This document shows positions 1 through 64,000 of a DNA stretch of 64,000 bases, in pieces (within the stretch, counting starts at the first letter, position 1; each line of letters begins with the position of its first letter). The position numbers and the translations under genes are program-made. This DNA is from Escherichia phage vB_Eco_QOTSP. Location of the stretch: sequence record OY720014; one strand, given 5' to 3'. The notes below the pieces were generated by a model. It saw only the letters and a list, made by a program, of their open reading frames with translations, had not been told where the DNA came from and did not search any database.

Positions 1-879
1 GGCATTTATAAATTGATTAATGAATCTGCCGCCCAGGCATATGAATACGCAAGCACTGAAGTAACTCCAAAAGGATTAACTCAGGCTGAGTCTGATGTAA
101 TTGAAGATTATTGTGCAGATTCATATGTTGAAATGAACTCGTTCCTTTTAGGTAAACCTGATTCTACCCGTGAAGAATATATGGAACGAGCTATTAAACA
201 CATCGAGACGTTGGATTCTGCATTTGCTAAAGGTTCAGTTCTTCCTCCAGGAACTACTCTTTATCGTGGGCAAGAAGTTACCTTTAAAACTTTGCGTCAT
301 AACATTGAAAATAAAATGTTCTATTTCAAGAACTTCGTATCCACATCGCTTAAACCAAATATCTTCGGTGAGCATGGTAAAAACTATATGGCTCTAGATG
401 ATTCCGGCGCAGTATTTTCTGGTGAAGGAGAAGGTTCCGTTGATGCAGAAGATTTGATGCATATGGGTAGTCATTCTACATATGCTAATGAAGATGCTGA
501 AACTAGCGTGGGTATGGTAATTAAAGGAGCTGAGCGAATAAAAGTTATCGTTCCAGGTCATTTATCAGGATTTCCATCAGAAGCTGAAGTTATTCTACCA
601 CGTGGAATTTTACTGAAGATTAATAAAGTGAGCACGTACATGATGAAAGAAACTGCTTATAATAAGTATCTAATCGAAGGCACAATCGTTCCTCCTTCTG
701 AGCAATTAGAAGAATCAGTATATGATGGCGATCATTTGATGGAAACTGGTGAAGTTCGCCCAATGGCTGGATTTAATCAATTCCTTGTAGAAGAATCAAA
801 AGAAGAGGAAAACGAAGTTTCTCAAATCTTGGCTTCTTTGGTTAACATCAACGGAATGTCTAAAAAGTTCAAAATGTAG
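1..879 (+). CDS. alt: Alt ADP-ribosyltransferase, C-terminal part (gene starts upstream of window)
   Basis: Open frame from window edge; R-S-E ART motifs visible (LYRGQ, FVSTSL, SEAEVIL); position next to gene 54 as in T4. Confidence 0.8.
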   Translation, partial: GIYKLINESAAQAYEYASTEVTPKGLTQAESDVIEDYCADSYVEMNSFLLGKPDSTREEYMERAIKHIETLDSAFAKGSVLPPGTTLYRGQEVTFKTLRHNIENKMFYFKNFVSTSLKPNIFGEHGKNYMALDDSGAVFSGEGEGSVDAEDLMHMGSHSTYANEDAETSVGMVIKGAERIKVIVPGHLSGFPSEAEVILPRGILLKINKVSTYMMKETAYNKYLIEGTIVPPSEQLEESVYDGDHLMETGEVRPMAGFNQFLVEESKEEENEVSQILASLVNINGMSKKFKM

Positions 880-939
880 TTTACAAGTCCCTCGTGTTGT
901 GTTATAGTAGTCTTACTGACATAACATGAGGAACACAAA

Positions 940-1230
940 ATGAAATCTTCTTTGCGCTTTTTAGGTCAAGAACTTGTAGTTGAAGGCGTTATTCCTGCTG
1001 ATAATGCTTTTAATGAAGCAGTTTACGATGAATTTATCAAAATTTTTGGAACAGATAAAAAGTTCGGAATTTTTCCTTCTGAAAATTTTTCAAAGCCAGA
1101 ACAGACTGAAAGTATTTTCCAAGGTGTAGTAACAGGTAAATTTGAGTCAGAAGCTCCGGTAAAAATTGAGGTTTATATTGAAGACAGTTTAGTTGCTTCA
1201 GTTGCTGCTTTTATTTCATTCCGTAAATAA
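940..1230 (+). CDS. hypothetical protein (96 aa), alt-adjacent small ORF
   Basis: ORF with GAGG RBS; followed by bidirectional hairpin terminator. Confidence 0.6.
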   Translation: MKSSLRFLGQELVVEGVIPADNAFNEAVYDEFIKIFGTDKKFGIFPSENFSKPEQTESIFQGVVTGKFESEAPVKIEVYIEDSLVASVAAFISFRK

Positions 1231-1236
1231 AAATAT

Positions 1237-1254
1237 GGGGACCGAAAGGTCCCC
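1237..1254. terminator. bidirectional hairpin GGGGACC-GAAA-GGTCCCC between convergent ORF 940 and gene 54
   Basis: Perfect 7-bp stem, GAAA loop, between convergent stops. Confidence 0.6.
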
Positions 1255-1258
1255 ATTG

Positions 1259-2224
1259 TTATATTGCTCCTAATATTTTACTTTGCGAATTGACAATTCC
1301 TGTCATAGTATTAATGTTTGAAATGCTTCCTGCAGTTCCCCCTAATCTACTGAGTCGTGAAAGCGAATTAGATAGTCCAGTAACACCTCCACTATTTCCG
1401 AGAACGCTTTGAATACCATTTATAGCAGTAGATTCAAGCCATTCAAGCGCAGCTTGCCTATCAACTGCTCCAGCCTGCATCACTCTATACGCAAAAGTAA
1501 CGTCAAATGTAGTTATTTGGTTATCTCCATCATATGATAACTCAGGAGCGCTCACTGACACTGGAATGCATCCAGTGAACATCACCGCAGTATGAGGCAA
1601 TCCATTACGAGAATGAAGATTAACCTGAATATCTGCCTCGACATCCTGTGGCAAAGCGCGTAATCCAGTTACTGGGTCTTGAACGGAGTTAACCCAGTCT
1701 TGCATTGCACGATAGTTACAAGCTTCTGAATCCATTCTAAATGAAATAACCAAAGGGTCTAATTCTCTCCCAGTTATACGAATATTAGGAGAATTATAGT
1801 TCCAGTCAGTTTCATAGGATAATCTATTCTCTGGCATTTTTACAGAGTATATCATCAATCCAGATGAGTTATATGCCATGTTAAAGAAGTCAATTAAATA
1901 TGTACCAACTGTAAATGAGCCTAATAAACTTTGAACTGTACGTTGACTCATGGCACCAATAAGATATTTACTAACCCCTGATTTTCTTATCAGTTTTTGT
2001 GTGCCAGCAGTAATTAGCGTGGTAATTCCCTGATTAATATCACCTTGAGTCAATCCTAACCAATCTGAATTTAGGCCCAAGTTATTATAAGAAAAGTTGC
2101 TAATTGAACTTATCAACGAAGAGCTTTTAGTTGATGGAGTTGTCGCAAAAACGCAGCTAAACATATTATTACGTTGGAAATCTGCGTTTATTGCTTGATT
2201 ATTAAATTCCTCTAAAGAATACAT
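1259..2224 (-). CDS. 54: baseplate-tail tube junction protein gp54
   Basis: 321 aa; T4 synteny 48-54-alt; length matches T4 gp54. Confidence 0.85.
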   Translation of the reverse strand: MYSLEEFNNQAINADFQRNNMFSCVFATTPSTKSSSLISSISNFSYNNLGLNSDWLGLTQGDINQGITTLITAGTQKLIRKSGVSKYLIGAMSQRTVQSLLGSFTVGTYLIDFFNMAYNSSGLMIYSVKMPENRLSYETDWNYNSPNIRITGRELDPLVISFRMDSEACNYRAMQDWVNSVQDPVTGLRALPQDVEADIQVNLHSRNGLPHTAVMFTGCIPVSVSAPELSYDGDNQITTFDVTFAYRVMQAGAVDRQAALEWLESTAINGIQSVLGNSGGVTGLSNSLSRLSRLGGTAGSISNINTMTGIVNSQSKILGAI

Positions 2225-3318
2225 TAAAAAGTCCCCGCATATAAAGAAGCACGGTTTAACGTGATAATTTCTCTCATAGTAATCTCAAGAGTAAATGTAC
2301 TAGGGAGGTTTGGAGCAATAGCTAATCCGTTAAAGTTACCATTAGGTGTTTTATCAAATCTGATGCTTTGTATTTGGCATGGGCCAAATATTTCCGTTTT
2401 TCCATCAAACTTAGATGTTGCACCAAAGTTTTTCACCATCCAAATTGTCGGGTTTGAAACTACTAGAACGTTAGTTAAACTCGATGTCATTTTCTCAAAT
2501 AGTGTTTTATTTTTAGCTGCGTCTTCCGGAGATAAAGGTTCAATTAACGTAGAACGATACCAATCATCTAAATACCCCTTTATTTCAGCAGCATATTGAG
2601 ATTTACCAGTTTCACCATAAGAAAAATAGTTAAAATATTGATAGATATTAATAATAGCCATTAAATCTTCTGTTGAACGTGGAGTCAAATCCCAAGTAAA
2701 CACTTTAGTTCTATTTTCAGCACCACCATACATACTTCGAGCCGTAGTGTATATTTGTTCATTATTATCAGCCATTATACCTTGTGTTATACTTTCCAGT
2801 GCTCCAAATACTGCAGTTGAAGCAATATTACTTAGCACACCAGTAGCAGTACCTCCGCCTCTGCTGATAAGACTTTCTTGAACATCATTAAATCTATGTG
2901 ATGATGTATCAACATCGGATTTAGATCTTGGTAAAAGAATATTTGCAACAGGGGCTTTACTTATTGTTCCTGAATTATTATCTGATATTAATCCATTTGA
3001 CAGTTTTGATACTGTATTACTGATAGTGTTTCTGGCTGTACGTAAAATACTCGAAGATGAAGAAGAGTAGTTAGATCTCATCGATCTAAGACTTCCAGAA
3101 TCCCTAGATGACATATTGTATGCAGTAAATAATAATCCATTCTTATATAGATCTGTTACCTGGAAGTCCCCTGTAGTGTCATTACCACTAGCACGCCCAG
3201 TTGGAAACTGGGCTGTGTATGTTTTAGTTCCTACTTCTGATTTAGTACTCTGTCCGGCTGAAATTTTCTCACCGGACTTTTTAATTAAATCAGCAGTTAT
3301 TTCTTTAACAATTGCCAT
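2224..3318 (-). CDS. 48: baseplate-tail tube junction protein gp48
   Basis: 364 aa, same length and position as T4 gp48. Confidence 0.85.
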   Translation of the reverse strand: MAIVKEITADLIKKSGEKISAGQSTKSEVGTKTYTAQFPTGRASGNDTTGDFQVTDLYKNGLLFTAYNMSSRDSGSLRSMRSNYSSSSSSILRTARNTISNTVSKLSNGLISDNNSGTISKAPVANILLPRSKSDVDTSSHRFNDVQESLISRGGGTATGVLSNIASTAVFGALESITQGIMADNNEQIYTTARSMYGGAENRTKVFTWDLTPRSTEDLMAIINIYQYFNYFSYGETGKSQYAAEIKGYLDDWYRSTLIEPLSPEDAAKNKTLFEKMTSSLTNVLVVSNPTIWMVKNFGATSKFDGKTEIFGPCQIQSIRFDKTPNGNFNGLAIAPNLPSTFTLEITMREIITLNRASLYAGTF

Positions 3319-3326
3319 ATTATTCC

Positions 3327-5099
3327 TTAATTAACCCCAGTCGCATCAAATACACCAGGAGCAGTTGTGCTTGTGACAGGTGTCATATTATGAACGACAG
3401 TATTTTTCTTAATAACATTATTAGTATTGTTGATTGAAGGAGATGCTTGTTGAACAGGAGCTTGCTGTGCTTTGTTCTTTTCTATTACCTGGACTTGTTT
3501 TGCTTCTGGCGATTTAGCAGAAGTTTCAGGTTTGGCATTAGGCTGATTTTTCTTGAGCTCTTGATAAGTAGCATCAATTTTAGAAAATCTAGCAGCAAGT
3601 TCTTTTTTAACTGCCGGTGAATTATTTAAATCCGGGTCATCCATCCGTTTTTTAAGGTCTTCATAGGCAGATTCAACAGATTTAACCGTTGAGTCTTTAC
3701 TCATATCAGCTGAATCAGCATATTTTTCAAAGCGAATCATTGCGGCACGGGCTTCATTAGCCTTCATTAAAGCATTTTTTCTTTCTTCAGGTGAAAGTTG
3801 CTTTAATTTTTCTTCTTCTGCTGCACGTTCTTCGTCGGTAGTTAGTGCTTCTTTATTATCAACCCCACGAATCCAATTAGATGCACGAGTTTTCCAATTA
3901 GCAATTTTATCTAATCCTTTTGCTATCGGACCAAGGTCTCCGTTCATTCGTTTATCTTGATAATTTGCAACTTTTTCCTGGTCTTCTTTATTGAGAGATG
4001 CTCCAGTAGAATTTTGGAAATTTTCTAATGCTCTTCCTTCTACTTCATCAGCAGTGTCTTTCATGCCAGGAATGACTCGAAGAATTGCAGCAGATAATTT
4101 AGCCATACCTAATTGAATAAGTTCTCCTAAATTATAAAGAACCTTTCCAAGCCCTTCAACAATAGCTACTGTCAATCCACCCCAATCTCCCGCTTCCCAG
4201 AACTTTTTAATTTCATCAATAGAACTAAAGATGCTCTGTAATAAAGGACCCCAAGTTCCGGTTTCGCTAGAGAATTTAGTAAAGTCAGTATTAAATAAAT
4301 CCCAGGCTTTTGAAAATTTATCTGACCAGTATTTAAAATGAACCATCAACAGGTCTATTCCAACAACAACAGCCAATATCATTGCAGTCATTTTAGCAGC
4401 TTCAATAGCAGCACTGACGGTGTACTTAAATAGCATGCTTGATATTTTATCAGTAATTGAAATGGATTTTTTAAATCCAAAATCAACAGTCTTCGTTAAT
4501 TTATCTAAAGCTTGAGATAATTTTAAGTTAAATGCTTCTTTTTTCTGTTTTTCTTCTGGCGATTCTTGTTTGGGTTCAACTGGCTGAGGGGTAGGGAAAA
4601 AATCAGCGTCAGGATCATTATTAACTGCTTCAGGGGCCGGTAATAAAGGACCCACAGATTCAGCAGTATCATCCTCAACGACTTTAACAGGAATAGCGCT
4701 TTCAACTGTGGCTAAACTAGTTCCAGTCTGTTGAATTCCAGCTGTCTGGATTTTTTGCTCTAGTAAACTTGTTAATTTATCTAATTTGCTCCCGAGTGAT
4801 TCACCGATTTCTTTATTAATATTGTTGCCAATTTCGACAGTTTCAGCAATTAACTCAGAACCGGCAGTAGTATCACTCACTGCTCTTTCTACGTTGTCAA
4901 TTGCTCCAATTATTTCATTCGATTTTTCTTCGACAGTTTGAGCAATTAACTCAGAAGCAGCTTGAGCATCATCCAATTTCGTAGATATATCGTTAAGTCC
5001 AGATAAAGTGTTGGAAGCGGATTTAGCCGCTTCCTGTGTTGGTTTATTATCTGAAATAACTTTTCTACGCATCGTTTGCATTTCTTGTGGCTTTTTCAT
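3327..5099 (-). CDS. 29: tail tape measure protein gp29
   Basis: 590 aa, position between 28 and 48; low-complexity extended protein. Confidence 0.85.
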   Translation of the reverse strand: MKKPQEMQTMRRKVISDNKPTQEAAKSASNTLSGLNDISTKLDDAQAASELIAQTVEEKSNEIIGAIDNVERAVSDTTAGSELIAETVEIGNNINKEIGESLGSKLDKLTSLLEQKIQTAGIQQTGTSLATVESAIPVKVVEDDTAESVGPLLPAPEAVNNDPDADFFPTPQPVEPKQESPEEKQKKEAFNLKLSQALDKLTKTVDFGFKKSISITDKISSMLFKYTVSAAIEAAKMTAMILAVVVGIDLLMVHFKYWSDKFSKAWDLFNTDFTKFSSETGTWGPLLQSIFSSIDEIKKFWEAGDWGGLTVAIVEGLGKVLYNLGELIQLGMAKLSAAILRVIPGMKDTADEVEGRALENFQNSTGASLNKEDQEKVANYQDKRMNGDLGPIAKGLDKIANWKTRASNWIRGVDNKEALTTDEERAAEEEKLKQLSPEERKNALMKANEARAAMIRFEKYADSADMSKDSTVKSVESAYEDLKKRMDDPDLNNSPAVKKELAARFSKIDATYQELKKNQPNAKPETSAKSPEAKQVQVIEKNKAQQAPVQQASPSINNTNNVIKKNTVVHNMTPVTSTTAPGVFDATGVN

Positions 5100-5629
5100 T
5101 CAAATAATCCAATAATATTACCAATTCCAGTTATTGGACCATTAGGGCCAGGAATTGCTAAAGTTGTAAAAATATCATTTGCCCATTTTAAAACGAATGC
5201 TGGCATCTCAAGAAAATTAATTTCTTTAACTTCATCATTGACCTTAAGCAAGCATTTGGATAACATATCGCTCACCGTTAAAAATTGTTCAAATTTTCCA
5301 GGAGGTCTAAAATAAAATGTATTTCCTTGGTATTGAAATTCTAATCTTTGGCATACATAAACATCATTAATGTCATAAGTATAACCATCTATTTCTTTAC
5401 GAGATTTAATCTTTCCATTAAATTCCAATAAATGAATGGAAACGAAATCAACTTCTGCTGGTGATAAATTCGGGCAAATAGAATCAATAAGAAGTTTTAA
5501 ATTTTCATCAGGACCTTTAACATCTTTTAAAATGTTATAATGTTTAAGACCCATTTTAGGAATAGAAACTTCTTTATTGCTTATTGGAAGAACTACTTTC
5601 TTCAGTGGTAGTATCAGATTTAAATTCAT
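5096..5629 (-). CDS. 28: baseplate hub distal subunit gp28
   Basis: 177 aa ORF overlapping 3' end of gene 27 as in T4; start not verified. Confidence 0.75.
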
Positions 5630-6749
5630 TTTTAACCTTAACTGGGTCTATTGTTTCCAGTTTCGTTGCATTAGTGAACATATATAGATGAGTTACTGAA
5701 TTATTATTGGATAATTCATGGATGACTTCATCAACGTAAAATTCTGTTTTAAATTGGTTTTTACTATCATTAAAAATAATTTTAACTCCAGGAGTCAAGT
5801 TAAAATTACCGACAGTAGAACATTTAGCGTAACCATCATACTGCGCCATAGTCTGAAGACGAATAGCTTCTTCATAGCCATTCCTATAAGTCATTTCAGA
5901 ATAAGCACCTGACCTTGACACTACAATAGAGTTTTCACCCTTTCCTGTAGTAATCATTGGCAATGAAGAATCCAAAAACGAATGCGCATAGATAGTAGCG
6001 TTTTTCATTGGGTCACGTTTGTGAGGATTCGATTTAGTCAACCAAACGAAATCATATGCTAATGGATATTTCAATTCTTGGACGAATTGACCTATTAAAG
6101 ATGGCTCACCGACAATCATTGGATATGGTTCTTGATTTATCATCATATCATAGTCCATCATGTTAACTCCCATGATGTCTTGCCACACAAATACAAATTT
6201 GTCACTTCCTACCGCTAGAGCAACTTCTCTTACATATGACAAATAGTTTTCAAATGTGCTAGTCCATGGAATATCAGGAACATAAGCATTTATAGCATTT
6301 ATTGCTGGAGTTAATAATGTGCGATCTTGATAAATGACACCAAGCATTTCTTTTATAGATTCACCTGCATCAGGGAAAAATGGTCTACCAAATTTAAGAT
6401 TTTCTATAGAATGAATAGTTCCCAATTCAATAGCAATGATGTTATCACCTTTTGAATCTACTGACACAGAAAAATGCTTGCATCCATAAATTCGTGTTTT
6501 AACATTATTAATATCGTTTGCATTAGCTACAGAAATCTGAATTATTTCATTTCCATCCATTTTTGTGTGGATATTTTTAGAATCATAAAACTGCAGCATT
6601 CCTTCATTTCGTCCATAAAGAGAATCCCGCATAGTTAATGTGGTAATAGTAGCAGCTAATTCAACAAATCTATTATTACTCCAAGCGTCGTAGCTATCAA
6701 ATAATTTAACGCTGAGATTTGGATATCCGGGGCGTTGCAACATACTCAT
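5574..6749 (-). CDS. 27: baseplate hub subunit gp27
   Basis: 391 aa, T4 synteny and length. Confidence 0.85.
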
Positions 6750-7498
6750 TATTGTTTATCCTTCTCAATCAGTTTTAATACGAATCCGCGCTCGGCAGGA
6801 ATCATTTTCATTATTGAATTTAAGCTATAATTACTTTTTACGAGTGCGTGATTAATTTGATAAAAAGTAAATATTTCATCTGGGTTAACTAATAGCTTAA
6901 ACACATCTACTATATCAGTGTATTTTTTAATGTACTTATTACAGCATGACATATGTAGAGTTAAATTAATAGGATTCATTGCATCGAGAATTTTTTCTAA
7001 TGTTTCTATCTCGATGGCATCAACAAGTTCTATTTGGCTTGATTCACTAATTTCCTTCCAATCATACCATATTTCATCTACTTGAACAGAATGAATATTT
7101 TCAGTAATCATCTTTGCTTTATTTTCATAAAACTCAGAAGGAAACTTTAATTTAATTTTAACATTAGCTACATCAAAAACAGGTTCCTTTAATTCTTTTT
7201 GATATATTTCAAATGGAACTGTCTTTTCTTTTTTACATTTTGGACATACAAATGTGACGGGTACTTTAGTTTTACCTATTGAACCTACAAATACCTGCAA
7301 AAATATAAATGGTTGCCAAGTCTTCGGATAGTCTCCAAAATAATCATCAATTAAATCAGTAATTATTTCTTTTTGTTCTTGTGGTGACCGATGTTCTATA
7401 TCGTTTCGAACTAACAAAAAATCTCGATAATCTTCTACCGTAAATGGTTTAAAACGATGAACACCATCTGGTAATTTACAACGAATAATGTTTGCCAT
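6749..7498 (-). CDS. 51: baseplate hub assembly catalyst gp51
   Basis: 249 aa, divergent from gene 26, CxxC pairs. Confidence 0.85.
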
Positions 7499-7515
7499 AG
7501 ATGCTCCTTTTATTC

Positions 7516-7527
7516 TATTTATAAATA
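7516..7527. promoter_or_regulatory. overlapping divergent T4-type late promoters (TATAAATA on both strands) for genes 51 and 26
   Basis: Sequence TATTTATAAATA contains TATAAATA in both orientations, 20-25 bp from each start codon. Confidence 0.7.
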
Positions 7528-7548
7528 TGATAAATAAAGGAGCTAAAT

Positions 7549-8175
7549 ATGTATGAATATAAATTTGATGTGAGAGTTGGTTCTAAAATAATCAATTGTC
7601 GCGCATTCACGCTTAAAGAATATCTAGAACTTATTACTGCCAAAAATAATGGTTCCGTAGAAGTAATTGTTAAAAAGCTAATCAAAGACTGCACAAATGC
7701 AAAAGATTTAAACCGCCAAGAATCAGAACTATTGTTGATTCATTTATGGGCACATTCTCTTGGTGAAGTTAATCATGAAAATTCCTGGAAGTGCACCTGT
7801 GGAACTGAAATACCAACCCATATAAATCTATTACATACACAAATAGATGCACCAGAAGACCTCTGGTATACACTGGGTGACATTAAAATTAAATTCCATT
7901 ACCCTAAAATTTTTGATGATAAAAATATAGCCCACATGATAGTATCATGTATAGAAACGATTCATGCTAACGGGGAAAGCATTCCAGTTGAAGACTTAAA
8001 TGAAAAAGAATTGGAAGATTTATATTCTATCATCACAGAGTCAGATATTGTAGCTATAAAAGATATGCTTTTAAAGCCTACTGTTTATTTGGCTGTTCCA
8101 ATTAAGTGTCCAGAGTGTGGAAAAACTCACGCTCATGTAATAAGAGGACTCAAAGAATTCTTTGAGCTATTGTAA
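7549..8175 (+). CDS. 26: baseplate hub subunit gp26
   Basis: 208 aa, T4 synteny. Confidence 0.85.
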
Positions 8176-8573
8176 TGGCAAATATTAATAAGCTTTATTC
8201 TGATATTGACCCAGAGATGAAAATGGATTGGAACAAAGACGTTTCAAGATCACTTGGATTAAGGTCAATTAAAAATAGTCTTTTAGGAATTATTACAACA
8301 AGAAAAGGTTCAAGACCGTTTGACCCTGAATTTGGATGCGATTTATCTGACCAACTTTTTGAGAATATGACTCCTCTTACTGCTGACACGGTTGAGCGTA
8401 ATATCGAAAGCGCAGTAAGAAACTATGAGCCACGTATTGATAAATTAGCAGTTAATGTAATACCGGTTTATGATGATTATACTTTGATAGTAGAAATACG
8501 CTTTTCAGTCATCGATAACCCTGATGATATTGAGCAGATAAAACTACAACTGGCTTCCAGTAATAGAGTATAA
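8175..8573 (+). CDS. 25: baseplate wedge / sheath initiator gp25
   Basis: 132 aa, start overlaps gp26 stop; T4 gp25 length. Confidence 0.85.
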   Translation: MANINKLYSDIDPEMKMDWNKDVSRSLGLRSIKNSLLGIITTRKGSRPFDPEFGCDLSDQLFENMTPLTADTVERNIESAVRNYEPRIDKLAVNVIPVYDDYTLIVEIRFSVIDNPDDIEQIKLQLASSNRV

Positions 8574-8639
8574 TGCTTCACGTATAAACGTGGTATAATG
8601 AATCTAAGTCCATCCAATAACAATTGAATAGAGAACAAT

Positions 8640-9053
8640 ATGAGATTAGAAGATCTTCAAGAAGAATTGAAGAAAGATGTGTTTATAGATTCGACTAAAT
8701 TACAGTATGAAGCAGCTAATAATGTGATGTTATATAGTAAATGGCTTAATAAGCATTCAAGTATTAAAAAGGAAATGCTTAGAATCGATGCACAGAAAAA
8801 AGTTGCTCTTAAAGCTAAATTAGACTACTACTCGGGACGAGGAGATGGTGATGAATTTAGTATGGATCGTTACGAGAAATCAGAAATGAAGACAGTTCTA
8901 TCAGCTGATAAGGATGTTTTAAAGGTTGATACCTCGTTACAGTATTGGGGGATTTTATTAGATTTCTGTAGCGGAGCTCTTGATGCTATCAAATCACGCG
9001 GATTTGCTATTAAGCATATTCAAGACATGCGAGCATTTGAGGCTGGAAAATAA
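8640..9053 (+). CDS. uvsY: UvsY recombination mediator
   Basis: 137 aa, sequence recognisable as T4 UvsY. Confidence 0.9.
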   Translation: MRLEDLQEELKKDVFIDSTKLQYEAANNVMLYSKWLNKHSSIKKEMLRIDAQKKVALKAKLDYYSGRGDGDEFSMDRYEKSEMKTVLSADKDVLKVDTSLQYWGILLDFCSGALDAIKSRGFAIKHIQDMRAFEAGK

Positions 9054-9277
9054 TGAGATATAGCATTGATGATGCTTTTAATTATGAAGAAGAATTCGAA
9101 ACGGAAATTCAATTCTTAATGAAAAAGTATAATCTTAAGCGTCAGGATATTCGTATCCTGGCCGACCACCCGTGTGGTGAAGATGTCCTTTATATTAAAG
9201 GAAAATTTGCCGGATATCTTGATGAATATTTTTATTCTAAAGATATGGGCATTGATATGCATATGAGAGTTGTATAA
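9053..9277 (+). CDS. hypothetical protein (uvsY.-1 position)
   Basis: 74 aa ORF translationally coupled to uvsY. Confidence 0.6.
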   Translation: MRYSIDDAFNYEEEFETEIQFLMKKYNLKRQDIRILADHPCGEDVLYIKGKFAGYLDEYFYSKDMGIDMHMRVV

Positions 9278-9306
9278 ATAGATATATAATTCAGAGGAGA
9301 CAATCA

Positions 9307-9474
9307 TGTCAGATAAGATTTGTGTTGTCTGTAAAACTCCAATCGATTCTGCATTGGTTGTTGAAACAGACAAAGGTCCTGTACATCCTGGGCCTTGCTA
9401 TAATTACATTAAAGAACTACCAGTTTCAGAAAGTTCGGAAGAACAATTAAATGAAACACAACTTTTGCTATAGT
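9307..9474 (+). CDS. hypothetical small protein (uvsY.-2 position), 55 aa
   Basis: ATG with GAGGAG RBS; not in ORF track because under 60 aa; followed by terminator. Confidence 0.5.
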
Positions 9475-9496
9475 GTGACCTTTAGTCTATAGTTTT

Positions 9497-9526
9497 GGCC
9501 CTTCCTTTTTGGTTGGGCCTTTTTTA
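9497..9526. terminator. hairpin GGCCC...GGGCC followed by T6, between convergent uvsY operon and uvsW.1
   Basis: Stem-loop plus T-run seen directly. Confidence 0.6.
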
Positions 9527-9528
9527 AT

Positions 9529-9771
9529 TTAAAAGCTTTCTTCTACTTCATCGTCTGAATCTTCTAATTCAGCTCTTTTTCCTGCCAAAGCATCTCTGAC
9601 TGAGATGTCATCAGTATCTTTTAATTCAGTTTCTTTAACTCTTTTCTTATAATAAGCTTCAAGTTCTTCTAAACCTTCTAATGTTTGACAAGAGGCAATT
9701 TTACCCATAAATTCATCAATAGAAGCTTCATAAAGAAATTGTTTAAATTCTAGTAACATCTTTTTCTCCAA
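9529..9771 (-). CDS. uvsW.1: UvsW.1 small acidic protein
   Basis: 80 aa ORF immediately downstream of uvsW. Confidence 0.7.
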   Translation of the reverse strand: MEKKMLLEFKQFLYEASIDEFMGKIASCQTLEGLEELEAYYKKRVKETELKDTDDISVRDALAGKRAELEDSDDEVEESF

Positions 9772-9784
9772 AGGGCCGAAGCCC

Positions 9785-11296
9785 TTATAAATTAACTGTT
9801 TTCATTACGTAATTAAATTTTTCATCTGCGTAGCGCTGAATACGATCAATGCCGTGTTTTAAAAGATAGTTCAAATGAACATATTTCTTTTTCGTATTAG
9901 CAGATTTTGGCTTAACGCCACAATCATCTATGAGGTCCCAGACGGTTGCTATTGTCTTAGAACCATGCTTACGTAATACACGACCGATTGTTTGTAATAC
10001 AATGATTTTTGATTTAACACCGTGCGCTAAAACAACGTGATGCAGATTTTTAACTGAAATACCAGTAGAAAATACACCATAACTAGCTACTATAATTATT
10101 CCTTTACCATTTTCAGCTAAGGTTTTCATTATATTGCGGGTTTCGGTATCAACTTCCCCTGATACGTAATAAACTTTATCGTATTCATTTTTAATTAAAT
10201 CGAAAATAGCTTTACCATGTGATACATGTTTAAACATGACAAAAGCGTTTTCATCTTTTTGCGCAAGCTTAATAGCTAATTTAGCGATCCATTTATTTCT
10301 TTTACTAAGCCCCGTAATAATTTTTATTTCTTCTTGATAAGTTTTTCCCTTTAATTTAGTAGTGAACTCATCGGGATAGCGAAGAAAAATACTATTAATT
10401 TTTAGCTCAGTTACTTGTCCATCTTCCATTAATTTAGAAGTCGTTACTGGTTTAAATATTTCACCAAACATTCCAACATACTGCATGATATTGGCTTTGC
10501 CATCACGTAATGAACCAGATAGACCAAATTTGAACATGCAGTTATTTAAACCTGATATGATAGATGAAATACTTTTTCCTGTAGCAAGATGGCATTCATC
10601 ATTCATCATCATTCCAAACTGTGAGAACCATTCTTTCGGTTGTTTTACTACAGTTTGCCATGTACCAACAACGACTGGTGCATCATTTTTATATTTATCA
10701 TCTTTTGATGCTCCGCCACCAATTTTCTTTATCATTGCATGACTGAATAGACGATAGTCGACGAAGTCATCAGCCATCTGAGTTGTCAGAGCAGTTGTTG
10801 GAACAATGATAAGAATTTTACCTTCATAATTTTCCAAATAATATCGCGCAAGCAAAGCTTGAATTAAAGATTTACCTGCAGATGTTGGAAGATTAAGAAT
10901 TCTACGACGATTAACTAATCCTTCGAACACTGCATCTTTTTGATACCAGTGTGGTTCAATTCTTTTATTTCCTGAATAGATTTCTAATTTAGAAAGCCAT
11001 TCATCAAAATCTTTTCTTGATAATTCTTCTTTTTCGTTAATTTGTGGGTCAATCCAGGCTTTATAGCCAAAGTTATCACAGAACTTTTTAATTTGCCCGA
11101 CTAAGCCGAATGGAAGAAGGCGATTATAATCTAAAAGACGGATTCGTCCATCCCAGTGGCCATATTTGTATTTCGGATTAAAACGATACCCATCAGCTTC
11201 AAAGCTAAAGAAATCACGGAGTTCATGAAATGTACTTTCTTCACAATCAATTCTCACGTGACTAAAATCATAAAAATGTACTTTAATGTCAGTCAT
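9785..11296 (-). CDS. uvsW: UvsW DNA/RNA helicase
   Basis: 503 aa; Walker A (TSAGKS) and DECH box. Confidence 0.9.
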   Translation of the reverse strand: MTDIKVHFYDFSHVRIDCEESTFHELRDFFSFEADGYRFNPKYKYGHWDGRIRLLDYNRLLPFGLVGQIKKFCDNFGYKAWIDPQINEKEELSRKDFDEWLSKLEIYSGNKRIEPHWYQKDAVFEGLVNRRRILNLPTSAGKSLIQALLARYYLENYEGKILIIVPTTALTTQMADDFVDYRLFSHAMIKKIGGGASKDDKYKNDAPVVVGTWQTVVKQPKEWFSQFGMMMNDECHLATGKSISSIISGLNNCMFKFGLSGSLRDGKANIMQYVGMFGEIFKPVTTSKLMEDGQVTELKINSIFLRYPDEFTTKLKGKTYQEEIKIITGLSKRNKWIAKLAIKLAQKDENAFVMFKHVSHGKAIFDLIKNEYDKVYYVSGEVDTETRNIMKTLAENGKGIIIVASYGVFSTGISVKNLHHVVLAHGVKSKIIVLQTIGRVLRKHGSKTIATVWDLIDDCGVKPKSANTKKKYVHLNYLLKHGIDRIQRYADEKFNYVMKTVNL

Positions 11297-11346
11297 GTCT
11301 AAATACCATGTAATAAATATATCTATATTTATACTGAGGAAATATT

Positions 11347-12027
11347 ATGATAGATAAAGATTATATTGCAGAGCTGAAGGCTCTTGATGATAACAAAGAA
11401 GCTAAAGCTAAATTAGCTGAATATGCTGAACAGTTTGGTATAAAGGTCAAAAAGAATAAATCTTTTGATAATATCGTTGTTGATATTGAAGAAGCTCTCC
11501 AGAAGCTCGCTAGTGAACCTATGCCAGAGACTGATGGGTTATCTATTAAAGACTTAATTGATGCTGCTGATGCTGCAGAGGGATTAAAATATGACGATGA
11601 AGAAGTCAATCCAGAAGCAGCACTTTTGATTGATTCTCCAGTTAAATCTGACATTAAAATTGAAGTAGTAGAAACGGATAAAATTCCTGAAAATACCGAT
11701 GTTTTGATTGAAGATACTCCTTTTGTTGAAGAAAAATTCGAACAGGCTGTAGCTGAGATTATTGAATCTGAAAAGCCGTCTGTATTTACTCTTCCGGAAA
11801 ACTTTAGCCCGAATCTTCAGTTGATTGGAAAAAATCCAGGATTCTGTACTGTTCCTTGGTGGATTTATCAATGGATCGCTGAAACTCCGGATTGGAAATC
11901 TCACCCAACTAGTTTTGAGCATGCTTCTGCACACCAAACATTATTTAGCTTAATTTATTACATTAACCGTGACGGATCAGTTTTAATTCGTGAAACACGC
12001 AATTCTTCTTTCGTAACATTAAAATAA
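11347..12027 (+). CDS. inh: Inh, inhibitor of prohead protease (by position and size)
   Basis: 226 aa ORF immediately upstream of hoc. Confidence 0.65.
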   Translation: MIDKDYIAELKALDDNKEAKAKLAEYAEQFGIKVKKNKSFDNIVVDIEEALQKLASEPMPETDGLSIKDLIDAADAAEGLKYDDEEVNPEAALLIDSPVKSDIKIEVVETDKIPENTDVLIEDTPFVEEKFEQAVAEIIESEKPSVFTLPENFSPNLQLIGKNPGFCTVPWWIYQWIAETPDWKSHPTSFEHASAHQTLFSLIYYINRDGSVLIRETRNSSFVTLK

Positions 12028-12036
12028 GGATAACTT

Positions 12037-13455
12037 ATGGCTTTTACAGTTGATATAACTCCTAAAACACCTACTGGAGTTATAGATCAGACTCAGCAGT
12101 TTACTGCTACGCCCAGTGGTCAAACTGGAGATGGACCTATTACATATGCTTGGACTGTTGATGATGTTCCACAAGATGGGGCTGAAGCAACTTTTAGTTA
12201 TGTACTAAAAGGTCCTGCCGGTCAAAAGACTATTAAGGTAGTTGCAACAAATCCAGTTCCTGATACTGAAGCTGAAACAGCAGAAGCTACTACAACTATC
12301 ACAGTTCAAAATAAGACACAGACGACTACCTTAGCCGTAACTCCTGCTAGTCCTGCGGCTGGAGTGATTGGAACAGCTGTTGAATTTACCGCTGCTTTGG
12401 CTTCGCAGCCATTAGGCGCATCTGCTACGTATCAATGGTACGTTGACGGTTCTCCTGTGAGCGAAGCGACTAGCGCTACATTCAATTACACTCCTGACAC
12501 AAGCGGAGTTAAAACAATTAAGTGTGTGGCTCAAGTAACCGCGACAGATTATGACGCAAAAGAAGTTACTTCTAATGAAGTGTCACTGACTGTTAATAAA
12601 AAGACACAGACAACTACTTTGGCAGTAACTCCCGATAGTCCTGCGGCTGGAGTGATTGGAACCCCAGTTCAATTTACTGCTGCCTTAGCTTCTCAACCTG
12701 ATGGAGCATCTGCTACGTATCAGTGGTATGTAGATGATTCACAAGTTGGTGGAGAAACTAACTCTACATTTAGCTATACTCCAACTACAAGTGGAGTAAA
12801 AAGAATTAAATGCGTAGCCCAAGTAACTGCTGAAAATTACAATGAAAAGGAAGTTACTTCGAATGAAGTATCATTAACAGTTAATAAGAAGACAATGAAT
12901 CCACAGGTTACATTGACTCCTCCTTCTATTAACGTTCAACAAGATGCTTCGGCTACATTTACTGCTAATGTCACTGATGCTCCAGAAGAAGCGCAAATTG
13001 CGTATTCATGGAAGAAAGATTCTTCTCCTGTAGAAGGGTCAACTAATGTATATACCGTTGATACCTCATCTATTGGAAGTCAAACTATTGAAGTTACTGC
13101 AACTGTTACTGCTGCTGATTATGATAGCAAAACTATTACGGCGGAAGGTCAAGTTCAGGTAACTGATAAAGTTGCTCCAGAGCCAGAAGGTGAATTACCT
13201 TATGTTCATCCTCTTCCACATCGTACTTCAGCTTACATCTGGTGTGGTTGGTGGGTTATGGATGAAATCCAAAAAATGACCGAAGAAGGTAAAGATTGGA
13301 AAACTGACGATCCAGATAGTAAGTACTACTTGCATCGTTACACTCTCCAGAAGATGATGAAAGACTATCCAGAAGTTGATGTTCAAGAATCACGTAATGG
13401 ATACATCATTCATAAAACTGCTTTAGAAACTGGTATCATCTATACCTATCCATAA
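12037..13455 (+). CDS. hoc: Hoc, highly immunogenic outer capsid protein with an extra Ig-like domain
   Basis: 472 aa; recognisable Hoc N- and C-termini; internal 288-bp tandem repeat. Confidence 0.9.
   Translation: MAFTVDITPKTPTGVIDQTQQFTATPSGQTGDGPITYAWTVDDVPQDGAEATFSYVLKGPAGQKTIKVVATNPVPDTEAETAEATTTITVQNKTQTTTLAVTPASPAAGVIGTAVEFTAALASQPLGASATYQWYVDGSPVSEATSATFNYTPDTSGVKTIKCVAQVTATDYDAKEVTSNEVSLTVNKKTQTTTLAVTPDSPAAGVIGTPVQFTAALASQPDGASATYQWYVDDSQVGGETNSTFSYTPTTSGVKRIKCVAQVTAENYNEKEVTSNEVSLTVNKKTMNPQVTLTPPSINVQQDASATFTANVTDAPEEAQIAYSWKKDSSPVEGSTNVYTVDTSSIGSQTIEVTATVTAADYDSKTITAEGQVQVTDKVAPEPEGELPYVHPLPHRTSAYIWCGWWVMDEIQKMTEEGKDWKTDDPDSKYYLHRYTLQKMMKDYPEVDVQESRNGYIIHKTALETGIIYTYP
12313..12888 (+). 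repeat. in-frame tandem duplication (2 x 288 bp, about 80% identical) encoding two Ig-like Hoc domains
   Basis: Units begin AAGACACAGAC at 12313 and 12601, each ending in the Lys codons preceding the next unit. Confidence 0.85.
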
Positions 13456-13461
13456 TCATAA

Positions 13462-13482
13462 GGGGCTTCGGCCCCTTTCTTC
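13462..13482 (+). terminator. intrinsic terminator after hoc (GGGGC-TTCG-GCCCC + T-rich)
   Basis: Hairpin and T-run seen. Confidence 0.6.
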
Positions 13483-13544
13483 ATTTTGAAAGCACACAAA
13501 ACACAATCAGAAAATGATGTATATAATGGCACCAACTCGATAAC

Positions 13545-13760
13545 ATGAGATTGATTATGAGAACTGAGGTTGTGGTGTTTACTCTTCATGAGTCTGGAAA
13601 GTCATTCATTGAAATTGCTCGTGAATTAAACTTACAGGCAAAAGAAGTGGCTGTATTATGGGCTCGAGCTATGACTGCTAAGAATAAATTTGAAACTCGA
13701 GAAAAAGTTGTCTATAGAAAAAGACATATCAATAAAAAGGTGAAAAATGGAACAGTATGA
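13545..13760 (+). CDS. hypothetical protein (71 aa)
   Basis: ORF between hoc and rnlB; start uncertain. Confidence 0.45.
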   Translation: MRLIMRTEVVVFTLHESGKSFIEIARELNLQAKEVAVLWARAMTAKNKFETREKVVYRKRHINKKVKNGTV

Positions 13761-14025
13761 TCTTTATGAAAATGAATCTTTTGCTAATCAATTACGTGAA
13801 AAAGCATTAAAAAGTAAACAGTTTAAGCTAGAGTGTTTTATTAAAGATTTTTCAGAACTTGCTAATAAAGCAGCTGAACAAGGTAAAACATATTTTAGTT
13901 ATTATTGTACTGCTCGCGATAAATTGATTACTGAGGAAATTGGTGATTGGCTGAGAAAAGAAGGATTTAATTTTAAAGTCAATAGTGATCAGCGTGATGG
14001 TGATTGGTTAGAAATTACATTTTGA
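13747..14025 (+). CDS. hypothetical protein (92 aa)
   Basis: ORF between hoc and rnlB. Confidence 0.55.
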   Translation: MEQYDLYENESFANQLREKALKSKQFKLECFIKDFSELANKAAEQGKTYFSYYCTARDKLITEEIGDWLRKEGFNFKVNSDQRDGDWLEITF

Positions 14026-14034
14026 GGATTAATT

Positions 14035-15039
14035 ATGTTTAAAAAGTATAGCAGTCTTGAAAATCATTACAACTCTAAATTTATTGAAAAACTTTATAGC
14101 TTAGGATTGACTGGAGGCGAATGGGTAGCTCGTGAAAAGATTCACGGCACAAATTTCTCATTGATTATTGAGCGTGATAAAGTAACTTGCGCTAAACGTA
14201 CTGGACCGATTCTTCCTGCTGAAGATTTCTTCGGTTATGAAATTATTTTAAAGAATTACGAAGATTCTATTAAAGCTGTCCAAGAAATTATGGAAACTTC
14301 AGCTGTTGTGACTTATCAAGTTTTTGGCGAATTCGCTGGACCTGGCATTCAGAAGAATGTTGATTATGGCGATAAAGATTTTTATGTATTTGACATTATT
14401 GTCACTACCGAAAGTGGTGATGTAACTTATGTTGATGATTACATGATGGAATCGTTTTGTAATTCATTTGGGTTTAAAATCGCTCCACTTTTAGGCCGCG
14501 GTAAATTTGAAGAGCTTATTAAATTGCCAAATGATTTAGATTCTGTCGTCCAAGATTATAATTTTACAGTAGACCATGCTGGATTAGTTGACGCTAACAA
14601 ATGTGTTTGGAAAGCTGAAGCCAAAGGCGAAGTATTTACCGCTGAAGGATATGTATTGAAACCTTGTTATCCTTCTTGGCTGCCTAATCGCAATCGTGTA
14701 GCCATCAAATGCAAGAATTCTAAATTTAGTGAAAAGAAAAAGTCTGATAAGCCTATTAAAGCTAAAGTTGAACTGTCAGAAGCTGATAACAAATTGGTGG
14801 GGATTTTAGCTTGTTACGTTACACTAAACCGAGTAAATAACGTTATTTCTAAAATTGGCGAAATTGGTCCAAAAGATTTTGGAAAGGTGATGGGACTAAC
14901 TGTTCAAGATATTTTGGAAGAAACTTCTCGTGAAGGTATTACTCTAACTCAAGCGGATAATCCTTCTTTGATTAAAAAGGAATTAGTTAAAATGGTACAA
15001 GATGTACTTCGTCCGGCTTGGATTGAATTGGTAAGTTAA
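14035..15039 (+). CDS. rnlB: RNA ligase 2 (RnlB)
   Basis: 334 aa; nucleotidyltransferase motif [10 protein letters not shown]. Confidence 0.9.
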
Positions 15040-15046
15040 ATAAAAA

Positions 15047-15070
15047 GGGACCGAAAGGTCCCTTTGTTTT
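15047..15070. terminator. bidirectional hairpin GGGACC-GAAA-GGTCCC + T-run between rnlB and gene 24
   Basis: Seen directly. Confidence 0.65.
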
Positions 15071-16352
15071 ATTCATCAATGATAATTTTTGGTAGCTTAA
15101 CACCTAATAAAACAGACAAATCTGAACGACCCGCCATTTTATCCATGTCTCCACCATCAATTACTCTTGCTTCTTTTTCATCTTTTGCTACGGTGTAAGG
15201 ATTTGCAGATAAAGCATATCTAACTAATAAACCGATAGACGGTTGCAAGCTTTCTGGATCAACAACAACTTTAAATGCACCTACATGTTCAGGGTCATCT
15301 AAGTCGAGACCTTCTGTATACGGAGCATAGAAAATTGATCCAACAATTTCTTTTTCACCGATATTTTCTACTACGCCAACGATTACATAATCTAATGGGC
15401 TGTTAGTATCGCAATAAAGTGGTAAACCATTAGCTAAAAACCCATAGGCATTTTGTGAAAGATATTTATCATCTTCTGGTTTATGTTTTAACCAACCTGA
15501 TGCAGCAAGAATCGCGGCGGCACGAGCAGAAGCAACACAGAACGTTGCTGTATAAGTTGATTCTTTTTGGATATGCGAAACCATTTCACATACCATTCGG
15601 TATAATGAACGACCAGCTTCAGGTGCAGATGCATAACTCAAATCAATGAATCCAGTATCAGTAATTCCTGTAACTTTATAACGTTTTGATACTGTAATCA
15701 AAGACTGCAGAATATCTTTATTGATTTCATCTGCCATTTCAGTTGCAAGCAAATCTTCCAAGAAATTAGGAGCATCGAATCCATTTGCTTCTAAATCTTG
15801 TGCTAATTCAACTGTGATACCAGTTTTAAGTTTGCGAGATTTAACTGCGGTTTGCCATTTATTAATCTGGAATCTAGCATCCGCAATTTCACTATCAGAG
15901 CTTTCAAATTTGCTTGTTGATGCTGCGTCAGAAAATAGACGAACCTTTAAAAGAACAATTGCAATCTGAAGAGCTAATTCTAAATCGCTTTCTTCAATAT
16001 CAGCAAATGGTGTATCTTCTAATACTTTATAAACGATATTATTATATTTGAATAAATCGCCTTTATTGAGAGTTAATTTAGACTCTTCTGTTAATTCTGT
16101 GATTTGTTCTCGGTCTACATATCCGGCTTCGCCAGCGTAAGTAGCACCAGTTTTAAATGTAAATTCATTGTCTGGGTTAAGGTATTTGATACCATAAAAA
16201 GCAGCAACAGGTTGATTAGTTCTTTGCGTTGCTACAATGTCAGAATATATTAATTTAGTGGTAGCGCGAGTCAAAGCAACGAGATTTGGGCGACCGATTG
16301 AGTTGCTATTCGTTGTGGTTGATTCGCGCAGAAGTTCGTTGATTTTAGCCAT
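15069..16352 (-). CDS. 24: head vertex protein gp24
   Basis: 427 aa, paralogous to gp23, T4 position. Confidence 0.9.
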   Translation of the reverse strand: MAKINELLRESTTTNSNSIGRPNLVALTRATTKLIYSDIVATQRTNQPVAAFYGIKYLNPDNEFTFKTGATYAGEAGYVDREQITELTEESKLTLNKGDLFKYNNIVYKVLEDTPFADIEESDLELALQIAIVLLKVRLFSDAASTSKFESSDSEIADARFQINKWQTAVKSRKLKTGITVELAQDLEANGFDAPNFLEDLLATEMADEINKDILQSLITVSKRYKVTGITDTGFIDLSYASAPEAGRSLYRMVCEMVSHIQKESTYTATFCVASARAAAILAASGWLKHKPEDDKYLSQNAYGFLANGLPLYCDTNSPLDYVIVGVVENIGEKEIVGSIFYAPYTEGLDLDDPEHVGAFKVVVDPESLQPSIGLLVRYALSANPYTVAKDEKEARVIDGGDMDKMAGRSDLSVLLGVKLPKIIIDE

Positions 16353-16404
16353 TGCGCTTTCCTTTTGGTTTATATGATTTATTTATACCATAAAAACAAC
16401 TAAA

Positions 16405-16420
16405 GGGACCCGAAGGTCCC
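16405..16420. terminator. hairpin GGGACC-CGAA-GGTCCC between genes 23 and 24
   Basis: Seen directly; same hairpin family as 1237 and 15047. Confidence 0.5.
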
Positions 16421-16435
16421 TTAAATCGTCAAAGA

Positions 16436-18001
16436 TTAGATACCTTTAACATATACACGGCGGAAGTAAGCGTTTTTACCAAGGCTATTCAGAATAGAAG
16501 GCATACCGCTCTGGATGCGAGAAGCCGGAGCCTGAGCAGCGGATTCTGCAAATGGGTTGATACCGATACCGTAACGAGTTTTGAATCCCATTACCGGTTG
16601 GAAGTTCTTCGGATCGGAACCACGCAGCGGAGTCAGAGCTACATATGGAGCGTAGTAAATACCAGCATCCATTTCGTTCGGACCTTTATAACCTACAGTG
16701 AAATAATCCTGTTTAGCATACTGGTCGATATATACACGGTATTTACCACCCAGAACACCAGCAAATACTGACTTGGTAGTATCAGTGTTAAAGCCGGTAG
16801 CCAGACCCTGTGCAGCATAAGAAATGCCAGTATCAACTGAAGCCAGAACGTTAACTACGTTACGGGAAGCGATAATGAAGTTACCTTCACCACGACCGGT
16901 CTGACGAGCAATTTCAACTGCTTCTTTGTCAATCTGGAACAACAGAGCTTTAAAGGATTCACCCGCCCAGCGAGCACCACGAATATCAATCGGATCCTGG
17001 AAGTCAAATACACCAGCTTTAGAACCCGGAGTCAGGGTCATACCAGATTTACCAACCTGAGCTGAGTAGTTAATCCAATCAACAACTTCGCGGTTGATTT
17101 CCAGCATGATTTCGGTAGCCAGAATACCAGACAGTTCAGCATCAGCATCCATACCGTGAACAGCGCGGAGGTCTTGTGCTAATTCGATAGAGTAAGCAGC
17201 TTTCAGCTGGCGAGATTTAGCTTCGATAACTTGTTTATCGATACGGAAGCCCATTTCATTCCATGGGTTATCGGTAGAACCGTTGAAACCTTCCTGAAGT
17301 TCAGCGATAGAAGTAGCCATACCTTCTGCGATTTCTACCAGTACACCAGCTTCCATTTGTTTCTTAATTTCAGCATCTAATTTAGCTGCATCATCTGCAG
17401 TAGAACTAATTGTTACTTGAGCAGAAGCTTGCAGATACACAGTACCAGTGTCCTGGAAGAAGTGAGTATAGATATCACCTACTGTAGTTTGCGTGCTAGC
17501 AGCCAGAGCTGGGAATTTCTTAGCAGCACCCTGACCAGAGAACATTGCATCTGGACCATACATTGGGTGGAATGCTTCTTTAGCGCCGGAAGCGATTGGG
17601 TCTTTACCATATACTGCGCGCAGTGCGAATACCTGGCCAGTCGGGCTGTTCATCGGCTGAACACCACAAATATCGAAAGCAATCAGGTTAGGAATAGCAC
17701 GACGTACCATACCCATAACAGCTGGGCCAATCTGAGTTACTGCGCCAGAAGTCTGACCTGCAGCGATGTTGGTAGCATTGTAACCGTGGTCACCACCGAT
17801 TTCAGCTTCTGTTAAGAAAGAACCAAATGCCTGAGCAATTTTTTCGTCTTTGTATTCTGGAGCTGTCTGGAAATCTTTTTCCTGGTTTTCAAAGATTTTA
17901 GCGATAATCGCTTGTTTGCTATTAGCAATTTCCGGTAAACCTTCACCTTCCAGTAATGGCTTCCATTTGTTCAAAAGTTCAGCTTTAGTTTTGATAGTCA
18001 T
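16436..18001 (-). CDS. 23: major capsid protein gp23
   Basis: 521 aa, N-terminus MTIKTKAELLNKWKPLLEG... recognisable as T4 gp23; high GC and host-like codon usage. Confidence 0.95.
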   Translation of the reverse strand: MTIKTKAELLNKWKPLLEGEGLPEIANSKQAIIAKIFENQEKDFQTAPEYKDEKIAQAFGSFLTEAEIGGDHGYNATNIAAGQTSGAVTQIGPAVMGMVRRAIPNLIAFDICGVQPMNSPTGQVFALRAVYGKDPIASGAKEAFHPMYGPDAMFSGQGAAKKFPALAASTQTTVGDIYTHFFQDTGTVYLQASAQVTISSTADDAAKLDAEIKKQMEAGVLVEIAEGMATSIAELQEGFNGSTDNPWNEMGFRIDKQVIEAKSRQLKAAYSIELAQDLRAVHGMDADAELSGILATEIMLEINREVVDWINYSAQVGKSGMTLTPGSKAGVFDFQDPIDIRGARWAGESFKALLFQIDKEAVEIARQTGRGEGNFIIASRNVVNVLASVDTGISYAAQGLATGFNTDTTKSVFAGVLGGKYRVYIDQYAKQDYFTVGYKGPNEMDAGIYYAPYVALTPLRGSDPKNFQPVMGFKTRYGIGINPFAESAAQAPASRIQSGMPSILNSLGKNAYFRRVYVKGI

Positions 18002-18019
18002 TTGTGTTAACCTTTAAAA

Positions 18020-18829
18020 TTAGAAACGAGATGCGACTTTCGCATATACACTTACAATATCTTCTGCACCTTGTGCAGCTTTATCTTCTACAGCTTCAGT
18101 GACGAAATTCAGTCCGGCTGCTTCAGTATCAGGAGTATTTATACTCTCAGTAATAGTGCTTTCATCTTTATTAGATTTCTTCACCATTTCTACGATTGCA
18201 CTCAATTTACTTGAGAATGCATCTGAATAATCCATACCTTCGACCAGAGCAGAGACTTTTTCTTTTTGAGACTCAGTCAGATCTTTAGTACTTTCGCTCA
18301 ATGCCACTTCACGCTGCACATAATTGATATATGCGTCACGCTTATTGAGTTCTTCGAACAGACGAGCTGATTCTTCTTTATGTTCTTGCAGCTCTTCTTC
18401 CATTTCAGCTACAACATCAACTGATTCTTCTGGAACAACAACGTTGTGTTCAACAAAGAGCTCTTTTAATCCACCAAGCATGGATTCAAACAGTTCGGCT
18501 TTGATGCCTTTATCAACTGCTAATTTATTTTCAGCGAGCCATTCTTTCGCAAGATGGTCAATGAATTTAGAAGCTTGCTCAGCGATTTTCTTCTCAGCTT
18601 TTTCTTCGGCTTCTTCTTTATTTTTTTCTACTTCTTCTTCTGCTTTTTCAGCAATTTTAGCGATATGAGATTCAGCTAATTTAACGGCGTGCTGCTTGAC
18701 GGTAGCTTCGAATACAGTGCCGAAAGTTTCTTTTGCTTCCGGAGAAATATTAACTGATTCGAAAATACTATCAAGAGCAACGGAAGCATCAATTTTTTGC
18801 GCTTCAGCAATCAGTTGTTCTTTAAGCAT
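18020..18829 (-). CDS. 22: prohead scaffold protein gp22
   Basis: 269 aa, acidic coiled-coil. Confidence 0.9.
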   Translation of the reverse strand: MLKEQLIAEAQKIDASVALDSIFESVNISPEAKETFGTVFEATVKQHAVKLAESHIAKIAEKAEEEVEKNKEEAEEKAEKKIAEQASKFIDHLAKEWLAENKLAVDKGIKAELFESMLGGLKELFVEHNVVVPEESVDVVAEMEEELQEHKEESARLFEELNKRDAYINYVQREVALSESTKDLTESQKEKVSALVEGMDYSDAFSSKLSAIVEMVKKSNKDESTITESINTPDTEAAGLNFVTEAVEDKAAQGAEDIVSVYAKVASRF

Positions 18830-18855
18830 TTTGTAGTCCTGTTGTTTAGATAATA

Positions 18856-18863
18856 ATATTTAT
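18856..18863 (-). promoter_or_regulatory. late promoter TATAAATA upstream of gene 22
   Basis: Exact TATAAATA on minus strand about 27 bp from start codon. Confidence 0.6.
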
Positions 18864-19498
18864 AACGCTTTTTTCATGGCCTCTGCGAGAGCCATATAGG
18901 CGTCATCGGCACTTGTATCGGCTTCCGCCGTCTGTGATTCGGTAATTTCCTTAGGAGTTACCCATGCATCTGGAGCACTTGGACCCCATACTGCATCAAC
19001 ACCTACAGTTAATTTGAATCCTTCGTTTACGATACGATAACCTTTATTTGTGTCAGTCAATGAACCTAATCCACGAGAAGAAACTCCTGGAATCCATCCG
19101 GCACGAATATTAGCTGCTAATTTATCTCCAGGACCATGGTCACCTTCAATAACACGAGCTCGTCCGTATACGTCATTTCCTTTCCACCACATATCTTCTA
19201 TAATGATAGCGGCTTGCATCGGGTCAACATTAGCGCGTGGAGGATGATTTAATTCTCCGAGAGCTTGTTTAGTTAAAACTTGCTCATTGATATAGTCTTT
19301 TACCGCTTTTTCTAATATGCGTTTTGGATAAAGACGTTTATTTCTATTGACGACTTCCGCTTGCATGAATATTCCTTCGATGTATAAACCAGGTTTTAAA
19401 CCTAGGTCTTTTCCATCATGAGATTCAAGCATTGGCACGCCATCAATAATTTCGCCAGGTTGACCCCAAGTTTCAATTAGTAATTGGGGTTCATTCAT
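18860..19498 (-). CDS. 21: prohead core protease gp21
   Basis: 212 aa, recognisable T4 gp21. Confidence 0.9.
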   Translation of the reverse strand: MNEPQLLIETWGQPGEIIDGVPMLESHDGKDLGLKPGLYIEGIFMQAEVVNRNKRLYPKRILEKAVKDYINEQVLTKQALGELNHPPRANVDPMQAAIIIEDMWWKGNDVYGRARVIEGDHGPGDKLAANIRAGWIPGVSSRGLGSLTDTNKGYRIVNEGFKLTVGVDAVWGPSAPDAWVTPKEITESQTAEADTSADDAYMALAEAMKKAL

Positions 19499-19923
19499 TA
19501 GCTTAATCCTAATGCTTTACGGCGTTTAAGAGCTTTTTTACGCTTACGCTGAGCACGAGATTGACCTGCTGGGTTGGCAATCTTCGTTTTGGTAGCTTTG
19601 CGAGCAATTTGTCTACGTTTTGCTTTAGACAGCCCGGTGGTTTGAAATGCATTACGTTCACGCGTCTTGCGGTCTTTAGTACGTGTAATTTCACCACGAG
19701 CAGAAACATGTTTAACGATGAATTCATTTAGCGGCATATCTTCATTAATAGAAGCTAATGCAATCGCTAAATCAGTTTCATCATCAAGCATATTCTCGAC
19801 AATTGTATTTATATCGTCTTTATTTAAAGCAGAAGACAATTCGTCAAAGCGACCCTGTGCTTCAGGAATAAGTGCTTCGACATTCTCGAGAACTAATTCA
19901 TGAGTTTCAGGGATCAGAAGCAT
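19498..19923 (-). CDS. 68: prohead core protein gp68
   Basis: 141 aa, position. Confidence 0.8.
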
Positions 19924-20179
19924 TATTCATCATCCTCGTCTTCGTCATCTTCGTCAGAGTCTTTGTCTTTTTTGTCGTCTTTATCATCGCTATCTTCATC
20001 ATCCTCGTCTTCGTCATCATCCTCGTCATCAGGTTCTTCACCTTCGATTAAGAAATTACGAGCGATAGCGATTTTTTCTTCTTTAATTAAATCAATCGTT
20101 CTTGCAGCCATGGCTTCAGCAAAGAATTTACGAGCGGCTACGAGGTCGTTTGATTTAATAGCTTCAATTAAACCTTCCA

Positions 20180-20180
<1 letters not shown>
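19923..20180 (-). CDS. 67: prohead core protein gp67 with poly-acidic tail
   Basis: 85 aa; Asp/Glu-rich low-complexity C-terminus. Confidence 0.8.
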
Positions 20181-21805
<1,625 letters not shown>

Positions 21806-21837
21806 TTAAGCAGGATGGGGATTTCTCCCCATTCATT

Positions 21838-22329
21838 TTATTCCCAATAATCGAGAGCAAGAGTTACTTCAAAGGTTTGGATTTCATTGTTTGAATCCCA
21901 ATCTAATTGAAGTTCACCCACGTTAGTAGGCCATAGACCTTTAATTTCAATTTCTTTTGTTACTGTTTTAGCGTCACGAGCATATTGACGAACGATAGCG
22001 CTCTTTTTATACTCTGCAGGTTTTCCACCAGTAATTTCGTTTCCTTGCCCCGCAGCAATGCTTTGCCAATCAACGAACTTCTGGCGAGCATCATGTGCCT
22101 CATCGTTCATTACTGTAACAGTCCAGTCATCGAATGTACGATCGCCTGCTACGTTAATTTTACGGTTCATAAATCCGACTGGAATTTTTTCTACAATACC
22201 AGCTGGTAGAGCAGTAGCTTTACATTGGAACGTAAAATTTTGTCCAAGATAAGAAATTTCTACTTGGAATAAGTTAGGTCGAGCAAAATCACCAGATTCA
22301 AACGCTCGTGTTACATCATCTACAAACAT
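21838..22329 (-). CDS. 19: tail tube protein gp19
   Basis: 163 aa. Confidence 0.9.
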   Translation of the reverse strand: MFVDDVTRAFESGDFARPNLFQVEISYLGQNFTFQCKATALPAGIVEKIPVGFMNRKINVAGDRTFDDWTVTVMNDEAHDARQKFVDWQSIAAGQGNEITGGKPAEYKKSAIVRQYARDAKTVTKEIEIKGLWPTNVGELQLDWDSNNEIQTFEVTLALDYWE

Positions 22330-22343
22330 ATTAGCCTCTGTAG

Positions 22344-22351
22344 TATTTATA
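22344..22351 (-). promoter_or_regulatory. late promoter TATAAATA upstream of gene 19 (second copy at 22403..22410)
   Basis: Exact motif on minus strand; hairpin GGCCTG-CCGAAA-CAGGCC at 22413..22430. Confidence 0.6.
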
Positions 22352-22445
22352 TCCCTATGTTTAACCTAGGGCATATAGAATTAAAGAATTAAGGATATAG
22401 TGTATTTATATGGCCTGCCGAAACAGGCCTTTAGAATGCACCGTA

Positions 22446-24425
22446 TTAACCTGCAAGACCAGTTAACTCATCGAAATCTGCACCAGTAGCAGTTGCGACG
22501 AAATTCAAAGTAATATAATTTATACTGCGCGCCGGTTGGATGTAGAATGTTGCAACAAACTCATTTCTATCAATTACTGACGGAGTGTTATTTGTTGTAT
22601 CGCAAACTACACGATATTCATAAATTCCACCGAGAGCTTTAATTCCCTGTAAGTACTGGGCAGTTTCTGTGCGGAATGATGAACGAGTAAACGCATTGTT
22701 TAATTCGAACAAACGATATTTTGAACTACGTCCGATATTCGTTTTCAACATATTAAACAGACGACGAACGTTAATACGATCAAACGGAGAAGGAACAGAA
22801 GTAGCTGTTTTATCACCATACAATACGTAACCATCACCACCTGTACCAGTTACTGGGTTAATAGCTTCTTGGTATAAACGGTCGCGCTGAGCCTGGCGAG
22901 TTTCAATAGCAAGTTTAATAACGTTAAGAATCTGGCCACGATTATAACCAGCTGGAGACATCCAAGTCTGAGAAACGTTATCGGTTCTCGCGCATAAACC
23001 AGCAATATCAGCTGCTAATGGAACCCAACGATTCACATCATTATATTTGTCATACTGATATTTGTAGTTACCATCGATTGCTGCATAGGTTGAACTGATA
23101 TTAAAGTTATTATCAGTGTATGAACCTGCCGCAGTTCTCCAGTTAACTAAATTATCTACTGCACGAGTTACAGGAATTCCAACTACAGTTTCACGCGGAG
23201 GAGAGCACAATACTAAGCAATCTTGACGAGCATCCCCGATTGAAACAACATGTTTTTGGACAGTAGATGCTGTTTCTAAAGATTCACCGGCACAAGAACC
23301 CGCAATAAACAGCTGAACGTCAACAGATTCACGGTCAGCAAAGAAGTCCCAAGCTTCCATCAAATCTCCTGCTGTTACTTCAGCATTTGATGATAATCCA
23401 CCAGACAGAGTTAAAATTCCAGAGAAGCCTTCTGGCCAGTTTTGCGCAGTTGCAAAAATATATTCTGAACCACCTTTTGCGAAAAAGTCATCGATATAGA
23501 TGTTACTATCGTAAATATCTTTTTCACCACGCTTAGTTGAAAGAACAACGCTTTGAACAATAGCATCATTACGACGAACTATAATAGCATACTGTGAATC
23601 AGTTTGTGGTCCATATCCAAACACTGCTTTAGCAGTAGATGCACGAGTACCACCACCTGGATAAATTGGGAGTAATGCAGAAGCTCCTTTTGCGTAGTCA
23701 GCTTTAGATACGATTTCAATTTCAATTTTATCGCCTAATTCGCCTGGATAAAGAGCTACTACTCCTGGAATTCCGTATTTTTTGAGATTTGCTTGAAAGT
23801 CAACCGCTGTCATAGCAGCTTCAGCATTTTCAATTTCAGCTAATAAAATACCAGAATCAGTAATAATTTTTCCAAGAGTTATTACTGCAGCTAAACCAGA
23901 GGAAGACGAAGAAATTTCCGCAGTCCAGTTAGAACCTAATTCCGGATATTCACCGACTTCTTTCGCTTTAGCGATAATTTTTGCAGTAGGAATATTAATT
24001 TTCTTAATTTTTCCATCTGCGTCTACTTCAGTAATTTTACCTTCAGTTTCAATATCATCTGAAACATATTTGACCGTGATTTTATCTCCAACTGCATAGT
24101 TACTACCTGGGGTAGAAATTGTGTATTCAATATTACCAGCAATCGGAGATGAGTTTTTAGCGGTATCTCTATCGACAGCACGAACAACTCGTAAGTCATT
24201 TCCGTACTGTAAGAAATTCATCGCAGACATAAAATAGTCAGCAGTTTCAGCGGTTGGTTGACCAAAAGTATTAACTAAATCTACTTCATTTGTAACCTGT
24301 TTAATCTGAAAAGCAGGACCCCACTGGAATTTACCGGCCAAAGCTGCTGTACCAGTAGAGTTATTAACCACGGTGCTTTGAACCGTGGTTTCTTTGAGCT
24401 CAATGCCCGGAGATAATAAAGTCAT
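22446..24425 (-). CDS. 18: tail sheath protein gp18
   Basis: 659 aa. Confidence 0.95.
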   Translation of the reverse strand: MTLLSPGIELKETTVQSTVVNNSTGTAALAGKFQWGPAFQIKQVTNEVDLVNTFGQPTAETADYFMSAMNFLQYGNDLRVVRAVDRDTAKNSSPIAGNIEYTISTPGSNYAVGDKITVKYVSDDIETEGKITEVDADGKIKKINIPTAKIIAKAKEVGEYPELGSNWTAEISSSSSGLAAVITLGKIITDSGILLAEIENAEAAMTAVDFQANLKKYGIPGVVALYPGELGDKIEIEIVSKADYAKGASALLPIYPGGGTRASTAKAVFGYGPQTDSQYAIIVRRNDAIVQSVVLSTKRGEKDIYDSNIYIDDFFAKGGSEYIFATAQNWPEGFSGILTLSGGLSSNAEVTAGDLMEAWDFFADRESVDVQLFIAGSCAGESLETASTVQKHVVSIGDARQDCLVLCSPPRETVVGIPVTRAVDNLVNWRTAAGSYTDNNFNISSTYAAIDGNYKYQYDKYNDVNRWVPLAADIAGLCARTDNVSQTWMSPAGYNRGQILNVIKLAIETRQAQRDRLYQEAINPVTGTGGDGYVLYGDKTATSVPSPFDRINVRRLFNMLKTNIGRSSKYRLFELNNAFTRSSFRTETAQYLQGIKALGGIYEYRVVCDTTNNTPSVIDRNEFVATFYIQPARSINYITLNFVATATGADFDELTGLAG

Positions 24426-24453
24426 TTTTAATCCTCTTTAATATGCTTTAATA

Positions 24454-27594
<3,141 letters not shown>

Positions 27595-27635
27595 GATTTC
27601 TCCTAATCTGGGCTTTAATTAGTTTATAATATTTA

Positions 27636-29337
<1,702 letters not shown>

Positions 29338-29349
29338 TTAAAATCCTTT

Positions 29350-29365
29350 GGGGCCTTGCGGCCCC
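29350..29365. terminator. hairpin GGGGCC-TTGC-GGCCCC between wac and gene 13
   Basis: Perfect 6-bp GC stem. Confidence 0.5.
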
Positions 29366-29368
29366 ATG

Positions 29369-30832
29369 TTATGCTGGTGATAAAAAGGTAGAAAGCAATA
29401 CCCATTCGCCGTCTTTACGAACGTAAGCTTGGCCATCTTTTGGAGCTTCAGGAATATAACCGGCTTCTTGGAGAGCTTGAACATCGCCTTGTAAAGAAGA
29501 TATATTGCCTTTAGCTGTATTCACTTCTTGTGTAACTGATGCAATGTTGGTTTCGTTAGCTTTTATTGAATTGGTTAATCCGCGCTCTTCAACAGTTGAA
29601 CCGTTTGGATTAGTTCCATTTACTAAAGTATTTAACGCTACAACTTGCCCTTTAATTCCTGTGCTATTATTACCAATCTCTACTTGTAGGTTTTGAACAT
29701 CATTATTCAAGCCTGAAACAGAAGTTTCAATTGTAGAAACTCGGTTTAAAAGAGACCCAGGAGGAGAAGGTTGTCCACCGCTAGAATCAGTTCCAACAAT
29801 TTGGTTTAACCACGAAACATTCGCTCTTAAACCAGATGAAGTGTTTTCACCGACGATTCCATTTAGAGATTCGATTGAAGTTGTATTATCTTTGATTTGA
29901 CCTTTAATACTCGAAGGAATATCATCTGATCCAATAGAAGTTTCAATAACGGTTAAACGCTGTTTAATACCTCCACTTTGATTTAGCTCTAAATTAATAG
30001 ATGCAATATTATCAGTGTTTGTATTAACACTCGTGATAATCGAATTATTTCCTGGATATCCTATTGAGGTCTTAATAGCACTAATGTCAGATTCAACTGT
30101 TGTCTGTTTAGTGTCAATTTCATTTAAACGACTGTAAACGTTCTGTGAAAATGACGGTGGTTTTGGTCCAAGCTCTTCGCGAAGATTACCAACTTCAATA
30201 GTCAAAGAACCTACATCAGATTCAATAAATTTTGTTTCTAATTCGCTTAAACGTATTCCCTGTGAAGTAATGACATCAGTATTATTAATAATGCGATGCT
30301 TCATTCCACTACTAGGATTTCCTACAACAGGAAGACCATTAATATCTTGACCTGTGTATTGTCCAAGTTCACGCTTTATCCACAGTAAATCATTTCTGAT
30401 CGTTCTGTATACAGAGTTGGCCTCGGAGTTAAATGGACCAATATCAGCAAGAATGCTGTCAACTGTACTATTAGTCCCATTTAATATTTCTGTATGTTCA
30501 CTGGTTAGCGTTTTAAGGTCAGAAATATCATTTTTATTGATACTTATTTGGGCCAAAGCTTCAATATCACCAGATACATCTAAGATGCCCTGAATTGTTT
30601 TAATATCACTATTTGCGGTTTCTAAAGATGTTTTAAGTATTCCAATGTTTTTATCGAGAACTTCAACATTTCTTAGTACAGAAACTGTAGGTCTATTCAT
30701 TGAACCTTCACTTCCATACTGTGTGTCAGCTCCTAATATTTCTTCGCCGTTTTTAATCCAGGAAATGCGGCTCTGGCCCTCTGCAGGAGGGCCGTCAACG
30801 AATGGTAAGTCATTCAGTACAATATCTGTCAT
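29369..30832 (-). CDS. wac: fibritin (whisker, Wac)
   Basis: 487 aa; C-terminal foldon [27 protein letters not shown]. Confidence 0.95.
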
Positions 30833-32412
30833 TCTTTTACCTTAATTATGTAGTTTAAAGAAATGTTCCATGGACGTGTTTCATTTCCAATTAATTCAGG
30901 ACGATTTAATGTATATTTGGAATTTCGTTGTGATGCCGGGTCAATTTCATATCCGTCATTGGTGAAGTATGAACGGTTATCCCAGTCAAGTCCTTTACGT
31001 GTACCAACAAAATTTGATCTACGGGTATTACCGAATGCTCCAGAATCATCATGCTCACCAAATCCGCCAGCATGTTTATGATAAGACATTTGTTGTTTCT
31101 GTACTTCACCAACATATCCACCAGTACAACCTACACCTAATCTAGGCTTACCAAACTGGTCATTACCATTAACATTTGGATTTGTTAAGTGAGAGCCGCG
31201 ACCAGAGCCGCGAACAAAAAGACCGCGCATATCAGGTAATCCAGGATTTGATGAACTTCCGCCGTATCTTGTTCCAATTCTAGAAGCATATAATGGACAA
31301 TCTGATGCTGAAACAGTTCCGCCATGACAAAAACGCCAAGCATCACTAGGAAGACTATCAGCGGCCCACATCATAATAGCTCCGACAGGAATAGTTCTAT
31401 CAATTTCATTTTGTGTTACGACACGCTTACCTTGAATATAACCACCGGTCATGTTAACTGTTCCGGTAATATTTGCTCCACCTGAAGCTATCGTGAGCGT
31501 ATTATTAATGCGAAGTGTTCCATTAATCGTTTGACCACCTCTTTGGTGGATAACATCAGCATTCCAAGCTAGTGCTGATGAAGCATCACCTCCACTCTGT
31601 GAGCCGGCAGTTGTAGTTAATTTAACTACGCCTCTCATTGACGTTGTAGAACCACGACCATTAAGAGTTGCACCAGTAACAGCAACAGAAGCATTATTCG
31701 AGTTAACTTCTGATTGTGTTCCTAATTTAATTACGCCTTTATATTCTTCAGTAGCAGATGAATTCATAAACGTATAAGGAGAAATTGCATAGCCTTCTCT
31801 TAAAGTTCCCTGACGAACCTGCGCTACTGTTGCTAATTGAACAACACCTTGGTCCGATTCAGTAGCTGTGGTTTCAGAAGGAGCAATTTGCGCAATTAAT
31901 TTAATAGCTAACTGCTGTGTTTTTAATGGAGTCATTGCAGTAGTATCATCTGCACCAGCTAATGCTTGCGGTAGAGATGAAATTTTAATAACACCATTCG
32001 AGGATTCAGTTGAAACTCGTGTTTCAAACGCATTATTAAGAGCAACAGTAAATTTAGCTGGAGTTATAGAAGATTCATTATTAACTCCGGCAATGGCTTC
32101 ATCATTGGTTGAATATCTTGTTAATCCGTAAACAGTTTCAGTTGCGTTTGGATATGATAATCTTGTTGCCAACGTTGCTGGTGTAACTGCTTTGGTATTA
32201 TTAGTTCCATCTATAACTTCCTGTTCAGTGGCAAGAAATAAAATTCCCTTTGTTGTTGACGATGCATCAGGAACTCCATTTACGCCAGCAGGAGAAATGG
32301 CTGCTATAGCAGCCTGAACATCAGTAATCTCTGGTGGAAAATTCGTATCGGTAGGATCAAATTTTACATAACGAGATTCATTAGAAACGTGTTGATATGT
32401 ATTATTACTCAT
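30829..32412 (-). CDS. 12: short tail fibre gp12
   Basis: 527 aa. Confidence 0.9.
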
Positions 32413-33068
32413 GCTGTTCTCTCAAAATGATAAAGTACTGTAGGAGTCTGCTGATTATCTAAAGTTACAGTTTGTGCGCCTAATAAATTCCATGTACCAT
32501 AGCCAGGTTTAGACTCAGAAATAATTTCCTGCGAAATAGTTATTCCATATGTAGAATATGTGCTTAATACATGTTTTTGATTGTCTAAATAAGTAACTTC
32601 TAATTTACTACCATCTGTTGGATGGTCTTTATATGAATTGATAGCAGTAAATGACGCAATAGCTTCTTGTAGTGCAACACGAACTTTGGCAACAAACTCG
32701 ATAGCTGTCATTCCGGTTGTTGCTGAAACTGGAAGACCAAATACTAATACAGTAACAGGAGAACCAGGAGGAAGCGAATCATCTGTCACAGTTCCTGAAA
32801 ATGCCCAATAATCAGTTTGAGAAACGCCCTCAGGAGAAACACCAGTTTTATTAGTAATAATTGTACCAATGTCTTTTATAGAAAAATTATGAACATCATT
32901 AATAGCTGATTCTACGTTTGGTTCATAAAATCCTTTCGCTAATTGAGAAATTGTCACTGACCCAACTGATTGACGATTCATTACATCTATATTACCAGCT
33001 TTAGGTCTAAAACCAAGAAAATCGGCTAAGCGGGAAATAACTCCCGCTTTATTATTAAGTAAACTCAT
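32409..33068 (-). CDS. 11: baseplate wedge / tail pin gp11
   Basis: 219 aa from ATG overlapping gp10 stop (ORF track extends 6 codons upstream). Confidence 0.8.
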
Positions 33069-34876
33069 TATGCAATCCTTATCCAACGATAAACTGTAAT
33101 ATATGGTTGAATGTTAGTTATTGATGTTGGCGGAGTGTGAGTAGAGTTAGTAGATGCTTTAGCTTCACGGTATTTAGTGTAAATTGGACCGGATTCATCT
33201 GGATCGTATTGACACCCACCAACAATGACTGATCCATTTTCATCAACTATTAGAACTTCTTCATCTGTTTCAGTTGCAGGAAGATTAGCATTTTCCAATG
33301 TAACAGAAGTAGAACCACCTGTTCCACCTGCAGTATGCGAAGGATTTCCACCCGAATCTAAATCGTTGTTATTTAGAGCAAAGTTAGGGTCCGAAATATC
33401 TTCATTCCATCCAACTAAAACTTTTCCTTGCCCAAATAATTTCCATGAGCCGAATCCCATATATGTAACAGGGTTATTTGGATTAACAGCGTTTTCATAT
33501 ATAGTTCCAATAGGATAAATCGTATCAAAGATATTTGAAACAGCATTAAATTCGCGTTGGTAAGATTGAACTGCTTCTACATTTGGCCAACCAATTTTAT
33601 CGAAGTCTGTTAAATTTACATCGCCAGAAATATCTACTCCCGGTCCTTGTGATACATAGAGATTATCAGTTTCATCAATAATCTCATCTTTTGTTAATAA
33701 TGTACCCAAATCATTATTAAACCAGGTGATATTGATAATGTCACCATGCTCAAATACTCTATCGAAATGTAAAATTTCCGGTATGCCGTTTTCATCAGTT
33801 TCAACTGAATAATCGGTATGAGATTGTTCCCAAGTTCCACCTAAAACAGAGCATTCTACTTCATCGTCTGAATCGGCACCAACACAATGAAATAATGGCA
33901 TTCCAACTGTGCCAGCTAATTCCTGCAAAATTCCATTAAAACGAACCTCAAGAGAGTTAGGATTAATAGGTTCTCCTGGAATTAATCCAAAAGCAGAAAA
34001 TGGAATTGATTTCATTGTTGATAAATCAGTAACGTAAATGCTTCCTTCTAAAGAAGTTTTTGACGTTAATTTTGAATCTAACAATCTAATTTGACGTCTT
34101 GTATATGAACTTCTCCACTGCGATACACCATCCATAAATGTTTCAATTTGAACAGTGTCACCAATATTACAAGGCTGTCTTAATCGAATATTAAATCCAT
34201 CAAGAGGAACTAGTTCTCCTTCATTTTCGCCCGGAGAGCCAAAATCACTGTTTTCGCTAAACACATCGCCATAATACAATTCGTTACCACGATGTTTTAC
34301 TCTGATGTTATTTACATTATAACTGGTTCCACGGAAAACATCTAAAAAGTCTGTTTGTCCTTGGACTTCGACTAAAAATTCTTTACGAGCTACATTACTA
34401 ATGTCTGAACTGGTAATTTTGTCAATTTGTTTATTTTTGACATATTCCCAACGTCCTGGGGCACAATACACTAGTTCTAAATCGCTGAATTGAACATTAA
34501 TTTCAACTGGTACTGCAGACCCTTTAATCGTATCTCCGGAAGCAGCTACTAGTGTAACTGGGTTGACGTTCCATGTAGCAAATACGTCTCTAGCTCTAAT
34601 TACCTTGTTGTAATCATTAACTGTGCCCTTTGGAAGATTTATAGTCACTCTTCCAGAAGATGTATTAATAGCGTATGATTTTCCCCATTCTGCTGTTAAT
34701 GTTTGTCCTGATGAAGCATTATAAGTTTTCCAGGCACCGGCTGAATATGGAACATCACCATCACCGAGTTCATAATAAAGCTCATCAAAGTTTTCATTTA
34801 TTTTTATACCACCTTTACGCAGGTAGTCACCGGTACCATCATCTACAACATTACCGATATTAATATTTTGTTTCAT
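33068..34876 (-). CDS. 10: baseplate wedge subunit gp10
   Basis: 602 aa. Confidence 0.9.
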
Positions 34877-35742
34877 TATTGAGCCACCCCGATTTTCTGC
34901 GTAGCGATAACTTTAACTGCTGCTCTCATACCGACAGTTGAAGAACTTATAGTCGCCGTTACGTAATTTTCTTTAATACTAAATGCAATATTAGCGATTT
35001 CGTCTTCTTCGGTTTCATTCCCAACTCGCATGACAGCATATTCAGAAGAAATTACCTCTGAATTGACAGTATCCACAAGAATATTTATTTCTGCTGTTTT
35101 AATTTTTCTTCCATCTACTGATTGGCATGTAACTAGTAATTTAGCCATATTGTATTCAGTGCGATGAAATAGTGGAATATCAACTGATCCAGATGTAGAA
35201 ATATTCCATGTACCTTCAGCTGGTGATTCCTTTTGTCCAAACATACTTTCAATAGAATAATTCCAAACCGACGTAGAATTATCAGATGAAATACAGCGTA
35301 AAGTAACTTTACTATATGGGCTAGTTACTACTAAATTACCTGAAACACCTTTAATTGAATCAATAGCTTGAATTGTCAAAGGATTAGTAACTGATATTGA
35401 TCCGTTAGAATTAATGAATTCAACACAATCGCCGAGTTCGCCTCTTTCAATGATAACTTTAACACCTACAGTAGAGGTATCAATATCATGCCTAGTGCCA
35501 ACTTTTACTGGAGTTGCATACTCTGCAATAGAGTGTTTTTGATAATATCCAGTAGCATGGATAATTTGACCATCTGCTCCGGTGCCATTTGCTACTGCCA
35601 TTTTACGTTGATCGCCAAACGCATTATAAATTGCGTTAAAATCACTATTAATTTTATTACCACCGTCGAATAAGATATCACCAGTAGAAGCGTTACCAAT
35701 TTCGCCGGTATCAATCAATTTCTTTGGTTCTTGAATGAACAT
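34876..35742 (-). CDS. 9: baseplate wedge / long tail fibre socket gp9
   Basis: 288 aa. Confidence 0.9.
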   Translation of the reverse strand: MFIQEPKKLIDTGEIGNASTGDILFDGGNKINSDFNAIYNAFGDQRKMAVANGTGADGQIIHATGYYQKHSIAEYATPVKVGTRHDIDTSTVGVKVIIERGELGDCVEFINSNGSISVTNPLTIQAIDSIKGVSGNLVVTSPYSKVTLRCISSDNSTSVWNYSIESMFGQKESPAEGTWNISTSGSVDIPLFHRTEYNMAKLLVTCQSVDGRKIKTAEINILVDTVNSEVISSEYAVMRVGNETEEDEIANIAFSIKENYVTATISSSTVGMRAAVKVIATQKIGVAQ

Positions 35743-35766
35743 AGCGGTTTCCTTATGAGTTTATAG

Positions 35767-35774
35767 TATTTATA
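35767..35774 (-). promoter_or_regulatory. late promoter TATAAATA upstream of gene 9
   Basis: Exact motif; adjacent hairpin GGGAGCCC-ATGGGCTCCC at 35783..35800. Confidence 0.6.
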
Positions 35775-35805
35775 AAGAAAAAGGGAGCCCATGGGCTCCC
35801 TTAAT

Positions 35806-36810
35806 TTAAAATGTAAACAGAATATTGATTTCTTCTGTCTGATCCATTGCCATAATAATAGGTGGCCTATTTTCCATATAAATCATTTCGCCCGAATGCC
35901 TCATTAAATCTTCCGGATCATAATAATCCTTTTCAGCTTTAACGTTTGGGTCATTTGGATGAGCTTTAGCTTCAAGAGGATTCGTGATTATTGATATTTG
36001 TCTAAATCCTTTATTTCCCGGCAATGCAGCCTCAGGAAAATAAACTGAATCTAAATATGCTTTAAAACGGATAGTATTTGCCTTAACACGGTAAATTAAT
36101 CCAAAATCATCTTGTTGCCAAGTGAGATTATCTTCATACCCCCATCTAGTCGGGTCTTCTTTTAATTCCTCAGGCCAAGGAACCACGATATATTCATTCG
36201 TACATCTATTTATAGATACATCAGGCGGAATCTCAAAAAGATATTCCCAAACATATCCGTCCCCAGGTTCAATTGTTCCTTCAGCATCTCCTCGACCTTC
36301 AGGAGGAGTCATTGACCTAGCAGAAGGAGTCCATTTTCCACCTAACTTAAGGCATTCATCCTTATCAGTTAAAGATGCGATTGAACACATTCCGGTATCA
36401 GGAACATCTAAACAACGATATACTAACCAGCCTGCGCCTGATTCAGTAGCGTTGTAAGGAGCTGAGTTACACACTACAATATCGTTAATTCTAAATGTGT
36501 ATGGATCCGGATATCTAGTATCTCCCCAATCTCGACGAGGAATAACTGCATCAAGCATAGATGGAAGAACCTTTACGGTTCCCATCATATGAGTCCACAT
36601 GTCAGTTACACCTAATACAGAATCGGTAGGATAAGGTGGAGCAAAGCCCACCTCATTTTCATTTGATGACCACGGTTCTGATCTTCCAAATGTGATAAAG
36701 ATAGTGTTTTTATCCGGACCACTTCCAATTGAATTATAAAAATTCAACATTTTTTCTGTTCTAAATTTTGAAGTAACTATCGCACGATAGATAACACTTG
36801 AATCATTCAT
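35806..36810 (-). CDS. 8: baseplate wedge subunit gp8
   Basis: 334 aa. Confidence 0.9.
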   Translation of the reverse strand: MNDSSVIYRAIVTSKFRTEKMLNFYNSIGSGPDKNTIFITFGRSEPWSSNENEVGFAPPYPTDSVLGVTDMWTHMMGTVKVLPSMLDAVIPRRDWGDTRYPDPYTFRINDIVVCNSAPYNATESGAGWLVYRCLDVPDTGMCSIASLTDKDECLKLGGKWTPSARSMTPPEGRGDAEGTIEPGDGYVWEYLFEIPPDVSINRCTNEYIVVPWPEELKEDPTRWGYEDNLTWQQDDFGLIYRVKANTIRFKAYLDSVYFPEAALPGNKGFRQISIITNPLEAKAHPNDPNVKAEKDYYDPEDLMRHSGEMIYMENRPPIIMAMDQTEEINILFTF

Positions 36811-39800
36811 CTATTTTAACCTGTGTTGGATTTTCAGGGTCTCTTGGATTTCCTATATTATCTTTTAGACGTTTATTAACTAAATCTCTAAATTGCGCAA
36901 ATGTTGTTCCAGATGCATCAAATAAAGGACTCATTAATTTACGTCGTTCAGACGGCAATTGACCTTGAAATATTGAATTATTATTTTCAGCATTATAGTC
37001 ATCAGGAAGAGGATATTCTACACCAGCCATTGGGCCAGGCTCATAAATTGCTTCGCCTGTTACCGAATCATGCTCAATTTCACCAGTTGGAGTCAATTTA
37101 GCTACTCTATCAGCATATTCAGTAGGCAATCCAGAATCCCATTTATAGTTTTTGTATTTATTAATTATAGTCTCTGTGTGTTTAAGAGTTAAACCAACAT
37201 TAATAAACATTGTTAAAAGGGTAATTGCTATAAATCCAAATCCTACTGGATGAACAAAACGAATAACGTCAGATTTCCAACGAGAAGAAGGTAAATTGGA
37301 TTTAATTTTCATTACATAATATGATCGACTTCTATTAATATAGTCTATATTATTTTGAAGCAAATCCTTTCCTTTAACCCCACGAATAATTTCGCCTTCA
37401 AAACTAGGGAGTCTTTCTGCTTTAACTTCTTGACCAGCAATTAATCGTCCCAAAAGATTATGAATAGTCACGGTCCATTGCAATTTACCATTAGAATAGC
37501 TTCTTTCTATATAAGTAACATTACATCTTCCTGTTGCCGTATAAATCGTTTGTCCTACTAAATCTTCAGTCAAAGAATCAGATTGAACGATTATGTCATA
37601 TTCAGTACCAGCCCCAGATTCAATTTCAATTTCAACTTCTTCATTATAAAGAACTTTAAAAAGAAACTTGTATGATGCTTCAATTCCTTTAGTAGAATAA
37701 AAATCATAGCTACGTGATTCAAAGAATCTCGCAACAGCATCGCGTTTGTCAGCATTTAAATAAATGTTTCTTTTATATATCTCTGACCACAAATATTCCC
37801 ATGCATGCTCTTCTCGTGGATATTGGTTACGAATTAAATTTCGTAAATTGTTATACTGAGTTCCATATCCATCAGAAAGATATTGAATATATGCTTCGCA
37901 AAATGCTTCAAAATTCGAATCCTGTAACAAATAAGAATCAGGCATCATTGTGCCAATTAATGGTCTTAAATCAGGGTCAGCTAATCCACGCTCTTCTTCT
38001 GGTGACCAAGGAGTATCATGCTCTTGGTTTTGTAAAAATGCTTTTAAAAATACTTCAGTTGGCTTCCAAATAATTTCTACTGTATCTCTCACGCGATAGT
38101 TAAAATCATAGTAAGAAATTATTTCACCAGAGGCTTTATAGAAAAGCATCCCAGATGCATATTTTTTAAATCCAGTGAATTTAACATTTGGCATTACTAT
38201 AGTACAATCGCCATCATCCCAGTATTCATGAACTAATCTATCTGGTGATGTTTCCGGAATATTTTCTATAACTTTAGTGTATTTTAAATCAGCATAAACT
38301 ACTACAACCCTATCGGAGTTGTTTATCCAACAGCGTGTGTTAGATTTTTTAGACCAGTTAAAGAACGGTTCTGCGTAGTATTTCATTGGTTGAGGAGTAA
38401 AAGTCTCCCAATCAGATTTTTCATCCGCTATAAATGCCATCATATGATAATGCTTATCAGCTAGCCATTCACGAGGAAATTCATATTTGACAGCACCAAT
38501 TAACTGATATTTTGCTGCAGTTTCAGGGTCATTAACAACATTATCACTTAAAAATTTAAAATTACTCGAAGACAGAGAAACTAATTTACCGTCAGTTGAC
38601 ATATTCGCATATCCTGGTTGAATACGTCTTCTTTCTTCTTCGGTATTACCGAAAACTCTTTTCCATGTCTTTTCGTCATGATTTAAAACATATATTCCTT
38701 TATCAGCGGAATCAATTATTTTTGATGTTCTAGGATTAGCATTTAATGTTTCAACTTCACCAATAATAAGCGCAAAAACTTTATCACCGATAGAATCCAT
38801 TTTATAACATACTGCTTTAGGATTTCCGGTTATAGTCATGGTATCAGGTTCAAAAAGTCTTTCCGAATATGTTGGAGATAATGGGTCAGAATCTATAGGT
38901 GCATTACTCGTTTTTATGTATCTAACTTTGTCTCTGGCGACAACGTAAATGTAATCATCGGTGCAAGTAATAGCTTCTGCAATGCGGTATACATTCGCTG
39001 GCAAAGTCGCGTAAGTGGCAAAAATTTCTACATCAAATCCTAGATGTAATTGGTCGCCAAGTTTAGCAAATGTTATATCCTGAGAACTAAATCTGACATC
39101 ATCGGCTGACCATCTAACATCAGTAGATTTGCGGCCATAGAAAATCTTGTCGTATCCTAGAACGTATGTTGTGTTCGCAGATTGGTAATATACTGTCTTA
39201 GATAAAGGATATCCTACACGGTCATTGAAGAGCTTTACAGCTTTCCAGGTTTGTCCTTTATCATTGGATACTTTAACTACAGGTTGATAGCGCTCAAAAA
39301 GATATAGAATTCCTTCTGATTCCATCAAATAAACTCGGTTAATATCCTTACATACTTGCTGAATAGAACCTTGTATTTCATGATACTCATTTTCACCAAT
39401 AATAAAATTACTTATTGATGAAACATCAACATACGATGGGCTGAATTGAAATGATTCATTCATCAATGCAGCCATTATAGTGTCATTATTAAAATTAACA
39501 TAATCAGAATTATTAAGAGTAAATTTTTCCTGAATGAATTTATTGGCTAATTGCATTTCAATCATGTTTTGAAATGTATAAGCATTTGTAGCAAAAGTTT
39601 CAAACTCTTCGGTATAAATCCAATCAGACTGCTCAAAATCTTGCGCAGCTGTAGCTACTCTGATAATGTATGATGTCAATGGATCAGCATCATCAAAAAA
39701 GAAGCTGTTATTTGCAGTATATCCTAAGTTAATCCATCTGTATTGATTACTCGGGAGATTTTCCCCCGAGTTTGTTTTTGTCTCAGCGATTTCTACAAAA

Positions 39801-39901
39801 TAGTAGAAATTAGCACCAACGTCATCCCAGCGTACTTGCACCTGATTTGCGGATAACTTGGAAATTCTGAGACTAGTGACTGAAGGTGCTTTTACTGTCA
39901 T
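36803..39901 (-). CDS. 7: baseplate wedge subunit gp7
   Basis: 1032 aa. Confidence 0.9.
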   Translation of the reverse strand: MTVKAPSVTSLRISKLSANQVQVRWDDVGANFYYFVEIAETKTNSGENLPSNQYRWINLGYTANNSFFFDDADPLTSYIIRVATAAQDFEQSDWIYTEEFETFATNAYTFQNMIEMQLANKFIQEKFTLNNSDYVNFNNDTIMAALMNESFQFSPSYVDVSSISNFIIGENEYHEIQGSIQQVCKDINRVYLMESEGILYLFERYQPVVKVSNDKGQTWKAVKLFNDRVGYPLSKTVYYQSANTTYVLGYDKIFYGRKSTDVRWSADDVRFSSQDITFAKLGDQLHLGFDVEIFATYATLPANVYRIAEAITCTDDYIYVVARDKVRYIKTSNAPIDSDPLSPTYSERLFEPDTMTITGNPKAVCYKMDSIGDKVFALIIGEVETLNANPRTSKIIDSADKGIYVLNHDEKTWKRVFGNTEEERRRIQPGYANMSTDGKLVSLSSSNFKFLSDNVVNDPETAAKYQLIGAVKYEFPREWLADKHYHMMAFIADEKSDWETFTPQPMKYYAEPFFNWSKKSNTRCWINNSDRVVVVYADLKYTKVIENIPETSPDRLVHEYWDDGDCTIVMPNVKFTGFKKYASGMLFYKASGEIISYYDFNYRVRDTVEIIWKPTEVFLKAFLQNQEHDTPWSPEEERGLADPDLRPLIGTMMPDSYLLQDSNFEAFCEAYIQYLSDGYGTQYNNLRNLIRNQYPREEHAWEYLWSEIYKRNIYLNADKRDAVARFFESRSYDFYSTKGIEASYKFLFKVLYNEEVEIEIESGAGTEYDIIVQSDSLTEDLVGQTIYTATGRCNVTYIERSYSNGKLQWTVTIHNLLGRLIAGQEVKAERLPSFEGEIIRGVKGKDLLQNNIDYINRSRSYYVMKIKSNLPSSRWKSDVIRFVHPVGFGFIAITLLTMFINVGLTLKHTETIINKYKNYKWDSGLPTEYADRVAKLTPTGEIEHDSVTGEAIYEPGPMAGVEYPLPDDYNAENNNSIFQGQLPSERRKLMSPLFDASGTTFAQFRDLVNKRLKDNIGNPRDPENPTQVKIDE

Positions 39902-41880
39902 TGTGATATAGGCTCCAAATCGATAGTTAAGTATTGTGGACGTAAGTCATTTTCAAATACAATCAGTGAACCATCGCGAGTAAAGATAACATCATCAGTT
40001 GGGTCAGAATATAATTCAATAGTCTGAACTTCAAATTTTTCAGATGTTAAATTAATTTTAGCGATATTCCAATAAATCATGTCAGCTGGATAATTTATTT
40101 CACCGATAACATAGTATTTGTCGCGTCCATCAGAATTTGCTAATTTGTTAAAATCGTTGCCTGTATACGGCTGAATGTTTTCATTTTCTGTAACATCGCC
40201 AGAAGCAAATGGACCAATAATAACTTTACCGATTCCTTTAGAATCTCGGTCTGTTGATACTATACGAACGTCATATAATACATCTTCTTCTAAACCAGTA
40301 TCAGGATTTACAACCTTTCGTCCAGAATTAAATGAAAACGTATTAGATTCCATAGAACGATCTTTTATTTGATTATTGTATTTAATACCTGCTTCAGGTG
40401 TTTTATAGAAGTTTTGTACTTCACGAACCATTTGAATAGTCGCTGATGAACCAATGACAGAATGATCTGCATCATCTACATATGTCAACATCTTAGACTT
40501 GGCAAAAGACGAGTTAAAAATTTCTACATCTTCGGTATAATAACGATCAATTTTATCAATTATTTGACCTTCGAGCCACTGTTCGGATTCTTGCAGCTTA
40601 TTTAAAGCATATGTGACTTTTAAATTAGTCTTAATAAAAAGATAATTAGGAGAAATAATTGATGGCGTAATAGGAGCTAAATTATAGTCTTTGAGATAAT
40701 TTTTAATATCTTCACGTTGCACAGTAGTTAAATACAATCCTGATTTAGGTTTAGCAGCAATAAATGCATACCCAGGTTTAGTAGAATCAGTGAAAGTCTG
40801 AACAGCTTGAATAATAGAACCAAATCTCTCTGAAACGAATGTATCGTAGTCAGTCGCAGTTACGCAGCGTTGCTGGGTTTCGCGTTTAATAGTACCCAAT
40901 TCGCGAATACGCTCAATATCTTCTGGATCACCGCCGCCATCTGCTCCGACAAAATCTGGGTCGTCGTTTGGATTTTCATTAATATTGATGACAGTTATAT
41001 TTGTTAATGTATCTGCATATGAAAATCCGACTGCTCCGTTCGCGTCAGCGCCATTAGTACTGATGTACTCAATAACAATCGTAGAGTTCTGAGTAGGTTT
41101 AAGACCTCCGATATAATTAGCGGTCAAAGCTCCTTCAGAAGCATTAACAGAAATTTCACCTTCACCAAAATAGAATTCAGTGTTTCCATCAATAGTTTCA
41201 CGCATATAGTAAATCGTTGATGTTGAACCAGCATGAACCATTGACTTTCTCGTCCAGTTAATCCATTCCGCTCCATCAACATATAATTTAACCTGGTTTC
41301 TATCAATATTTTTATCATAAATGATAATAGGTGTTAATTTATCATAAATGATTTCAGTTCTTACTATACGTCCCTGGGCCAATTTTAAACGTGGAAAATA
41401 TTGGTTATTTTTATCACGAATAGCAATAACATCTTCGGTAGATACAAAGTTATAAGGATTAACAGAAGTATCCTTTGCATATGCTAAAAAGCGAGTACCG
41501 CGAGGAATAGTAATGTAATTTCTATTCAATGCATCTGTGCATGTTAACATAATTTCGGTCTGCGCAGCGGATTTTGAAGTAGGTAAATATCCGTTATCTT
41601 GCGCAGCTTGAACAACTGAACTTCGTAAGTTAGCAGTACGCATAAAGCTTTCATACACAGCAGCATTACCAAACTGCTGAATGTATAATGTATTATAAGC
41701 TAAAAGGTCACACAGAACGTTTAATCTTGAGCCTTCAAAATCATAATCCAAAAATTCATTTTGGCCATTAAGCCATTCAATGAGGTTTTGTTTTATTTCA
41801 GCAAATGTACCCCCGACGAATATCTCGGGAATAGCATTTGCTGTTCTTGTTAATTGATAATTTACAGGGGTATTTGCCAT
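39898..41880 (-). CDS. 6: baseplate wedge subunit gp6
   Basis: 660 aa. Confidence 0.9.
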   Translation of the reverse strand: MANTPVNYQLTRTANAIPEIFVGGTFAEIKQNLIEWLNGQNEFLDYDFEGSRLNVLCDLLAYNTLYIQQFGNAAVYESFMRTANLRSSVVQAAQDNGYLPTSKSAAQTEIMLTCTDALNRNYITIPRGTRFLAYAKDTSVNPYNFVSTEDVIAIRDKNNQYFPRLKLAQGRIVRTEIIYDKLTPIIIYDKNIDRNQVKLYVDGAEWINWTRKSMVHAGSTSTIYYMRETIDGNTEFYFGEGEISVNASEGALTANYIGGLKPTQNSTIVIEYISTNGADANGAVGFSYADTLTNITVININENPNDDPDFVGADGGGDPEDIERIRELGTIKRETQQRCVTATDYDTFVSERFGSIIQAVQTFTDSTKPGYAFIAAKPKSGLYLTTVQREDIKNYLKDYNLAPITPSIISPNYLFIKTNLKVTYALNKLQESEQWLEGQIIDKIDRYYTEDVEIFNSSFAKSKMLTYVDDADHSVIGSSATIQMVREVQNFYKTPEAGIKYNNQIKDRSMESNTFSFNSGRKVVNPDTGLEEDVLYDVRIVSTDRDSKGIGKVIIGPFASGDVTENENIQPYTGNDFNKLANSDGRDKYYVIGEINYPADMIYWNIAKINLTSEKFEVQTIELYSDPTDDVIFTRDGSLIVFENDLRPQYLTIDLEPISQ

Positions 41881-41888
41881 TTTAAATC

Positions 41889-42182
41889 CTATTTAATGAA
41901 TACTTTAGATGATGCCTGAGCCACAGTATCACCGCATGATATTGGATCAGCCATTTGAACAGCTTTCTTTCCAGTGACATATACCTTAGAAGTTCTGGGT
42001 TGTGTCACTCCGCCATGTGTTTCATATGGCTTTTTAATTTCTGTATGTTCTGTAATTGGATCACCTGCTACGAGAACAGCAATTCCTCCAGTGAATACTT
42101 TACTTTGTGTAGCATTCACAACTGTTGGAGGCCACGCTTCATGGCCAGCAGTAACACACTTATCATAACTTAATCCTGACAT
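41889..42182 (-). CDS. 5.4: PAAR-like spike tip protein gp5.4
   Basis: 97 aa Gly-rich, between 5.1 and 6. Confidence 0.8.
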
Positions 42183-42740
42183 TTATGGCCTCTCATACAC
42201 GTAGCTTCTCAGTTTATTAGCCCAACGACTCCAATTTCCAACTATAGTTTTAGTATAATTTTTAACGAGAGTTTTTCTTACTAGAGCAGGAGGATCTGTC
42301 GGTTCAGTAGTATCAGAAGATGACCTAGAATTACTACCAGAACCTCCAGATTCACTTTGTTCTTGGTAGTCATATATTAATGTTACTTCGTAAGTGAATG
42401 TCTTCTGGAGATTTTGAGGAGCTTTCCACAAATACAACTGAGTATCAGAATCAGTAGGAAGTTCTTCCCATGAAGCAGCAGTTTTAAATTCATCGCCTAA
42501 ACGATATTTCAACGCGTCATTTCCGAAACCAAATACAGATTCATATGTTCCATATAAGCGATTTTCTTCTACTAAAACCCCAGGAGTTTCTTCGTAACTA
42601 GTTATATTTATAGATACTAACGTTTCACCTGTTTCTAATTGAGCGGTAAAGGTGACGTCGATAGAAGAACCTTCCATGGATTCTCCTAAATCAGCGCTCA
42701 TTGGAAGTATATTAGCCAATGTCAATCCTCGATCCATCAA
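42183..42740 (-). CDS. 5.1: hypothetical protein gp5.1
   Basis: 185 aa ORF between genes 5 and 5.4. Confidence 0.65.
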
Positions 42741-44439
42741 TTGTGTATTGACCAGATGAAATAGAACTCATAGATGCCATTTTTTCTGTCCAATCACCAC
42801 CAACGTCCCAATCAACTGTCCCAGCAACTTTCCAAGAAAGATTTCCATTTACTGTATTAGTCTGATTTCCTTCAACTAAAGTGGTAGCATCTCCTTTAAC
42901 TGTAATGTCAGCATTACCTTCAACTACAATAGTAACATTACCTTTAACTAGGATAGTTCCATTACCTTCAACCGTCTTAGTTTCATCGCCTCTAACAAAT
43001 ATCGTATTGCTTCCATCTATTTGGTGAAGACGATTATCCATGTTGTAATAAATTTCTGATCCACCGACGTTAGTCTTTTTATCACCGGCTACCAAAAAAT
43101 TACCATCAGCATTGGTTATATCATACAAATTATCAACAGTTTTTCTTGTTCTTCTTCCTGACGGTGATACTTCTTCATAAGTTCCAGTTGGATGAACTAA
43201 TCTGTATCGTTCTTGCCCAGGGGTATCATCAAATTCCTGAATATGTCCACTTTCAGTTTCCATTGTATGCACATAAGGATATTCGCCTTTATATGAAGAA
43301 ACTGGTTCTTTGAATAAAATTCTCGAGTCATTTGGAATAGGAGGGTCAGCAGGGTCAGAAGATTTAGCTACAGTCGCAGCCATTGCCGATAAAGACCTAG
43401 CTGGAGTTTTCACTTCAACACCATATGATTCCAAATTCCCCGTAAGAATAATCATGGTAACACGGGATGCACGGCCTTTTGTTTGTTGATACCACAATGA
43501 ATCACGACCGGCTTTATATGCTTTTTCCCAATCTCCTGCTAACATAGCAGTTAACATTGTGTTAAATTTAGCTACACCGCCAACACCCATCTGAAATGCC
43601 ATATTTTCTAATGCCATTTGACGAGAACGGTTGACAGCTTGCCAGACTGGTCCTACTTTAGAATGCGATTTAATGTCACGTTGCATATCAGCCAAATCAC
43701 GCTCAAATAAAGTCGTCGCTTCTTCCATTGTAATAGAACCTGGATTTCCTGTAATTTCACGACCAACTTGTTTTGATAAAACTTTATTAATTTGAGCCAT
43801 ATCACGAACTGGCTGCTTCATGATAAGATGACCAATACCAATTGTCGGATATCCTTCAGTATCCCAATAAACTTTTAGTCTTAATCCTTCATCACGGCGA
43901 AGCATTTCAGCCATTGACATGTTTGGATTATCATCAGTTGGAATCTCTGATAGTGGTCTATCATCGGGATTTATTGCGGTGTCTAAGTTACTATCTTGAA
44001 TAACATTAGAAGAGGAATCATATCCTACTTCTCCGCCTTGGTTTAGTACGTTAGTATCATTTCCTAAACGTCTAGGATATTGCCCAGTTGGGTCAGAAAA
44101 TCCTTCAAGTCTATTCGGTTTTTCGCGAACTATTCCACCATACGTGCCAAGGACAATTCCGTTAGTTTTCCATTTGTCTAAAAAATGACCATAAACTCTA
44201 GTTCCTTCTACCGGTCCAGTAACAGAACCTCCAATTCCTGACATTGCTGCAGAAGTTATAGGTTGAATAACTGACATCCATGGTAATTTTTCAGTTGGAA
44301 TACCCATTACATCACCTTGTGCTCTTTGTGGTGGATGCAGACCAACCACACGAACACGAACACGACCTAATTTTAATGGGTCCATTCTATCTTCAACAAC
44401 ACCAACAAACCAGTTGAGGTTATTACTTATCATTTCCAT
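42712..44439 (-). CDS. 5: baseplate hub / cell-puncturing protein gp5 with lysozyme domain
   Basis: 575 aa; lysozyme segment LRLKVYWDTEGYPTIGIGHLI paralogous to gene e. Confidence 0.95.
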   Translation of the reverse strand: MEMISNNLNWFVGVVEDRMDPLKLGRVRVRVVGLHPPQRAQGDVMGIPTEKLPWMSVIQPITSAAMSGIGGSVTGPVEGTRVYGHFLDKWKTNGIVLGTYGGIVREKPNRLEGFSDPTGQYPRRLGNDTNVLNQGGEVGYDSSSNVIQDSNLDTAINPDDRPLSEIPTDDNPNMSMAEMLRRDEGLRLKVYWDTEGYPTIGIGHLIMKQPVRDMAQINKVLSKQVGREITGNPGSITMEEATTLFERDLADMQRDIKSHSKVGPVWQAVNRSRQMALENMAFQMGVGGVAKFNTMLTAMLAGDWEKAYKAGRDSLWYQQTKGRASRVTMIILTGNLESYGVEVKTPARSLSAMAATVAKSSDPADPPIPNDSRILFKEPVSSYKGEYPYVHTMETESGHIQEFDDTPGQERYRLVHPTGTYEEVSPSGRRTRKTVDNLYDITNADGNFLVAGDKKTNVGGSEIYYNMDNRLHQIDGSNTIFVRGDETKTVEGNGTILVKGNVTIVVEGNADITVKGDATTLVEGNQTNTVNGNLSWKVAGTVDWDVGGDWTEKMASMSSISSGQYTIDGSRIDIG

Positions 44440-45013
44440 AAGATTTCTCCATTATACGTATAAGGTCGTTCATAAATGAATTAATGTCTGATTTTGCTAT
44501 TATTTTTATTTGACGAAGTTTTTCATTTTCAAGAACAGCAGCTTCATACGTATCGACCGCAGCAAGTGCTCCTTCATATTGAGGATATTTTCTAGCTTTA
44601 TCACCTTTGTCATACCAAACATATGGATTATCATCGTATGATATTAAATTATAAAATTTTTCACCGTTCTCATTTACATGATATACTATTTGGTCTCCAC
44701 CTACGTTTTTGTATTTTTGTATAGATGCTTGATAAGCAGCTTCTTGCGAAGTAATCCATCCATAATACGGGTCATAATTATCATTACACATCAATAAAAC
44801 CCAATACAACTGTGGATTTCCATATATAGTATTTGCTAATTCTTCCGGGCGTGGTGAACCTTTAATATAATAAGTACGTAAGCGGTATCCCGCAAGAGCA
44901 CGTTTGAAATAGTCTTTATAGTTTCTAAAAATATCTGTCATAGGAATAGTCGGCGCGTTTTTATTCACCGTTTTGGCCGCATATTCAATCGGATCAAAAA
45001 ATGTAAAGAGCAT
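44423..45013 (-). CDS. 53: baseplate wedge subunit gp53
   Basis: 196 aa. Confidence 0.85.
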   Translation of the reverse strand: MLFTFFDPIEYAAKTVNKNAPTIPMTDIFRNYKDYFKRALAGYRLRTYYIKGSPRPEELANTIYGNPQLYWVLLMCNDNYDPYYGWITSQEAAYQASIQKYKNVGGDQIVYHVNENGEKFYNLISYDDNPYVWYDKGDKARKYPQYEGALAAVDTYEAAVLENEKLRQIKIIAKSDINSFMNDLIRIMEKSYGNDK

Positions 45014-45026
45014 GGGCCCTCCTGTT

Positions 45027-45050
45027 TATAAATATATTATCTATTTATAA
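45027..45050. promoter_or_regulatory. divergent late promoters (TATAAATA at 45027..45034 plus strand for gene 4; 45043..45050 minus strand for gene 53)
   Basis: Exact motifs seen in 47-bp intergenic region. Confidence 0.6.
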
Positions 45051-45060
45051 GGAGAATCCA

Positions 45061-45513
45061 ATGGCATATTCTGGAAAATGGGTTCCTAAAAATATATCAA
45101 AATATAGAGGTGACCCTAAAAAAATTACGTATAGATCAAATTGGGAAAAATTCTTTTTTGAATGGTTAGATAAAAATCCAGAAATTATTGCATGGGGTAG
45201 TGAAACAGCAGTAATTCCTTATTTTTGTAATGCAGAAGGGAAAAAACGTAGATACTTCATGGATATTTGGATGAAAGATTCTTCTGGACAAGAATTTTTT
45301 ATTGAAATAAAACCTAAAAAAGAAACACAACCACCAGTTAAACCAGCACATCTAACAACTGCAGCGAAGAAAAGATTTATGAATGAAATTTATACATATT
45401 CCGTTAATACCGACAAATGGAAAGCAGCGCAAGCTTTAGCTGAAAAGCGTGGAATAAAATTTAGAATTCTAACAGAAGATGGATTACGAGCTCTTGGCTT
45501 TAAGGGGGCATAA
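45061..45513 (+). CDS. 4: head completion protein gp4
   Basis: 150 aa. Confidence 0.85.
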
Positions 45514-46337
45514 TGGCTATTTTTCAAATAATTAATGAAAGCACTCCCCAAGTTCCAAAGGTTAAGCAATCATTAAACGAAAAGAAATGGATTCAGATAG
45601 GTCTTGAATATAAAAAGGCCAAAGCAAAAGGAATGACAGGAAAGCAATTTGCTGAAGAAAGAGGAATCAAATACTCTACGTTTACTTCAGCAATGTCAAA
45701 ATATGCTTCAGGAATTAAAACGGCTGAAAAGATTCAAAAGCTTGAATCAAAACCAATGAATAAACTCAATAAGCAAGAAAGACAACTGCTTATGATAAAT
45801 TCATTCAGACAAACATTGCGTGATAAAATTCGTAATGAAGGTGCAGCAATTAATAATAAAACCAGAAAGTGGTTTGCTGAAACTATTAAGCAAGTAAAAG
45901 GACATAAAGTTGTTCGCCCGCAGCCGGGACGAATATATGCTTTTGCTTATGATGCTAAACACAAGGAAACTCTTCCTTACTGGGATAAATTTCCTTTGAT
46001 AATTTACCTTGGTTTAGGTAAGCATAACTTAATGTACGGATTAAACTTGCACTATATTCCACCTAAAGCTCGTCAGCAATTCCTAGAAGAGCTTTTAAAG
46101 CAATATGCAAATACACCTACTATTACTAATAAAACGAAATTAAAAATTGATTGGAGTCAAGTGAAAGGATTTAGGGGTGCAGACCAAATGATTAAGGCAT
46201 ATATACCTGGTAATATTATGGGTAGCCTTGTTGAAATCGCCCCGAAAGACTGGGCGAACGTTGTGTTGATGCCACTTCAGCAGTTCGTTTCAAAAGGAAA
46301 ACGTTTCTCTGCAAACAAAGTCTGGTCAAATATTTAA
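45513..46337 (+). CDS. 2: DNA end protector protein gp2
   Basis: 274 aa. Confidence 0.85.
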
Positions 46338-46443
46338 TTCTATTATCTTCCATTCTTTTCTGTTGTTTGTTCTAAATGGAATTGAATGGAAGGGACTTAG
46401 ACCCATTATACCACCAACAGTTATAAAGCATTATGAGGAATAT

Positions 46444-46974
46444 ATGTCGCAAGCTCTGCAACAAATTTTTAACCAAGCAAATACAACTAACTTTGTAGTA
46501 TCAATACCACATAGTAATACTACATCTGCTTTTACTTTAAATGCTCAGTCAGTTCCTATTCCAGGAATTAGAATACCTGTTACTGATACCGTGACTGGGC
46601 CGTTTGGACTGGGCCGAGCACAACGTCCAGGTGTTACATTCGAGTATGATCCACTCATTGTGAGATTTATAGTTGATGAAGAACTTAAATCATGGATAGG
46701 AATGTATGAATGGATGCTAGGAACTAGCAACTATCTTACAGGTGAAAATACTGCTCAAAAAACAGGTCCTGAGTACATTACGCTTTACATCTTAGATAAT
46801 AGCAAAACTGAAATCGTGATGTCAATAAATTTTTATAAGCCTTGGGTTTCTGACCTATCTGAAGTAGAATTTAGCTACACAGAAGATTCAGACCCGGCTT
46901 TAGTATGTACTGCAACGATTCCTTACACATATTTTCAAGTAGAAAAAGATGGAAAAATTATAGCAGAAGTTTAA
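46444..46974 (+). CDS. 3: tail tube terminator / tail completion protein gp3
   Basis: 176 aa from internal ATG with GAGGAA RBS (ORF track start 46363 is upstream of likely start). Confidence 0.8.
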   Translation: MSQALQQIFNQANTTNFVVSIPHSNTTSAFTLNAQSVPIPGIRIPVTDTVTGPFGLGRAQRPGVTFEYDPLIVRFIVDEELKSWIGMYEWMLGTSNYLTGENTAQKTGPEYITLYILDNSKTEIVMSINFYKPWVSDLSEVEFSYTEDSDPALVCTATIPYTYFQVEKDGKIIAEV

Positions 46975-47023
46975 TGCTTCAGTTTTGTGTGTTATAATCT
47001 TAATTAAATTTGAGGAGAAACAC

Positions 47024-47748
47024 ATGAAACTAATCTTTTTAAGCGGTGTAAAGCGTAGTGGAAAAGATACTACTGCTGATTTTATCATGAGCAATTATTC
47101 TGCAGTTAAATACCAACTTGCTGGTCCTATTAAGGATGCATTGGCTTATGCATGGGGCGTATTTGCAGAAAACACTGACTATCCTTGCTTAACTCGTAAA
47201 GAGTTTGAAGGAATTGACTATGATCGTGAGACTAATTTAAATCTGACTAAATCAGAAGTAATCACGATTATGGAACAAGCATTTTGCTATCTTAACGGTA
47301 AAAGCCCAATTAAGGGTGTGTTTGTTTTTGATGACGAAGGACAAGAATCAGTTAATTCTGTAGCATTTAACAAGATTATTGACGTTATAAATAATATTGA
47401 AGATCAATGGTCAGTCCGTCGTCTGATGCAAGCCCTAGGTACGGATTTGATTGTTAATAACTTCGACCGCATGTACTGGGTAAAATTATTTGCTTTAGAT
47501 TATCTTGATAAATTTAACTCAGGTTATGATTATTATATCGTTCCTGATACTCGTCAAGATCATGAAATGGATGCGGCTAGGGCGATGGGTGCTACAGTAA
47601 TTCATGTAGTTCGTCCTGGTCAAAAATCCAATGATACACATATTACAGAAGCTGGATTGCCAATTCGTGATGGCGATTTAGTAATTACAAACGATGGTTC
47701 TCTTGAAGAACTTTTTTCTAAAATTAAAAATACACTAAAGGTACTATA

Positions 47749-47749
<1 letters not shown>
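47024..47749 (+). CDS. 1: dNMP kinase gp1
   Basis: 241 aa from ATG with GAGG RBS; P-loop GVKRSGKDT. Confidence 0.85.
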
Positions 47750-48446
<697 letters not shown>

Positions 48447-48458
48447 TTTCACAAAGTT

Positions 48459-48488
48459 GTTTACATACTGATGAGGTAGTGATACTAT
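48459..48488 (+). promoter_or_regulatory. T4-type early promoter with stem-loop (PeSL-like cassette), copy 1
   Basis: GTTTACA -35, TACTAT -10 inside 9-bp inverted repeat GATGAGGTA/TACCTCATC. Confidence 0.6.
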
Positions 48489-48519
48489 TACCTCATCAAA
48501 ATTAATTAGGAAAATAAAA

Positions 48520-48777
48520 ATGAAAACTTTCAAAGAGTTTGCTACAGAAACTATTATCACTGAATCTTCTCATGGTATGGAAGTAAAGCTTGGAATGGCT
48601 TTAGCTGAAGCTGAGCGTCTTTTTTCTCGTATTAAAGAACTTGCTGCTGCAGTCGATCCTTCATCTTTTAAAGGAGACCAAACTAAAGTTAAAGCACTTT
48701 TAGCATTATGCTCTGATGCAGGAGAAATCGCTAAGAACGGTTCTAAGATGAAGAAACGATTAGAAGATTTAAAATAA
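48520..48777 (+). CDS. small protein with capsid-targeting-like N-terminus (MKTFKEFATE)
   Basis: 85 aa ORF with RBS, downstream of early promoter cassette. Confidence 0.6.
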   Translation: MKTFKEFATETIITESSHGMEVKLGMALAEAERLFSRIKELAAAVDPSSFKGDQTKVKALLALCSDAGEIAKNGSKMKKRLEDLK

Positions 48778-48789
48778 TTTCACAAAGTT

Positions 48790-48819
48790 GTTTACACGGG
48801 GTTTTAGTAGTGATACTAT
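48790..48819 (+). promoter_or_regulatory. early promoter/stem-loop cassette, copy 2
   Basis: Same 30-bp upstream block (GATTTAAAATAATTTCACAAAGTTGTTTACA) as copy 1. Confidence 0.6.
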
Positions 48820-48855
48820 TACCCTATCAAAACAAATGTGAAATTGGAGAATAAA

Positions 48856-49089
48856 ATGAAAACGTATCAAGAATTTATTGCTGAAGCTGCTGATGTAAAA
48901 GTTGAGTTTATTTACATTGGCAAGAAAGATAAAATGGGCGAAATGCCTCATGGAGTTCTTCGTGATGCATTAGATAATTTCGGTCAACTCGCCGCAGAAG
49001 ATTACGGTGATAAAATTGTTGTTACTGGTCCGGCTGCAGTTATTGAAAAATGGGCAGCAGAAAATAAATCAATTTTTCGTAAAAAATGA
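48856..49089 (+). CDS. ipI: internal protein I-like head protein (CTS MKTYQEFIAE)
   Basis: 77 aa from ATG with GGAG RBS; canonical T4 capsid targeting sequence; ipI locus position. Confidence 0.65.
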   Translation: MKTYQEFIAEAADVKVEFIYIGKKDKMGEMPHGVLRDALDNFGQLAAEDYGDKIVVTGPAAVIEKWAAENKSIFRKK

Positions 49090-49119
49090 GTTTACTTTTA
49101 GATAGGGTAGTGATACTAT
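49090..49119 (+). promoter_or_regulatory. early promoter/stem-loop cassette, copy 3
   Basis: GTTTAC ... GATAGGGTA-GTGATACTAT-TACCCTATC. Confidence 0.6.
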
Positions 49120-49147
49120 TACCCTATCAACTACTGAGGAGAATAAA

Positions 49148-49333
49148 ATGAAACGTTGTGAATTAATTCGAAATGTTGCTATTGCAATTTCTGCTTCCGC
49201 TTTTAGTTTTTCAATGTTTGTTGGATTTATATGCGGATTATTAACTACAGCAGAAAATGTGTTTTCACTTGTAGTAGCATTTTTAATTGGTTTAATTGCT
49301 ATCGTTATGGATAAAATTTCTAAAGGTGAATAA
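49148..49333 (+). CDS. small hydrophobic protein (61 aa, predicted membrane)
   Basis: GAGGAG RBS; two hydrophobic segments. Confidence 0.55.
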   Translation: MKRCELIRNVAIAISASAFSFSMFVGFICGLLTTAENVFSLVVAFLIGLIAIVMDKISKGE

Positions 49334-49744
49334 ATGAGTATTAACGAATATTATGTTTATGCCGGGGATTATGCAAATCCTTCTCATTTTGAAGGTAATT
49401 TAATACCTGATAAAGTTTTTAATACTCCTTTTGAAGCGTGGAGTTGGATTGAAAGTAAAAATGGATTTTCTTACCGTTATGTTGAAGTAACTGATTGGAG
49501 AGGAACTAAATATCCTAAAGACCATTATTACGTAAATCCATCTAAGGTAAATTTTCTTTTATTCGCAGGTGATAATTATTATCCTTGTGGTGGATATGAT
49601 GATTTAATTGCGTATGCTGAAACAGAAGATAAACTGCGTGATATCATTAAAGAAAATGAAAATAAACCGGATTATGGTTCCAATCGCTTTGACTGGTGGC
49701 AAATCGTAAATGCCCATACTCATGCTATCGTTGATAGAGGCTGA
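49334..49744 (+). CDS. hypothetical protein (136 aa)
   Basis: ORF coupled to previous. Confidence 0.6.
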   Translation: MSINEYYVYAGDYANPSHFEGNLIPDKVFNTPFEAWSWIESKNGFSYRYVEVTDWRGTKYPKDHYYVNPSKVNFLLFAGDNYYPCGGYDDLIAYAETEDKLRDIIKENENKPDYGSNRFDWWQIVNAHTHAIVDRG

Positions 49745-49767
49745 CAATGATTCTTTATGCTAAAGTA
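49742..49767 (+). repeat. 26-bp direct repeat copy A (TGACAATGATTCTTTATGCTAAAGTA), includes remnant start MILYAKV
   Basis: 24/26 identical to 50197..50222. Confidence 0.8.
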
Positions 49768-49818
49768 CTACCTTATAGGAATGATATTGCTTAAATTAAT
49801 ATTGAGGTAGCTGAGACT

Positions 49819-50199
49819 ATGAAATTAATTAAATCGGGTGGAACCAGATGGGTACTACTAACACGTAAGTATGCTATTAAGTTCCCTATCCCCAAGACAT
49901 GGAAACACTTCGTGCAGGGTATGCTCAGCAATCTTACAGAAGGTCAGTGGAAGGGGTATGATAACAAGCACCTATGCCCAATAGCATACTCAAACAGATT
50001 TGGTCTCATGGTTGTGATGCACAAAGCAGAGCCAGTTGAGGATAAGGAGCTTTTTAAATCTGATTTGCAAAAGCTCTATAATGATGTTGATGGTGATGAA
50101 TGCAGAACGCTTGACCGTGATTTCTTTGAGTATGATGCCTTTCCAAAGAACTTTGGCTACTACAAAGGTAGATTGGTCAAGATAGACTACGGAGTGTGA
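49819..50199 (+). CDS. hypothetical protein (126 aa) inside repeat-flanked insertion
   Basis: ORF with RBS; Gly-rich loop and AIK motif near N-terminus, KIDYG at C-terminus. Confidence 0.55.
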   Translation: MKLIKSGGTRWVLLTRKYAIKFPIPKTWKHFVQGMLSNLTEGQWKGYDNKHLCPIAYSNRFGLMVVMHKAEPVEDKELFKSDLQKLYNDVDGDECRTLDRDFFEYDAFPKNFGYYKGRLVKIDYGV

Positions 50200-50222
50200 T
50201 AATGATTCTTTATGCAAAAGTA
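50197..50222 (+). repeat. 26-bp direct repeat copy B (TGATAATGATTCTTTATGCAAAAGTA)
   Basis: Matches copy A; includes ATG of next gene. Confidence 0.8.
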
Positions 50223-50492
50223 TCATCCATTGAAAATGGATATAAATATGATCAAGAAGCAGCTAAAGCCTTGATTGATGATTATGGCATTTTAACATGT
50301 TTTGAAGTTGAAAAGGTTTACATTGACCGTTCATCTTCTCAGGTTAAATTAGTAAAAGAAGACCGTAAATTTAATACAGTAAATTTTGATTTCTTTATTG
50401 AAACAGAAAAAGGTCCTCTTGAATATGATATTTTCAAGAATCCTTTGGGTCTTGAATGTATTCAGAAAACGTATATTAATGCAGCGTGGTGA
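50202..50492 (+). CDS. hypothetical protein (96 aa, MILYAKVSS...)
   Basis: ORF starting in repeat copy B. Confidence 0.55.
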   Translation: MILYAKVSSIENGYKYDQEAAKALIDDYGILTCFEVEKVYIDRSSSQVKLVKEDRKFNTVNFDFFIETEKGPLEYDIFKNPLGLECIQKTYINAAW

Positions 50493-50494
50493 AA

Positions 50495-51089
50495 ATGAAT
50501 ATTTGTTTAGGTACTACAATTCCGCAGGGTTACGTAATTGATGTCACTACCTGGGAAAATGATGGTGACAACTATAAAACTAAAACACTGTTTGGCGTAG
50601 AAGAGCATGAAATCTTACAATTCCAATATCTTTTAAAGAAGTTTAAAAGCAGACATTCTAGTACTAAAGCTGAACGTTATTGTGGTAATGGCTTGTTCAG
50701 CGAGCAATCGCTTTTTATTTATGAATACTTGGTTGAAGGACTGTTCTCAGAACAACTTTATCCAGAATTCATTAAAAAGGTAGCAATCGCTTTTTATTTA
50801 TGAATACTTGGTTGAAGGACTGTTCTCAGAACAACTTTATCCAGAATTCATTAAAAAGGTCTTTGACATAGAAGTTGACCTTGGTAATAAATCCGAAGAA
50901 GACGAAGAACGTGTATTTGACTTATTCTTTGTGAATGGTAATAAAGTGCTTGAAGGACTTATTAATATTTTAGGCAGTGCTTCTGAGTATTATGATTATG
51001 ATTTTTTGCGTGTAGTTGAGAGTGTTAAATACTCTTATATAGAAAAAGAAATTGTTTTGCCGACCGTTAAAATGTTTAATTTGCTTTAA
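50495..51089 (+). pseudogene. hypothetical gene split by a 79-bp perfect tandem duplication (fragments 50495..50803 and 50808..51089)
   Basis: Peptide LVEGLFSEQLYPEFIKKV encoded twice; duplication length not a multiple of 3. Confidence 0.7.
50703..50860 (+). repeat. perfect tandem duplication 2 x 79 bp
   Basis: 50703..50781 identical to 50782..50860. Confidence 0.9.
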
Positions 51090-51175
51090 GAATTATTTGT
51101 TATTATTAACTCATACCGCACTGATTAATACCCTCTATCATCAAGGGTTCTTGTTTGAGAGCCTTTGTTAATAAT

Positions 51176-51248
51176 TGGGAATTAGCCAAGTTGGTAAGGC
51201 ACTGGATTTTGATTCCAGGATGCAAAGGTTCGAGTCCTTTATTCCCAG
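51176..51248 (+). tRNA. tRNA-Gln (UUG)
   Basis: Cloverleaf: acceptor TGGGAAT/ATTCCCA, anticodon loop TTTTGAT, T-arm AAAGG-TTCGAGT-CCTTT. Confidence 0.85.
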
Positions 51249-51249
51249 C

Positions 51250-51336
51250 GCGAGAATGGTCAAATTGGTAAAGGCACAGCACTTAAAATGCTGCGGAATG
51301 ATTTCCTTGTGGGTTCGAGTCCCACTTCTCGCACCA
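51250..51336 (+). tRNA. tRNA-Leu (UAA), long variable arm, encoded CCA
   Basis: Acceptor GCGAGAA/TTCTCGC, anticodon loop CTTAAAA, T-arm GTGGG-TTCGAGT-CCCAC. Confidence 0.85.
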
Positions 51337-51341
51337 AATTT

Positions 51342-51415
<74 letters not shown>

Positions 51416-51461
51416 ATTTATGACTCGTCGTGAGACGCTCAGTTCTTTATTAGGGACTGAT

Positions 51462-52070
51462 ATGCATTTTTATCTTTATAAAATAACAAATAAAATTAAT
51501 AATAAAATTTATATTGGTGTGCATTCTACCGAAAATTTAGATGATGGATATATGGGTTCTGGTAAATTATTAAAAAGAGCCCAAGATAAATATGGTATAG
51601 AAAATTTTTCTAAAGAAATATTAGAGTATTTTGACGATAAAGAATCTATGCTTGAAGCCGAGAAAAATATTGTCACAGAAGAGTTTTTAAATAGACCAGA
51701 TGTGTATAATTTAAAACTTGGAGGTGAAGGTGGATGGGATCATATAAATAATTATCCTATGACAGATCAGCAACGCGAATTAATTTCATTGGGTGTTAAA
51801 AAGGCGCATTCTAACGGAAAATTAAAAGGATGGTCTTCAAATGGATTAATGAAGAATGGCTTTGCTGGTAAAACTCATTCTCAAGAAGCTAAACGTAAAA
51901 TAGCAAAAGCAAACGAAGCAAAAGTTTCTGCGGATGAAAGAAAAAGAAGAATAGAAATTTCTAAATTATATGATTTTTCTAAACGTGGCGAATTGTCTAA
52001 ATATGCTAAGCATATTGGCGTAAGTCATACTCAAGCAAAAAGAATTCTAAATCAAATTAACAATATATAA
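51462..52070 (+). CDS. segB: GIY-YIG homing endonuclease (SegB-like) inside the tRNA cluster
   Basis: GIY-YIG motif YLYKITNKINNKIYIGVHS; start taken at ATG 51462 (ORF track start 51420 overlaps tRNA-Gly). Confidence 0.8.
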   Translation: MHFYLYKITNKINNKIYIGVHSTENLDDGYMGSGKLLKRAQDKYGIENFSKEILEYFDDKESMLEAEKNIVTEEFLNRPDVYNLKLGGEGGWDHINNYPMTDQQRELISLGVKKAHSNGKLKGWSSNGLMKNGFAGKTHSQEAKRKIAKANEAKVSADERKRRIEISKLYDFSKRGELSKYAKHIGVSHTQAKRILNQINNI

Positions 52071-52076
52071 ATATTT

Positions 52077-52166
52077 GGAGGCGTGGCAGAGTGGTTTAAT
52101 GCACCGGTCTTGAAAACCGGCAGTCGCTCCGGCGACTCATAGGTTCAAATCCTATCGCCTCCGCCA
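52077..52166 (+). tRNA. tRNA-Ser (UGA), long variable arm
   Basis: Acceptor GGAGGCG/CGCCTCC, anticodon loop CTTGAAA, CCA encoded. Confidence 0.85.
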
Positions 52167-52172
52167 GTTTTT

Positions 52173-52248
52173 GCTGATTTAGCTCAGTAGGTAGAGCACC
52201 TCACTTGTAATGAGGACGTCGGCGGTTCGATTCCGTCAATCAGCACCA
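52173..52248 (+). tRNA. tRNA-Thr (UGU)
   Basis: Acceptor GCTGATT/AATCAGC, anticodon loop CTTGTAA, T-arm GGCGG-TTCGATT-CCGTC. Confidence 0.85.
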
Positions 52249-52249
52249 A

Positions 52250-52324
52250 GGCCCTGTAGCTGGAAGGTTCAAGCAAGCGACTCATAATCGCCAGATGGTG
52301 GTTCAATTCCACCCAGGGCCACCA
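52250..52324 (+). tRNA. tRNA-Ile (CAU anticodon; Met-like by sequence)
   Basis: Acceptor GGCCCTG/CAGGGCC, anticodon loop CTCATAA. Confidence 0.8.
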
Positions 52325-52333
52325 AATTAATTT

Positions 52334-52420
52334 GGGGAGTTATCCCGTAGAGGTAGCGGTGTGGACTGTAAATTCATTGTCATTGCGACTCGGGTGGTTC
52401 GACTCCACCACTCCCCACCA
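52334..52420 (+). tRNA. tRNA-Tyr (GUA), long variable arm
   Basis: Acceptor GGGGAGT/ACTCCCC, anticodon loop CTGTAAA, T-arm GGTGG-TTCGACT-CCACC. Confidence 0.75.
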
Positions 52421-52424
52421 ATTT

Positions 52425-52499
52425 GGATGTGTAGCTCAATGGCAGAGCGATCGCCTGTTAAGCGATTGGTTATAGGTTCGAATCCTATCACGTCCGCCA
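52425..52499 (+). tRNA. tRNA-Asn (GUU)
   Basis: Acceptor GGATGTG/CACGTCC, anticodon stem ATCGC/GCGAT, loop CTGTTAA. Confidence 0.8.
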
Positions 52500-52503
52500 A
52501 ATT

Positions 52504-52519
52504 TGTGACAACTGTCACA
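52504..52519. promoter_or_regulatory. perfect TGTGA-N6-TCACA palindrome (CRP-consensus-like) in tRNA cluster spacer
   Basis: TGTGACAACTGTCACA seen directly; function unknown. Confidence 0.3.
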
Positions 52520-52613
52520 TTAATATCTACTTGACGCGATTATAGGGGTTGAACTGATCACTCTTCTCTTAATTTCGTGTGAAGACATCTTGATTGTTGG
52601 AGTAGGTATTAAT

Positions 52614-52689
52614 GTGGCCGTAGTTCAGTTGGTAGAACTCGAGATTGTGATTCTCGTAGTCATGGGTTCGACTCCCATCGGTCACCCCA
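52614..52689 (+). tRNA. tRNA-His (GUG), no encoded G-1
   Basis: Acceptor GTGGCCG/CGGTCAC, anticodon stem CGAGA/TCTCG, loop TTGTGAT. Confidence 0.8.
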
Positions 52690-52693
52690 ATTA

Positions 52694-52769
52694 CGGGGCA
52701 TAGCTCAGAAGGAAGAGCAAGGACCTTCTAAGTCCTAGGTCGTAGGTTCGATCCCTACTGCCTCGACCA
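52694..52769 (+). tRNA. tRNA-Arg (UCU)
   Basis: Acceptor CGGGGCA/TGCCTCG, anticodon stem AGGAC/GTCCT, loop CTTCTAA. Confidence 0.85.
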
Positions 52770-52787
52770 ATTATAAGTGAGGAAAAT

Positions 52788-53138
52788 ATGAAAGGTAATG
52801 TTTATTTAGTAGTTCATGATTTAACATTTTACTTCAATGAATATGAAAAACATATCTCATTTCGTGAAATTAATTTACTTTATCAACATGCGGATTATAT
52901 TTATATTCAAAACGAATTTGGTCATTGGCAATTTCTCAAAAATCGTTCATTTGGCTTAGATGGTTACGAATACTTTGAACGTAAAGACCTTTTAGATAAA
53001 ATTCCGTTATCTACGCAATATCAAAATCACAAATCTTTATATAAATGCCGTCCAATTCGAAATGTTGAATCCGCGTATGAAGCAATTGATTTATGGCGTG
53101 AACGCCGTAAACAGATTGATGCTTTAAAAGAATATTAA
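52788..53138 (+). CDS. hypothetical protein (116 aa)
   Basis: ORF with GAGGAA RBS directly after tRNA-Arg. Confidence 0.6.
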   Translation: MKGNVYLVVHDLTFYFNEYEKHISFREINLLYQHADYIYIQNEFGHWQFLKNRSFGLDGYEYFERKDLLDKIPLSTQYQNHKSLYKCRPIRNVESAYEAIDLWRERRKQIDALKEY

Positions 53139-53447
53139 GAAACCGGGTCGCTACCGGTAAGTCGTCGGACTGATGTTCCCTGAGTAAGGAATTGCGTTAA
53201 TAATCTTTGCGTTTATTGATGCCCTCTTACATCACAGCAGAAACGGCGCACCGAATTATCGATTCGAGGAAATATCTTTGCCGTAAGCCGAGTAGCGTTT
53301 TTGACGGAACGTTCGGATATGGTCGAGATATGGCCTTTTAAAAATATTGAGTAGCGTCAACTGCTTAATAACCGGGTTCGAATCCCGGCGTTTCGTACAA
53401 ACACTTGCCTTAGCAGGTGGAACCCCGACAAGGTTGCCGCAAGGCTT
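53139..53447 (+). ncRNA. putative small stable RNA(s) / tRNA-like element (ORF-free structured region)
   Basis: About 310 bp with no ORF of 60 aa or more in any frame, several local hairpins, tRNA-like T-arm CCGGG-TTCGAAT-CCCGG at 53372..53388, followed by terminator. Confidence 0.35.
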
Positions 53448-53475
53448 AGCCCCGACCGAAAGGTTGGGGCTTTTT
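53448..53475 (+). terminator. rho-independent terminator AGCCCCGACC-GAAA-GGTTGGGGCT + T5
   Basis: Seen directly; near-identical copy at 54007..54035. Confidence 0.8.
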
Positions 53476-53477
53476 GG

Positions 53478-53485
53478 TATAAATA
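53478..53485 (+). promoter_or_regulatory. late promoter TATAAATA upstream of ORF 53526
   Basis: Exact motif about 40 bp upstream of ATG. Confidence 0.55.
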
Positions 53486-53525
53486 TAGTAGTATATTAAA
53501 TCCACGAATTAAAACAGGAAATAAG

Positions 53526-53999
53526 ATGAAATCATATACTCAATTTTTAAATGAAGCGGTGTTAAATGAAGCATCTAGCACCGAAATTCAAGCTGTCGCA
53601 AAAGCAGCCATTGCAGCGGGTAAATATTCCTATAAAGATGCTTCTGATGAATCGCGATTCCAGTTCGCACGCGACATGAAAGCGGAAGGATTTACGGGAA
53701 ATGCAGTTAGTATGGCCTGGAAAAGTTTAGTTGCTACTGGAGCTGCTTTTGCAAAGGCTTCAGGTAAACCTGCTCCTAAGGCTGACCCTAAAGCAGCACA
53801 AGAAAAAAATATTGCTAAAGGAATTATCTCTAGGTATGAAGCAATTCTTAAAGAACTTTTGATAATTAAGACCGAAGGCCAGAAACTTGCGCGAGCTCAT
53901 AGTTTCAAAGATAATCCACATGCTCATGACCTAGAGTATGTTGAAGACATCCAAAAAATTATTAAAGATCGCATTTGGTCTGCTAAACAAATCAAATAA
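53526..53999 (+). CDS. hypothetical 157-aa protein with CTS-like N-terminus (MKSYTQFLNEA); candidate head internal protein
   Basis: ORF with RBS, late promoter, Ala/Lys-rich. Confidence 0.6.
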   Translation: MKSYTQFLNEAVLNEASSTEIQAVAKAAIAAGKYSYKDASDESRFQFARDMKAEGFTGNAVSMAWKSLVATGAAFAKASGKPAPKADPKAAQEKNIAKGIISRYEAILKELLIIKTEGQKLARAHSFKDNPHAHDLEYVEDIQKIIKDRIWSAKQIK

Positions 54000-54006
54000 C
54001 ATTCTT

Positions 54007-54035
54007 AGCCCCGACCAAAAGGTTGGGGCTTTTTG
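54007..54035 (+). terminator. rho-independent terminator (second copy of GCCCCGACC...GGTTGGGGC + T5)
   Basis: Seen directly. Confidence 0.8.
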
Positions 54036-54167
54036 GTATCTAGGCCTTTCCGGGCCTCTCTAGACATCATTTAGTTTCTACCCTTTATAATATATTATCC
54101 TATCTTTTAATTGCCCCTCCCTGCCCTAGAATTCCCCAAAACTTTTTAAAAATTTTTTCACAAAACA

Positions 54168-54198
54168 GTTTACATCCTTACCCTTCCATGGTACTATA
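54168..54198 (+). promoter_or_regulatory. T4-type early promoter (GTTTACA ... TACTAT)
   Basis: Motifs seen upstream of ORF 54241. Confidence 0.5.
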
Positions 54199-54240
54199 CA
54201 ACTATCAACTACTGATACAGAAAACAACTTGGAGAATGAA

Positions 54241-54504
54241 ATGGATAATTACGGCGAACTGTTCAACTTCTTTATGAAATGTGTTTCAGAAGATTTTGGT
54301 CGTACAGTGAATGATATTAAAGTTATCGGTCCTGATCATCCGATGTTTGAAACTTACGCAGTAATGGGTAATGAAGATGGTCAGTGGTATACTGTAAAGG
54401 TTGTGATTAACATGTTCACTGCTGAAGGTTATGTTAAACTGTCTTCTAAAGTTTACCATGATAACGATGAAATCGCAGAAGAATATTTCAATAATATGAA
54501 ATAA
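54241..54504 (+). CDS. hypothetical protein (87 aa)
   Basis: ATG with GGAGAA RBS (ORF track start 54229 is TTG). Confidence 0.6.
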   Translation: MDNYGELFNFFMKCVSEDFGRTVNDIKVIGPDHPMFETYAVMGNEDGQWYTVKVVINMFTAEGYVKLSSKVYHDNDEIAEEYFNNMK

Positions 54505-54545
54505 GTTTACACGGGCTCATGATTGAGATATTATGAGCCTATAAC
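54505..54545 (+). promoter_or_regulatory. early promoter with stem-loop (GGCTCAT...ATGAGCC)
   Basis: GTTTAC then 7-bp inverted repeat enclosing a -10-like TATTAT. Confidence 0.5.
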
Positions 54546-54560
54546 TTTGAGGAGAACATT

Positions 54561-54893
54561 ATGAAACGTAACTTTAGTAAAGCTTTTTGTAATAGAAATT
54601 ATTATCCTGAAGAGCTTTTTGAATCTAAGGACTTTAAAGAGTTTAACGAACGTTCTCAAAACATGCCTGTACAATGGGTGTTAGATTATGCCAAACGTAT
54701 CTTTGAAGGTGTACGTTGGTTCAGTCCTGATGATGAAGCCCCATATTTTCAAAGGGCATGGTCTATAGTCAATCAAGCTTATATTGATGCTTTAGAAAAT
54801 ATTAATATTATGGATGATGATGCTTTGTTAATCATCGATGAGTCTATTAATAGTAGTATCGATAAATTTATTGATGAATTGGACGAAGAATAA
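54561..54893 (+). CDS. hypothetical protein (110 aa)
   Basis: ORF with GAGGAG RBS. Confidence 0.6.
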   Translation: MKRNFSKAFCNRNYYPEELFESKDFKEFNERSQNMPVQWVLDYAKRIFEGVRWFSPDDEAPYFQRAWSIVNQAYIDALENINIMDDDALLIIDESINSSIDKFIDELDEE

Positions 54894-54930
54894 GTTTACA
54901 AACTCTTGGGAGTAGAGTATAATACTCCCA
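54894..54930 (+). promoter_or_regulatory. early promoter with stem-loop (GGGAGTA-GAGTATAA-TACTCCC; TATAAT in loop)
   Basis: GTTTACA -35, TATAAT -10 seen. Confidence 0.6.
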
Positions 54931-54968
54931 CGGATTATAAAAACCCTTAATTAACTAAAGGAAATGCT

Positions 54969-55562
54969 ATGAACATGCTGAAGAAAATTGTTGAGTTTAT
55001 TCGCACTAAACTTGGTTCTGCTATGGCTAAAAATCTATCTGTTGAAGAACAGTATACTGCTGCAGCAGCAAAACTACTTGATAAGATTAAAGATCTAAAA
55101 ACTGCTTCTGTTAAATCTATTAATGAAGAAAAACGTATTCGTGAACTTATTGTCGAAAAGAATCGACAGGCCGAATCAAAAGAGCGTGAAATTCGCAAGC
55201 TTCTTTCTGAAGGTCAAGATGTAACAATGCATGCTAAACTTGGTTTACTATATCGTCGAACAGCTGAGCAGTTGACTACTAAAGCTGATGGTTATGCTGA
55301 AATGCGAATTGAAATCGCCAAGAAAGTAGTTGAGTTAGATGATGCTCGCCAAGAACTTGCAGTTAAATTGGAATATATCCGTGAAACTCGCGCCGCGAAT
55401 GCCCTCGGAATTAGTACTGCTGATGATGTAGTTGAAATTGCAGCACTGACTAAGGTTGATATTGAAGATACTCTTGCTCGAGTTGAAACCTTTAATGGCA
55501 ATATTTCTGGGGTTGAAACTACCTCTGCCGATGTTCAGGAATACATTAATTCTCTGAAATAA
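54969..55562 (+). CDS. hypothetical alpha-helical coiled-coil protein (197 aa)
   Basis: ORF with RBS; followed by hairpin GGGGC-TTCG-GCCCC at 55569..55582. Confidence 0.6.
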
Positions 55563-55603
55563 TGATAAGGGGCTTCGGCCCCTATTACTTGGAGTAAGTA
55601 GGA

Positions 55604-56212
55604 ATGAAAATGCAAAGTGATTTCAATTCAATGTTTGAAGAGTTCCAAAGACAGGTTGATGTTCCAGACCAATTATTAAATGCTCTTAAACGTATGGCAG
55701 AAGGACGTAATTATTATTGGGGTTCTTCATATGAAACTGATGAAAGTCTTTCTAGAGGATTTTCTAGAGGTAAAAAGTCTTTAATACGTCCTGGAATACT
55801 TATTAACAGTATTGAATCAATTCATTTATTAACATGCGATTTTGACGTTGAATTTACTGATTTTGTTTCTCCTGAATGGACGGTCTGTTATTTAAACGAC
55901 GATTATGATTATCTTGGCGTTTATAGTTTAAGTGATGCATGGTTTAAACGTAATTTACAAAAGTCAAATTTATTTTATATTGATACTACGGTAAAATTTC
56001 AGGGAAAGAAATATTTCTTTACTCTTATAGTTGACTCTGAAACGAAACATGAAAATAAACGTATTCTTAGTAAAAAGAATATCTTAACTATTGTTGATGA
56101 TCTTTTTGATAAATTTGTGGAAAATCCCAATTTTGAAAGCGATTTATTACTAGAAAAATTTGTTAAGGAATGTAGAGAATATGTCAAAGCCATCACTATA
56201 CCTTCCAAGTAA
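55604..56212 (+). CDS. hypothetical protein (202 aa), C-terminal FVKECREY motif
   Basis: ORF; first member of the junction-motif family. Confidence 0.6.
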   Translation: MKMQSDFNSMFEEFQRQVDVPDQLLNALKRMAEGRNYYWGSSYETDESLSRGFSRGKKSLIRPGILINSIESIHLLTCDFDVEFTDFVSPEWTVCYLNDDYDYLGVYSLSDAWFKRNLQKSNLFYIDTTVKFQGKKYFFTLIVDSETKHENKRILSKKNILTIVDDLFDKFVENPNFESDLLLEKFVKECREYVKAITIPSK

Positions 56213-56573
56213 ACCGTTGAAGTATGAATTAAAGCGTCAGATAATTTCTACTGATGTGTTAATAGGTCCTGTGGTAGCCGTATCATTTGTGATTCTGCTG
56301 ATTGCTGGAATAGTTATAGACGTTATGACTGATATTGAATCTGGTGCAATATTTGGAGCAACACTAATTCTTCCATTGGTAGTTCCGCTTTTATTAGTAC
56401 CTATAAATTGGATAGGATATTGGTATCAAGGAAGACACTATCGTAAACGTGTACGTGATTGGAAAGCTCAGTGTAAAAAGATTAAAAAGGAACATCAGCT
56501 TAAACTTGCTGCGCATGAATTTGATGAAATTATGAAATTTGTTAAGGAATCACGATGCAAAAGCCAAAACTAA
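56181..56573 (+). CDS. small membrane protein (about 130 aa), C-terminal FVKESRCK motif
   Basis: Two predicted TM segments; start taken at ATG 56181 (ORF track start 56160 is upstream). Confidence 0.55.
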   Translation: MSKPSLYLPSKPLKYELKRQIISTDVLIGPVVAVSFVILLIAGIVIDVMTDIESGAIFGATLILPLVVPLLLVPINWIGYWYQGRHYRKRVRDWKAQCKKIKKEHQLKLAAHEFDEIMKFVKESRCKSQN

Positions 56574-56917
56574 ATAAAGTCAAATATTCTCTTCCTGAGT
56601 CATTTTTAATTTTTGCTGTAGCGTTGGCTGCAGCTCTTGCGGGTAGTCTTTTTGGATTGTTAATTGACTGTCTTATTTTAAACATTGACGGCACAGTAAA
56701 TATAATAGAAGTTTGGAGTGAACTTCACTATACTAAAATTATTTCATTATTTTCATTCTTTGGTACAATGTTATATTTTCATTATGATAATTTTAAAATA
56801 AATTGGCAAAGAAAAAAGGATTACAAAATACAATTAAAGGAATATAATAGCTACATGTCTTATATTGAAAAAGAATCAATGGAAGAGTTTGTGAGTGATT
56901 GTAGGAAAATTAAATGA
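56555..56917 (+). CDS. small membrane protein (120 aa), C-terminal FVSDCRKIK motif
   Basis: TM segments; RBS AAGGAA. Confidence 0.6.
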   Translation: MQKPKLNKVKYSLPESFLIFAVALAAALAGSLFGLLIDCLILNIDGTVNIIEVWSELHYTKIISLFSFFGTMLYFHYDNFKINWQRKKDYKIQLKEYNSYMSYIEKESMEEFVSDCRKIK

Positions 56918-57398
56918 TTTTAAAAACTCGCTGGTATGATTTAGATGATGGGGATGATGGCATTTCAGTTGATAGAGTTGACTGGAATGGTTGTTCCGAA
57001 GATATGAAAAATTTGTTGATTAGGGAGTTTAGAATGGGATATCAAGCAGCTAAGCCATCTATTATAACAGATGATAAATTCGTGTGTATTCATAATGGTC
57101 GTGCTAAGTTAACAAATGCTGATTGGTTTACAAATAAGATTATGATTCTGTGGTATATCATTAGTCTTCCTGTGTCATCATTTGTATTTTGCTTCTTTGG
57201 TGAAAGTCCAATAGGCAGAACAGGAGATTGGATTCTTTTAATTATGCTTGTTAATATTTTGACAGCAGCAATATTATCTGGGATATGGTACACGTTCATT
57301 GAAATGCCATGGCGGCTACGCAGACAACAAAAGATTTTTGATGAAAAGAAATACGCTCAAAATTTAAATAACTTTATCACTGAATGCAGGAAATTAAA

Positions 57399-57402
<4 letters not shown>
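56914..57402 (+). CDS. small membrane protein (162 aa), C-terminal FITECRKLK motif
   Basis: TM segments; ATGA overlap with previous gene. Confidence 0.6.
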
Positions 57403-58371
<969 letters not shown>

Positions 58372-58375
58372 AGTT

Positions 58376-58409
58376 GTTTACTTTCTCCTAGAATTGTGAT
58401 AGTATATTC
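58376..58409 (+). promoter_or_regulatory. early promoter with stem-loop (TGTGA...TCACA) upstream of denV
   Basis: GTTTAC and A/T-rich -10 seen. Confidence 0.5.
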
Positions 58410-58430
58410 ACAGTTACTTGGAGGGATAAA

Positions 58431-58847
58431 ATGACTCGTATTAATTTGACTTTAGTATCTGAACTTGCTGATCAACATTTAATCGCAGAATACCGTGAAT
58501 TGCCGCGTGTTTTTGGTATAGTTCGTAAGCATGTGGCAAACGGTAAGCGCGTTAAAGATTTTAAAATATCTTCCGAGTTTATTTTAGGTTCTGGTCATGT
58601 TACGTTCTTTTACGATAAGTTAGAATTTTTGCGAAAGCGTCAATCGGACATTATAACGGAATGCTTAAAACGCGGGTTCAGTATAAAAGATACTGAAGTT
58701 CCTGACATCAGCGATATTCCAGTAGAATGGAAAAATGATTATAATCCATGCAAATCAGCTATTAAATTGAGTCAACAACGACTTGATGAAAAAATTTTAA
58801 TGAAACCACATTGGTATAAGTATTACGGTAAAAATATTTACATTTAA
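58431..58847 (+). CDS. denV: endonuclease V (pyrimidine dimer DNA glycosylase)
   Basis: 138 aa, [17 protein letters not shown]... recognisable as T4 DenV. Confidence 0.95.
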
Positions 58848-58856
58848 AGGAAACAT

Positions 58857-59330
58857 ATGAAAACATATCAAGAATTTATCGCTGAAGCAGCTATTAATTC
58901 TCAAATTATTGCTGAATCTTTTACTGATCTTTTGAAATTTAAAAAAGGTCAAAAAATCACTGCTGTATTGGATGATGGTACAGAAGTTGAGATGGATGTA
59001 CAGGGATATAATTATGCAGTAGATGGAAAACTGTATAATAAATCTCATGCTAAATTTGATTCATTTGACGACTTTGTTAATACAGTTGAAGATGAAAAAA
59101 CTCGTAGATCCATTGCAACTGGTGATGCTAAGGTTCTTATGGCACATGGTCATGAACGCATTCGCGCTAAACAGAATAAAATGGGTGAAGATAATTTCGC
59201 ATTAGTTGGTTATCAATCTGGTAAACAAACTTATGGCTATCAACGTACTGCTACCATGTATAATAAAAATGGTAAAATTGCCTTTGTGAATAGTAAAGGT
59301 TCTATTCAGTACGTTAAATCGTTCAAATAA
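58857..59330 (+). CDS. internal protein-like head protein (CTS MKTYQEFIAEAA), 157 aa
   Basis: Canonical capsid targeting sequence; position near e as for T4 ipII/ipIII. Confidence 0.65.
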   Translation: MKTYQEFIAEAAINSQIIAESFTDLLKFKKGQKITAVLDDGTEVEMDVQGYNYAVDGKLYNKSHAKFDSFDDFVNTVEDEKTRRSIATGDAKVLMAHGHERIRAKQNKMGEDNFALVGYQSGKQTYGYQRTATMYNKNGKIAFVNSKGSIQYVKSFK

Positions 59331-59471
59331 TATGGGAACAACCTGGACCTCATGATTCTATGAGGGATTCCCGCCAACCTGTAATAAGGTCGAGCCTGAG
59401 TGCGGTAATGGGTAAATACAGAAATGGACAATTCATGCGCCACGGAATGGCCCAAATTTAGAGAGAATAAA

Positions 59472-60011
59472 ATGAGAACATTTTTAACTGGTCCTTATCT
59501 ATCCCTGATGAATGCTTTTACACACCATTCTGACGCTAGAGTAGAAGAAATTTGTAAAAACGAATATATCCCGCCATTTGAAGAATTACTTAAACAGTAC
59601 TGCACACTTCGTATAGATGGTGGACGTCAATCCGGTAAATCAATTGCTGTGACTAACTTTGCTGCTAATTGGTTGTATGATGGCGGAACAGTTATTGTTC
59701 TTTCTAATACTTCAGCTTACGCTAAAATTTCTGCAAATAACATTAAAAAGGAATTTTCGCGTTATTCTAATGATGATATACGTTTTCGTTTATTTACTGA
59801 TTCTGTGCGCAGTTTTATTGGTAATAAAGGAAGCAAGTTCAGAGGTTTATCGCTTTCGCGAATTTTGTATATAATTGATGAGCCTGTCAAATCTCCTGAT
59901 ATGGATAAGATTTATAGCGTCCATATTGACACTGTACACTACTGCTGTAATAGTAAATGTTGCATTGGTGGTATTACTCGTCCACAGTTTTTCGTAATCG
60001 GAATGCAATAA
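59472..60011 (+). CDS. small P-loop NTPase-like protein with C-terminal Cys cluster
   Basis: Walker A GGRQSGKS, Walker B-like ILYIIDEP, HYCCNSKCC; start at ATG 59472 (ORF track start 59424). Confidence 0.55.
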   Translation: MRTFLTGPYLSLMNAFTHHSDARVEEICKNEYIPPFEELLKQYCTLRIDGGRQSGKSIAVTNFAANWLYDGGTVIVLSNTSAYAKISANNIKKEFSRYSNDDIRFRLFTDSVRSFIGNKGSKFRGLSLSRILYIIDEPVKSPDMDKIYSVHIDTVHYCCNSKCCIGGITRPQFFVIGMQ

Positions 60012-60337
60012 TGACAGACACACAGCTTTTCGAATATCTCTATTTTTCGCCAAAAACTATTAAAAATAAATTGGTAAATCATTTTGAAATTTTGGCAAAT
60101 AACAACATTTTAAGCGAATTTTATCCCAAGCAATACAAATTACAAAAAGGCGTATTCAAAGGATGCAGAGTTTTGTGCACTGCTCCTAACGCGCAGTTAA
60201 TGAATAAAATTCCATATTTTACCATGGAATTTATTGATGGACCTTTTAAAGGACTAATCACCCAAAGTTTAATGGCATATGATTCTGAGCCATTTTTAAT
60301 TAAAGAACAATCTTGGATAAATTTATTTTCTAATTGA
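60011..60337 (+). CDS. hypothetical protein (108 aa)
   Basis: ORF from ATG overlapping previous stop. Confidence 0.55.
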
Positions 60338-60344
60338 GGTTTAT

Positions 60345-60707
60345 ATGAAAGCATATCAAATTCTTGAAGGCACACATAAAGGTACTATTTATTTTGAAGA
60401 TGGTATTCAAGCACGAATTATTGTCTCTAAAACCTTTAAAGAGGACTCTTTTGTAGACCCGGAAATTTTCTACGGTTTGCATGCCCGTGAAATTGAAATT
60501 GAAACACAACCTACAGTTAAAATTGAAGGTGGTCAACACCTGAACGTTAACGTTCTGCGTCGCGAAACTCTGGAAGATGCAGTTAAGCATCCGGAAAAAT
60601 ATCCGCAGCTGACCATCCGTGTATCCGGTTATGCAGTTCGCTTTAACTCTCTGACTCCGGAACAGCAGCGCGACGTTATCGCTCGTACCTTTACTGAGAG
60701 TTTGTAA
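60345..60707 (+). CDS. autonomous glycyl radical cofactor (GrcA/YfiD-like; T4 Y06I-type)
   Basis: C-terminal 60 aa matches E. coli GrcA as recalled, including RVSGYAVRF glycyl radical motif; host-like GC in 3' half. Confidence 0.85.
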
Positions 60708-60928
60708 TGGCAAAGATAATTATTGAAGGTTCTAAAGATGTGCTAAATGCTTTCGCCGAGTGGTTTAGTAATTCAGGCGAACAGCAATTTAACGAAGCCT
60801 GGAATATGGGTGATATTGATGGAATTTATCCTACGACAGAAATTTCTGTTCAAGGATATGGCATTCATGAACCTATTCGTTTAGTTGAATATGATTTATG
60901 TACTGGTGAGGAAGTCAAATATGATTGA
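60707..60928 (+). CDS. hypothetical protein (73 aa)
   Basis: ORF. Confidence 0.55.
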   Translation: MAKIIIEGSKDVLNAFAEWFSNSGEQQFNEAWNMGDIDGIYPTTEISVQGYGIHEPIRLVEYDLCTGEEVKYD

Positions 60929-61187
60929 AGATATTAAAGGTTATAAGCCACATACCGACGAAAAAATCGGTAAAGTAAATGCTATTAAAGACGCTGAAGT
61001 TCGTTTAGGACTTATCTTTGATGCTTTATACGATGAATTTTGGGAAGCATTTGATAGCTGTGAAGATGATGAACTCGCGAAGAATTATGCCGAAAGCCTC
61101 GATCAGTTAACTATTGCTAAAACGAAACTCAAAGAAGCCAGTATGTGGGCTTGTCGTGCAGTGTTCCAACCAGAGGAAAAATACTAA
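60921..61187 (+). CDS. hypothetical protein (88 aa); vs.4-position ORF, candidate Acb2-like
   Basis: ATG with GAGGAAG RBS; assignment by synteny only. Confidence 0.45.
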
Positions 61188-61465
61188 TGGCTCAATTAAG
61201 TGCAGGGTTTGGTTATGAGTATTATACTGCACCTCGTCGTGTATCTGCCGCTCCTAAGAAAATTCAAAGTCTTGATGACTTCCAGGAAGTAGTCCGTAAA
61301 GCTTTCCAGGACTATGCACGTTATCTTAAAGAAGATTCACAGGACTGTCTCGAAGAAGATGAAATTGCTTACTATGAGCAGCGTCTTGAACAGCTTAAAA
61401 ACTTACATGAGGTTCGTGCAGAAGTTTCAAAGTCTATGAATAAATTGATTAGATTTAAAGAATAA
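61187..61465 (+). CDS. hypothetical protein (92 aa)
   Basis: ATG with GAGGAAA RBS. Confidence 0.55.
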
Positions 61466-61467
61466 CT

Positions 61468-61497
61468 GTTTACTTTTCCTCTTGACTGTGGTATAAT
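61468..61497 (+). promoter_or_regulatory. early promoter upstream of regB (GTTTAC / TTGACT ... TATAAT)
   Basis: Motifs seen. Confidence 0.6.
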
Positions 61498-61524
61498 TTT
61501 TCTATCAGTTAAGAGGAGAACAAC

Positions 61525-61986
61525 ATGACTATCAATACAGAAGTTTTTATCCGTCGAAATAAGCTTCGTCGTCACTTTGAGTCGGAGTTTCGTCAAATTA
61601 ACAATGAGATTCGTGAGGCATCAAAAGCAGCAGGAGTCTCATCGTTTCATCTAAAATATTCTCAACATCTTCTTGATCGTGCAATTCAACGGGAGATTGA
61701 TGAGACATATGTTTTTGAATTATTCCATAAAATAAAAGACCATGTTTTAGAAGTTAATGAATTCCTGAGTATGCCTCCGCGTCCTGACATTGATGAGGAT
61801 TTTATTGATGGGGTTGAATATCGTCCTGGACGTTTAGAAATCACAGATGGAAATCTTTGGCTTGGATTTACAGTTTGTAAGCCTAATGAGAAGTTCAAAA
61901 ACCCGTCACTTCAATGCAGGATGGCAATTATCAACAGTCGTCGTTTACCAGGAAAGGCTTCTAAAGCAGTAATTAAAACTCAATGA
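61525..61986 (+). CDS. regB: RegB site-specific endoribonuclease
   Basis: 153 aa, recognisable as T4 RegB. Confidence 0.95.
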   Translation: MTINTEVFIRRNKLRRHFESEFRQINNEIREASKAAGVSSFHLKYSQHLLDRAIQREIDETYVFELFHKIKDHVLEVNEFLSMPPRPDIDEDFIDGVEYRPGRLEITDGNLWLGFTVCKPNEKFKNPSLQCRMAIINSRRLPGKASKAVIKTQ

Positions 61987-61993
61987 GGTAAGC

Positions 61994-62539
61994 ATGAGAA
62001 AAGCACTACTCGCTGGTCTATTGGCCATTTCAATGATGGCACATAGCTCCGAGCATACTTTCAGTAATGTCCAACTCGATAACATGCGTTACGCGTATCA
62101 ATTCGGGGAACAATTTTCTAAGGATGGAAAATATAAAACACACAAAAATATCCACAAGAGCGGATTAGGTCATATAATGGCTGCTATTTTATGGCAAGAA
62201 AGCTCTGGCGGAGTTAATTTAAAATCTAAACCAAAGCATCACGCCTACGGAATGTTCCAAAATTATTTGCCTACTATGCGAGCAAGAGTTAAGGAACTTG
62301 GTTATAATATGACCGATGCTGAAATAAAAAGAATGTTGAATAAACGGTCCAATTCAGCTTCCTGGGCGTACATTGAACTTTCTTATTGGTTAAATATACA
62401 TAAGGGCGATATAAGAAAAGCAATATCCTCTTATAATTCGGGATGGAATGTTAAAGCAGGTTCTAAATATGCTTCTGAAGTCCTAGAAAAGGCTAATTAC
62501 CTTAAAAATAATAAACTTTTGGAAATAGTAAATGACTAA
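61994..62539 (+). CDS. secreted lytic transglycosylase-like protein (vs.1 position)
   Basis: Signal peptide; SLT-like ILWQESSGG motif. Confidence 0.65.
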   Translation: MRKALLAGLLAISMMAHSSEHTFSNVQLDNMRYAYQFGEQFSKDGKYKTHKNIHKSGLGHIMAAILWQESSGGVNLKSKPKHHAYGMFQNYLPTMRARVKELGYNMTDAEIKRMLNKRSNSASWAYIELSYWLNIHKGDIRKAISSYNSGWNVKAGSKYASEVLEKANYLKNNKLLEIVND

Positions 62540-62873
62540 AATTTTGGTTTTATGTATAGGATTAATTTCATTTTCTGCGTTAGCAGATACATCATATACT
62601 GAAATTAGAGAGTATGTAAACCGTACTGCAGCGGATTATTGCGGGAAAAATAAAGCATGCCAAGCTGAATTTGCGCAGAAATTAATATATGCATATAAAG
62701 ACGGAGAAAGAGATAAATCAAGCAGATACAAAAATGATACATTGTTAAAACGATATGCTAAAAAGTGGAATACCTTAGAATGTTCAGTTGCGGAGGAGAA
62801 AGATAAAGCCGCTTGTCATTCAATGGTTGACCGTTTGGTAGATTCTTATAATCGAGGATTGAGTACTAGATGA
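62532..62873 (+). CDS. hypothetical secreted Cys-containing protein (vs position)
   Basis: 113 aa with signal peptide; name by synteny uncertain. Confidence 0.5.
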   Translation: MTKILVLCIGLISFSALADTSYTEIREYVNRTAADYCGKNKACQAEFAQKLIYAYKDGERDKSSRYKNDTLLKRYAKKWNTLECSVAEEKDKAACHSMVDRLVDSYNRGLSTR

Positions 62874-63349
62874 TTGTAAAATATATCAAGGGCGATATTG
62901 TCGCCCTATTTCTTCAAGGTAATATTATTGCGCACGGGTGCAATTGTTTTCATACTATGGGTTCAGGTGTAGCTGGTCAATTAGCAAGAGCCTATCCCAA
63001 AATTTTAGAAATAGATAAAACCACTACTGAGTACGGTTCTCGTGATAAATTAGGCGATATGTCTATTGTTTTTAAACATAAACCTAATGGTTTTGGTATA
63101 TGCTATAACCTGTATACGCAATACGAACCAGGTCCTAATCTTGATTATGGTGCTTTAGTAAACTGCATGATAGAATTAAATCTACAGGCAGAAACCCTTT
63201 TGTTTAAACCAGTAATTTACATTCCACGCATAGGTTGTGGTATTGCTGGCGGCGATTGGGATAAGGTTTCTAAATTAATCGACATGTTTACTCCTGATAT
63301 TGATTTAATAGTGGTGGATTATGAAAGTACATTACCCACATCCGTTTGA
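62870..63349 (+). CDS. macro domain protein (ADP-ribose binding / hydrolase-like)
   Basis: Motifs KGDIVAL...IAHGCNC...MGSGVAGQL and IPRIGCGIAGGDWDKV resemble macro domain signatures. Confidence 0.65.
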   Translation: MIVKYIKGDIVALFLQGNIIAHGCNCFHTMGSGVAGQLARAYPKILEIDKTTTEYGSRDKLGDMSIVFKHKPNGFGICYNLYTQYEPGPNLDYGALVNCMIELNLQAETLLFKPVIYIPRIGCGIAGGDWDKVSKLIDMFTPDIDLIVVDYESTLPTSV

Positions 63350-63533
63350 TCCTAAAAACAAAGTGGAAATTATTCGTCAATGGGAACGCATTTGCCGTAC
63401 TAAATGTCCAATTAATAGTCCACATGATGTAGATAAAGACTACATTGGAACATTCGTTGAATATACCTTTATTGATAAGAAAGGTCGTAAACAACATGTA
63501 GAAGAATATTGCTTAAAGGTTACATGGTTATGA
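63321..63533 (+). CDS. hypothetical protein (70 aa)
   Basis: ORF overlapping previous gene 3' end; start uncertain. Confidence 0.45.
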   Translation: MKVHYPHPFDPKNKVEIIRQWERICRTKCPINSPHDVDKDYIGTFVEYTFIDKKGRKQHVEEYCLKVTWL

Positions 63534-63736
63534 GCCAAACTAGTATTCTTAAAAATGCCCACTGTGAAAAGTGTAAGTGGCCGGTTGTTTTTGCTTTATG
63601 CAACGATGAAATGGCTTGTGATTTCGATTATTGGTGCTATTGTTCTAATAAAGGATGCATCAATCATAAAGGTGAAGGATTTTATTCAGGATTTTATCCT
63701 TATCCTGATTTCGTTAAAGAAGGTAAACCAAAATGA
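63524..63736 (+). CDS. hypothetical Cys-rich protein (about 70 aa)
   Basis: C-x2-C pairs; start at ATG 63524 or 63530. Confidence 0.5.
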   Translation: MVMSQTSILKNAHCEKCKWPVVFALCNDEMACDFDYWCYCSNKGCINHKGEGFYSGFYPYPDFVKEGKPK

Positions 63737-63906
63737 ATAGTTTTGAGTTACAATACGAAGTGTTACGTGAGCTTGATAATTTAATTGAACTCGCTGTTAA
63801 TAAAGGTTTTGCCATTGGAATCGGTCAAAAAGATACTGGTCATTTAACTATGGAAATATTTAAGCAAAAGCGAATTATTTTAAAACTCCTGGAAATTAAT
63901 ATATGA
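63733..63906 (+). CDS. hypothetical protein (57 aa)
   Basis: ATG with AGGTAA RBS. Confidence 0.45.
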   Translation: MNSFELQYEVLRELDNLIELAVNKGFAIGIGQKDTGHLTMEIFKQKRIILKLLEINI

Positions 63907-64000
63907 GTCTGAGTAAAGAACAAAAAGATAAATTGTTTGAGCTTATCCATGAACTTCTAGATGAGCATATAGAAGCAAACACCTTTTATGATGAATACGG
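63903..64000 (+). CDS. hypothetical protein, 5' part (continues beyond window)
   Basis: ATG overlapping previous stop; open to window end. Confidence 0.4.
   Translation, partial: MSLSKEQKDKLFELIHELLDEHIEANTFYDEY

Follow-up and report, generated by a model that had tools for sequence, protein, structure and literature searches.

An open reading frame (ORF) between rnaC and e.8 of Escherichia phage vB_Eco_QOTSP (sequence record OY720014) probably encodes a T4-type internal head protein, belonging to a family, phrog_2280, that has not been recognised as one of internal proteins. The stretch of 64,000 nucleotides that was analysed, hereafter the window, comes from a Tequatrovirus whose locus matches that of Escherichia phage vB_Eco_Some at 99.9% identity, and its plus strand corresponds to the T4 minus strand. 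What is new is phrog_2280, which is essentially unannotated; the class of T4 internal proteins is already well known, and no new kind of system is proposed. The timing of transcription and the packaging, cleavage positions, ejection and anti-defence role of the product are what we infer from the comparisons presented below.

Results

The ORF and its product

The original prediction described a 157-residue protein beginning MKSYTQFLNEA, and the ORF listing agrees with it to the letter: the product opens MKSYTQFLNEAVLNEA..., and the start is listed as MKSYTQFLNEAVLNEASS (Table 1). AlphaFold yields an all-helical model (pLDDT 75.5) composed of a confident N-terminal domain (residues 18–71, helices at 18–30, 41–53 and 59–71, pLDDT about 85–90), a weak linker (72–87) and a C-terminal hairpin (88–154, helices at 88–124 and 133–154). 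Ala16 is the predicted final mature N-terminus, and the computed product of a cut after Glu15 is a basic protein of 142 residues and 15.5 kDa with a pI of 9.55. A PHROG search with the product returned phrog_2280 alone, labelled “unknown function”, and profile searches against Pfam, NCBIfam and the PDB gave no match. Fold searches with the model retrieved just generic helical hairpins and nothing informative, and no recognisable binding or enzymatic domain was seen in these searches or in the AlphaFold model. An internal inverted repeat within the ORF (53590–53608 and 53742–53760, 84% complementary) was judged to be a chance feature.

That the frame is no real gene, having opened by chance in a spacer, is barely conceivable. 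Although it is hypothetical in every record and without a Pfam family, the protein is conserved in 511 phage records from seven genera, down to about 25% identity and with its domain structure kept; a good Shine-Dalgarno sequence precedes it, promoter and terminator are its own, and peptides of an ortholog have been found by mass spectrometry. Conservation and peptide evidence effectively refute the non-gene reading.

Table 1 Coordinates of the ORF, its predicted parts and associated features (window positions unless a phage is named; a slash within a residue string marks the end of a leader or a predicted cut, one within nucleotides the repeat junction)
Feature	Position	Strand	Remarks
CDS	53526..53999	+	ATG start, 157 codons plus stop; ORF listing
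Shine-Dalgarno AGGA	53516..53519	+	6 nt ahead of ATG, read from sequence
Predicted capsid targeting sequence, residues 1–10 (MKSYTQFLNE)	53526..53555	+	First predicted gp21 site after Glu10 (LNE/A)
Residues 11–15 (AVLNE)	53556..53570	+	Second predicted gp21 site (LNE/A), abuts conserved domain
Conserved N-terminal three-helix domain, residues 16–76 (AGKYSYKD.SDESRFQFARDMKAEGF..AWKS)	53571..53753	+	AlphaFold and family conservation
Lys/Pro/Ala-rich low-confidence linker, about residues 77–94 (KASGKPAPKADPKAAQEK)	53754..53807	+	pLDDT about 52
C-terminal helical hairpin, residues 95–157	53808..53996	+	AlphaFold; least conserved segment across phrog_2280
T4-type late promoter box TATAAATA, exact	53478..53485	+	40 nt upstream of ORF; arises at repeat junction (GGTAT/AAATA)
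Direct-repeat copy 1, terminator hairpin 53448–53471 plus T-run	53445..53480	+	Ends tRNA/rnaD/rnaC unit
Direct-repeat copy 2, terminator hairpin 54007–54030 plus T-run	54004..54039	+	Ends predicted late unit
Early-type promoter of e.8 homolog (54229..54504): TTTACA-17-TACTAT, with TG	54169..54197	+	Predicted early promoter in fPS-2 annotation; region near-identical to T4
gp21 prohead protease	18860..19498	-	Pfam Peptidase_S77, E = 1.4e-111
gp22 scaffolding core protein, prohead target of leader	18020..18829	-	Pfam T4_CASP, E = 1.7e-89
Two-leader-gene loci	fHe-Yen9-01 (Yersinia) 19422–20537; VP8 (Cronobacter) 1286–2010; 4S (Serratia) 1289–2070		One late operon each

A predicted capsid targeting sequence

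The likeness of the ORF start to T4 MKTYQEFIAE, on which the original prediction was built, holds for IPII and IPIII, which both begin with this sequence followed by Ala, but not for IPI, whose leader is a different one of 19 residues (MKTFKEFTSTTTPVSTITE/A). With IPII and IPIII the ORF shares M1, K2, Y4, F7, E10 and A11, S3 and L8 being conservative replacements; five of the ten leader positions differ (3, 5, 6, 8 and 9), and identity is put at about 50–60%. Residues 4 and 7 of the capsid targeting sequence serve mainly in targeting and residues 8 and 10 in processing (Mullaney and Black 1996, summarised in PMC9026906), and gp21 recognises I/L-x-E, cleaving behind the Glu. The ORF leader retains each of these four positions (Tyr4, Phe7, Leu8 and Glu10), with Ala next, and the combination of (L/I)-x-E and a small residue occurs twice, as predicted sites LNE/A at residues 8–11 and 13–16. 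Double gp21-type sites are also found in other internal proteins of the window and of KP1.

A strict form of the leader motif, M-x-x-[YF]-x-x-F-[LIV]-x-E, fits 3 of the window's 526 candidate ATG starts, where residue frequencies would predict 0.03, and its two other matches, at 48856 and 58857, are PHROG-annotated internal virion proteins. A looser motif additionally picked out the minus-strand ORF at 9759, which was rejected as a false positive: it is UvsW.1 (9532–9759, minus strand, phrog_1143), whose pseudo-leader MLLEFKQFLYEA is shifted by one residue and counsels caution in loose motif searches. Besides gp21 and gp22, the window also encodes gp67 (Pfam GP67, 1.6e-41). The proposal of a capsid-targeting-like N-terminus is borne out by comparative evidence, namely the key residues, the rarity of the motif, its conservation in the family and the presence of gp21 and gp22, and the assignment of residues 1–10 as a putative capsid targeting sequence is well supported.

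Promoter, repeats and terminators

The exact late promoter said to precede the ORF is present as TATAAATA, and its first base, 53478, is where the original prediction had let the feature begin. The window contains 25 copies of this box, whereas shuffled sequence gives 9.3 ± 3.3. A repeat search identified two 36-nt direct repeats flanking the ORF, identical at 35 of 36 nt and hence differing in a single base, each holding a 10-bp hairpin rich in G+C with a T-run behind it, terminator-like in the scan (fold z = -4.4); the hairpin of copy 1 has an RNA fold of -21.5 kcal/mol. The copy 1 terminator is the one that follows rnaD and rnaC, rnaC being annotated under the match in phage Aplg8. Positions 53139–53411 of the window align to T4 rnaD and rnaC at nearly every base, and an Rfam scan of 51000–54400 returned tRNAs only, with no family at or above its gathering score in that rnaD/rnaC region.

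Because the e.8 homolog has a separate early-type promoter, the ORF is its own transcription unit, and late promoter, gene and terminator therefore form a self-contained unit within an early-transcribed region. From its promoter, the ORF would be transcribed late, during prohead assembly.

The rnaC–e.8 site in T4, T2 and the window

The T4 map places ipI in the interval from 57B to trna.4 and the pair ipIII and ipII downstream of e, which rules out the ORF site as the canonical ipIII/ipII position. Sequence comparison found no gene at the rnaC–e.8 site of T4 and T2, the T4 interval spanning only about 280 bp; relative to T4, the description of the location as non-canonical was thus correct. 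The site carries one terminator copy in T4, likewise in T2, and two in the window. Window and T4 differ by a 559-bp indel whose ends are the 36-nt repeat, with the promoter junction reading GGTAT/AAATA in the window versus GGTAT/CTAAG in T4, and recombination between the two repeats would yield the exact T4 arrangement. The gene is a polymorphic accessory, absent from the T4/T2 site and present in 511 of about 700 records matching the locus. The site looks odd only from the viewpoint of T4; across seven Tevenvirinae genera it is, by comparison of loci, the conserved home of phrog_2280, and since the locus is conserved across genera, loss of the gene by T4 and T2 appears the more likely course.

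Other parts of the surrounding DNA were also annotated. The tRNA cluster (51176–52769) comprises 10 tRNAs (Gln, Leu, Gly, Ser, Thr, Met(CAT), Tyr, Asn, His and Arg) versus 8 in T4 and is broken by a GIY-YIG homing endonuclease gene (51420–52070, phrog_314), the position of which differs from T4 segB. Between tRNA-Arg and rnaD lies a 116-aa ORF (52788–53138, phrog_3355, “unknown function”) that is absent from T4; in T2 the counterpart position is occupied by a 351-bp ORF, EcT2_00138, matched by position alone. The adjacent ORFs at 50486–50803 and 50808–51089 correspond to the N-terminal and C-terminal halves, respectively, of a single family (phrog_2290, 165 aa), with a 17-residue stretch, VEGLFSEQLYPEFIKKV, duplicated at the break, and represent a split or duplicated gene or else a sequencing or assembly frameshift.

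At the ipI locus, genes start at 48520 (MKTFKEFATETIITE/S) and 48856 (MKTYQEFIAE/A), and near-identical repeated early-promoter regions upstream of them (48430–48520 and 48770–48856; ATTTAAAATAATTTCACAAAGTTGTTTACA...GTGATACTAT) look like promoter-early stem-loop cassettes of T4-type phages. The first of these genes has an IPI-like leader, the PHROG annotation “internal virion protein” and an upstream stem-loop overlapping the -10 element. Unlike the ORF, neither gene has TATAAATA within 80 nt upstream. Further along, the window carries e (57877–58371), denV (58431–58847) and an internal protein gene (58857–59330) in this order, whereas T4 has e, ipIII, ipII and denV; the single internal protein has 157 aa, belongs to another family (phrog_3155) and has a leader with two IAE sites, at residues 8–10 and 18–20.

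Distribution and conservation of phrog_2280

Members of phrog_2280 were detected by tblastn in all 511 of these records, and profile searches reached relatives at about 21–30% identity. Seven genera are represented, namely Tequatrovirus, Mosigvirus, Jiaodavirus, Tegunavirus, Karamvirus, Winklervirus and Muldoonvirus, together with an unclassified Serratia phage. Carriers of the gene include BASEL phage Bas42 AndreasVesalius, fPS-2 and phiD1. Among the matches listed, the genes are annotated “hypothetical protein” or “Phage protein” throughout, in line with the earlier view of an undescribed protein; that view does not extend to a homolog in Klebsiella phage KPKp, for which one UniRef entry already gives the name “Internal head protein”.

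In the loci inspected, from eight phages and six genera, the gene directly follows the tRNA cluster on its 3' side. The succession of hairpin, TATAAATA and phrog_2280 ORF recurs in most of them (Tequatrovirus, Jiaodavirus, Tegunavirus, Karamvirus, Winklervirus and Muldoonvirus), so that the box is kept ahead of homologs in five other genera; it stands 33–48 nt before the start in fPS-2, phiD1, KP1, fHe-Yen9-01, Entb_43, VP8 and 4S, and Kc304 has the variant CATAAATA. In VP8 and 4S the promoter serves a two-gene operon, the first gene being a 70–72-aa ORF with a targeting-like leader (MKSFTEFLTESADLTLTE/A) and the second phrog_2280, and in fHe-Yen9-01 two tandem phrog_2280 paralogs follow a single late promoter (Table 1). 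The site thus holds two leader-bearing genes in these phages and acts as an internal-protein locus open to expansion. Homogenisation of leaders within one phage was considered and none was seen: the fHe-Yen9-01 paralogs read ML.Y.EFLKE and its other internal proteins MK[TS]Y.EF.

An alignment of 12 divergent members (21–81% identity) has only M1, F7, K66, K81 and K85 as invariant columns, with L8 nearly so. The linker lysines K77, K81 and K85 are invariant or nearly so, and the linker keeps its composition while varying in sequence. Leaders across the family include MKSYAEFLTE/Q, MKFKEFLAE/A, MLEYSEFLKE/L, MLKFNEFLAE/G, MINFSDFLNE/G, MKSFSSFLNE/G and MISFNEFVDGNLITE/S. Position 4 is aromatic in the 12 homologs apart from P0010, whose leader, MKFKEF, is shorter and aligns a Lys there; position 2 is Leu or Ile in some homologs, and [L/I/M/F]-x-E occurs inside the first 16 residues of every homolog examined, abutting a conserved ‘ASS.D/E’ start in the closest ones. 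Mean pairwise identity is 0.53 over residues 1–10, 0.39 over the N-domain and 0.23 over the C-domain, making the leader the best-conserved segment. A leader more conserved than the protein body, together with the kept late promoter, therefore fits a functional targeting and cleavage signal and not a recombination relic.

These data bear on whether the product might be a late cytoplasmic protein that is never packaged, its leader being left over from ip-type gene-start recombination or serving some other purpose. Such a reading can draw on the leader being just about 50–60% identical to MKTYQEFIAE, on the capture of the non-internal UvsW.1 (MLLEFKQFLYEA) by the loose motif and on the unspecific nature of the virion mass-spectrometry evidence described below, yet we regard it as highly improbable. 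A relic would decay, whereas residues 1–10 are the best conserved across lineages that are ~21–30% identical elsewhere; the [L/I]-x-E site with a small following residue is retained, as is the late promoter in homologs, and in the window the strict motif is otherwise confined to annotated internal proteins.

Possible virion association of an ortholog

The ortholog in phage phiD1, Gp140, shares its first 90 residues with the ORF product and was called particle-associated at the strict threshold by LC-MS/MS of purified virions (PMC8309999, Table S3). In the same dataset 137 of 277 phage proteins (49%) are particle-associated, DenV, NudE and lysozyme among them (PMC8309999), and because of this number of calls the hit for Gp140 discriminates poorly. 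Among the phiD1 genes of the ORF's region, 11 of 32 were called. The dataset thus points weakly to virion association of the ortholog. It is deposited as ProteomeXchange PXD026812, in which a cut leader is predicted to yield the peptides AVLNEASSTEIQAVAK or ASSTEIQAVAK and an uncut one SYTQFLNEAVLNEASSTEIQAVAK. The Jiaodavirus ValerieMcCarty phages, for which a virion proteome exists (PMC13119998), fall outside the records carrying a homolog, and a literature search for other Tequatrovirus virion proteomes gave nothing usable. On the leader and its conservation, we consider it likely, with some assurance, that the ORF product is packaged and processed as an internal protein.

Comparison with known internal proteins

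BLASTP of the ORF product against T4 IPIII and IPII gave nothing significant, and the possibility that the ORF is a divergent ipII or ipIII was rejected, as similarity ends at the leader. No similarity of the mature part to IPI, IPII, IPIII, solved structures, Pfam or NCBIfam families could be detected, and phrog_2280 is distinct from the PHROGs annotated as internal proteins.

Ip1, Ip2 and Ip3 have only the leader in common, and each inhibits a distinct GmrSD type IV restriction enzyme, those of CT596 (E. coli), ECOR21 and ECOR17, respectively (PMC12373910); IPIII is required on ECOR17 (PMC9391042). Profile, fold and BLASTP searches detected no sequence or fold similarity of the ORF product to known inhibitors. 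For ip4–10 no reproducible GmrSD inhibition was obtained, so not all internal proteins can be presumed to counter restriction.

Discussion

If the ORF product is indeed an internal head protein, its life cycle would begin with a solo late transcript, initiated at TATAAATA at 53478 and stopping at the downstream terminator copy. MKSYTQFLNE would steer the product into the gp22 scaffolding core of the prohead, where gp21 would cut after Glu10 and probably again after Glu15, leaving a basic, all-helical protein of ~15.5 kDa that would be kept with the DNA and enter the next host alongside it on ejection. The Lys/Pro/Ala-rich linker may aid DNA binding. In the new host, a first-line defence against the incoming glucosyl-hmC DNA would most likely be disabled or evaded, as with Ip1–3 and GmrSD. 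This anti-defence step is plausible from the analogy with Ip1–3 and the patchy distribution of the gene, and we put forward counter-defence as the role of the protein only tentatively.

A packaged protein could instead be purely structural or physical, neutralising charge, organising DNA in the head or forming a minor part of the scaffold core, with no specific host target. The basic mature protein (pI 9.5), its linker of conserved Lys/Pro/Ala composition and a simple helical bundle plus hairpin, in which no binding or enzymatic domain is recognisable, would all suit such a function, as would ip4–10 with no reproducible anti-GmrSD activity. Although it is the leading alternative, we find this unlikely. 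The gene is lacking in T4 and T2, and this absence, taken with gain and loss as a cassette, is more readily expected of an accessory for host range than of a structural requirement; moreover, all three T4 internal proteins were once deemed structural or basic head proteins and have recently proved to be specific inhibitors that are injected.

A more far-reaching version of the injected-effector reading, which we regard as doubtful in its full form, would make phrog_2280 an ancient family of injected proteins and the region immediately 3' of the tRNA cluster a third ip locus, shared by seven or more Tevenvirinae genera. The two-domain helical protein of this family, with an H1-like Lys/Pro/Ala linker, would neutralise a first-line defence beyond the GmrSD subtypes of Ip1–3, for instance one of the GmrSD clusters that are still orphans or a different system sensing modified DNA.

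To T4 specialists another leader-bearing gene will come as no surprise; the value of the family lies in its breadth, the conserved third locus, the missing annotation and the ease with which it can be tested against orphan GmrSD or other defences. Since ip4–10 are without a target and several active GmrSD clusters are without a known inhibitor, phrog_2280 would be a ready candidate for orphan interactions. It occurs in hundreds of phages of Escherichia, Shigella, Yersinia, Klebsiella, Serratia and Enterobacter, almost everywhere as “hypothetical”, and would be a candidate host-range determinant for therapeutic T4-like phages. Searches with MKTYQEFIAE only miss leader variants; these are recovered when a late promoter is required together with a motif of positions 4, 7, 8 and 10, and the variant MKSYTQFLNE is a natural datum on sequence tolerance for engineering of T4 head delivery.

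Among known systems, the closest likeness is to IPII and IPIII. They and the ORF product have a leader of ~10 residues with Tyr4, Phe7, [I/L]-x-E and Ala at P1', and are small, basic, non-essential accessories of the e / tRNA / 57B region in phages with gp21 and gp22. The ORF differs in its position between rnaC and e.8, theirs being downstream of e, and in its variant leader, MKSYTQFLNE, behind which LNE recurs at a distance of five residues; Ip2 and Ip3 act on the GmrSD of ECOR21 and ECOR17, whereas the ORF is matched to no target. With IPI it shares the design of an accessory precursor with a cleaved N-terminal leader, patchy among T-even phages, and a leader that exceeds 10 residues, with 19 in IPI and probably 15 in the ORF; IPI is injected, and the ORF product so by prediction. 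Unlike the ORF product, IPI is acidic, has the leader MKTFKEFTSTTTPVSTITE/A and an unrelated sequence, and its anti-restriction activity is demonstrated where that of the ORF is conjecture.

The ip4–ip10 genes are reportedly found at the ipI locus. At that locus in the window, the genes at 48520 and 48856 belong to phrog 3499 and 8111, which are annotated as internal proteins, and phrog_2280 lacks such an annotation. The ip4–ip10 genes of T-even phages were recognised by their shared leader alone and are polymorphic between phages (Repoila et al. 1994, via PMC12373910 and PMC9026906). The ORF resembles them, in a comparison by description only, as an additional leader-recognised, polymorphic gene. 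Promoter-early stem-loops are said to act as mobile regulatory cassettes in T4-type genomes. Like these cassettes, the locus consists of a single accessory gene between repeated regulatory hairpins able to mediate gain and loss by homologous recombination; unlike them, it is repeated around a 36-nt hairpin of terminator type, to which a late promoter and no early promoter stem-loop is attached.

Follow-up and report, generated by a model that had tools for sequence, protein, structure and literature searches.

Anatomy and near-neutral drift of the G-poor spacer upstream of the predicted e.8 early promoter in a T4-like phage

In the reference annotation of phage T4, the tRNA genes are followed sequentially by rnaD, rnaC, e.8, e.7, and e.6. 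Transcription of the tRNA cluster stops after the gene for species I RNA, rnaC (PMC2330249, citing Broida and Abelson 1985). The gap between rnaC and e.8 lies at about 70624-70907 of NC_000866 on the minus strand. It is composed of a terminator, a stretch reading CTA(A/G)GCC...CTCTAG, a stretch reading CATCATTTAGTTT...CCCTTTATAATATATTATCC, a C-tract, an UP element, and a GTTTACA promoter that precedes e.8. The T4 literature that was searched contained no map of primary transcripts or 3' ends that extends over this gap, and a 2022 T4 RNA-seq paper mentions RNAC and RNAD and not the spacer between rnaC and e.8.

The individual elements of such a gap have well-described relatives. T4 early promoters are built from UP, -35, TGn, and -10 elements, with the UP elements at -40 to -60 (PMC2988021). 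The UP elements of strong sigma-70 promoters, including rrnB P1 and the T4 early promoters, are A/T-rich from about -37 to -60 and contain A- and T-runs. In the promoter-early stem-loop (PeSL) elements of T4-type phages (Arbiol et al., 2010, PMC2839356; Comeau et al., 2014, PMC4122927), a stem-loop is combined with an A/T-rich region and a TTTACW-N17-TAYWAT promoter, and the stem-loop sits immediately upstream of this promoter. PeSL elements flank variable ORFs, and their repeated copies are points of recombination. The corresponding shuffling model recalls earlier observations at the internal-protein locus (PMC4122927). Rho sites also influence early transcription in T4, and rut sites are described as lacking structure and often being rich in C (PMC2988021). 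The rut sites of E. coli and lambda lie in C-rich, G-poor, unstructured, and untranslated RNA.

Here we describe the counterpart of the T4 gap at positions 54036-54167 of a 64-kb stretch of DNA from Escherichia phage vB_Eco_QOTSP, referred to as the window. This segment is probably a composite non-coding gap between two T4-like transcription units, in which only the UP element would be sequence-specific. It is an already known kind of intergenic region whose terminator, UP element, and early promoter are textbook elements. As the counterpart of a T4 region sequenced long ago, it carries little weight for biology at large.

The gap between rnaC and e.8

Judged by its sequence, the window is derived from a Tequatrovirus, a T4-like phage. 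A 1.3-kb query around the segment matched 626 phage records, nearly all of them from Tequatrovirus, with identities of up to 99.8%. Positions 54003-54240 align base for base with the rnaC-to-e.8 sequence of T4. The segment therefore corresponds to the stretch of T4 that separates the rnaC terminator from the e.8 early promoter, and its elements follow one another in the same order as in T4 (Table 1). The original prediction, which had described a spacer flanked by a terminator and an early promoter, was correct about both of these elements. A search of 5,426 E. coli genomes with the segment returned no host match. In a sensitive blastn search of 50,697 phage records, relatives of the core were found in Tequatrovirus and in phiC120 only; additional hits within a genome are due to the promoter and terminator modules. 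Phage phiC120 (NC_055718.1, 186.6 kb) is filed as Mosigvirus, yet it contains a Tequatrovirus-type spacer and cassette with about 90% identity, and is either recombinant or misclassified.

Table 1. Positions of the elements in and around the rnaC-e.8 gap of the window
Feature	Position	Strand	Remarks
Intrinsic terminator, copy 1	53448-53471	+	10-pair stem with 7 G-C pairs, T-run; identical sequence in T4 after rnaC
Inserted cassette	53478-53999	+	late-promoter motif TATAAATA at 53478-53485; 157-aa gene at 53526-53999 (phrog_2280)
Intrinsic terminator, copy 2	54007-54040 (stem-loop 54007-54030)	+	stem-loop followed by T-run and GGTAT
GGCC-tttccg-GGCC element, CTAGGCCTTTCCGGGCCTCTCTAG	54040-54063	+	terminator-like match, weak hairpin
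G-poor filler	54064-54139	+	about 75 bp, Tequatrovirus-specific, ends in the C-tract
A/T- and pyrimidine-rich core of filler, ACATCATTTAGTTTCTACCCTTTATAATATATTATCCTATCTTTTAATTG	54064-54113	+	no recognisable signal; near-neutral diversity
C-tract, CCCCTCCCTGCCCTAGAATTCCCC	54114-54137	+	peak of C over G; canonical G-quadruplex motif on minus strand
UP element (predicted), A/T-rich, TTTTTAAAAATTTTTTCACAAAACA	54144-54167 (about -60 to -37)	+	TTTCACAAA motif shared with other early promoters
Early promoter (predicted)	54168-54197	+	GTTTACA at 54168, 17-base spacer, TG-extended TACTAT at 54192-54197
e.8 gene	54241-54504	+	downstream of the predicted early promoter; named after the T4 annotation

The tRNA cluster upstream spans 51176-52769 and comprises ten genes (Gln, Leu, Gly, Ser, Thr, Met, Tyr, Asn, His, and Arg); T4 has eight. 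An ORF resembling GIY-YIG homing endonucleases (51420-52070) is located between tRNA-Gly and tRNA-Ser, and segB sits elsewhere in T4. Another ORF, of 116 residues (52788-53138; phrog_3355, unknown function), lies between tRNA-Arg and the rnaD homolog, where T4 has no gene. The T2 record labels its homolog 'similar to RB69ORF150c'.

The tRNA/rnaD/rnaC unit is predicted to end at terminator copy 1, which by its sequence is the ortholog of the T4 post-rnaC terminator. The stem-loop of copy 2 reads AGCCCCGACC-AAAA-GGTTGGGGCT and is followed by a T-run of five bases. Its folding energy is -19.5 kcal/mol (z = -4.3). The junction on its 3' side, ...GGGCTTTTTGGTAT/CTAGGCC, is fixed among relatives, with a nucleotide diversity of 0.018 over 54031-54040.

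At the other end of the gap, the predicted e.8 promoter matches GTTTACW-N17-TAYWAT exactly and its second hexamer is TG-extended (ATGGTACTAT), in agreement with the GTTTACA promoter that had been proposed at 54168. The homologous promoter is annotated as 'predicted early promoter' in phage fPS-2. The region contains a run of GTTTACA promoters. The e.8 promoter is the sole early promoter in the window with about 100 bp of non-coding sequence upstream, the others abutting the preceding gene, and no other strong plus-strand terminator in the 64 kb precedes a promoter.

The last 25 or so bases of the segment belong to this promoter. The TTTCACAAA module recurs upstream of the promoters at 48459 and 48790, and similarity to the annotated nrdC.10 early promoter of T4 begins at 54145. 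Positions 54144-54167, placed relative to the transcription start from the -10 hexamer, are A/T-rich with A- and T-runs like the UP elements described above, and the likeness is limited to this end of the segment. They probably act as the UP element of the predicted e.8 promoter, which would offer a contact to the alpha subunits of the host RNA polymerase and make the promoter stronger. The spacer had originally been drawn up to 54167; that description holds as far as about 54144, and annotation should assign the remainder to the promoter.

The TTTCACAAA-containing promoters at 48435-48488 and 48766-48819 share an identical upstream module (GATTTAAAATAATTTCACAAAGTT and GTTTACA ... GTGATACTAT). 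Such repeated promoter cassettes could mediate recombination.

Cassettes upstream of the spacer and the GGCC element

In T4 the terminator directly follows rnaC, whereas in the window an internal-protein-like gene of 157 residues, with a terminator copy of its own, is inserted in between. The encoded protein begins with MKSYTQFLNE/A, an N terminus of the internal-protein type, which we take to resemble the capsid-targeting leader of T4 internal proteins. The cassette is flanked by direct repeats of about 34-38 bp, at 53444-53481 and 54003-54040. The record of RB32 describes the homologous gene as 'flanked by 34 bp imperfect direct repeat'. The cassette has no counterpart in T4, T2, N2, and CJY920.

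Other Tequatroviruses (loci L015, 329-892; L016, 330-892; L005, L006, L012, and L017-L019) contain a different gene at the same junction. This gene encodes 188 residues, begins with the leader MKTYAEFLTE/A, and comes with a hairpin of its own, AATCCCTATC...GATAGGG. The copy of the gene in OE5505 (L016) is broken into two ORFs, which suggests that it is decaying. A single junction is thus found behind three upstream architectures: rnaC itself, the internal-protein-like gene of the window, or the other such gene with its different hairpin. From these comparisons the gap between rnaC and e.8 appears to be a hot spot at which internal-protein cassettes are exchanged, and the spacer and promoter would form its constant right-hand flank.

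The remains of an exchange are visible in IME341 (L007, about 1290-1400). The 3' end of a gene (ending in ...AMLAFHINPFRFYKN and a stop) is located upstream of e.8, between the terminator of an internal-protein-like gene and the next terminator, and the gene is intact in L009 and L011. This fragment clearly illustrates how the exchange of cassettes leaves part of a gene behind between terminators.

A shared junction behind varied cassettes fits PeSL shuffling. As in the PeSL elements, a stem-loop, an A/T-rich region, and a promoter of the TTTACW-N17-TAYWAT type adjoin variable ORFs here, and the ORFs are replaced between close relatives at one junction. Two differences are evident. First, the stem-loop ends at 54030 and the -35 element begins at 54168, leaving 137 bp between them, of which about 100 bp is filler; the compact PeSL-like arrangement is found at the orthologous site of the Dhakavirus type. 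Second, the repeats that flank the cassette are terminators alone, unlike in PeSL. We infer that terminator, spacer, and promoter together may provide a constant right-hand homology, the cassettes being swapped by recombination between the terminator repeats. For phage engineering, the junction of terminator and spacer is a natural cassette insertion site.

The first part of the spacer, behind this junction, contains the GGCC element, whose potential hairpin arms are AGGCC (54042-54046) and GGCCT (54053-54057). The hairpin had been singled out in the original prediction. Its sequence is present, and as a structure it does not stand out: it folds at -9.6 kcal/mol (z = -1.0), a value matched by 32 of 200 shuffled sequences. 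Folding of the hairpin alone in five variants gave no structure better than shuffles; its homologs reach -5 to -6 kcal/mol, compared with -16 to -19.5 kcal/mol for genuine terminators. When the segment is folded in full, the minimum-energy structure does not contain the hairpin, which is followed by CTCTCTAG and not by a T-run.

Nor is the pairing conserved. Positions 54040-54063 are the most variable part of the spacer, with a diversity of 0.10 and variation in 11 of 24 columns. The arms read GGCC...TTGTC in RB32 and GGCC...GGACC in many others; T4 reads AAGCC...AGACC and therefore has no GGCC hairpin. Among the homologs the pairing is often lost without compensation. An intrinsic terminator at this position was rejected on account of the weak fold, the lack of a T-run, and the loss of pairing in T4, RB32, and others.

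The sequence TCTAGGCCTTTCCG at the start of the element matches, at 13 of 14 bases, the 5' half of the terminator that precedes e.8 in loci of the Dhakavirus type (L007, L009, and L011; shuffle p 0.0005). That terminator, CTAGGCCCTTCCGAAAGGTTGGGCCTTTTTT, stands directly before the orthologous e.8 promoter. The similarity suggests that 54040-54063 is a second copy of the terminator that has since decayed, probably a remnant of an earlier exchange of cassettes.

Drift, natural deletions, and strand asymmetry of the filler

The spacer was compared among 22 Tequatrovirus genomes for nucleotide diversity, and with 21 other Tequatrovirus and five Dhakavirus-type loci for its anatomy. Diversity is 0.075 in the spacer (54041-54139) and 0.066 in its core (54065-54139). 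Within e.8, third codon positions have a diversity of 0.088 and fourfold-degenerate sites one of 0.107, compared with 0.007 for first and second positions combined. The UP element, promoter, and 5'UTR (54140-54240) have a diversity of 0.054. Spacer and third positions of e.8 are not distinguished by a permutation test (p = 0.54), and a subsample picked independently of the spacer gave a similar result (0.077 versus 0.092, p = 0.51). The spacer drifts near-neutrally.

A 246-base query was covered over at least 80% of its length in 514 of 565 matching records, with 82-100% identity. The spacer is accordingly kept in more than 500 Tequatrovirus records. However, its diversity lies at the level of silent sites, and its retention therefore reflects close relatedness and not demonstrable selection. 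The homologs are so close, differing by about 8-10% at silent sites, that there is still room for weak or composition-level selection.

Several phages, known from assemblies only, have lost parts of the gap. ST2 (L027, OM982647.1) lacks 64 bp homologous to about 54051-54114, comprising the 3' half of the hairpin and most of the core, and keeps the C-tract. The taxonomy label of the ST2 record, Kagunavirus (Guernseyvirinae), looks wrong for a 171-kb genome that resembles T4 at this locus. CJY920 has a 13-bp deletion in the core, and four phages have a 10-bp deletion in the UP region. Two independent records, phiC600P9 (L013) and SP21535 (L014), lack about 31 bp homologous to 54143-54174, which contain the UP element and the -35 element, and retain the spacer and the TG-extended -10 element. 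To be expressed in these two phages, e.8 would need either an extended -10 promoter or read-through. The filler is absent from the Dhakavirus-type relatives, which have 80-87% identity in e.8 and in which terminator and UP element are directly adjacent. These natural deletions suggest that about 64-100 bp could be removed in phage engineering.

The base composition of the segment is asymmetric between the strands. Its 132 bases comprise 50 T, 36 C, 35 A, and 11 G, corresponding to 65% pyrimidine and a GC skew of -0.53. Among all 132-base stretches of the window, 0.2% have an equally low G count and 0.13% an equally negative skew, and the lowest GC skew of the whole 64 kb (-0.73) falls at this locus. 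The asymmetry peaks at 54076-54153, where 78 bases contain 22 C, 3 G, and 18 YC dinucleotides. This is the top C/G ratio on the plus strand, reached by 0.008% of equally long stretches when both strands are counted. The richness in C/T runs and the C-tract reported in the original prediction were both found. The composition, which had been called atypical, is so in its excess of C over G; the G+C content of 36% equals the average of the window. The skew ranges from -0.45 to -0.57 in all 22 homologs. A bias so extreme and kept in every homolog is not accounted for if the filler is purely a leftover.

Readings of the filler

In the reading that we hold to be probable, the segment separates two units. 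The upstream unit would consist of the tRNA genes, rnaD, and rnaC, its terminator being duplicated behind the inserted internal-protein-like gene, and the downstream unit would begin with the early promoter of e.8. The filler between them (54064-54139) would have no sequence-specific role and would passively space the terminator from the promoter.

Alternatively, and with a much lower probability, about 54064-54139 may be kept for its composition, as a putative rut site. The RNA of polymerases reading through the terminator, which would be untranslated, C-rich, and unstructured, may load the host Rho factor, and the polymerase would be stopped before or within the e.8 promoter. The site would act as a back-up terminator or insulator that shields this promoter from the strongly transcribed tRNA/rnaC unit or from the late-transcribed internal-protein gene. 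The segment is like the rut sites of E. coli and lambda in composition and intergenic position, with the best sense-strand C/G ratio of the 64 kb. Folding of the RNA revealed no gain over shuffled sequences on either strand (z = -0.43, at -15 kcal/mol for 137 nt, and z = -0.64). Six-frame translation found all frames closed and no conserved ORF in the segment, so its RNA would have no ribosome cover. The segment also lies directly 3' of a terminator whose T-run has only five bases. Near-neutral drift would leave a composition-dependent function intact as long as C exceeds G, which is true in 22 of 22 homologs. Polymorphism is most frequent at G positions (8 of 11), and 2 of 21 A positions mutate to G.

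These counts are small, however, and the persistence of the skew may reflect simple inheritance among close relatives. The segment differs from known rut sites in being located behind a strong intrinsic terminator, which is moreover duplicated here, and in being missing in the sister genus, which does without the filler. ST2 dispenses with 64 bp of it, although the C-tract is retained. If Rho loading were true, the segment would be a simple and mappable model site for the long-discussed role of Rho in a T-even phage.

The C-tract may alternatively form non-B DNA (a minus-strand G-quadruplex or a plus-strand i-motif) that modulates the promoter or stalls replication or antisense transcription. 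This is very improbable. The tract contains four runs of at least three bases separated by loops of 1-7. No second motif of this kind occurs on either strand in the 64 kb, and shuffled sequences yield 0.07 per window. The -35 element follows about 30 bp downstream. However, the motif is intact in just 13 of the 22 Tequatrovirus homologs. Single substitutions break it in the other nine, including T4, RB32, and RB27; T4 reads CCCCTCTCCGCCC and therefore has no four-tract G-quadruplex motif. T-even DNA carries glucosylated hydroxymethylcytosine, making an i-motif doubtful, and we know of no minus-strand transcript at the C-tract.

Least probable of all is a small structured RNA, a small protein, or an extra promoter (middle, late, or antisense) encoded in the segment: the segment adjoins the stable-RNA genes rnaD and rnaC, contains a TATAAT string (54085-54090), and overlaps a region where RB32 has an annotated 29-residue minus-strand ORF, but its poverty in G leaves too few pairing partners for a structured RNA, consistent with fold z-scores near zero on both strands, the frame of the RB32 ORF is stopped here, and a sigma-70 scan of 54036-54167 found no site besides the e.8 promoter. 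In an Rfam scan at a permissive E-value, the best hits in the segment scored 12-18 bits against thresholds of 47-60, the top one reaching 18 bits against a threshold of 47. The segment contains neither the late-promoter motif TATAAATA, whose nearest occurrence (53478) is part of the upstream cassette, nor, by inspection, the MotA box TGCTT. By eye, the best -35-like hexamer for the TATAAT string is TAGACA, 19 bases away. This combination was rejected as a promoter because the spacing is too long and T4 has TAGGCA instead.

A replication origin was ruled out as well. The mapped T4 origins have soc (oriA), rI.-1 (oriC), repEA (oriE), uvsY (oriF), and ori(34) (oriG) as landmarks (PMC3016281), and none of these is located at the tRNA/e.8 locus.

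The RB32 ORF mentioned above, RB32ORF132w (L022, 1001-1090), is annotated over the e.8 promoter. Its frame contains an in-frame stop in the QOTSP sequence, and it is therefore probably a spurious gene call. The same probably applies to the other mini-ORFs called here in some records.

Follow-up and report, generated by a model that had tools for sequence, protein, structure and literature searches.

Why should four consecutive genes of a T4-like phage, one coding for a soluble protein and three for predicted membrane proteins, end in the same short peptide motif? The question is raised by e.5, e.4, e.3 and e.2, which occupy positions 55604-57402 of the window analysed here, the whole 64,000-nucleotide stretch of Escherichia phage vB_Eco_QOTSP (sequence record OY720014). 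The window belongs to a Tequatrovirus (T4-like) genome, and the four genes are followed by nudE, e, which codes for lysozyme, and denV (Table 1).

Table 1. Position of the genes, tail motifs and hairpin of the e.5-nudE region in the window.
Feature	Position	Strand	Description
GC-rich hairpin (GGGGC-UUCG-GCCCC)	55568..55583	+	between e.6 stop and e.5 start
e.5	55604..56212	+	202 aa, soluble, C-terminal end LLLEKFVKECREYVKAITIPSK; T4 Y06P family, PF26876
e.5 tail motif FVKECR codons	56159..56176	+	within exact 16-nt repeat 56156-56171; just upstream of e.4 ATG 56181
e.4	56181..56573	+	130 aa; predicted N-in/C-in two-helix membrane protein; T4 Y06O family, PF26873
e.4 tail motif FVKESR codons	56538..56555	+	second 16-nt repeat copy 56535-56550
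e.3	56555..56917	+	120 aa; predicted two-helix membrane protein; phrog_2330
e.3 tail motif FVSDCR then K-I-K	56888..56913	+	first copy of 25-nt junction repeat
e.2	56914..57402	+	162 aa; predicted membrane protein; T4 Y06M family, PF26896
e.2 tail motif FITECR then K-L-K	57373..57398	+	second copy of 25-nt junction repeat
nudE (Nudix hydrolase)	57399..57839	+	PF00293, E=6.5e-13

Conservation and family assignment of the e.5-nudE region

A 2.6-kb block of the region is matched by 513 phage records, 506 of them at 90-99% nucleotide identity. Orthologs in T4 share 80-100% protein identity with the window genes (94% for the e.5 locus) and keep their order upstream of nudE and e, with no gene-level difference between the two sets, and annotation of the region in RB51, T4T, T4 and PP01 reads e.5, e.4, e.3, e.2, nudE and e. 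The four genes are long-annotated T4 ORFs, and the array itself is not new. nudE is the final cistron of the overlapping block. The upstream limit of the tightly packed e.5-nudE block is marked by the GC-rich hairpin of Table 1; the segment that holds it (55555-55634) folds with z = -1.9.

Databases treat the four genes as separate families of unknown function (PHROGs 2607, 2604, 2330 and 2203). Profile matches were obtained between e.5 and phrog_2607 over its full length (residues 1-202, E=7.7e-109), e.4 and phrog_2604 (E=1.1e-69), e.3 and phrog_2330 (E=2.2e-60), and e.2 and phrog_2203 (E=1.6e-77). The Pfam families PF26876 (Y06P), PF26873 (Y06O) and PF26896 (Y06M) were seen as precomputed labels only, on the UFV05 ortholog of e.5, on all close homologs of e.4 and on all homologs of e.2, respectively. 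A local Pfam-A scan found no family for e.5, e.4 or e.3 and matched e.2 at chance level only, and NCBIfam gave no supported match for any of the four. The name 'sulfurtransferase', which e.3 or e.4 bears in several records, is not backed by any NCBIfam model and was set aside. For e.3, 45 homologs bear the name e.3 and tblastn matched 630 records, while IMG/VR yielded 4 loci only. An exhaustive HMMER search with e.5 returned 6 matches among 1.84e9 representatives; these include no membrane proteins, and neither distant relatives nor a functional lead were found.

A common C-terminal peptide

The proteins e.5, e.4, e.3 and e.2 terminate in FVKECREYVKAITIPSK, FVKESRCKSQN, EEFVSDCRKIK and FITECRKLK, respectively, each directly before its stop codon. 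An earlier note, made from the sequence alone, had reported that the motif F(V/I)x(E/D)(C/S)R recurs at these four ends. This was borne out: F[VI]x[ED][CS]R matches 4 times among the 127,996 six-frame codons of the window, each time at the end of e.5, e.4, e.3 or e.2. A tail PSSM of 12 residues, derived from 15 tails and scanned along the window and T4 coordinates 1-72000 and 122000-168903, scored the four array genes at 23-31 and the next best candidate at 14.3. No other gene end with the motif was found in the window or the scanned parts of T4, though many genes there overlap as ATGA. Chance as the source of the motif was ruled out by the six-frame counts together with the PSSM scan. The common end spans about 12 residues and reads hydrophobic-x-x-F-[IV]-x-[ED]-[CS]-R, with K as the usual next residue. 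Our search of the literature and annotations returned no mention of a common tail or junction in e.5-e.2.

The tail extends beyond Tequatrovirus. In six loci of other genera, [FW][VI]xxC[RK] matches 11 times in six frames; ten of these matches fall close to the end of a real gene of the syntenic array, 1-11 residues short of its stop, and the tail-bearing genes outside Tequatrovirus include bodies without detectable mutual similarity. The same tail appears on bodies without detectable similarity in five other T4-like genera. Cross-genus identity amounts to 42/72 in the tails compared to 385/1084 over the remainder of the sequences (Fisher P=2e-4). Orthologs of e.2 in Dhakavirus, at 32-43% identity, keep both the tail and an N-terminal WxxxDDGDxGI...DWxGC domain. 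A search of IMG/VR for the exact junction pattern gave 5 matches, four of which are e.2 or e.3 homologs and one probably a chance match.

The gene ends carry the start of the next cistron

As the earlier note had proposed, the 3' end of each gene contains the Shine-Dalgarno (SD) sequence and start codon of the gene after it: e.4, e.3, e.2 and nudE overlap the gene before them by 32, 19, 4 and 4 nt, respectively, and an SD lies within the upstream ORF about 4-7 nt before each next start. The overlaps and SD positions suggest that translation of e.4, e.3, e.2 and nudE is most likely coupled to that of the upstream cistron. Overlapping coupled cistrons, with ATGA stop/start codons and the SD inside the upstream ORF, are common in phage and bacterial operons. 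The present array is like them in both respects; it differs in that its SD-bearing codons spell a peptide motif conserved across bodies without detectable similarity in several genera, and no other gene end scanned has it.

The junctions fall into two kinds at the nucleotide level. The e.5/e.4 and e.4/e.3 junctions have the exact 16-mer AAATTTGTTAAGGAAT in common, as well as ATGnnAAAGCCAnnACTA, and the AAGGAA formed by the K-E codons of the e.4 tail is 5 nt upstream of the e.3 ATG. A 25-nt block recurs, with 72% identity, at the e.3/e.2 (56889-56913) and e.2/nudE (57374-57398) junctions; in it, TGTAGGAAA of the e.3 tail and TGCAGGAAA of the e.2 tail each place AGGA 7 nt upstream of the next ATG, and stop and start codons overlap as ATGA. 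In a ranking of 4005 pairs of gene-start regions from the window, the two pairs of junctions came 24th and 10th, whereas comparisons between the pairs were unremarkable (149th to 1922nd). The similar DNA block described earlier at every 3' end is therefore two pairs of similar junctions, not one common module.

Promoter-like sites were absent from the four junctions, and their number across the region (25) was close to that expected from shuffled sequences (20.3 +/- 4.7). No common hairpin was found at the junctions, where fold z was +0.7 to +1.2 at three and -2.2 at e.3/e.2, and Rfam yielded no family; explanations at the RNA level were therefore rejected.

Conservation of the tail and the ribosome-binding site

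A rival explanation makes the motif a by-product of nucleotide constraints and the peptide functionless. If every gene end had to supply the next cistron with an AU-rich leader, then UAAGGA or AGGA as the SD, a spacer and finally AUGA, unrelated proteins would converge on F-[IV]-K-E-x-R-K. Much of the tail agrees with this explanation: [IV]-K-E is written (A/G)TTAAGGA(A/G), a near-perfect SD that at many junctions precedes the next ATG by about 5-9 nt; K plus the stop codon is AAATGA, which holds the next start; the position of the motif in e.5 and e.4 follows the next start codon rather than their own stop; and the junction RNAs are mostly unstructured, as initiation regions should be. However, Cys-Arg is kept with five Arg codons across the tails (AGA, AGG, CGA, CGT and CGC), of which CGT and CGC add nothing to an SD. 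The SD also sits on different positions of the motif, namely the K-E or E-E codons at some junctions and the C-R-K codons at others, and the 12 nt that separate AAGGAA in e.5 from the e.4 ATG are too many for it to be an effective SD there. In the Klebsiella phage KP182, a 102-aa protein keeps the end FIAKCRAK before its stop codon even though the 29-nt spacer that follows carries the next gene's own SD. The many ATGA overlaps elsewhere in the window and in the scanned parts of T4, all lacking the motif, speak against the explanation as well.

Substitution rates point in the same direction. The dS of the tails (0.13-0.25) is like that of the rest of the block, and dN/dS is 0.08 for e.5, 0.08-0.11 for the tails and 0.41-0.64 for the transmembrane hairpins. 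These dN/dS values indicate that e.5-e.2 are real genes. The tail is conserved as a peptide, beyond what the ribosome-binding site requires, because its Arg codons differ, its dS is normal and its dN/dS is about 0.1. The resemblance among the four ends is thus not limited to residues imposed by the ribosome-binding site, the case that the earlier note had named as speaking against its reading. We consider a functionless peptide improbable.

Predicted membrane topology and a possible role in superinfection exclusion

Hydropathy analysis predicted two hydrophobic helices in each of e.4, e.3 and e.2, in keeping with the earlier view of the last three products as membrane proteins, and found no hydrophobic or transmembrane segment in e.5. 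From their charge distribution, both ends of e.4, e.3 and e.2 are predicted to be cytoplasmic, and the mass of these proteins outside the membrane would be mostly cytoplasmic, not periplasmic. The tail of e.4, which ends FVKESRCKSQN, is basic and predicted to be cytoplasmic, and e.2 would begin with a cytoplasmic N-terminal domain of 75 aa, which leads into two transmembrane helices and then the tail. A test of tail amphipathicity was not significant. AlphaFold2 models of e.5 (single sequence, pLDDT 43) and e.2 (shallow alignment, pLDDT 48) were too poor for fold searches.

T4 Imm and Sp are small early proteins acting at the envelope, and Imm is a small hydrophobic membrane protein. The suggestion that e.4, e.3 and e.2 are superinfection-exclusion or immunity-type proteins acting like Imm or Sp draws on this likeness, as they too are small, early-region T4 proteins of the envelope, predicted to reside in the inner membrane. 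The transmembrane and periplasmic regions of all three are fast-evolving (pi up to 0.26; dN/dS 0.4-0.64), and the genes are dispensable and variably present. The only immunity-related match found was that of e.4 to the Bfi1 immunity family of NCBIfam, which was below threshold (E=0.069, 13 bits against a cutoff of 100). However, neither Imm nor Sp has the basic cytoplasmic tail or its motif, no similarity between them and these proteins was found (hhalign P=0.038-0.5), PADLOC gave no match, and the mostly cytoplasmic mass of the proteins is at odds with such a role; a search of the searchable literature found nothing on the function of e.2-e.5. An Imm- or Sp-like role is accordingly doubtful, and the exclusion or immunity suggestion of the earlier note found no support.

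Relationships among the four proteins

The tandem arrangement had been taken to suggest a paralog family arising by serial duplication or cassette shuffling. Comparison of e.4 with e.3 by hhalign gave Prob 92% and P=5.8e-7 over 42 tail columns, e.3 with e.2 P=1.9e-5 over 18 columns only, corresponding to the last ~18 residues, and e.4 with e.2 P=0.007, the stronger of these values depending on cross-genus alignments that were small (5-7 sequences). As controls, six unrelated small proteins of T4, from the membrane or the periplasm, gave P=0.018-0.56, and profiles restricted to Tequatrovirus (Neff 1.2-1.8) produced weak local matches only (P=0.0013-0.039). e.4 and e.3 also align by Smith-Waterman (z=4.8) and match in their MxKPxL N-termini. 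e.2 has the predicted hairpin-plus-tail architecture of e.3 and e.4, and a PVxxSFV stretch in TM1 is common to e.4 and e.2. By contrast, e.5 compared with the other three is at shuffle level (Smith-Waterman z=0.3-0.7), and its hhalign match is limited to 7-15 tail residues.

These comparisons support e.4 and e.3 as probable diverged tandem paralogs. e.5 does not appear to be a paralog of e.4, e.3 or e.2, because it is soluble and its similarity to them is confined to some 7-15 residues of the tail. For e.2 and e.5, the similarity to the other proteins is too short to tell common descent from tail capture or convergence. Descent of all four as whole-gene paralogs from one ancestral gene by serial tandem duplication, to which their adjacency, common tail, e.4/e.3 relationship in N-terminus, architecture and tail, and the PVxxSFV of e.4 and e.2 (the site of a natural in-register fusion) would lend themselves, is very unlikely in view of the soluble and dissimilar e.5, whose family includes no membrane protein, of its positional counterpart in KP182 and VAC36, which matches e.5 in the tail only, and of the N-terminal domain of e.2, which has no counterpart in e.3 or e.4. 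The duplication proposed for the whole array is supported for e.4 and e.3 but not for e.5, and e.2 matches e.3 over its last ~18 residues only.

Natural variants of the array

Several genomes have lost genes of the array. The IMG/VR genome L008 has e.2 excised by a crossover between the e.3 and e.2 tails, which leaves the hybrid end FVIDCRKLK before the stop codon, with nudE directly after it; in PP01, e.2 is absent and e.3 adjoins nudE. UFV05 carries an e.4(1-31)::e.2(88-162) fusion with loss of e.3, formed at a 7-nt microhomology (TCCTGTG) inside TM1, not at a junction repeat. e.2 is present in ~10% fewer Tequatrovirus-level records than e.3, e.4 or e.5. The genes e.5-e.2 are dispensable accessories, as is shown for e.2, which is truncated or split in T4 reference records.

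Being repeated, the gene ends serve as short homology tracts. The cassette shuffling through junctions that the earlier note had envisaged is seen in nature as gene loss at the junction repeats (L008, PP01); the observed events are losses only, and no gain was seen.

Discussion

Taken together, these results make it probable that the locus is a gap-free run of overlapping cistrons with dual-coded ends, in which e.4 and e.3 are paralogs and recombination takes place at the gene ends. According to this explanation, e.4 and e.3 would be small inner-membrane proteins that cross the membrane by two helices, keep both termini in the cytoplasm and carry a basic, helical cytoplasmic tail; in e.2, an additional N-terminal domain would precede a membrane hairpin and tail of this same kind, and e.5 would be an unrelated soluble protein. 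The DNA of the tail performs two jobs: it encodes the peptide itself, under purifying selection, and provides the SD, spacer and start codon of the next cistron. The one observed crossover from tail to tail deletes a whole gene in frame and joins the upstream gene directly to the next start; in principle, genes could also be gained or exchanged in this way. Since the transmembrane hairpins diverge quickly and the tails change slowly, we infer that the common tail may be a docking helix that binds one shared cytoplasmic partner or assembles the proteins together, and that the variable membrane parts may face changing host or competitor targets.

PeSL (promoter-early stem-loop) cassettes, which are intergenic and comprise a sigma-70 early promoter with a stem-loop terminator or attenuator, mediate modular shuffling in the hyperplastic regions of T4-type phages (Arbiol et al. 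2010, PMC2839356; Comeau et al. 2014, PMC4122927). The junctions described here are like them as short conserved repeats found where genes meet in the variable parts of T4-like genomes, with a 3' end that is the SD and start codon of the downstream gene and with copies that act as crossover points for indels. Unlike PeSLs, the e.5-nudE junctions lie inside coding sequence, encode a conserved peptide and have no promoter or stem-loop, and crossover at them yields in-frame hybrid proteins. A repeated gene-end module that is dual-coded in this manner, as C-terminal peptide and as ribosome-binding site and start of the next gene, appears to be undescribed so far. It occurs on bodies without detectable similarity in at least six T4-like genera and is the breakpoint of one natural in-frame gene loss.

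A bolder possibility, which we put forward tentatively and hold to be rather unlikely, is that the tail of ~12-15 residues is a portable 'address tag' that recruits unrelated proteins to one partner or complex. Its carriers would include the soluble e.5 and its positional counterparts in Klebsiella phages, several two-helix membrane proteins and small soluble proteins beside nudE. Because the DNA of such a tag is repeated and holds the ribosome-binding site and start of the next gene, one crossover would at once couple the translation of a newly acquired ORF, tag its product in frame and make it a member of the complex. A T4 hyperplastic region would then contain a plug-and-play cassette system operating at both the protein and the DNA level.

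If the explanation that we favour, that of overlapping cistrons with dual-coded and recombining ends, is true, it would carry the PeSL concept of modular shuffling at junctions over from intergenic regulatory cassettes into coding sequence, and it would account for the differing numbers of these small membrane proteins among closely related phages. The peptide of ~12 residues would also offer a concrete means to identify the partner of this block of T4 'dark matter' genes beside nudE and, through it, their function.

The array genes and their annotation

The four consecutive ORFs are already known T4 ORFs. Megablast of 55400-58000 matched 513 phage records, 506 of them at 90-99% identity, which belong nearly throughout to Tequatrovirus and come from Escherichia, Shigella, Yersinia and Salmonella hosts. 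The names e.5, e.4, e.3 and e.2 derive from the annotated records RB51, T4T, T4 and PP01, where e.6, e.7 and e.8 lie upstream and nudE, e (lysozyme) and denV downstream. PHROGs assigns each of the four to a separate family of unknown function, and precomputed Pfam labels exist for e.5 (Phage_T4_Y06P), e.4 (Y06O) and e.2 (Y06M).

Annotation varies between records. The 162-aa ORF of e.2 is intact in the window and most relatives, truncated to 102 aa in the T4 reference (L014:17652-17960) and annotated as split e.2a/e.2b in T4T (L004:3501-3988). The nudE start is placed at ATG 57384 (151 aa) in T4 and T4T and at 57399 (146 aa) in RB51 and PP01; only 57399 has a Shine-Dalgarno (SD) sequence (AGGA, 7 nt upstream) and an ATGA overlap with e.2. 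Homologs of e.3 or e.4 are named 'sulfurtransferase' in several records (e.g. P0002, P0005, P0050, P0058; BW-1, Shinka, CT01). Since no model in NCBIfam, Pfam or PHROG supports this name, it looks like a propagated misannotation.

Features of the e.5-nudE region
Feature	Coordinates	Product	Location
GGGGC-UUCG-GCCCC hairpin	55568-55583		between e.6 and e.5
e.5	55604-56212	202 aa	
e.4	56181-56573	130 aa	
e.3	56555-56917	120 aa	
e.2	56914-57402	162 aa	
nudE	57399-57839		

A common C-terminal tail

The earlier note described four genes ending in a common motif, the last three coding for predicted membrane proteins, and both statements were borne out. The proteins end in FVKECREYVKAITIPSK (e.5), FVKESRCKSQN (e.4), FVSDCRKIK (e.3) and FITECRKLK (e.2), and a six-frame scan of the whole 64 kb (127,996 codons) found F[VI]x[ED][CS]R four times, each time at one of these ends. 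Because the pattern was derived from e.5-e.2 themselves, we added two more checks. A PSSM built on 15 tails taken from six phage groups, scanned over the window and T4 coordinates 1-72000 and 122000-168903, scored 23-31 for e.5-e.2 only, the best other score being 14.3. The looser pattern [FW][VI]xxC[RK] gave 11 matches in six loci of other genera (73,212 six-frame codons), 10 of which sit 1-11 residues ahead of the stop of a real gene in the syntenic array. The tail is therefore real and exceeds chance. Two hydrophobic helices were found in each of e.4, e.3 and e.2 and none in e.5. Lysine and arginine together number 4-11 in the segments before the helices, 0-1 in the loops between them and 9-15 in the tails, so the predicted topology puts both termini of e.4, e.3 and e.2 in the cytoplasm.

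The tail is also carried by other proteins. At the e.5 position, KP182 codes for a 196-aa protein and VAC36 for a 189-aa protein that are 24% identical to each other; the former matches e.5 in the tail only (LIIDEFIKYCRERVQ versus LLLEKFVKECREYVK, 19 columns), and the latter has a similar tail, EEFIKHCREAVNG. Tails are likewise found on a 98-aa two-helix protein (AWIRSCRK*) and a 102-aa soluble protein of KP182, a 94-aa soluble protein of VAC36 (RFIKYCRGKHVS*) and the e.2 proteins of Dhakavirus (FIEECRK*). Its presence in several genera on bodies without detectable similarity argues that, across at least six T4-like genera, the tail is a module that recurs in the hyperplastic region. Relatives were compared for gene number, as the earlier note had proposed, and the set of genes varied between genera: ST2 has e.5-e.4-e.3, Dhakavirus has e.2 alone, VR7 has a short e.4 together with e.3, and the Klebsiella phages have another set.

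After the e.4/e.3 array, ST2 (L009:3231-4025), VR7 (L011:2984-3772) and VAC36 (L022:3510-4561) each have three to four small soluble paralogs with another common C-terminal motif, (G/A)WVSSSxxC*. This second 'same tail' family of the hyperplastic region is absent from the window.

Paralogy within the array

Smith-Waterman comparison against shuffles gave z=4.8 for e.4-e.3, 3.6 for e.3-e.2, 1.6 for e.4-e.2 and at most 0.7 for e.5 against any of them. Tequatrovirus-only profiles yielded weak local matches and were too shallow, so we brought in the syntenic arrays of ST2, Dhakavirus MX01 and JS10, Gaprivervirus VR7, Jiaodavirus KP182 and Marfavirus VAC36. With these cross-genus profiles, hhalign aligned e.4 with e.3 over 42 columns comprising the entire post-TM2 cytoplasmic tail (Prob 92%, P=5.8e-7) and e.3 with e.2 over the final 18 residues (Prob 78%, P=1.9e-5). 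Matches of e.5 to the others covered 7-15 tail residues only (P about 1e-3 to 6e-2), and when six small T4 envelope proteins unrelated to the array (Imm, Sp, RI, NrdC.7, PseT.3 and Ac) were compared with these profiles, P was 0.018-0.56. The N-terminus MxKPxL...KY is also common to e.4 and e.3, and their similarity reaches past the terminal residues. Judged by these alignments, e.4 and e.3 are diverged paralogs, and e.2 has its tail and architecture in common with them. The proposal of a paralog family built by serial duplication hence stands for e.4/e.3, may extend to e.2, and fails for e.5, which is not a paralog. An exhaustive HMMER search for e.5 among 1.84e9 representatives gave 6 matches, which makes its family tiny.

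The ST2 record (OM982647.1) is filed as Guernseyvirinae; Kagunavirus. Given its 171-kb genome and T4-type gene order (e.6, e.5, e.4, e.3), this taxonomy line is probably wrong; we take ST2 to be probably a Mosigvirus.

Junctions and expression context

Each gene starts inside or abutting the preceding ORF, with overlaps of 32 (e.5/e.4), 19 (e.4/e.3), 4 (e.3/e.2) and 4 nt (e.2/nudE). An exact 16-mer (56156-56171 = 56535-56550) followed by ATGnnAAAGCCAnnACTA is common to the e.5/e.4 and e.4/e.3 junctions, and a 25-nt block (72% identity) to the e.3/e.2 and e.2/nudE junctions. A 19-nt block (79% identity) also recurs in the first ~35 nt of e.2 (56930-56948) and nudE (57414-57432), at the same distance from the start codons and read in different frames, so the nucleotide likeness of the latter pair reaches into the downstream genes. 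When the gene-start regions of the window are compared two by two (4005 pairs), the first junction pair comes 24th and the second 10th, whereas between-pair comparisons rank 149th to 1922nd. By this ranking the junctions are two related pairs, and it is the peptide that unites all four. The earlier claim of a similar block at each 3′ end therefore holds for the embedded SD and start codon of the next gene but not for a single nucleotide module.

Sites resembling early promoters precede e.8, e.7 and e.6 (54169, 54506 and 54895), and no credible one was found from e.5 to nudE. With no credible internal promoter and a hairpin upstream of e.5, e.5-e.4-e.3-e.2-nudE looks like one translationally linked unit. 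Directly upstream of lysozyme gene e, two TATAAATA late-promoter-like boxes and a strong SD (TAGGAGGT) at 57840-57876 mark the downstream limit of the overlapping block. Elsewhere, the best-scoring pairs of the all-against-all gene-start comparison were four blocks upstream of four genes (48450-48520, 48790-48856, 49080-49148 and 54495-54561), copies of one repeated block in which GTTTACA is followed by a stem-loop (e.g. GGTAGTGATACTATTACC) and then an SD and ATG. They look like early promoters of T4 that enclose a stem-loop, similar to promoter-early stem-loop (PeSL) cassettes. Four + strand genes (starts 48520, 48856, 53526 and 58857) open with MK[TS][YF]x[QE]F, e.g. MKTYQEFIAEA, which resembles the capsid-targeting N-terminus of T4 internal proteins; in RB51, the homolog of the 58857 gene carries the annotation Ip4.

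Evidence for selection on the tail peptide

The motif could simply be imposed by ribosome-binding nucleotides, and in part it is. [IV]-K-E is coded as (A/G)TTAAGGA(A/G), an excellent SD sequence lying ~5-9 nt before the next ATG at the e.4/e.3 junction and most junctions of ST2, VR7, KP182 and Dhakavirus, and K plus stop codon, AAATGA, includes the next start. However, five findings suggest that the tail peptide is itself under selection. The SD occupies varying motif positions, K-E or E-E at some junctions and C-R-K (TGTAGGAAA) at e.3/e.2 and e.2/nudE, and in e.5 a distance of 12 nt, probably too great, separates AAGGAA from the e.4 ATG. Five codons specify the conserved Arg: AGA, CGA, AGG, CGT and CGC. 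Among eight Tequatrovirus sequences, the tails have a dN/dS of 0.08-0.11 at normal dS (0.13-0.25). In cross-genus orthologs, 42/72 positions (58%) of the 9-residue tail are identical compared to 385/1084 (36%) elsewhere in the proteins (Fisher P=2e-4). Finally, the 102-aa KP182 protein, coded downstream of nudE, ends LFIAKCRAK* although the next gene lies 29 nt off with its own SD. RNA structure was rejected as the source of the motif, as three junctions fold no better than shuffles, the junctions have no hairpin in common, and Rfam gave no match.

Natural recombinants and gene loss

Junction-to-junction gene loss is seen in natural genomes. In an IMG/VR genome (L008), e.2 is missing and e.3 runs directly into nudE with the hybrid end FVIDCRKLK*, the e.3 motif followed by e.2-type last codons; the crossover thus lies within the GA(T/A)TG(T/C)AGGAAA block repeated in the e.3 and e.2 tails. 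PP01 is also without e.2, and its e.3 abuts nudE. By tblastn at 80% identity or more, e.2 was found in about 443 records versus 489-502 for e.3, e.4 and e.5, so it is absent from about 1/10 of Tequatrovirus records. In UFV05 (five contigs), e.3 is deleted and a 106-aa chimera, e.4(1-31)::e.2(88-162), is joined through a 7-nt microhomology (TCCTGTG) at equivalent TM1 positions, keeping the two-helix-plus-tail layout.

Of the mechanisms described, PeSL-mediated modular shuffling in T4-type phages comes closest; in it, intergenic cassettes of promoter and stem-loop, with an SD/start codon at their end, produce indels by recombination (PMC2839356, PMC4122927). The array junctions have the SD/start end and the recombination outcome in common with PeSLs. 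In contrast, they lie in coding sequence without promoter or stem-loop, encode a conserved peptide and give in-frame hybrid proteins. The literature searched does not address e.2-e.5, and neither the common dual-coded tail nor its part in gene loss appears to have been described so far.

A superinfection-exclusion or immunity role, raised in the earlier note, found no support: nothing linked the e.2-e.5 products to Imm or Sp, and none of the defence-related models matched. Both structure predictions were unusable.

The gene ends of the array are dual-coded, specifying a conserved peptide together with the initiation signals of the next cistron, and the cistrons from e.5 to nudE would be translationally coupled. 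The membrane hairpins evolve fast (pi up to 0.26, dN/dS 0.41-0.64) compared to the slow tails. The tail may be a docking helix that binds a common cytoplasmic partner or assembles the array proteins with one another, and the membrane parts would be variable ends facing the host or a competitor.

Follow-up and report, generated by a model that had tools for sequence, protein, structure and literature searches.

The 157-residue open reading frame that follows denV in Escherichia phage vB_Eco_QOTSP (record OY720014) is, by its sequence, Ip4, a known internal head protein of the T-even phages with Pfam and PHROG families of its own; it is already known and not a new protein. We consider it very probable that the proposal as a whole holds, namely that Ip4 is a known protein packaged by means of its CTS, cut by gp21, injected, probably directed against host defence, and encoded by a cassette gene. 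In the window, the whole stretch of 64,000 nucleotides that was analysed, the gene order is nudE, e, denV, ip4, vs.8 (Table 1). The preliminary description had placed a frame of 157 codons immediately after denV, and the frame was confirmed on the + strand; it starts with ATG 9 nt after the denV stop codon, encodes 157 aa followed by a stop, and its translation opens MKTYQEFIAEAAINSQ. The same description had pointed out that this position differs from that in T4, and ipIII and ipII do sit between e and denV there; the site 3' of denV is not a new location, since a single polymorphic IP locus is known in several arrangements and this is one of them.

Table 1. Coordinates of the features discussed; positions are those of the window except in the last row.
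Feature	Coordinates	Strand	Evidence or remark
gp24	15069-16352	-	head-morphogenesis block 15069-21766
gp23	16436-18001	-	head-morphogenesis block 15069-21766
gp22 scaffolding core protein	18020-18829	-	Pfam T4_CASP, 1.7e-89
gp21 prohead core serine protease	18860-19498	-	Pfam Peptidase_S77, 1.5e-111
gp20 portal	20180-21766	-	head-morphogenesis block 15069-21766
CTS gene, 85 aa, leader MKTFKEFATE	48520-48777		phrog_3499; ipI-type locus of the window
CTS gene, 77 aa, leader MKTYQEFIAEAA as in Ip4	48856-49089		phrog_8111; ipI-type locus of the window
nudE	57384-57839		gene order in the window
Two late-promoter motifs TATAAATA, at 57843 and 57856	57843-57863	+	motif search; upstream of e
e (lysozyme)	57877-58371		gene order in the window
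Conserved block 3' of e, GTTTAC ... TAGTATATT, preceding denV	58372-58430	+	sequence comparison
denV	58431-58847		Pyr_excise, phrog_1183
Left junction: IP-cassette leader AAAAATATTTACATTTAAAGGAAACAT, Shine-Dalgarno AGGA at 58848-58851	58830-58856	+	comparison with T4 and T2
ip4 CDS, Ip4 family DUF7412 / phrog_3155	58857-59330	+	ORF, translation, Pfam, PHROG
CTS, codons 1-10, MKTYQEFIAE, ending in an I-x-E motif	58857-58886	+	match to T4 IPII and IPIII
Right junction: conserved block GGGAACAACCTGGACC...	59333-59471	+	alignment with T4, T2, RB18, RB51 and Kelasse
vs.8	from 59472		next gene 3' of ip4
denV-like gene and DUF7412 relative	139-1215 of contig Ga0485749_006685		JGI metagenome contig

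Identification of the ORF as Ip4

The translated frame matched Pfam DUF7412 (PF24183) at 1e-95, with 318.6 bits against a cut-off of 27 and over positions 1-157 of the 158 in the model, and phrog_3155, "internal virion protein", was matched at full length (1.5e-101). The protein encoded just 3' of e in T2 has the same residue as the window protein at 156 of 157 positions, and Ip4 of phage K3 (UniProt Q38388) is 98% identical to it. In the BFVD viral structure library, Q38388, "Ip4 [Enterobacteria phage K3]", was again the only entry matched significantly (TM 0.88), and the Ip4 fold has no informative structural relative. The homologous gene of RB51 is annotated as Ip4, 'similar to T2, RB70 Ip4', and the label is used in the records of RB51, GiZh, wV7, JK1 and ECML-363. 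The Ip4 proteins of K3, T2, RB70 and RB51 are the same as that of the window in length and e-adjoining locus, at 98-99% identity; at the DNA level, too, ip4 shares 98-99% identity with many Tequatrovirus genomes, and "Ip4 / internal head protein" is the annotation in several of them.

A tblastn search with Ip4 matched 470 phage records, with at least 95% identity in 306 of them (phages of Escherichia, Shigella and Yersinia and related phages) and 60-80% identity in a further 160 (phages of Klebsiella, Salmonella and Serratia and related phages); the family as a whole spans phages of Escherichia, Klebsiella, Salmonella, Serratia, Proteus and Erwinia. Homologues keep 61-81% identity over several Tevenvirinae genera, the family alignment has 68 invariant columns, many of them Gly, Tyr, His, Asn or Phe, and dN/dS for ip4 is 0.05-0.14 across genera. 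The full-length Pfam match, the conservation across genera, the dN/dS values and the peptides of a homologue detected by mass spectrometry mark ip4 as a real gene rather than a chance frame.

To look for distant homologues, 1.84 billion representative proteins were searched exhaustively with a profile. Only seven matched: P0015-P0017, P0012 (a member of the family), two fragments, and a long protein that was hit weakly through a repeat. P0015-P0017 are full-length distant relatives, each with a CTS-like leader, which has the form MNF(E/K)(Q/D)FLNE↓S in two of them. One of the three, a DUF7412 relative of 167 aa with the leader MNFKDFLNES, is encoded directly 3' of a denV-like Pyr_excise gene on a metagenome contig (Table 1), so that the adjacency of denV and ip4 is found far outside Tequatrovirus. 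In the T2 record AP018813.1, the Ip4 gene (3083-3556) carries the label 'valyl tRNA synthetase modifier', and the vs genes beside it are called 'tail sheath monomer', 'tail tube protein' and the like; these automatic annotations are clearly shifted or erroneous.

Ip4 is distinct from IPII and IPIII

The preliminary description had recognised a CTS-type N-terminus, and the first 11 residues, MKTYQEFIAEA, are indeed common to Ip4 of the window, T4 IPII and T4 IPIII. The sizes that it quoted for the T4 proteins were essentially right (IPII is 100 aa and IPIII 193 aa), and its view that the ORF corresponds to neither was borne out; past a CTS of about 12 residues, similarity to either protein is not significant. 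The pairwise alignments that it proposed revealed no high identity. Alignment with IPIII was limited to residues 1-13, of which 11 are identical, whereas BLASTP with IPII gave 32% identity over 77 residues (E = 2e-7), a score driven by the CTS. After removal of the CTS, the best match to IPII was 24% over 80 residues (E = 0.011) and the best E-value for IPIII was 0.79, both being single-pair comparisons without composition correction. IPIII resembles Ip4 in its identical 11-residue CTS, its basic character, its polymorphic locus and its upstream leader with a ribosome-binding site, but it differs in length (193 against 157 aa) and shows no similarity after residue 13; IPII has the identical CTS, the identical 27-nt upstream leader and the same locus, but it is only 100 aa long and the mature parts of the two proteins lack significant similarity.

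Two other readings of the ORF were weighed against these data. That Ip4 might be a divergent orthologue of T4 IPII or IPIII is suggested by the CTS and locus that the three have in common and by the full-length E-value of 2e-7 for IPII, but that value comes from the CTS, the matches with the CTS removed are not convincing, and Ip4 falls into Pfam and PHROG families separate from those of IPII and IPIII. Furthermore, ip4 and ipII adjoin in Klebsiella phages, ipII co-occurring with ip4 in Klebsiella Jiaodaviruses. Because of the poor CTS-removed scores and this side-by-side occurrence, we regard orthology as very unlikely and effectively refuted; as far as alignment and gene content tell, Ip4 is a distinct internal protein. 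Still harder to credit is an internal protein not described before. Many GenBank records name Ip4 'hypothetical protein', and full-text searching of the literature for 'Ip4' returned no papers, but novelty is ruled out by the 98% identity to Q38388, the Ip4-labelled phage records, DUF7412 and phrog_3155. Moreover, 'ip4-10' were assayed experimentally in 2025 (PMC12373910), and the same paper, which speaks of "at least 10" Ips, cites Repoila et al. for a report of ten IP ORFs in 1994. The suggestion of a 'divergent or novel internal protein' in the preliminary description therefore stands as to an internal-protein gene distinct from IPII and IPIII and falls as to novelty, given Q38388 and the Ip4 of T2 and RB51. 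The discovery value of the ORF as Ip4 is correspondingly small, as the gene was named in the 1990s, is covered by Pfam and PHROG families and occurs in 470 phage records.

CTS, processing and virion presence

The N-terminus of Ip4 is MKTYQEFIAEAA; M1, K2, F7 and E10 are invariant in the family, the last among the 13 members compared. In T4, precursors of internal proteins reach the scaffolding core by way of their CTS, which gp21 then clips off, and the proteins enter the host together with the DNA (PMC3012670, PMC9391042). The window encodes gp21 and gp22 along with gp20, gp23 and gp24. By virtue of the identity of its CTS with those of IPII and IPIII, MKTYQEFIAE would bring the Ip4 precursor to the scaffolding core that gp22 forms in the prohead, where gp21 encoded in the window would be expected to cut after Glu10 (I-A-E↓A) and leave a basic Ip4 among the packaged DNA. 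The mature protein is predicted to have 147 aa, about 16.5 kDa and a pI of 9.1, with 17 Lys and 5 Arg. Codon 9 (58881-58883) encodes Ala (FIAE) in ip4 of the window, a residue also specified by T4 ipII, T4 ipIII and the ORF at 48856, whereas Ip4 of T2, RB51, RB18 and Kelasse has Thr9 (FITE); the difference may reflect gene conversion within the common CTS-coding segment.

Mass spectrometry of two CsCl-purified Klebsiella phages, ValerieMcCarty03 and ValerieMcCarty04, yielded 66 PSMs in each for gp127 and gp119, respectively (PMC13119998). By sequence and locus, ValerieMcCarty03 gp127 is an Ip4 homologue (70% identity, E = 8e-85). Direct detection in virions thus pertains to this 70%-identical homologue only, and the presence of Ip4 in virions of the window phage is presumed by analogy; proteomics of phage HY01 covered five major bands only. 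The virion peptides listed for ValerieMcCarty04 gp119 in the supplementary rows begin at residue 13 and reach almost to the C-terminus. The CTS peptide of the Klebsiella homologue, TYQEFLNESR, accounted for 0 of the 66 PSMs, with the adjacent tryptic peptide seen and no N-terminal peptide mapped; its string does occur 66 times in the text, a count equal to that of the rows in which gp119 is printed in full. The absence of this peptide is consistent with cleavage after E10, as negative evidence only.

Processing of IPI removes 19 residues, and Ip4 has a Glu at position 20 (codon 20, 58914-58916) that is invariant in the family and always lies in a hydrophobic-x-E context, with residues 11-19 forming the most variable stretch of the family. 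These features would suit a gp21 that cuts Ip4 twice, after Glu10 and Glu20, as with IPI, so that the functional form would begin at Ser21. The virion peptide LATVGVMTESVGSNLLK, however, crosses the second site and was represented by 3 PSMs in purified virions of the Klebsiella homologue, and no peptide with SVGSNLLK as its start was seen, although the same data report non-tryptic peptides. Two-step processing is not supported by these data and strikes us as quite improbable; a single cut after Glu10 is preferred.

Proposed function of Ip4

Once injected with the DNA, Ip4 would act in the first minutes of infection, most probably by specifically inhibiting a host defence directed at modified DNA as it enters the cell. 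This role is proposed by analogy with Ip1, Ip2 and Ip3, each of which blocks one different GmrSD-type type IV restriction enzyme (PMC12373910), and we regard the chances for and against it as about evenly balanced. T4 IPI (Ip1), which inhibits GmrS/GmrD of E. coli CT596, is likewise a small injected protein that is directed by a CTS, processed by gp21 and specified by a gene in a polymorphic IP locus (PMC3012670). IPIII is active in the cytoplasm when it lacks its CTS (PMC9391042). IPII (Ip2) inhibits the fused GmrSD/BrxU of ECOR21 and IPIII (Ip3) the two-gene GmrSD system of ECOR17; T2, the carrier of a 99%-identical Ip4, is restricted by both of these targets, GmrSD-ECOR21 and GmrSD-ECOR17 (PMC12373910). 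When 'ip4-10' were assayed against further GmrSD variants, no reproducible inhibition was obtained, the 'ip4' of that study being tied to Ip4 of the window by name (Silas et al., PMC12373910). More tentatively, and with the odds somewhat against it, Ip4 could, after injection, inhibit a defence other than the GmrSD variants assayed so far, candidates being a modification-dependent nuclease of another class and some different first-response system; if this is true, the target range of T-even internal proteins reaches beyond GmrSD.

A packaged Ip4 might instead have no specific host target and serve mainly as a basic, lysine-rich counter-ion that aids condensation or ejection of the DNA. The mature protein is basic, with its 22 Lys and Arg among 147 residues, the lysines of internal proteins are described in a review of the T4 head as contacting DNA phosphates (PMC3012670), and the published GmrSD assays gave no Ip4 target. 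A generic polycation, however, needs neither 68 invariant positions rich in Gly, Tyr, His, Asn and Phe nor such low dN/dS across genera, and the patchy presence of ip4 in Tequatrovirus and its exchange with unrelated IPs follow the pattern of an accessory arms-race gene. In addition, all three T4 IPs, formerly deemed generic, now have specific targets (PMC12373910). A purely charge-neutralising role is possible, then, but fits poorly, and we think it improbable. With the anti-defence role preferred, what gives Ip4 its remaining value is its position as an orphan next to Ip1-Ip3, each of which has one GmrSD target; since Ip4 is widespread and strongly conserved, it is a reasonable bait with which to look for a host defence directed at T-even DNA as it comes in.

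Expression signals

The pair of TATAAATA motifs upstream of e, a sequence that we take to be the T4 late-promoter consensus, were the only late-promoter motifs found in 55000-60500, and scans found no dedicated late promoter or terminator beside ip4. As the only late motifs in this interval sit 5' of e, late expression of ip4 probably occurs by read-through from e, and the late e-denV-ip4 transcript, required while heads are being assembled, is likely to arise from the pair. The conserved block 3' of e, which precedes denV in the window, precedes ipIII in T4 and ip4 in T2 and looks like a putative T4 early-type promoter; a generic sigma-70 scan made no call at 58372-58430. Transcription of ip4 would accordingly be shared with e and denV, late from both TATAAATA motifs and probably early too.

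The cassette locus and its junctions

The genes beside e vary among phages. The order is e-ipIII-ipII-denV-vs.8 in T4, e-ip4-vs.8 in T2 and RB18, e-denV-ip4-vs.8 in the window phage and RB51, e-(93-aa IP)-denV-ip4-vs.8 in Kelasse, e-ip4-ipII in Klebsiella phages PKO111 and ValerieMcCarty03, and e-ip4-(87-aa CTS ORF) in Salmonella phage Melville; the window phage thus has denV between e and ip4, whereas T2 and RB18 have no denV there. Some Tequatroviruses carry ip4 and others lack it, with unrelated IPs in exchange. Judged by these arrangements, the polymorphic IP locus beside e holds ip4 as a mobile cassette between conserved blocks, and the flanking blocks would allow IP genes to be swapped by recombination. 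The arrangements match the IP cassette model reportedly put forward by Repoila et al. in 1994. A phrog_3499 member lies in the ipI-type locus of the window and another in the e locus of Kelasse (2286-2567 of the compared region), which indicates that IP cassettes move between the two IP loci. The e-adjoining locus shows clearly how IP genes travel as cassettes between conserved flanks.

At the left junction, the 27-nt leader matches the sequence before T4 ipII exactly and those before T4 ipIII and T2 ip4 almost exactly. Its first part doubles as the final five codons and stop of denV, and the encoded C-terminus reads GKNIYI before the stop in the window as against GKAIYA in T4; the C-terminus of denV (58830-58847) has thus been rewritten, its last codons being supplied by the conserved IP leader at the cassette junction. 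A SNORD116 match inside the ip4 CDS (E = 0.083) was dismissed as chance.

The counterpart of the right block in T4 is made up of the denV-vs.8 spacer together with the 5' part of vs.8; in the window a TAG stop closes the block. The GC-rich stretch of about 140 bp 3' of ip4 had no Rfam match and no folding signal (z = 0.11); a structured RNA or small-RNA gene was accordingly rejected there, the stretch being the conserved vs.8 5' region. The block of about 140 bp is highly conserved in T4, T2, RB18, RB51 and Kelasse, and in T4 it forms the in-frame 5' part of vs.8 (219 aa). The window and most relatives have TAG for the TAT of T4 and lack an 8-bp segment present in T4, with the result that the window has a separate 33-codon ORF at 59360-59461 (MRDSRQPVIRSS...) and vs.8 restarts at 59472. 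The block represents either a lineage-specific fusion at the start of T4 vs.8 or a conserved small upstream ORF or leader.

Follow-up and report, generated by a model that had tools for sequence, protein, structure and literature searches.

A Gln-type macrodomain protein at the tk.4 (adfM) locus of a T4-like phage as a probable remover of DarT2-added ADP-ribose

Orthologues of the phage T4 gene tk.4 were matched to the A1pp (macro) domain by Nolan et al. in 2006 (PMC1524935). A function was attached to the gene by HIDEN-SEQ, a November 2025 preprint without peer review, in which a screen of T4 transposon mutants on a DarTG2 host yielded tk.4 as its single significant hit and a clean tk.4 knockout sensitised T4 to DarTG2 (bioRxiv 10.1101/2025.11.20.689424). 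The same study, which has T5 as its DarTG2-sensitive control phage, found that T4 does without tk.4 on plain E. coli K-12 and needs it only in the presence of DarTG2, named the gene adfM (anti-DarT factor Macrodomain), and held that removal of ADP-ribose from DNA by the enzyme "seems likely", without demonstrating it (bioRxiv 10.1101/2025.11.20.689424). T4 deprived of both adfA and adfN is still fully DarTG2-resistant (PMC11825919). For T2, proteomics has revealed the Tk.4 protein, and contact between the tk.4 mRNA and the host sRNA ArcZ is reported in a preprint. The macro domain of this gene (2006) and its action against DarTG2 (2025) are thus both on record, and the finding as such is correct but already known.

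Three further sets of macrodomain proteins bear on this gene. The first is typified by SCO6735 of Streptomyces coelicolor, which is an efficient hydrolase of the thymidine-ADPr that DarT makes on DNA, surpasses DarG in speed, and rescues E. coli from DarT; its Gln85 is essential, the Q85A mutant being inactive, and an extended mobile loop together with Lys34 and Lys89 has been tied to its high activity on, and handling of, DNA (PMC9411070). The second is gp104 of phage PhiKZ, likewise named AdfM, in a 2026 Cell Rep paper according to which no macrodomain Adf had been reported before, the T4 preprint being the earlier of the two (PMC13309987). The third is Adpp, a phage macro protein whose gene lies in extended NARP1 operons, flanked by Adps and Namat. 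According to a January 2026 preprint, the aRES NAD+ phosphorylase defence produces ADPR-1''P, which purified Adpp converts to ADPR; NARP1-AP does not overcome aRES without Adpp, the phosphatase in turn achieves nothing against aRES without the activity of both NARP1 enzymes, and the H24A and N27A substitutions abolish its function (bioRxiv 10.64898/2026.01.28.702374).

The window analysed here, a stretch of 64,000 nucleotides from Escherichia phage vB_Eco_QOTSP (OY720014), contains an ORF for 159 aa with an ATG start at 62870..63349 on the plus strand, stop codon included, exactly as an earlier note on this DNA had it. Upstream lies vs (62532..62873, plus strand), encoding the valyl-tRNA synthetase modifier with 97.4% identity to T4 Vs, and downstream tk.3 (63321..63533, plus strand), a DUF7202 protein 92.9% identical to T4 Tk.3. 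The vs stop and the ORF start overlap as ATGA, and tk.3 begins 29 nt ahead of the ORF stop, giving a 29-nt overlap at its 3' end; the ORF is therefore part of a tightly packed same-strand cluster. A Shine-Dalgarno-like GAGGA (62854..62858, plus strand), identical in T4, is situated 11 nt upstream of the ATG within the 3' end of vs. The order regB, vs.1, vs, ORF, tk.3 places the ORF between vs and tk.3, which on comparison of gene orders is the position of tk.4 in T4. Over the surrounding 2.1 kb the identity to Escherichia phage FriedrichMiescher (Bas39, Tequatrovirus teqdroes) is 99.8%, and 742 T4-like records are similar; the window comes from a Bas39-like Tequatrovirus. A promoter scan of 60500-64000 gave no signal (12 sigma-70-like sites against a chance expectation of 13.1), the sole good plus-strand site being at 61469-61497, upstream of regB. 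Codons 7-13 of the ORF contain a perfect GC-rich hairpin with an 8-bp stem, AGGGCGATATTGTCGCCCT (62889-62907), which stands in AT-rich surroundings, is identical in T4 and was flagged on both strands by a terminator scan. The neighbouring vs has no Pfam match and an N-terminus, MTKILVLCIGLISFSALA, that resembles a signal peptide; in T4 it is the gene most strongly depleted in minimal medium (HIDEN-SEQ, bioRxiv 10.1101/2025.11.20.689424). Homology to T4 ends at about 63534, downstream of tk.3, at another mosaic junction. In the window the T4 tk.2/tk.1 region is replaced by an ORF for a phage zinc-binding domain (PF23895, 63509-63736) and by a second ORF without a Pfam match (63733-63906).

The earlier note had called the product a macrodomain protein from its motifs, and profile and structure comparisons uphold the call. 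The Pfam Macro model PF01661 matches with 33.1 bits (gathering score 22; E=6.2e-8) over model positions 2-117, or 116 of its 118 positions, and PHROG 335 matches with E=1.4e-71. An AlphaFold2 model, computed from 55 homologues (mean pLDDT 94.1, pTM 0.89), displays alternating strands and helices in the three-layer alpha/beta/alpha arrangement of the macro fold; the ADP-ribose-binding loops, both rich in Gly, are 31-GSGVAG-36 and 122-GCGIAGG-128. The top Foldseek matches in the PDB were all macrodomains, with TARG1, BT1257, Poa1p and DarG each at probability 1.00 (for TARG1 and Poa1p, E of 7.5e-10 and 4.9e-9, TM about 0.73-0.82 and identity 20-24%). Profile searches of the PDB recovered BT1257 (E=9e-20), TARG1 (1.7e-16), SCO6735 (7e-16), Poa1p (2e-15) and M. 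tuberculosis DarG (8e-12) as the closest relatives, and the protein therefore belongs to the ALC1-like class; the sequence, profile and Foldseek orders agree in favouring this class over the MacroD, PARG and macroH2A types. The MacroD and DarG comparators that had been suggested at the outset are not the closest ones: in its active site the protein follows the Gln type of SCO6735 and Adpp and not the Lys type of DarG. Matches to DarG profiles are weak but specific (NCBIfam E=1.5e-6; PADLOC DarG E=4.2e-7). The NCBIfam DarG equivalog NF048014, whose cut-off is 250, scored 27.8 bits and was covered only at model positions 2-142 of 338; further, the ORF encodes no C-terminal DarT-binding domain and has no adjacent darT, its neighbours being vs and tk.3. 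Of 50,697 phage records searched by tblastn, about 2,770 contain homologues. The surroundings of a bacterial homologue, P0090 of Pelagimonas, were considered as a clue to function and set aside, the neighbours being unrelated housekeeping genes. The ORF is a genuine macrodomain protein, the tk.4 of a T4-like phage.

The motifs that had been read from the translation are all present, namely G8-D9-I10, H22-G-C-N-C26, G31-S-G-V-A-G36 and I121-G-C-G-I-A-G-G128. The first ADP-ribose-binding loop (residues 20-36, IAHGCNCFHTMGSGVAG; 62927..62977, plus strand) contains H22, G23, N25, C26 and G33, which are invariant among the 55 homologues; in alignments His22 and Asn25 correspond to H24 and N27 of Adpp, and Asn25 also to N22 of DarG and N23 of PhiKZ AdfM. 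The second conserved segment, a strand and loop with the sequence NLYTQYEPG (residues 80-88; 63107..63133, plus strand), was delimited by profile alignment to TARG1 and BT1257 and by MAFFT, and has N80, Y82 and Q84 invariant in the same 55 sequences. The third is the second Gly-rich, diphosphate-binding loop (residues 119-130, PRIGCGIAGGDW; 63224..63259, plus strand), which aligns with GCGLDRLQW of TARG1 and in which P119, G122, G124 and W130 are invariant among these homologues. In the profile alignment NLYTQ84 stands opposite YLITK84 of TARG1 and NMIGQ of BT1257, and GCGIA126GG opposite GCGLD125RL, so that Ala126 stands in for Asp125 of TARG1; when the DarG macrodomains were aligned with MAFFT the register was equal, with FPTK against LYTQ. 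Gln84 thus sits where TARG1 (K84) and DarG (K80) have their catalytic lysine, and is equivalent to Gln85 of SCO6735. The protein consequently lacks the lysine and the TARG1 Asp125 of the TARG1/DarG catalytic type, having Gln84 and Ala126 instead, and has the glutamine at the lysine position that distinguishes the SCO6735/BT1257 subclass. A hydrolase directed against DarT2 yet devoid of the lysine has a precedent, since SCO6735 with the identical substitution cleaves ADP-ribose from DNA. The alignments accordingly characterise the T4-type AdfM as a Gln-type macrodomain like SCO6735 and not a Lys-type mimic of DarG. The assignment points to Q84, N25 and H22 as the residues of interest, of which Gln84, by analogy with SCO6735, is probably essential. 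Macro fold, subclass placement, Gln-type site and synteny are direct results of the computations reported here. Net charge or pI was also considered as a discriminator of DNA-acting from small-molecule-acting macrodomains and was rejected, Tk.4 having a pI of 5.25 and the DNA-acting PhiKZ AdfM one of 5.05.

Whether the T4 ORF at the vs/tk.3 position is a macrodomain had been left open by the earlier note; it is. T4 tk.4 (AF158101, 60922..61389) encodes 155 aa, against 159 in the window, and passes Pfam Macro with 27.7 bits. The two have in common the vs - tk.4 - tk.3 locus, the single-domain macro architecture and the invariant H22, N25, N80, Y82, Q84, G122, G124 and W130, and the window ORF is, by position and by sequence homology, the orthologue of T4 AdfM. 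Their identity is nonetheless just 56-57% (57% by BLASTP, E=1e-69), against 100% for Vs.1, 97.4% for Vs and 92.9% for Tk.3, which makes tk.4 a sharp local divergence hot spot between flanks 93-100% identical to T4 (61994-63533). The breakpoint lies inside the gene: the first ~40 residues are near-unchanged, whereas after them the sequences have drifted apart, as in the second Gly loop, which reads IGCGIAGGDW in the window and IGAGIGKGNW in T4. Both alleles are common among GenBank phages: those at least 90% identical to that of the window occur in 318 records and those at least 90% identical to the T4/T2 type in 224. Every residue of the site that is invariant in the family is kept in both alleles.

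Such a hot spot, 56% identity between nearly constant flanks, is a pattern that proteins in contact with variable host partners often show, and could be taken to mean that the tk.4 protein neutralises DarT2 mainly by stoichiometric binding or blocking, as AdfA and AdfB do. Catalytically dead SCO6735 Q85A, DarG K80A and TARG1 K84A indeed inhibit DarT in vitro, SCO6735 most strongly (PMC9411070). We nevertheless regard a binder as quite improbable. The DarG domain that binds DarT is the C-terminal one, and it is missing from this 159-aa single-domain protein; moreover, the residues of the ADP-ribose-binding and catalytic site are all invariant across very distant family members, and an enzyme rather than a mere binder is therefore to be expected.

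The reading that we prefer, at a probability of roughly 0.65, is that tk.4/adfM encodes an orphan Gln-type macrodomain hydrolase that strips DarT2-added ADP-ribose off single-stranded phage DNA. The need of T4 for tk.4 on a DarTG2 host, established in the literature with the T4 allele, makes removal of this ADP-ribose the most likely mechanism. On infection, host DarT2 would ADP-ribosylate thymidines in single-stranded phage DNA and so block replication; the two Gly-rich loops of Tk.4 would bind the ADP-ribose, and its C1''-thymine link would be hydrolysed, free ADP-ribose being released and the DNA template restored. Catalysis would be water-mediated, with Gln84 as the organising residue alongside Asn25 and His22 in the manner proposed for SCO6735, the lysine of DarG and TARG1 not being used. 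As a macrodomain without a DarT-binding C-terminal domain, the product is an "orphan antitoxin". Several observations count against this proposal. The window allele differs from that of T4 at 43-44% of positions, the second Gly loop included; the nearest biochemically characterised protein by sequence, Adpp, is a phosphatase; and the features associated with DNA activity in SCO6735 are missing: by alignment the extended mobile loop is absent, the Tk.4 loop being 6 residues shorter than that of BT1257, and Lys34 and Lys89 have no equivalents, with Ser32 at the Lys34 position. The allele whose function was tested is that of T4; that the window protein shares the anti-DarTG2 function, and that the tk.4 enzyme acts on DNA-ADPr, is inferred. 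About half of the sequenced Tequatrovirus-type alleles, that of the window included, stand at this same distance from the tested one. In favour of the proposal, no Tk.4 family member was found in the DarTG2-sensitive T5 (tblastn best E 0.8 or worse; family HMM nothing at E<=10), and the resistance of T4 without adfA and adfN and the specific, if weak, DarG profile matches point the same way. T5 does encode a Sir2-like NAD-dependent protein, T5.102 (11447-12265).

Other targets had also been suggested in the earlier note. Its proposal that the protein counters host ADP-ribosylating defences is borne out by the genetics of the T4 orthologue on DarTG2, with an allele 56-57% identical to this one, whereas for the countering of ADP-ribose-signalling defences no such role was found. 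It had further raised the regulation of phage-driven ADP-ribosylation, having correctly recognised an Alt-type transferase at the start of the window: the C-terminal part of an Alt-like ADP-ribosyltransferase lies at 13-879 (PF03496, E=5e-21), and the phage also has ModA and ModB, which speaks for a macrodomain that tunes or reverses the modifications made by the phage itself. Alt, ModA and ModB, however, modify arginine, a linkage reversed by ARH/DraG-type enzymes and, to our knowledge, not cleaved by macrodomains; this reading is therefore without support. The alt gene is also some 62 kb from tk.4 in the window, without genomic linkage, and tk.4 was dispensable on plain K-12 and needed only with DarTG2 in HIDEN-SEQ; we consider such a role highly implausible. 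Reversal of mRNA ADP-ribosylation by CmdT was likewise rejected, as the defence of CmdTAC against T4 is robust although that phage has tk.4 (PMC11618068). Some 5 kb upstream of tk.4, at 57384-57839, a NudE Nudix hydrolase is encoded (PF00293, E=7e-13), and ADP-ribose freed by Tk.4 could conceivably be degraded by it.

The alternative that deserves most attention comes from Adpp. The tk.4 ORF is 39% identical over 142 aa to Adpp of Vibrio phage Gary (E=2e-27), which is thereby its closest biochemically characterised relative by sequence and is not a DNA hydrolase. The two belong to PHROG 335 and have the HxCNCF, N-x-Y-x-Q-Y and IGCG-AGGDW motifs in common; the His and Asn essential in Adpp (H24, N27) are H22 and N25 of the ORF, invariant in the tk.4 family. 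Adpp differs in a loop after the Gln that is 7 residues longer, and in having Gln where Tk.4 has Gly after the His. Searches by tblastn with either Adpp or Tk.4 recover essentially one set of about 2,700 phage records, and a neighbour-joining tree, which lacks bootstrap support and conveys coarse grouping only, puts the NARP1-linked protein of Acinetobacter phage phiAbaA1 within the HGCNCF/YTQY clade of Tk.4. Poa1p, a structural relative, is an ADPR-1''P phosphatase as well. The main activity of the tk.4 protein might therefore be Adpp-like, the dephosphorylation to ADP-ribose of ADPR-1''-phosphate made by RES-domain NAD+ phosphorylases such as aRES, with the anti-DarT2 phenotype secondary or specific to the T4 allele. 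Against this, dephosphorylation of ADPR-1''P is common among macrodomains as a side-activity, often a weak one, and the phenotype of the T4 tk.4 knockout is one on DarTG2. Neither Adps nor Namat was found by tblastn (best E 0.76 and 1.8) in the window or in the other 150 kb of Bas39, which between them span the whole chromosome, and the phosphatase alone is ineffective against aRES. In addition, enterobacterial phages are absent from the published table of NARP1-linked macro proteins, which lists none of Escherichia, Klebsiella or Salmonella (bioRxiv 10.64898/2026.01.28.702374). An Adpp-type role can therefore hardly be the main explanation here; we judge a mainly phosphatase function unlikely, and retain the removal of ADP-ribose from DNA as the preferred reading. 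The phosphatase activity itself may well be present in the tk.4 protein.

Elsewhere the operon is intact: in Thalassavirus the arrangement Adps - macro/Adpp - Namat was verified directly (4132-7138 in Vibrio phage Athena), with the macro gene annotated merely as "hypothetical protein". In Felixounavirus wV8 a family member (6860-7333) and Adps (85336-85950) are separated by about 9 kb when counted over the ends of the record, and unlinked genes of this kind may serve NARP1-AP in some phages. With Tk.4 and Adpp in one family, most of the ~2,700 phages that carry it are left without a NARP1-based explanation. A tentative extension, which we hold to be rather unlikely, is that the T4-type AdfM represents one bifunctional Gln-type family that with a single active site both removes ADP-ribose from thymidine, against DarT2, and dephosphorylates ADPR-1''P, against RES enzymes in conjunction with NARP1, the two diverged tk.4 alleles, found in Tequatroviruses that are nearly identical otherwise, being adaptations to different DarT2 variants or substrates. 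If true, this would link two counter-defence stories that have been published separately and would separate the AdfM of T4 from that of PhiKZ by mechanism.

TARG1/OARD1 of humans and Poa1p of yeast are the best structural matches of the tk.4 protein and belong like it to the ALC1-like class, with the Lys84/Asp125 dyad of TARG1 replaced by Gln84/Ala126. SCO6735 and BT1257 resemble it in the site: they too have Gln for the catalytic Lys and lack the TARG1 Asp, and they share the H-x-C-N and IGCGLAGG-W motifs, at ~26% identity, while being bacterial chromosomal and not phage genes. Adpp is closer still in sequence but is encoded in one operon with Adps and Namat, whereas the tk.4 phage has neither gene. 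The DarG2 macrodomain and PhiKZ gp104 have in common with Tk.4 the macro fold, the conserved Asn (N22 and N23, equivalent to N25) and the biological target, DarT2-modified thymidine; unlike Tk.4 they are of the Lys type with an FPTK motif, and DarG has in addition the C-terminal DarT-binding domain that the 159-aa Tk.4 is without. M. tuberculosis DarG matches PhiKZ gp104 (12518-13006) with E=9e-25 and Tk.4 with E=2.4e-5, and in a rough neighbour-joining tree gp104 groups with DarG, far from Tk.4; Tk.4 and gp104 themselves align by BLASTP over a 33-aa segment (E=0.001), with an hhalign probability of 96%. An equation of Tk.4 with PhiKZ AdfM was rejected, the two belonging to different subfamilies. 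The name AdfM thus covers two non-orthologous lineages, and with them independent recruitments of macrodomains against DarT2.
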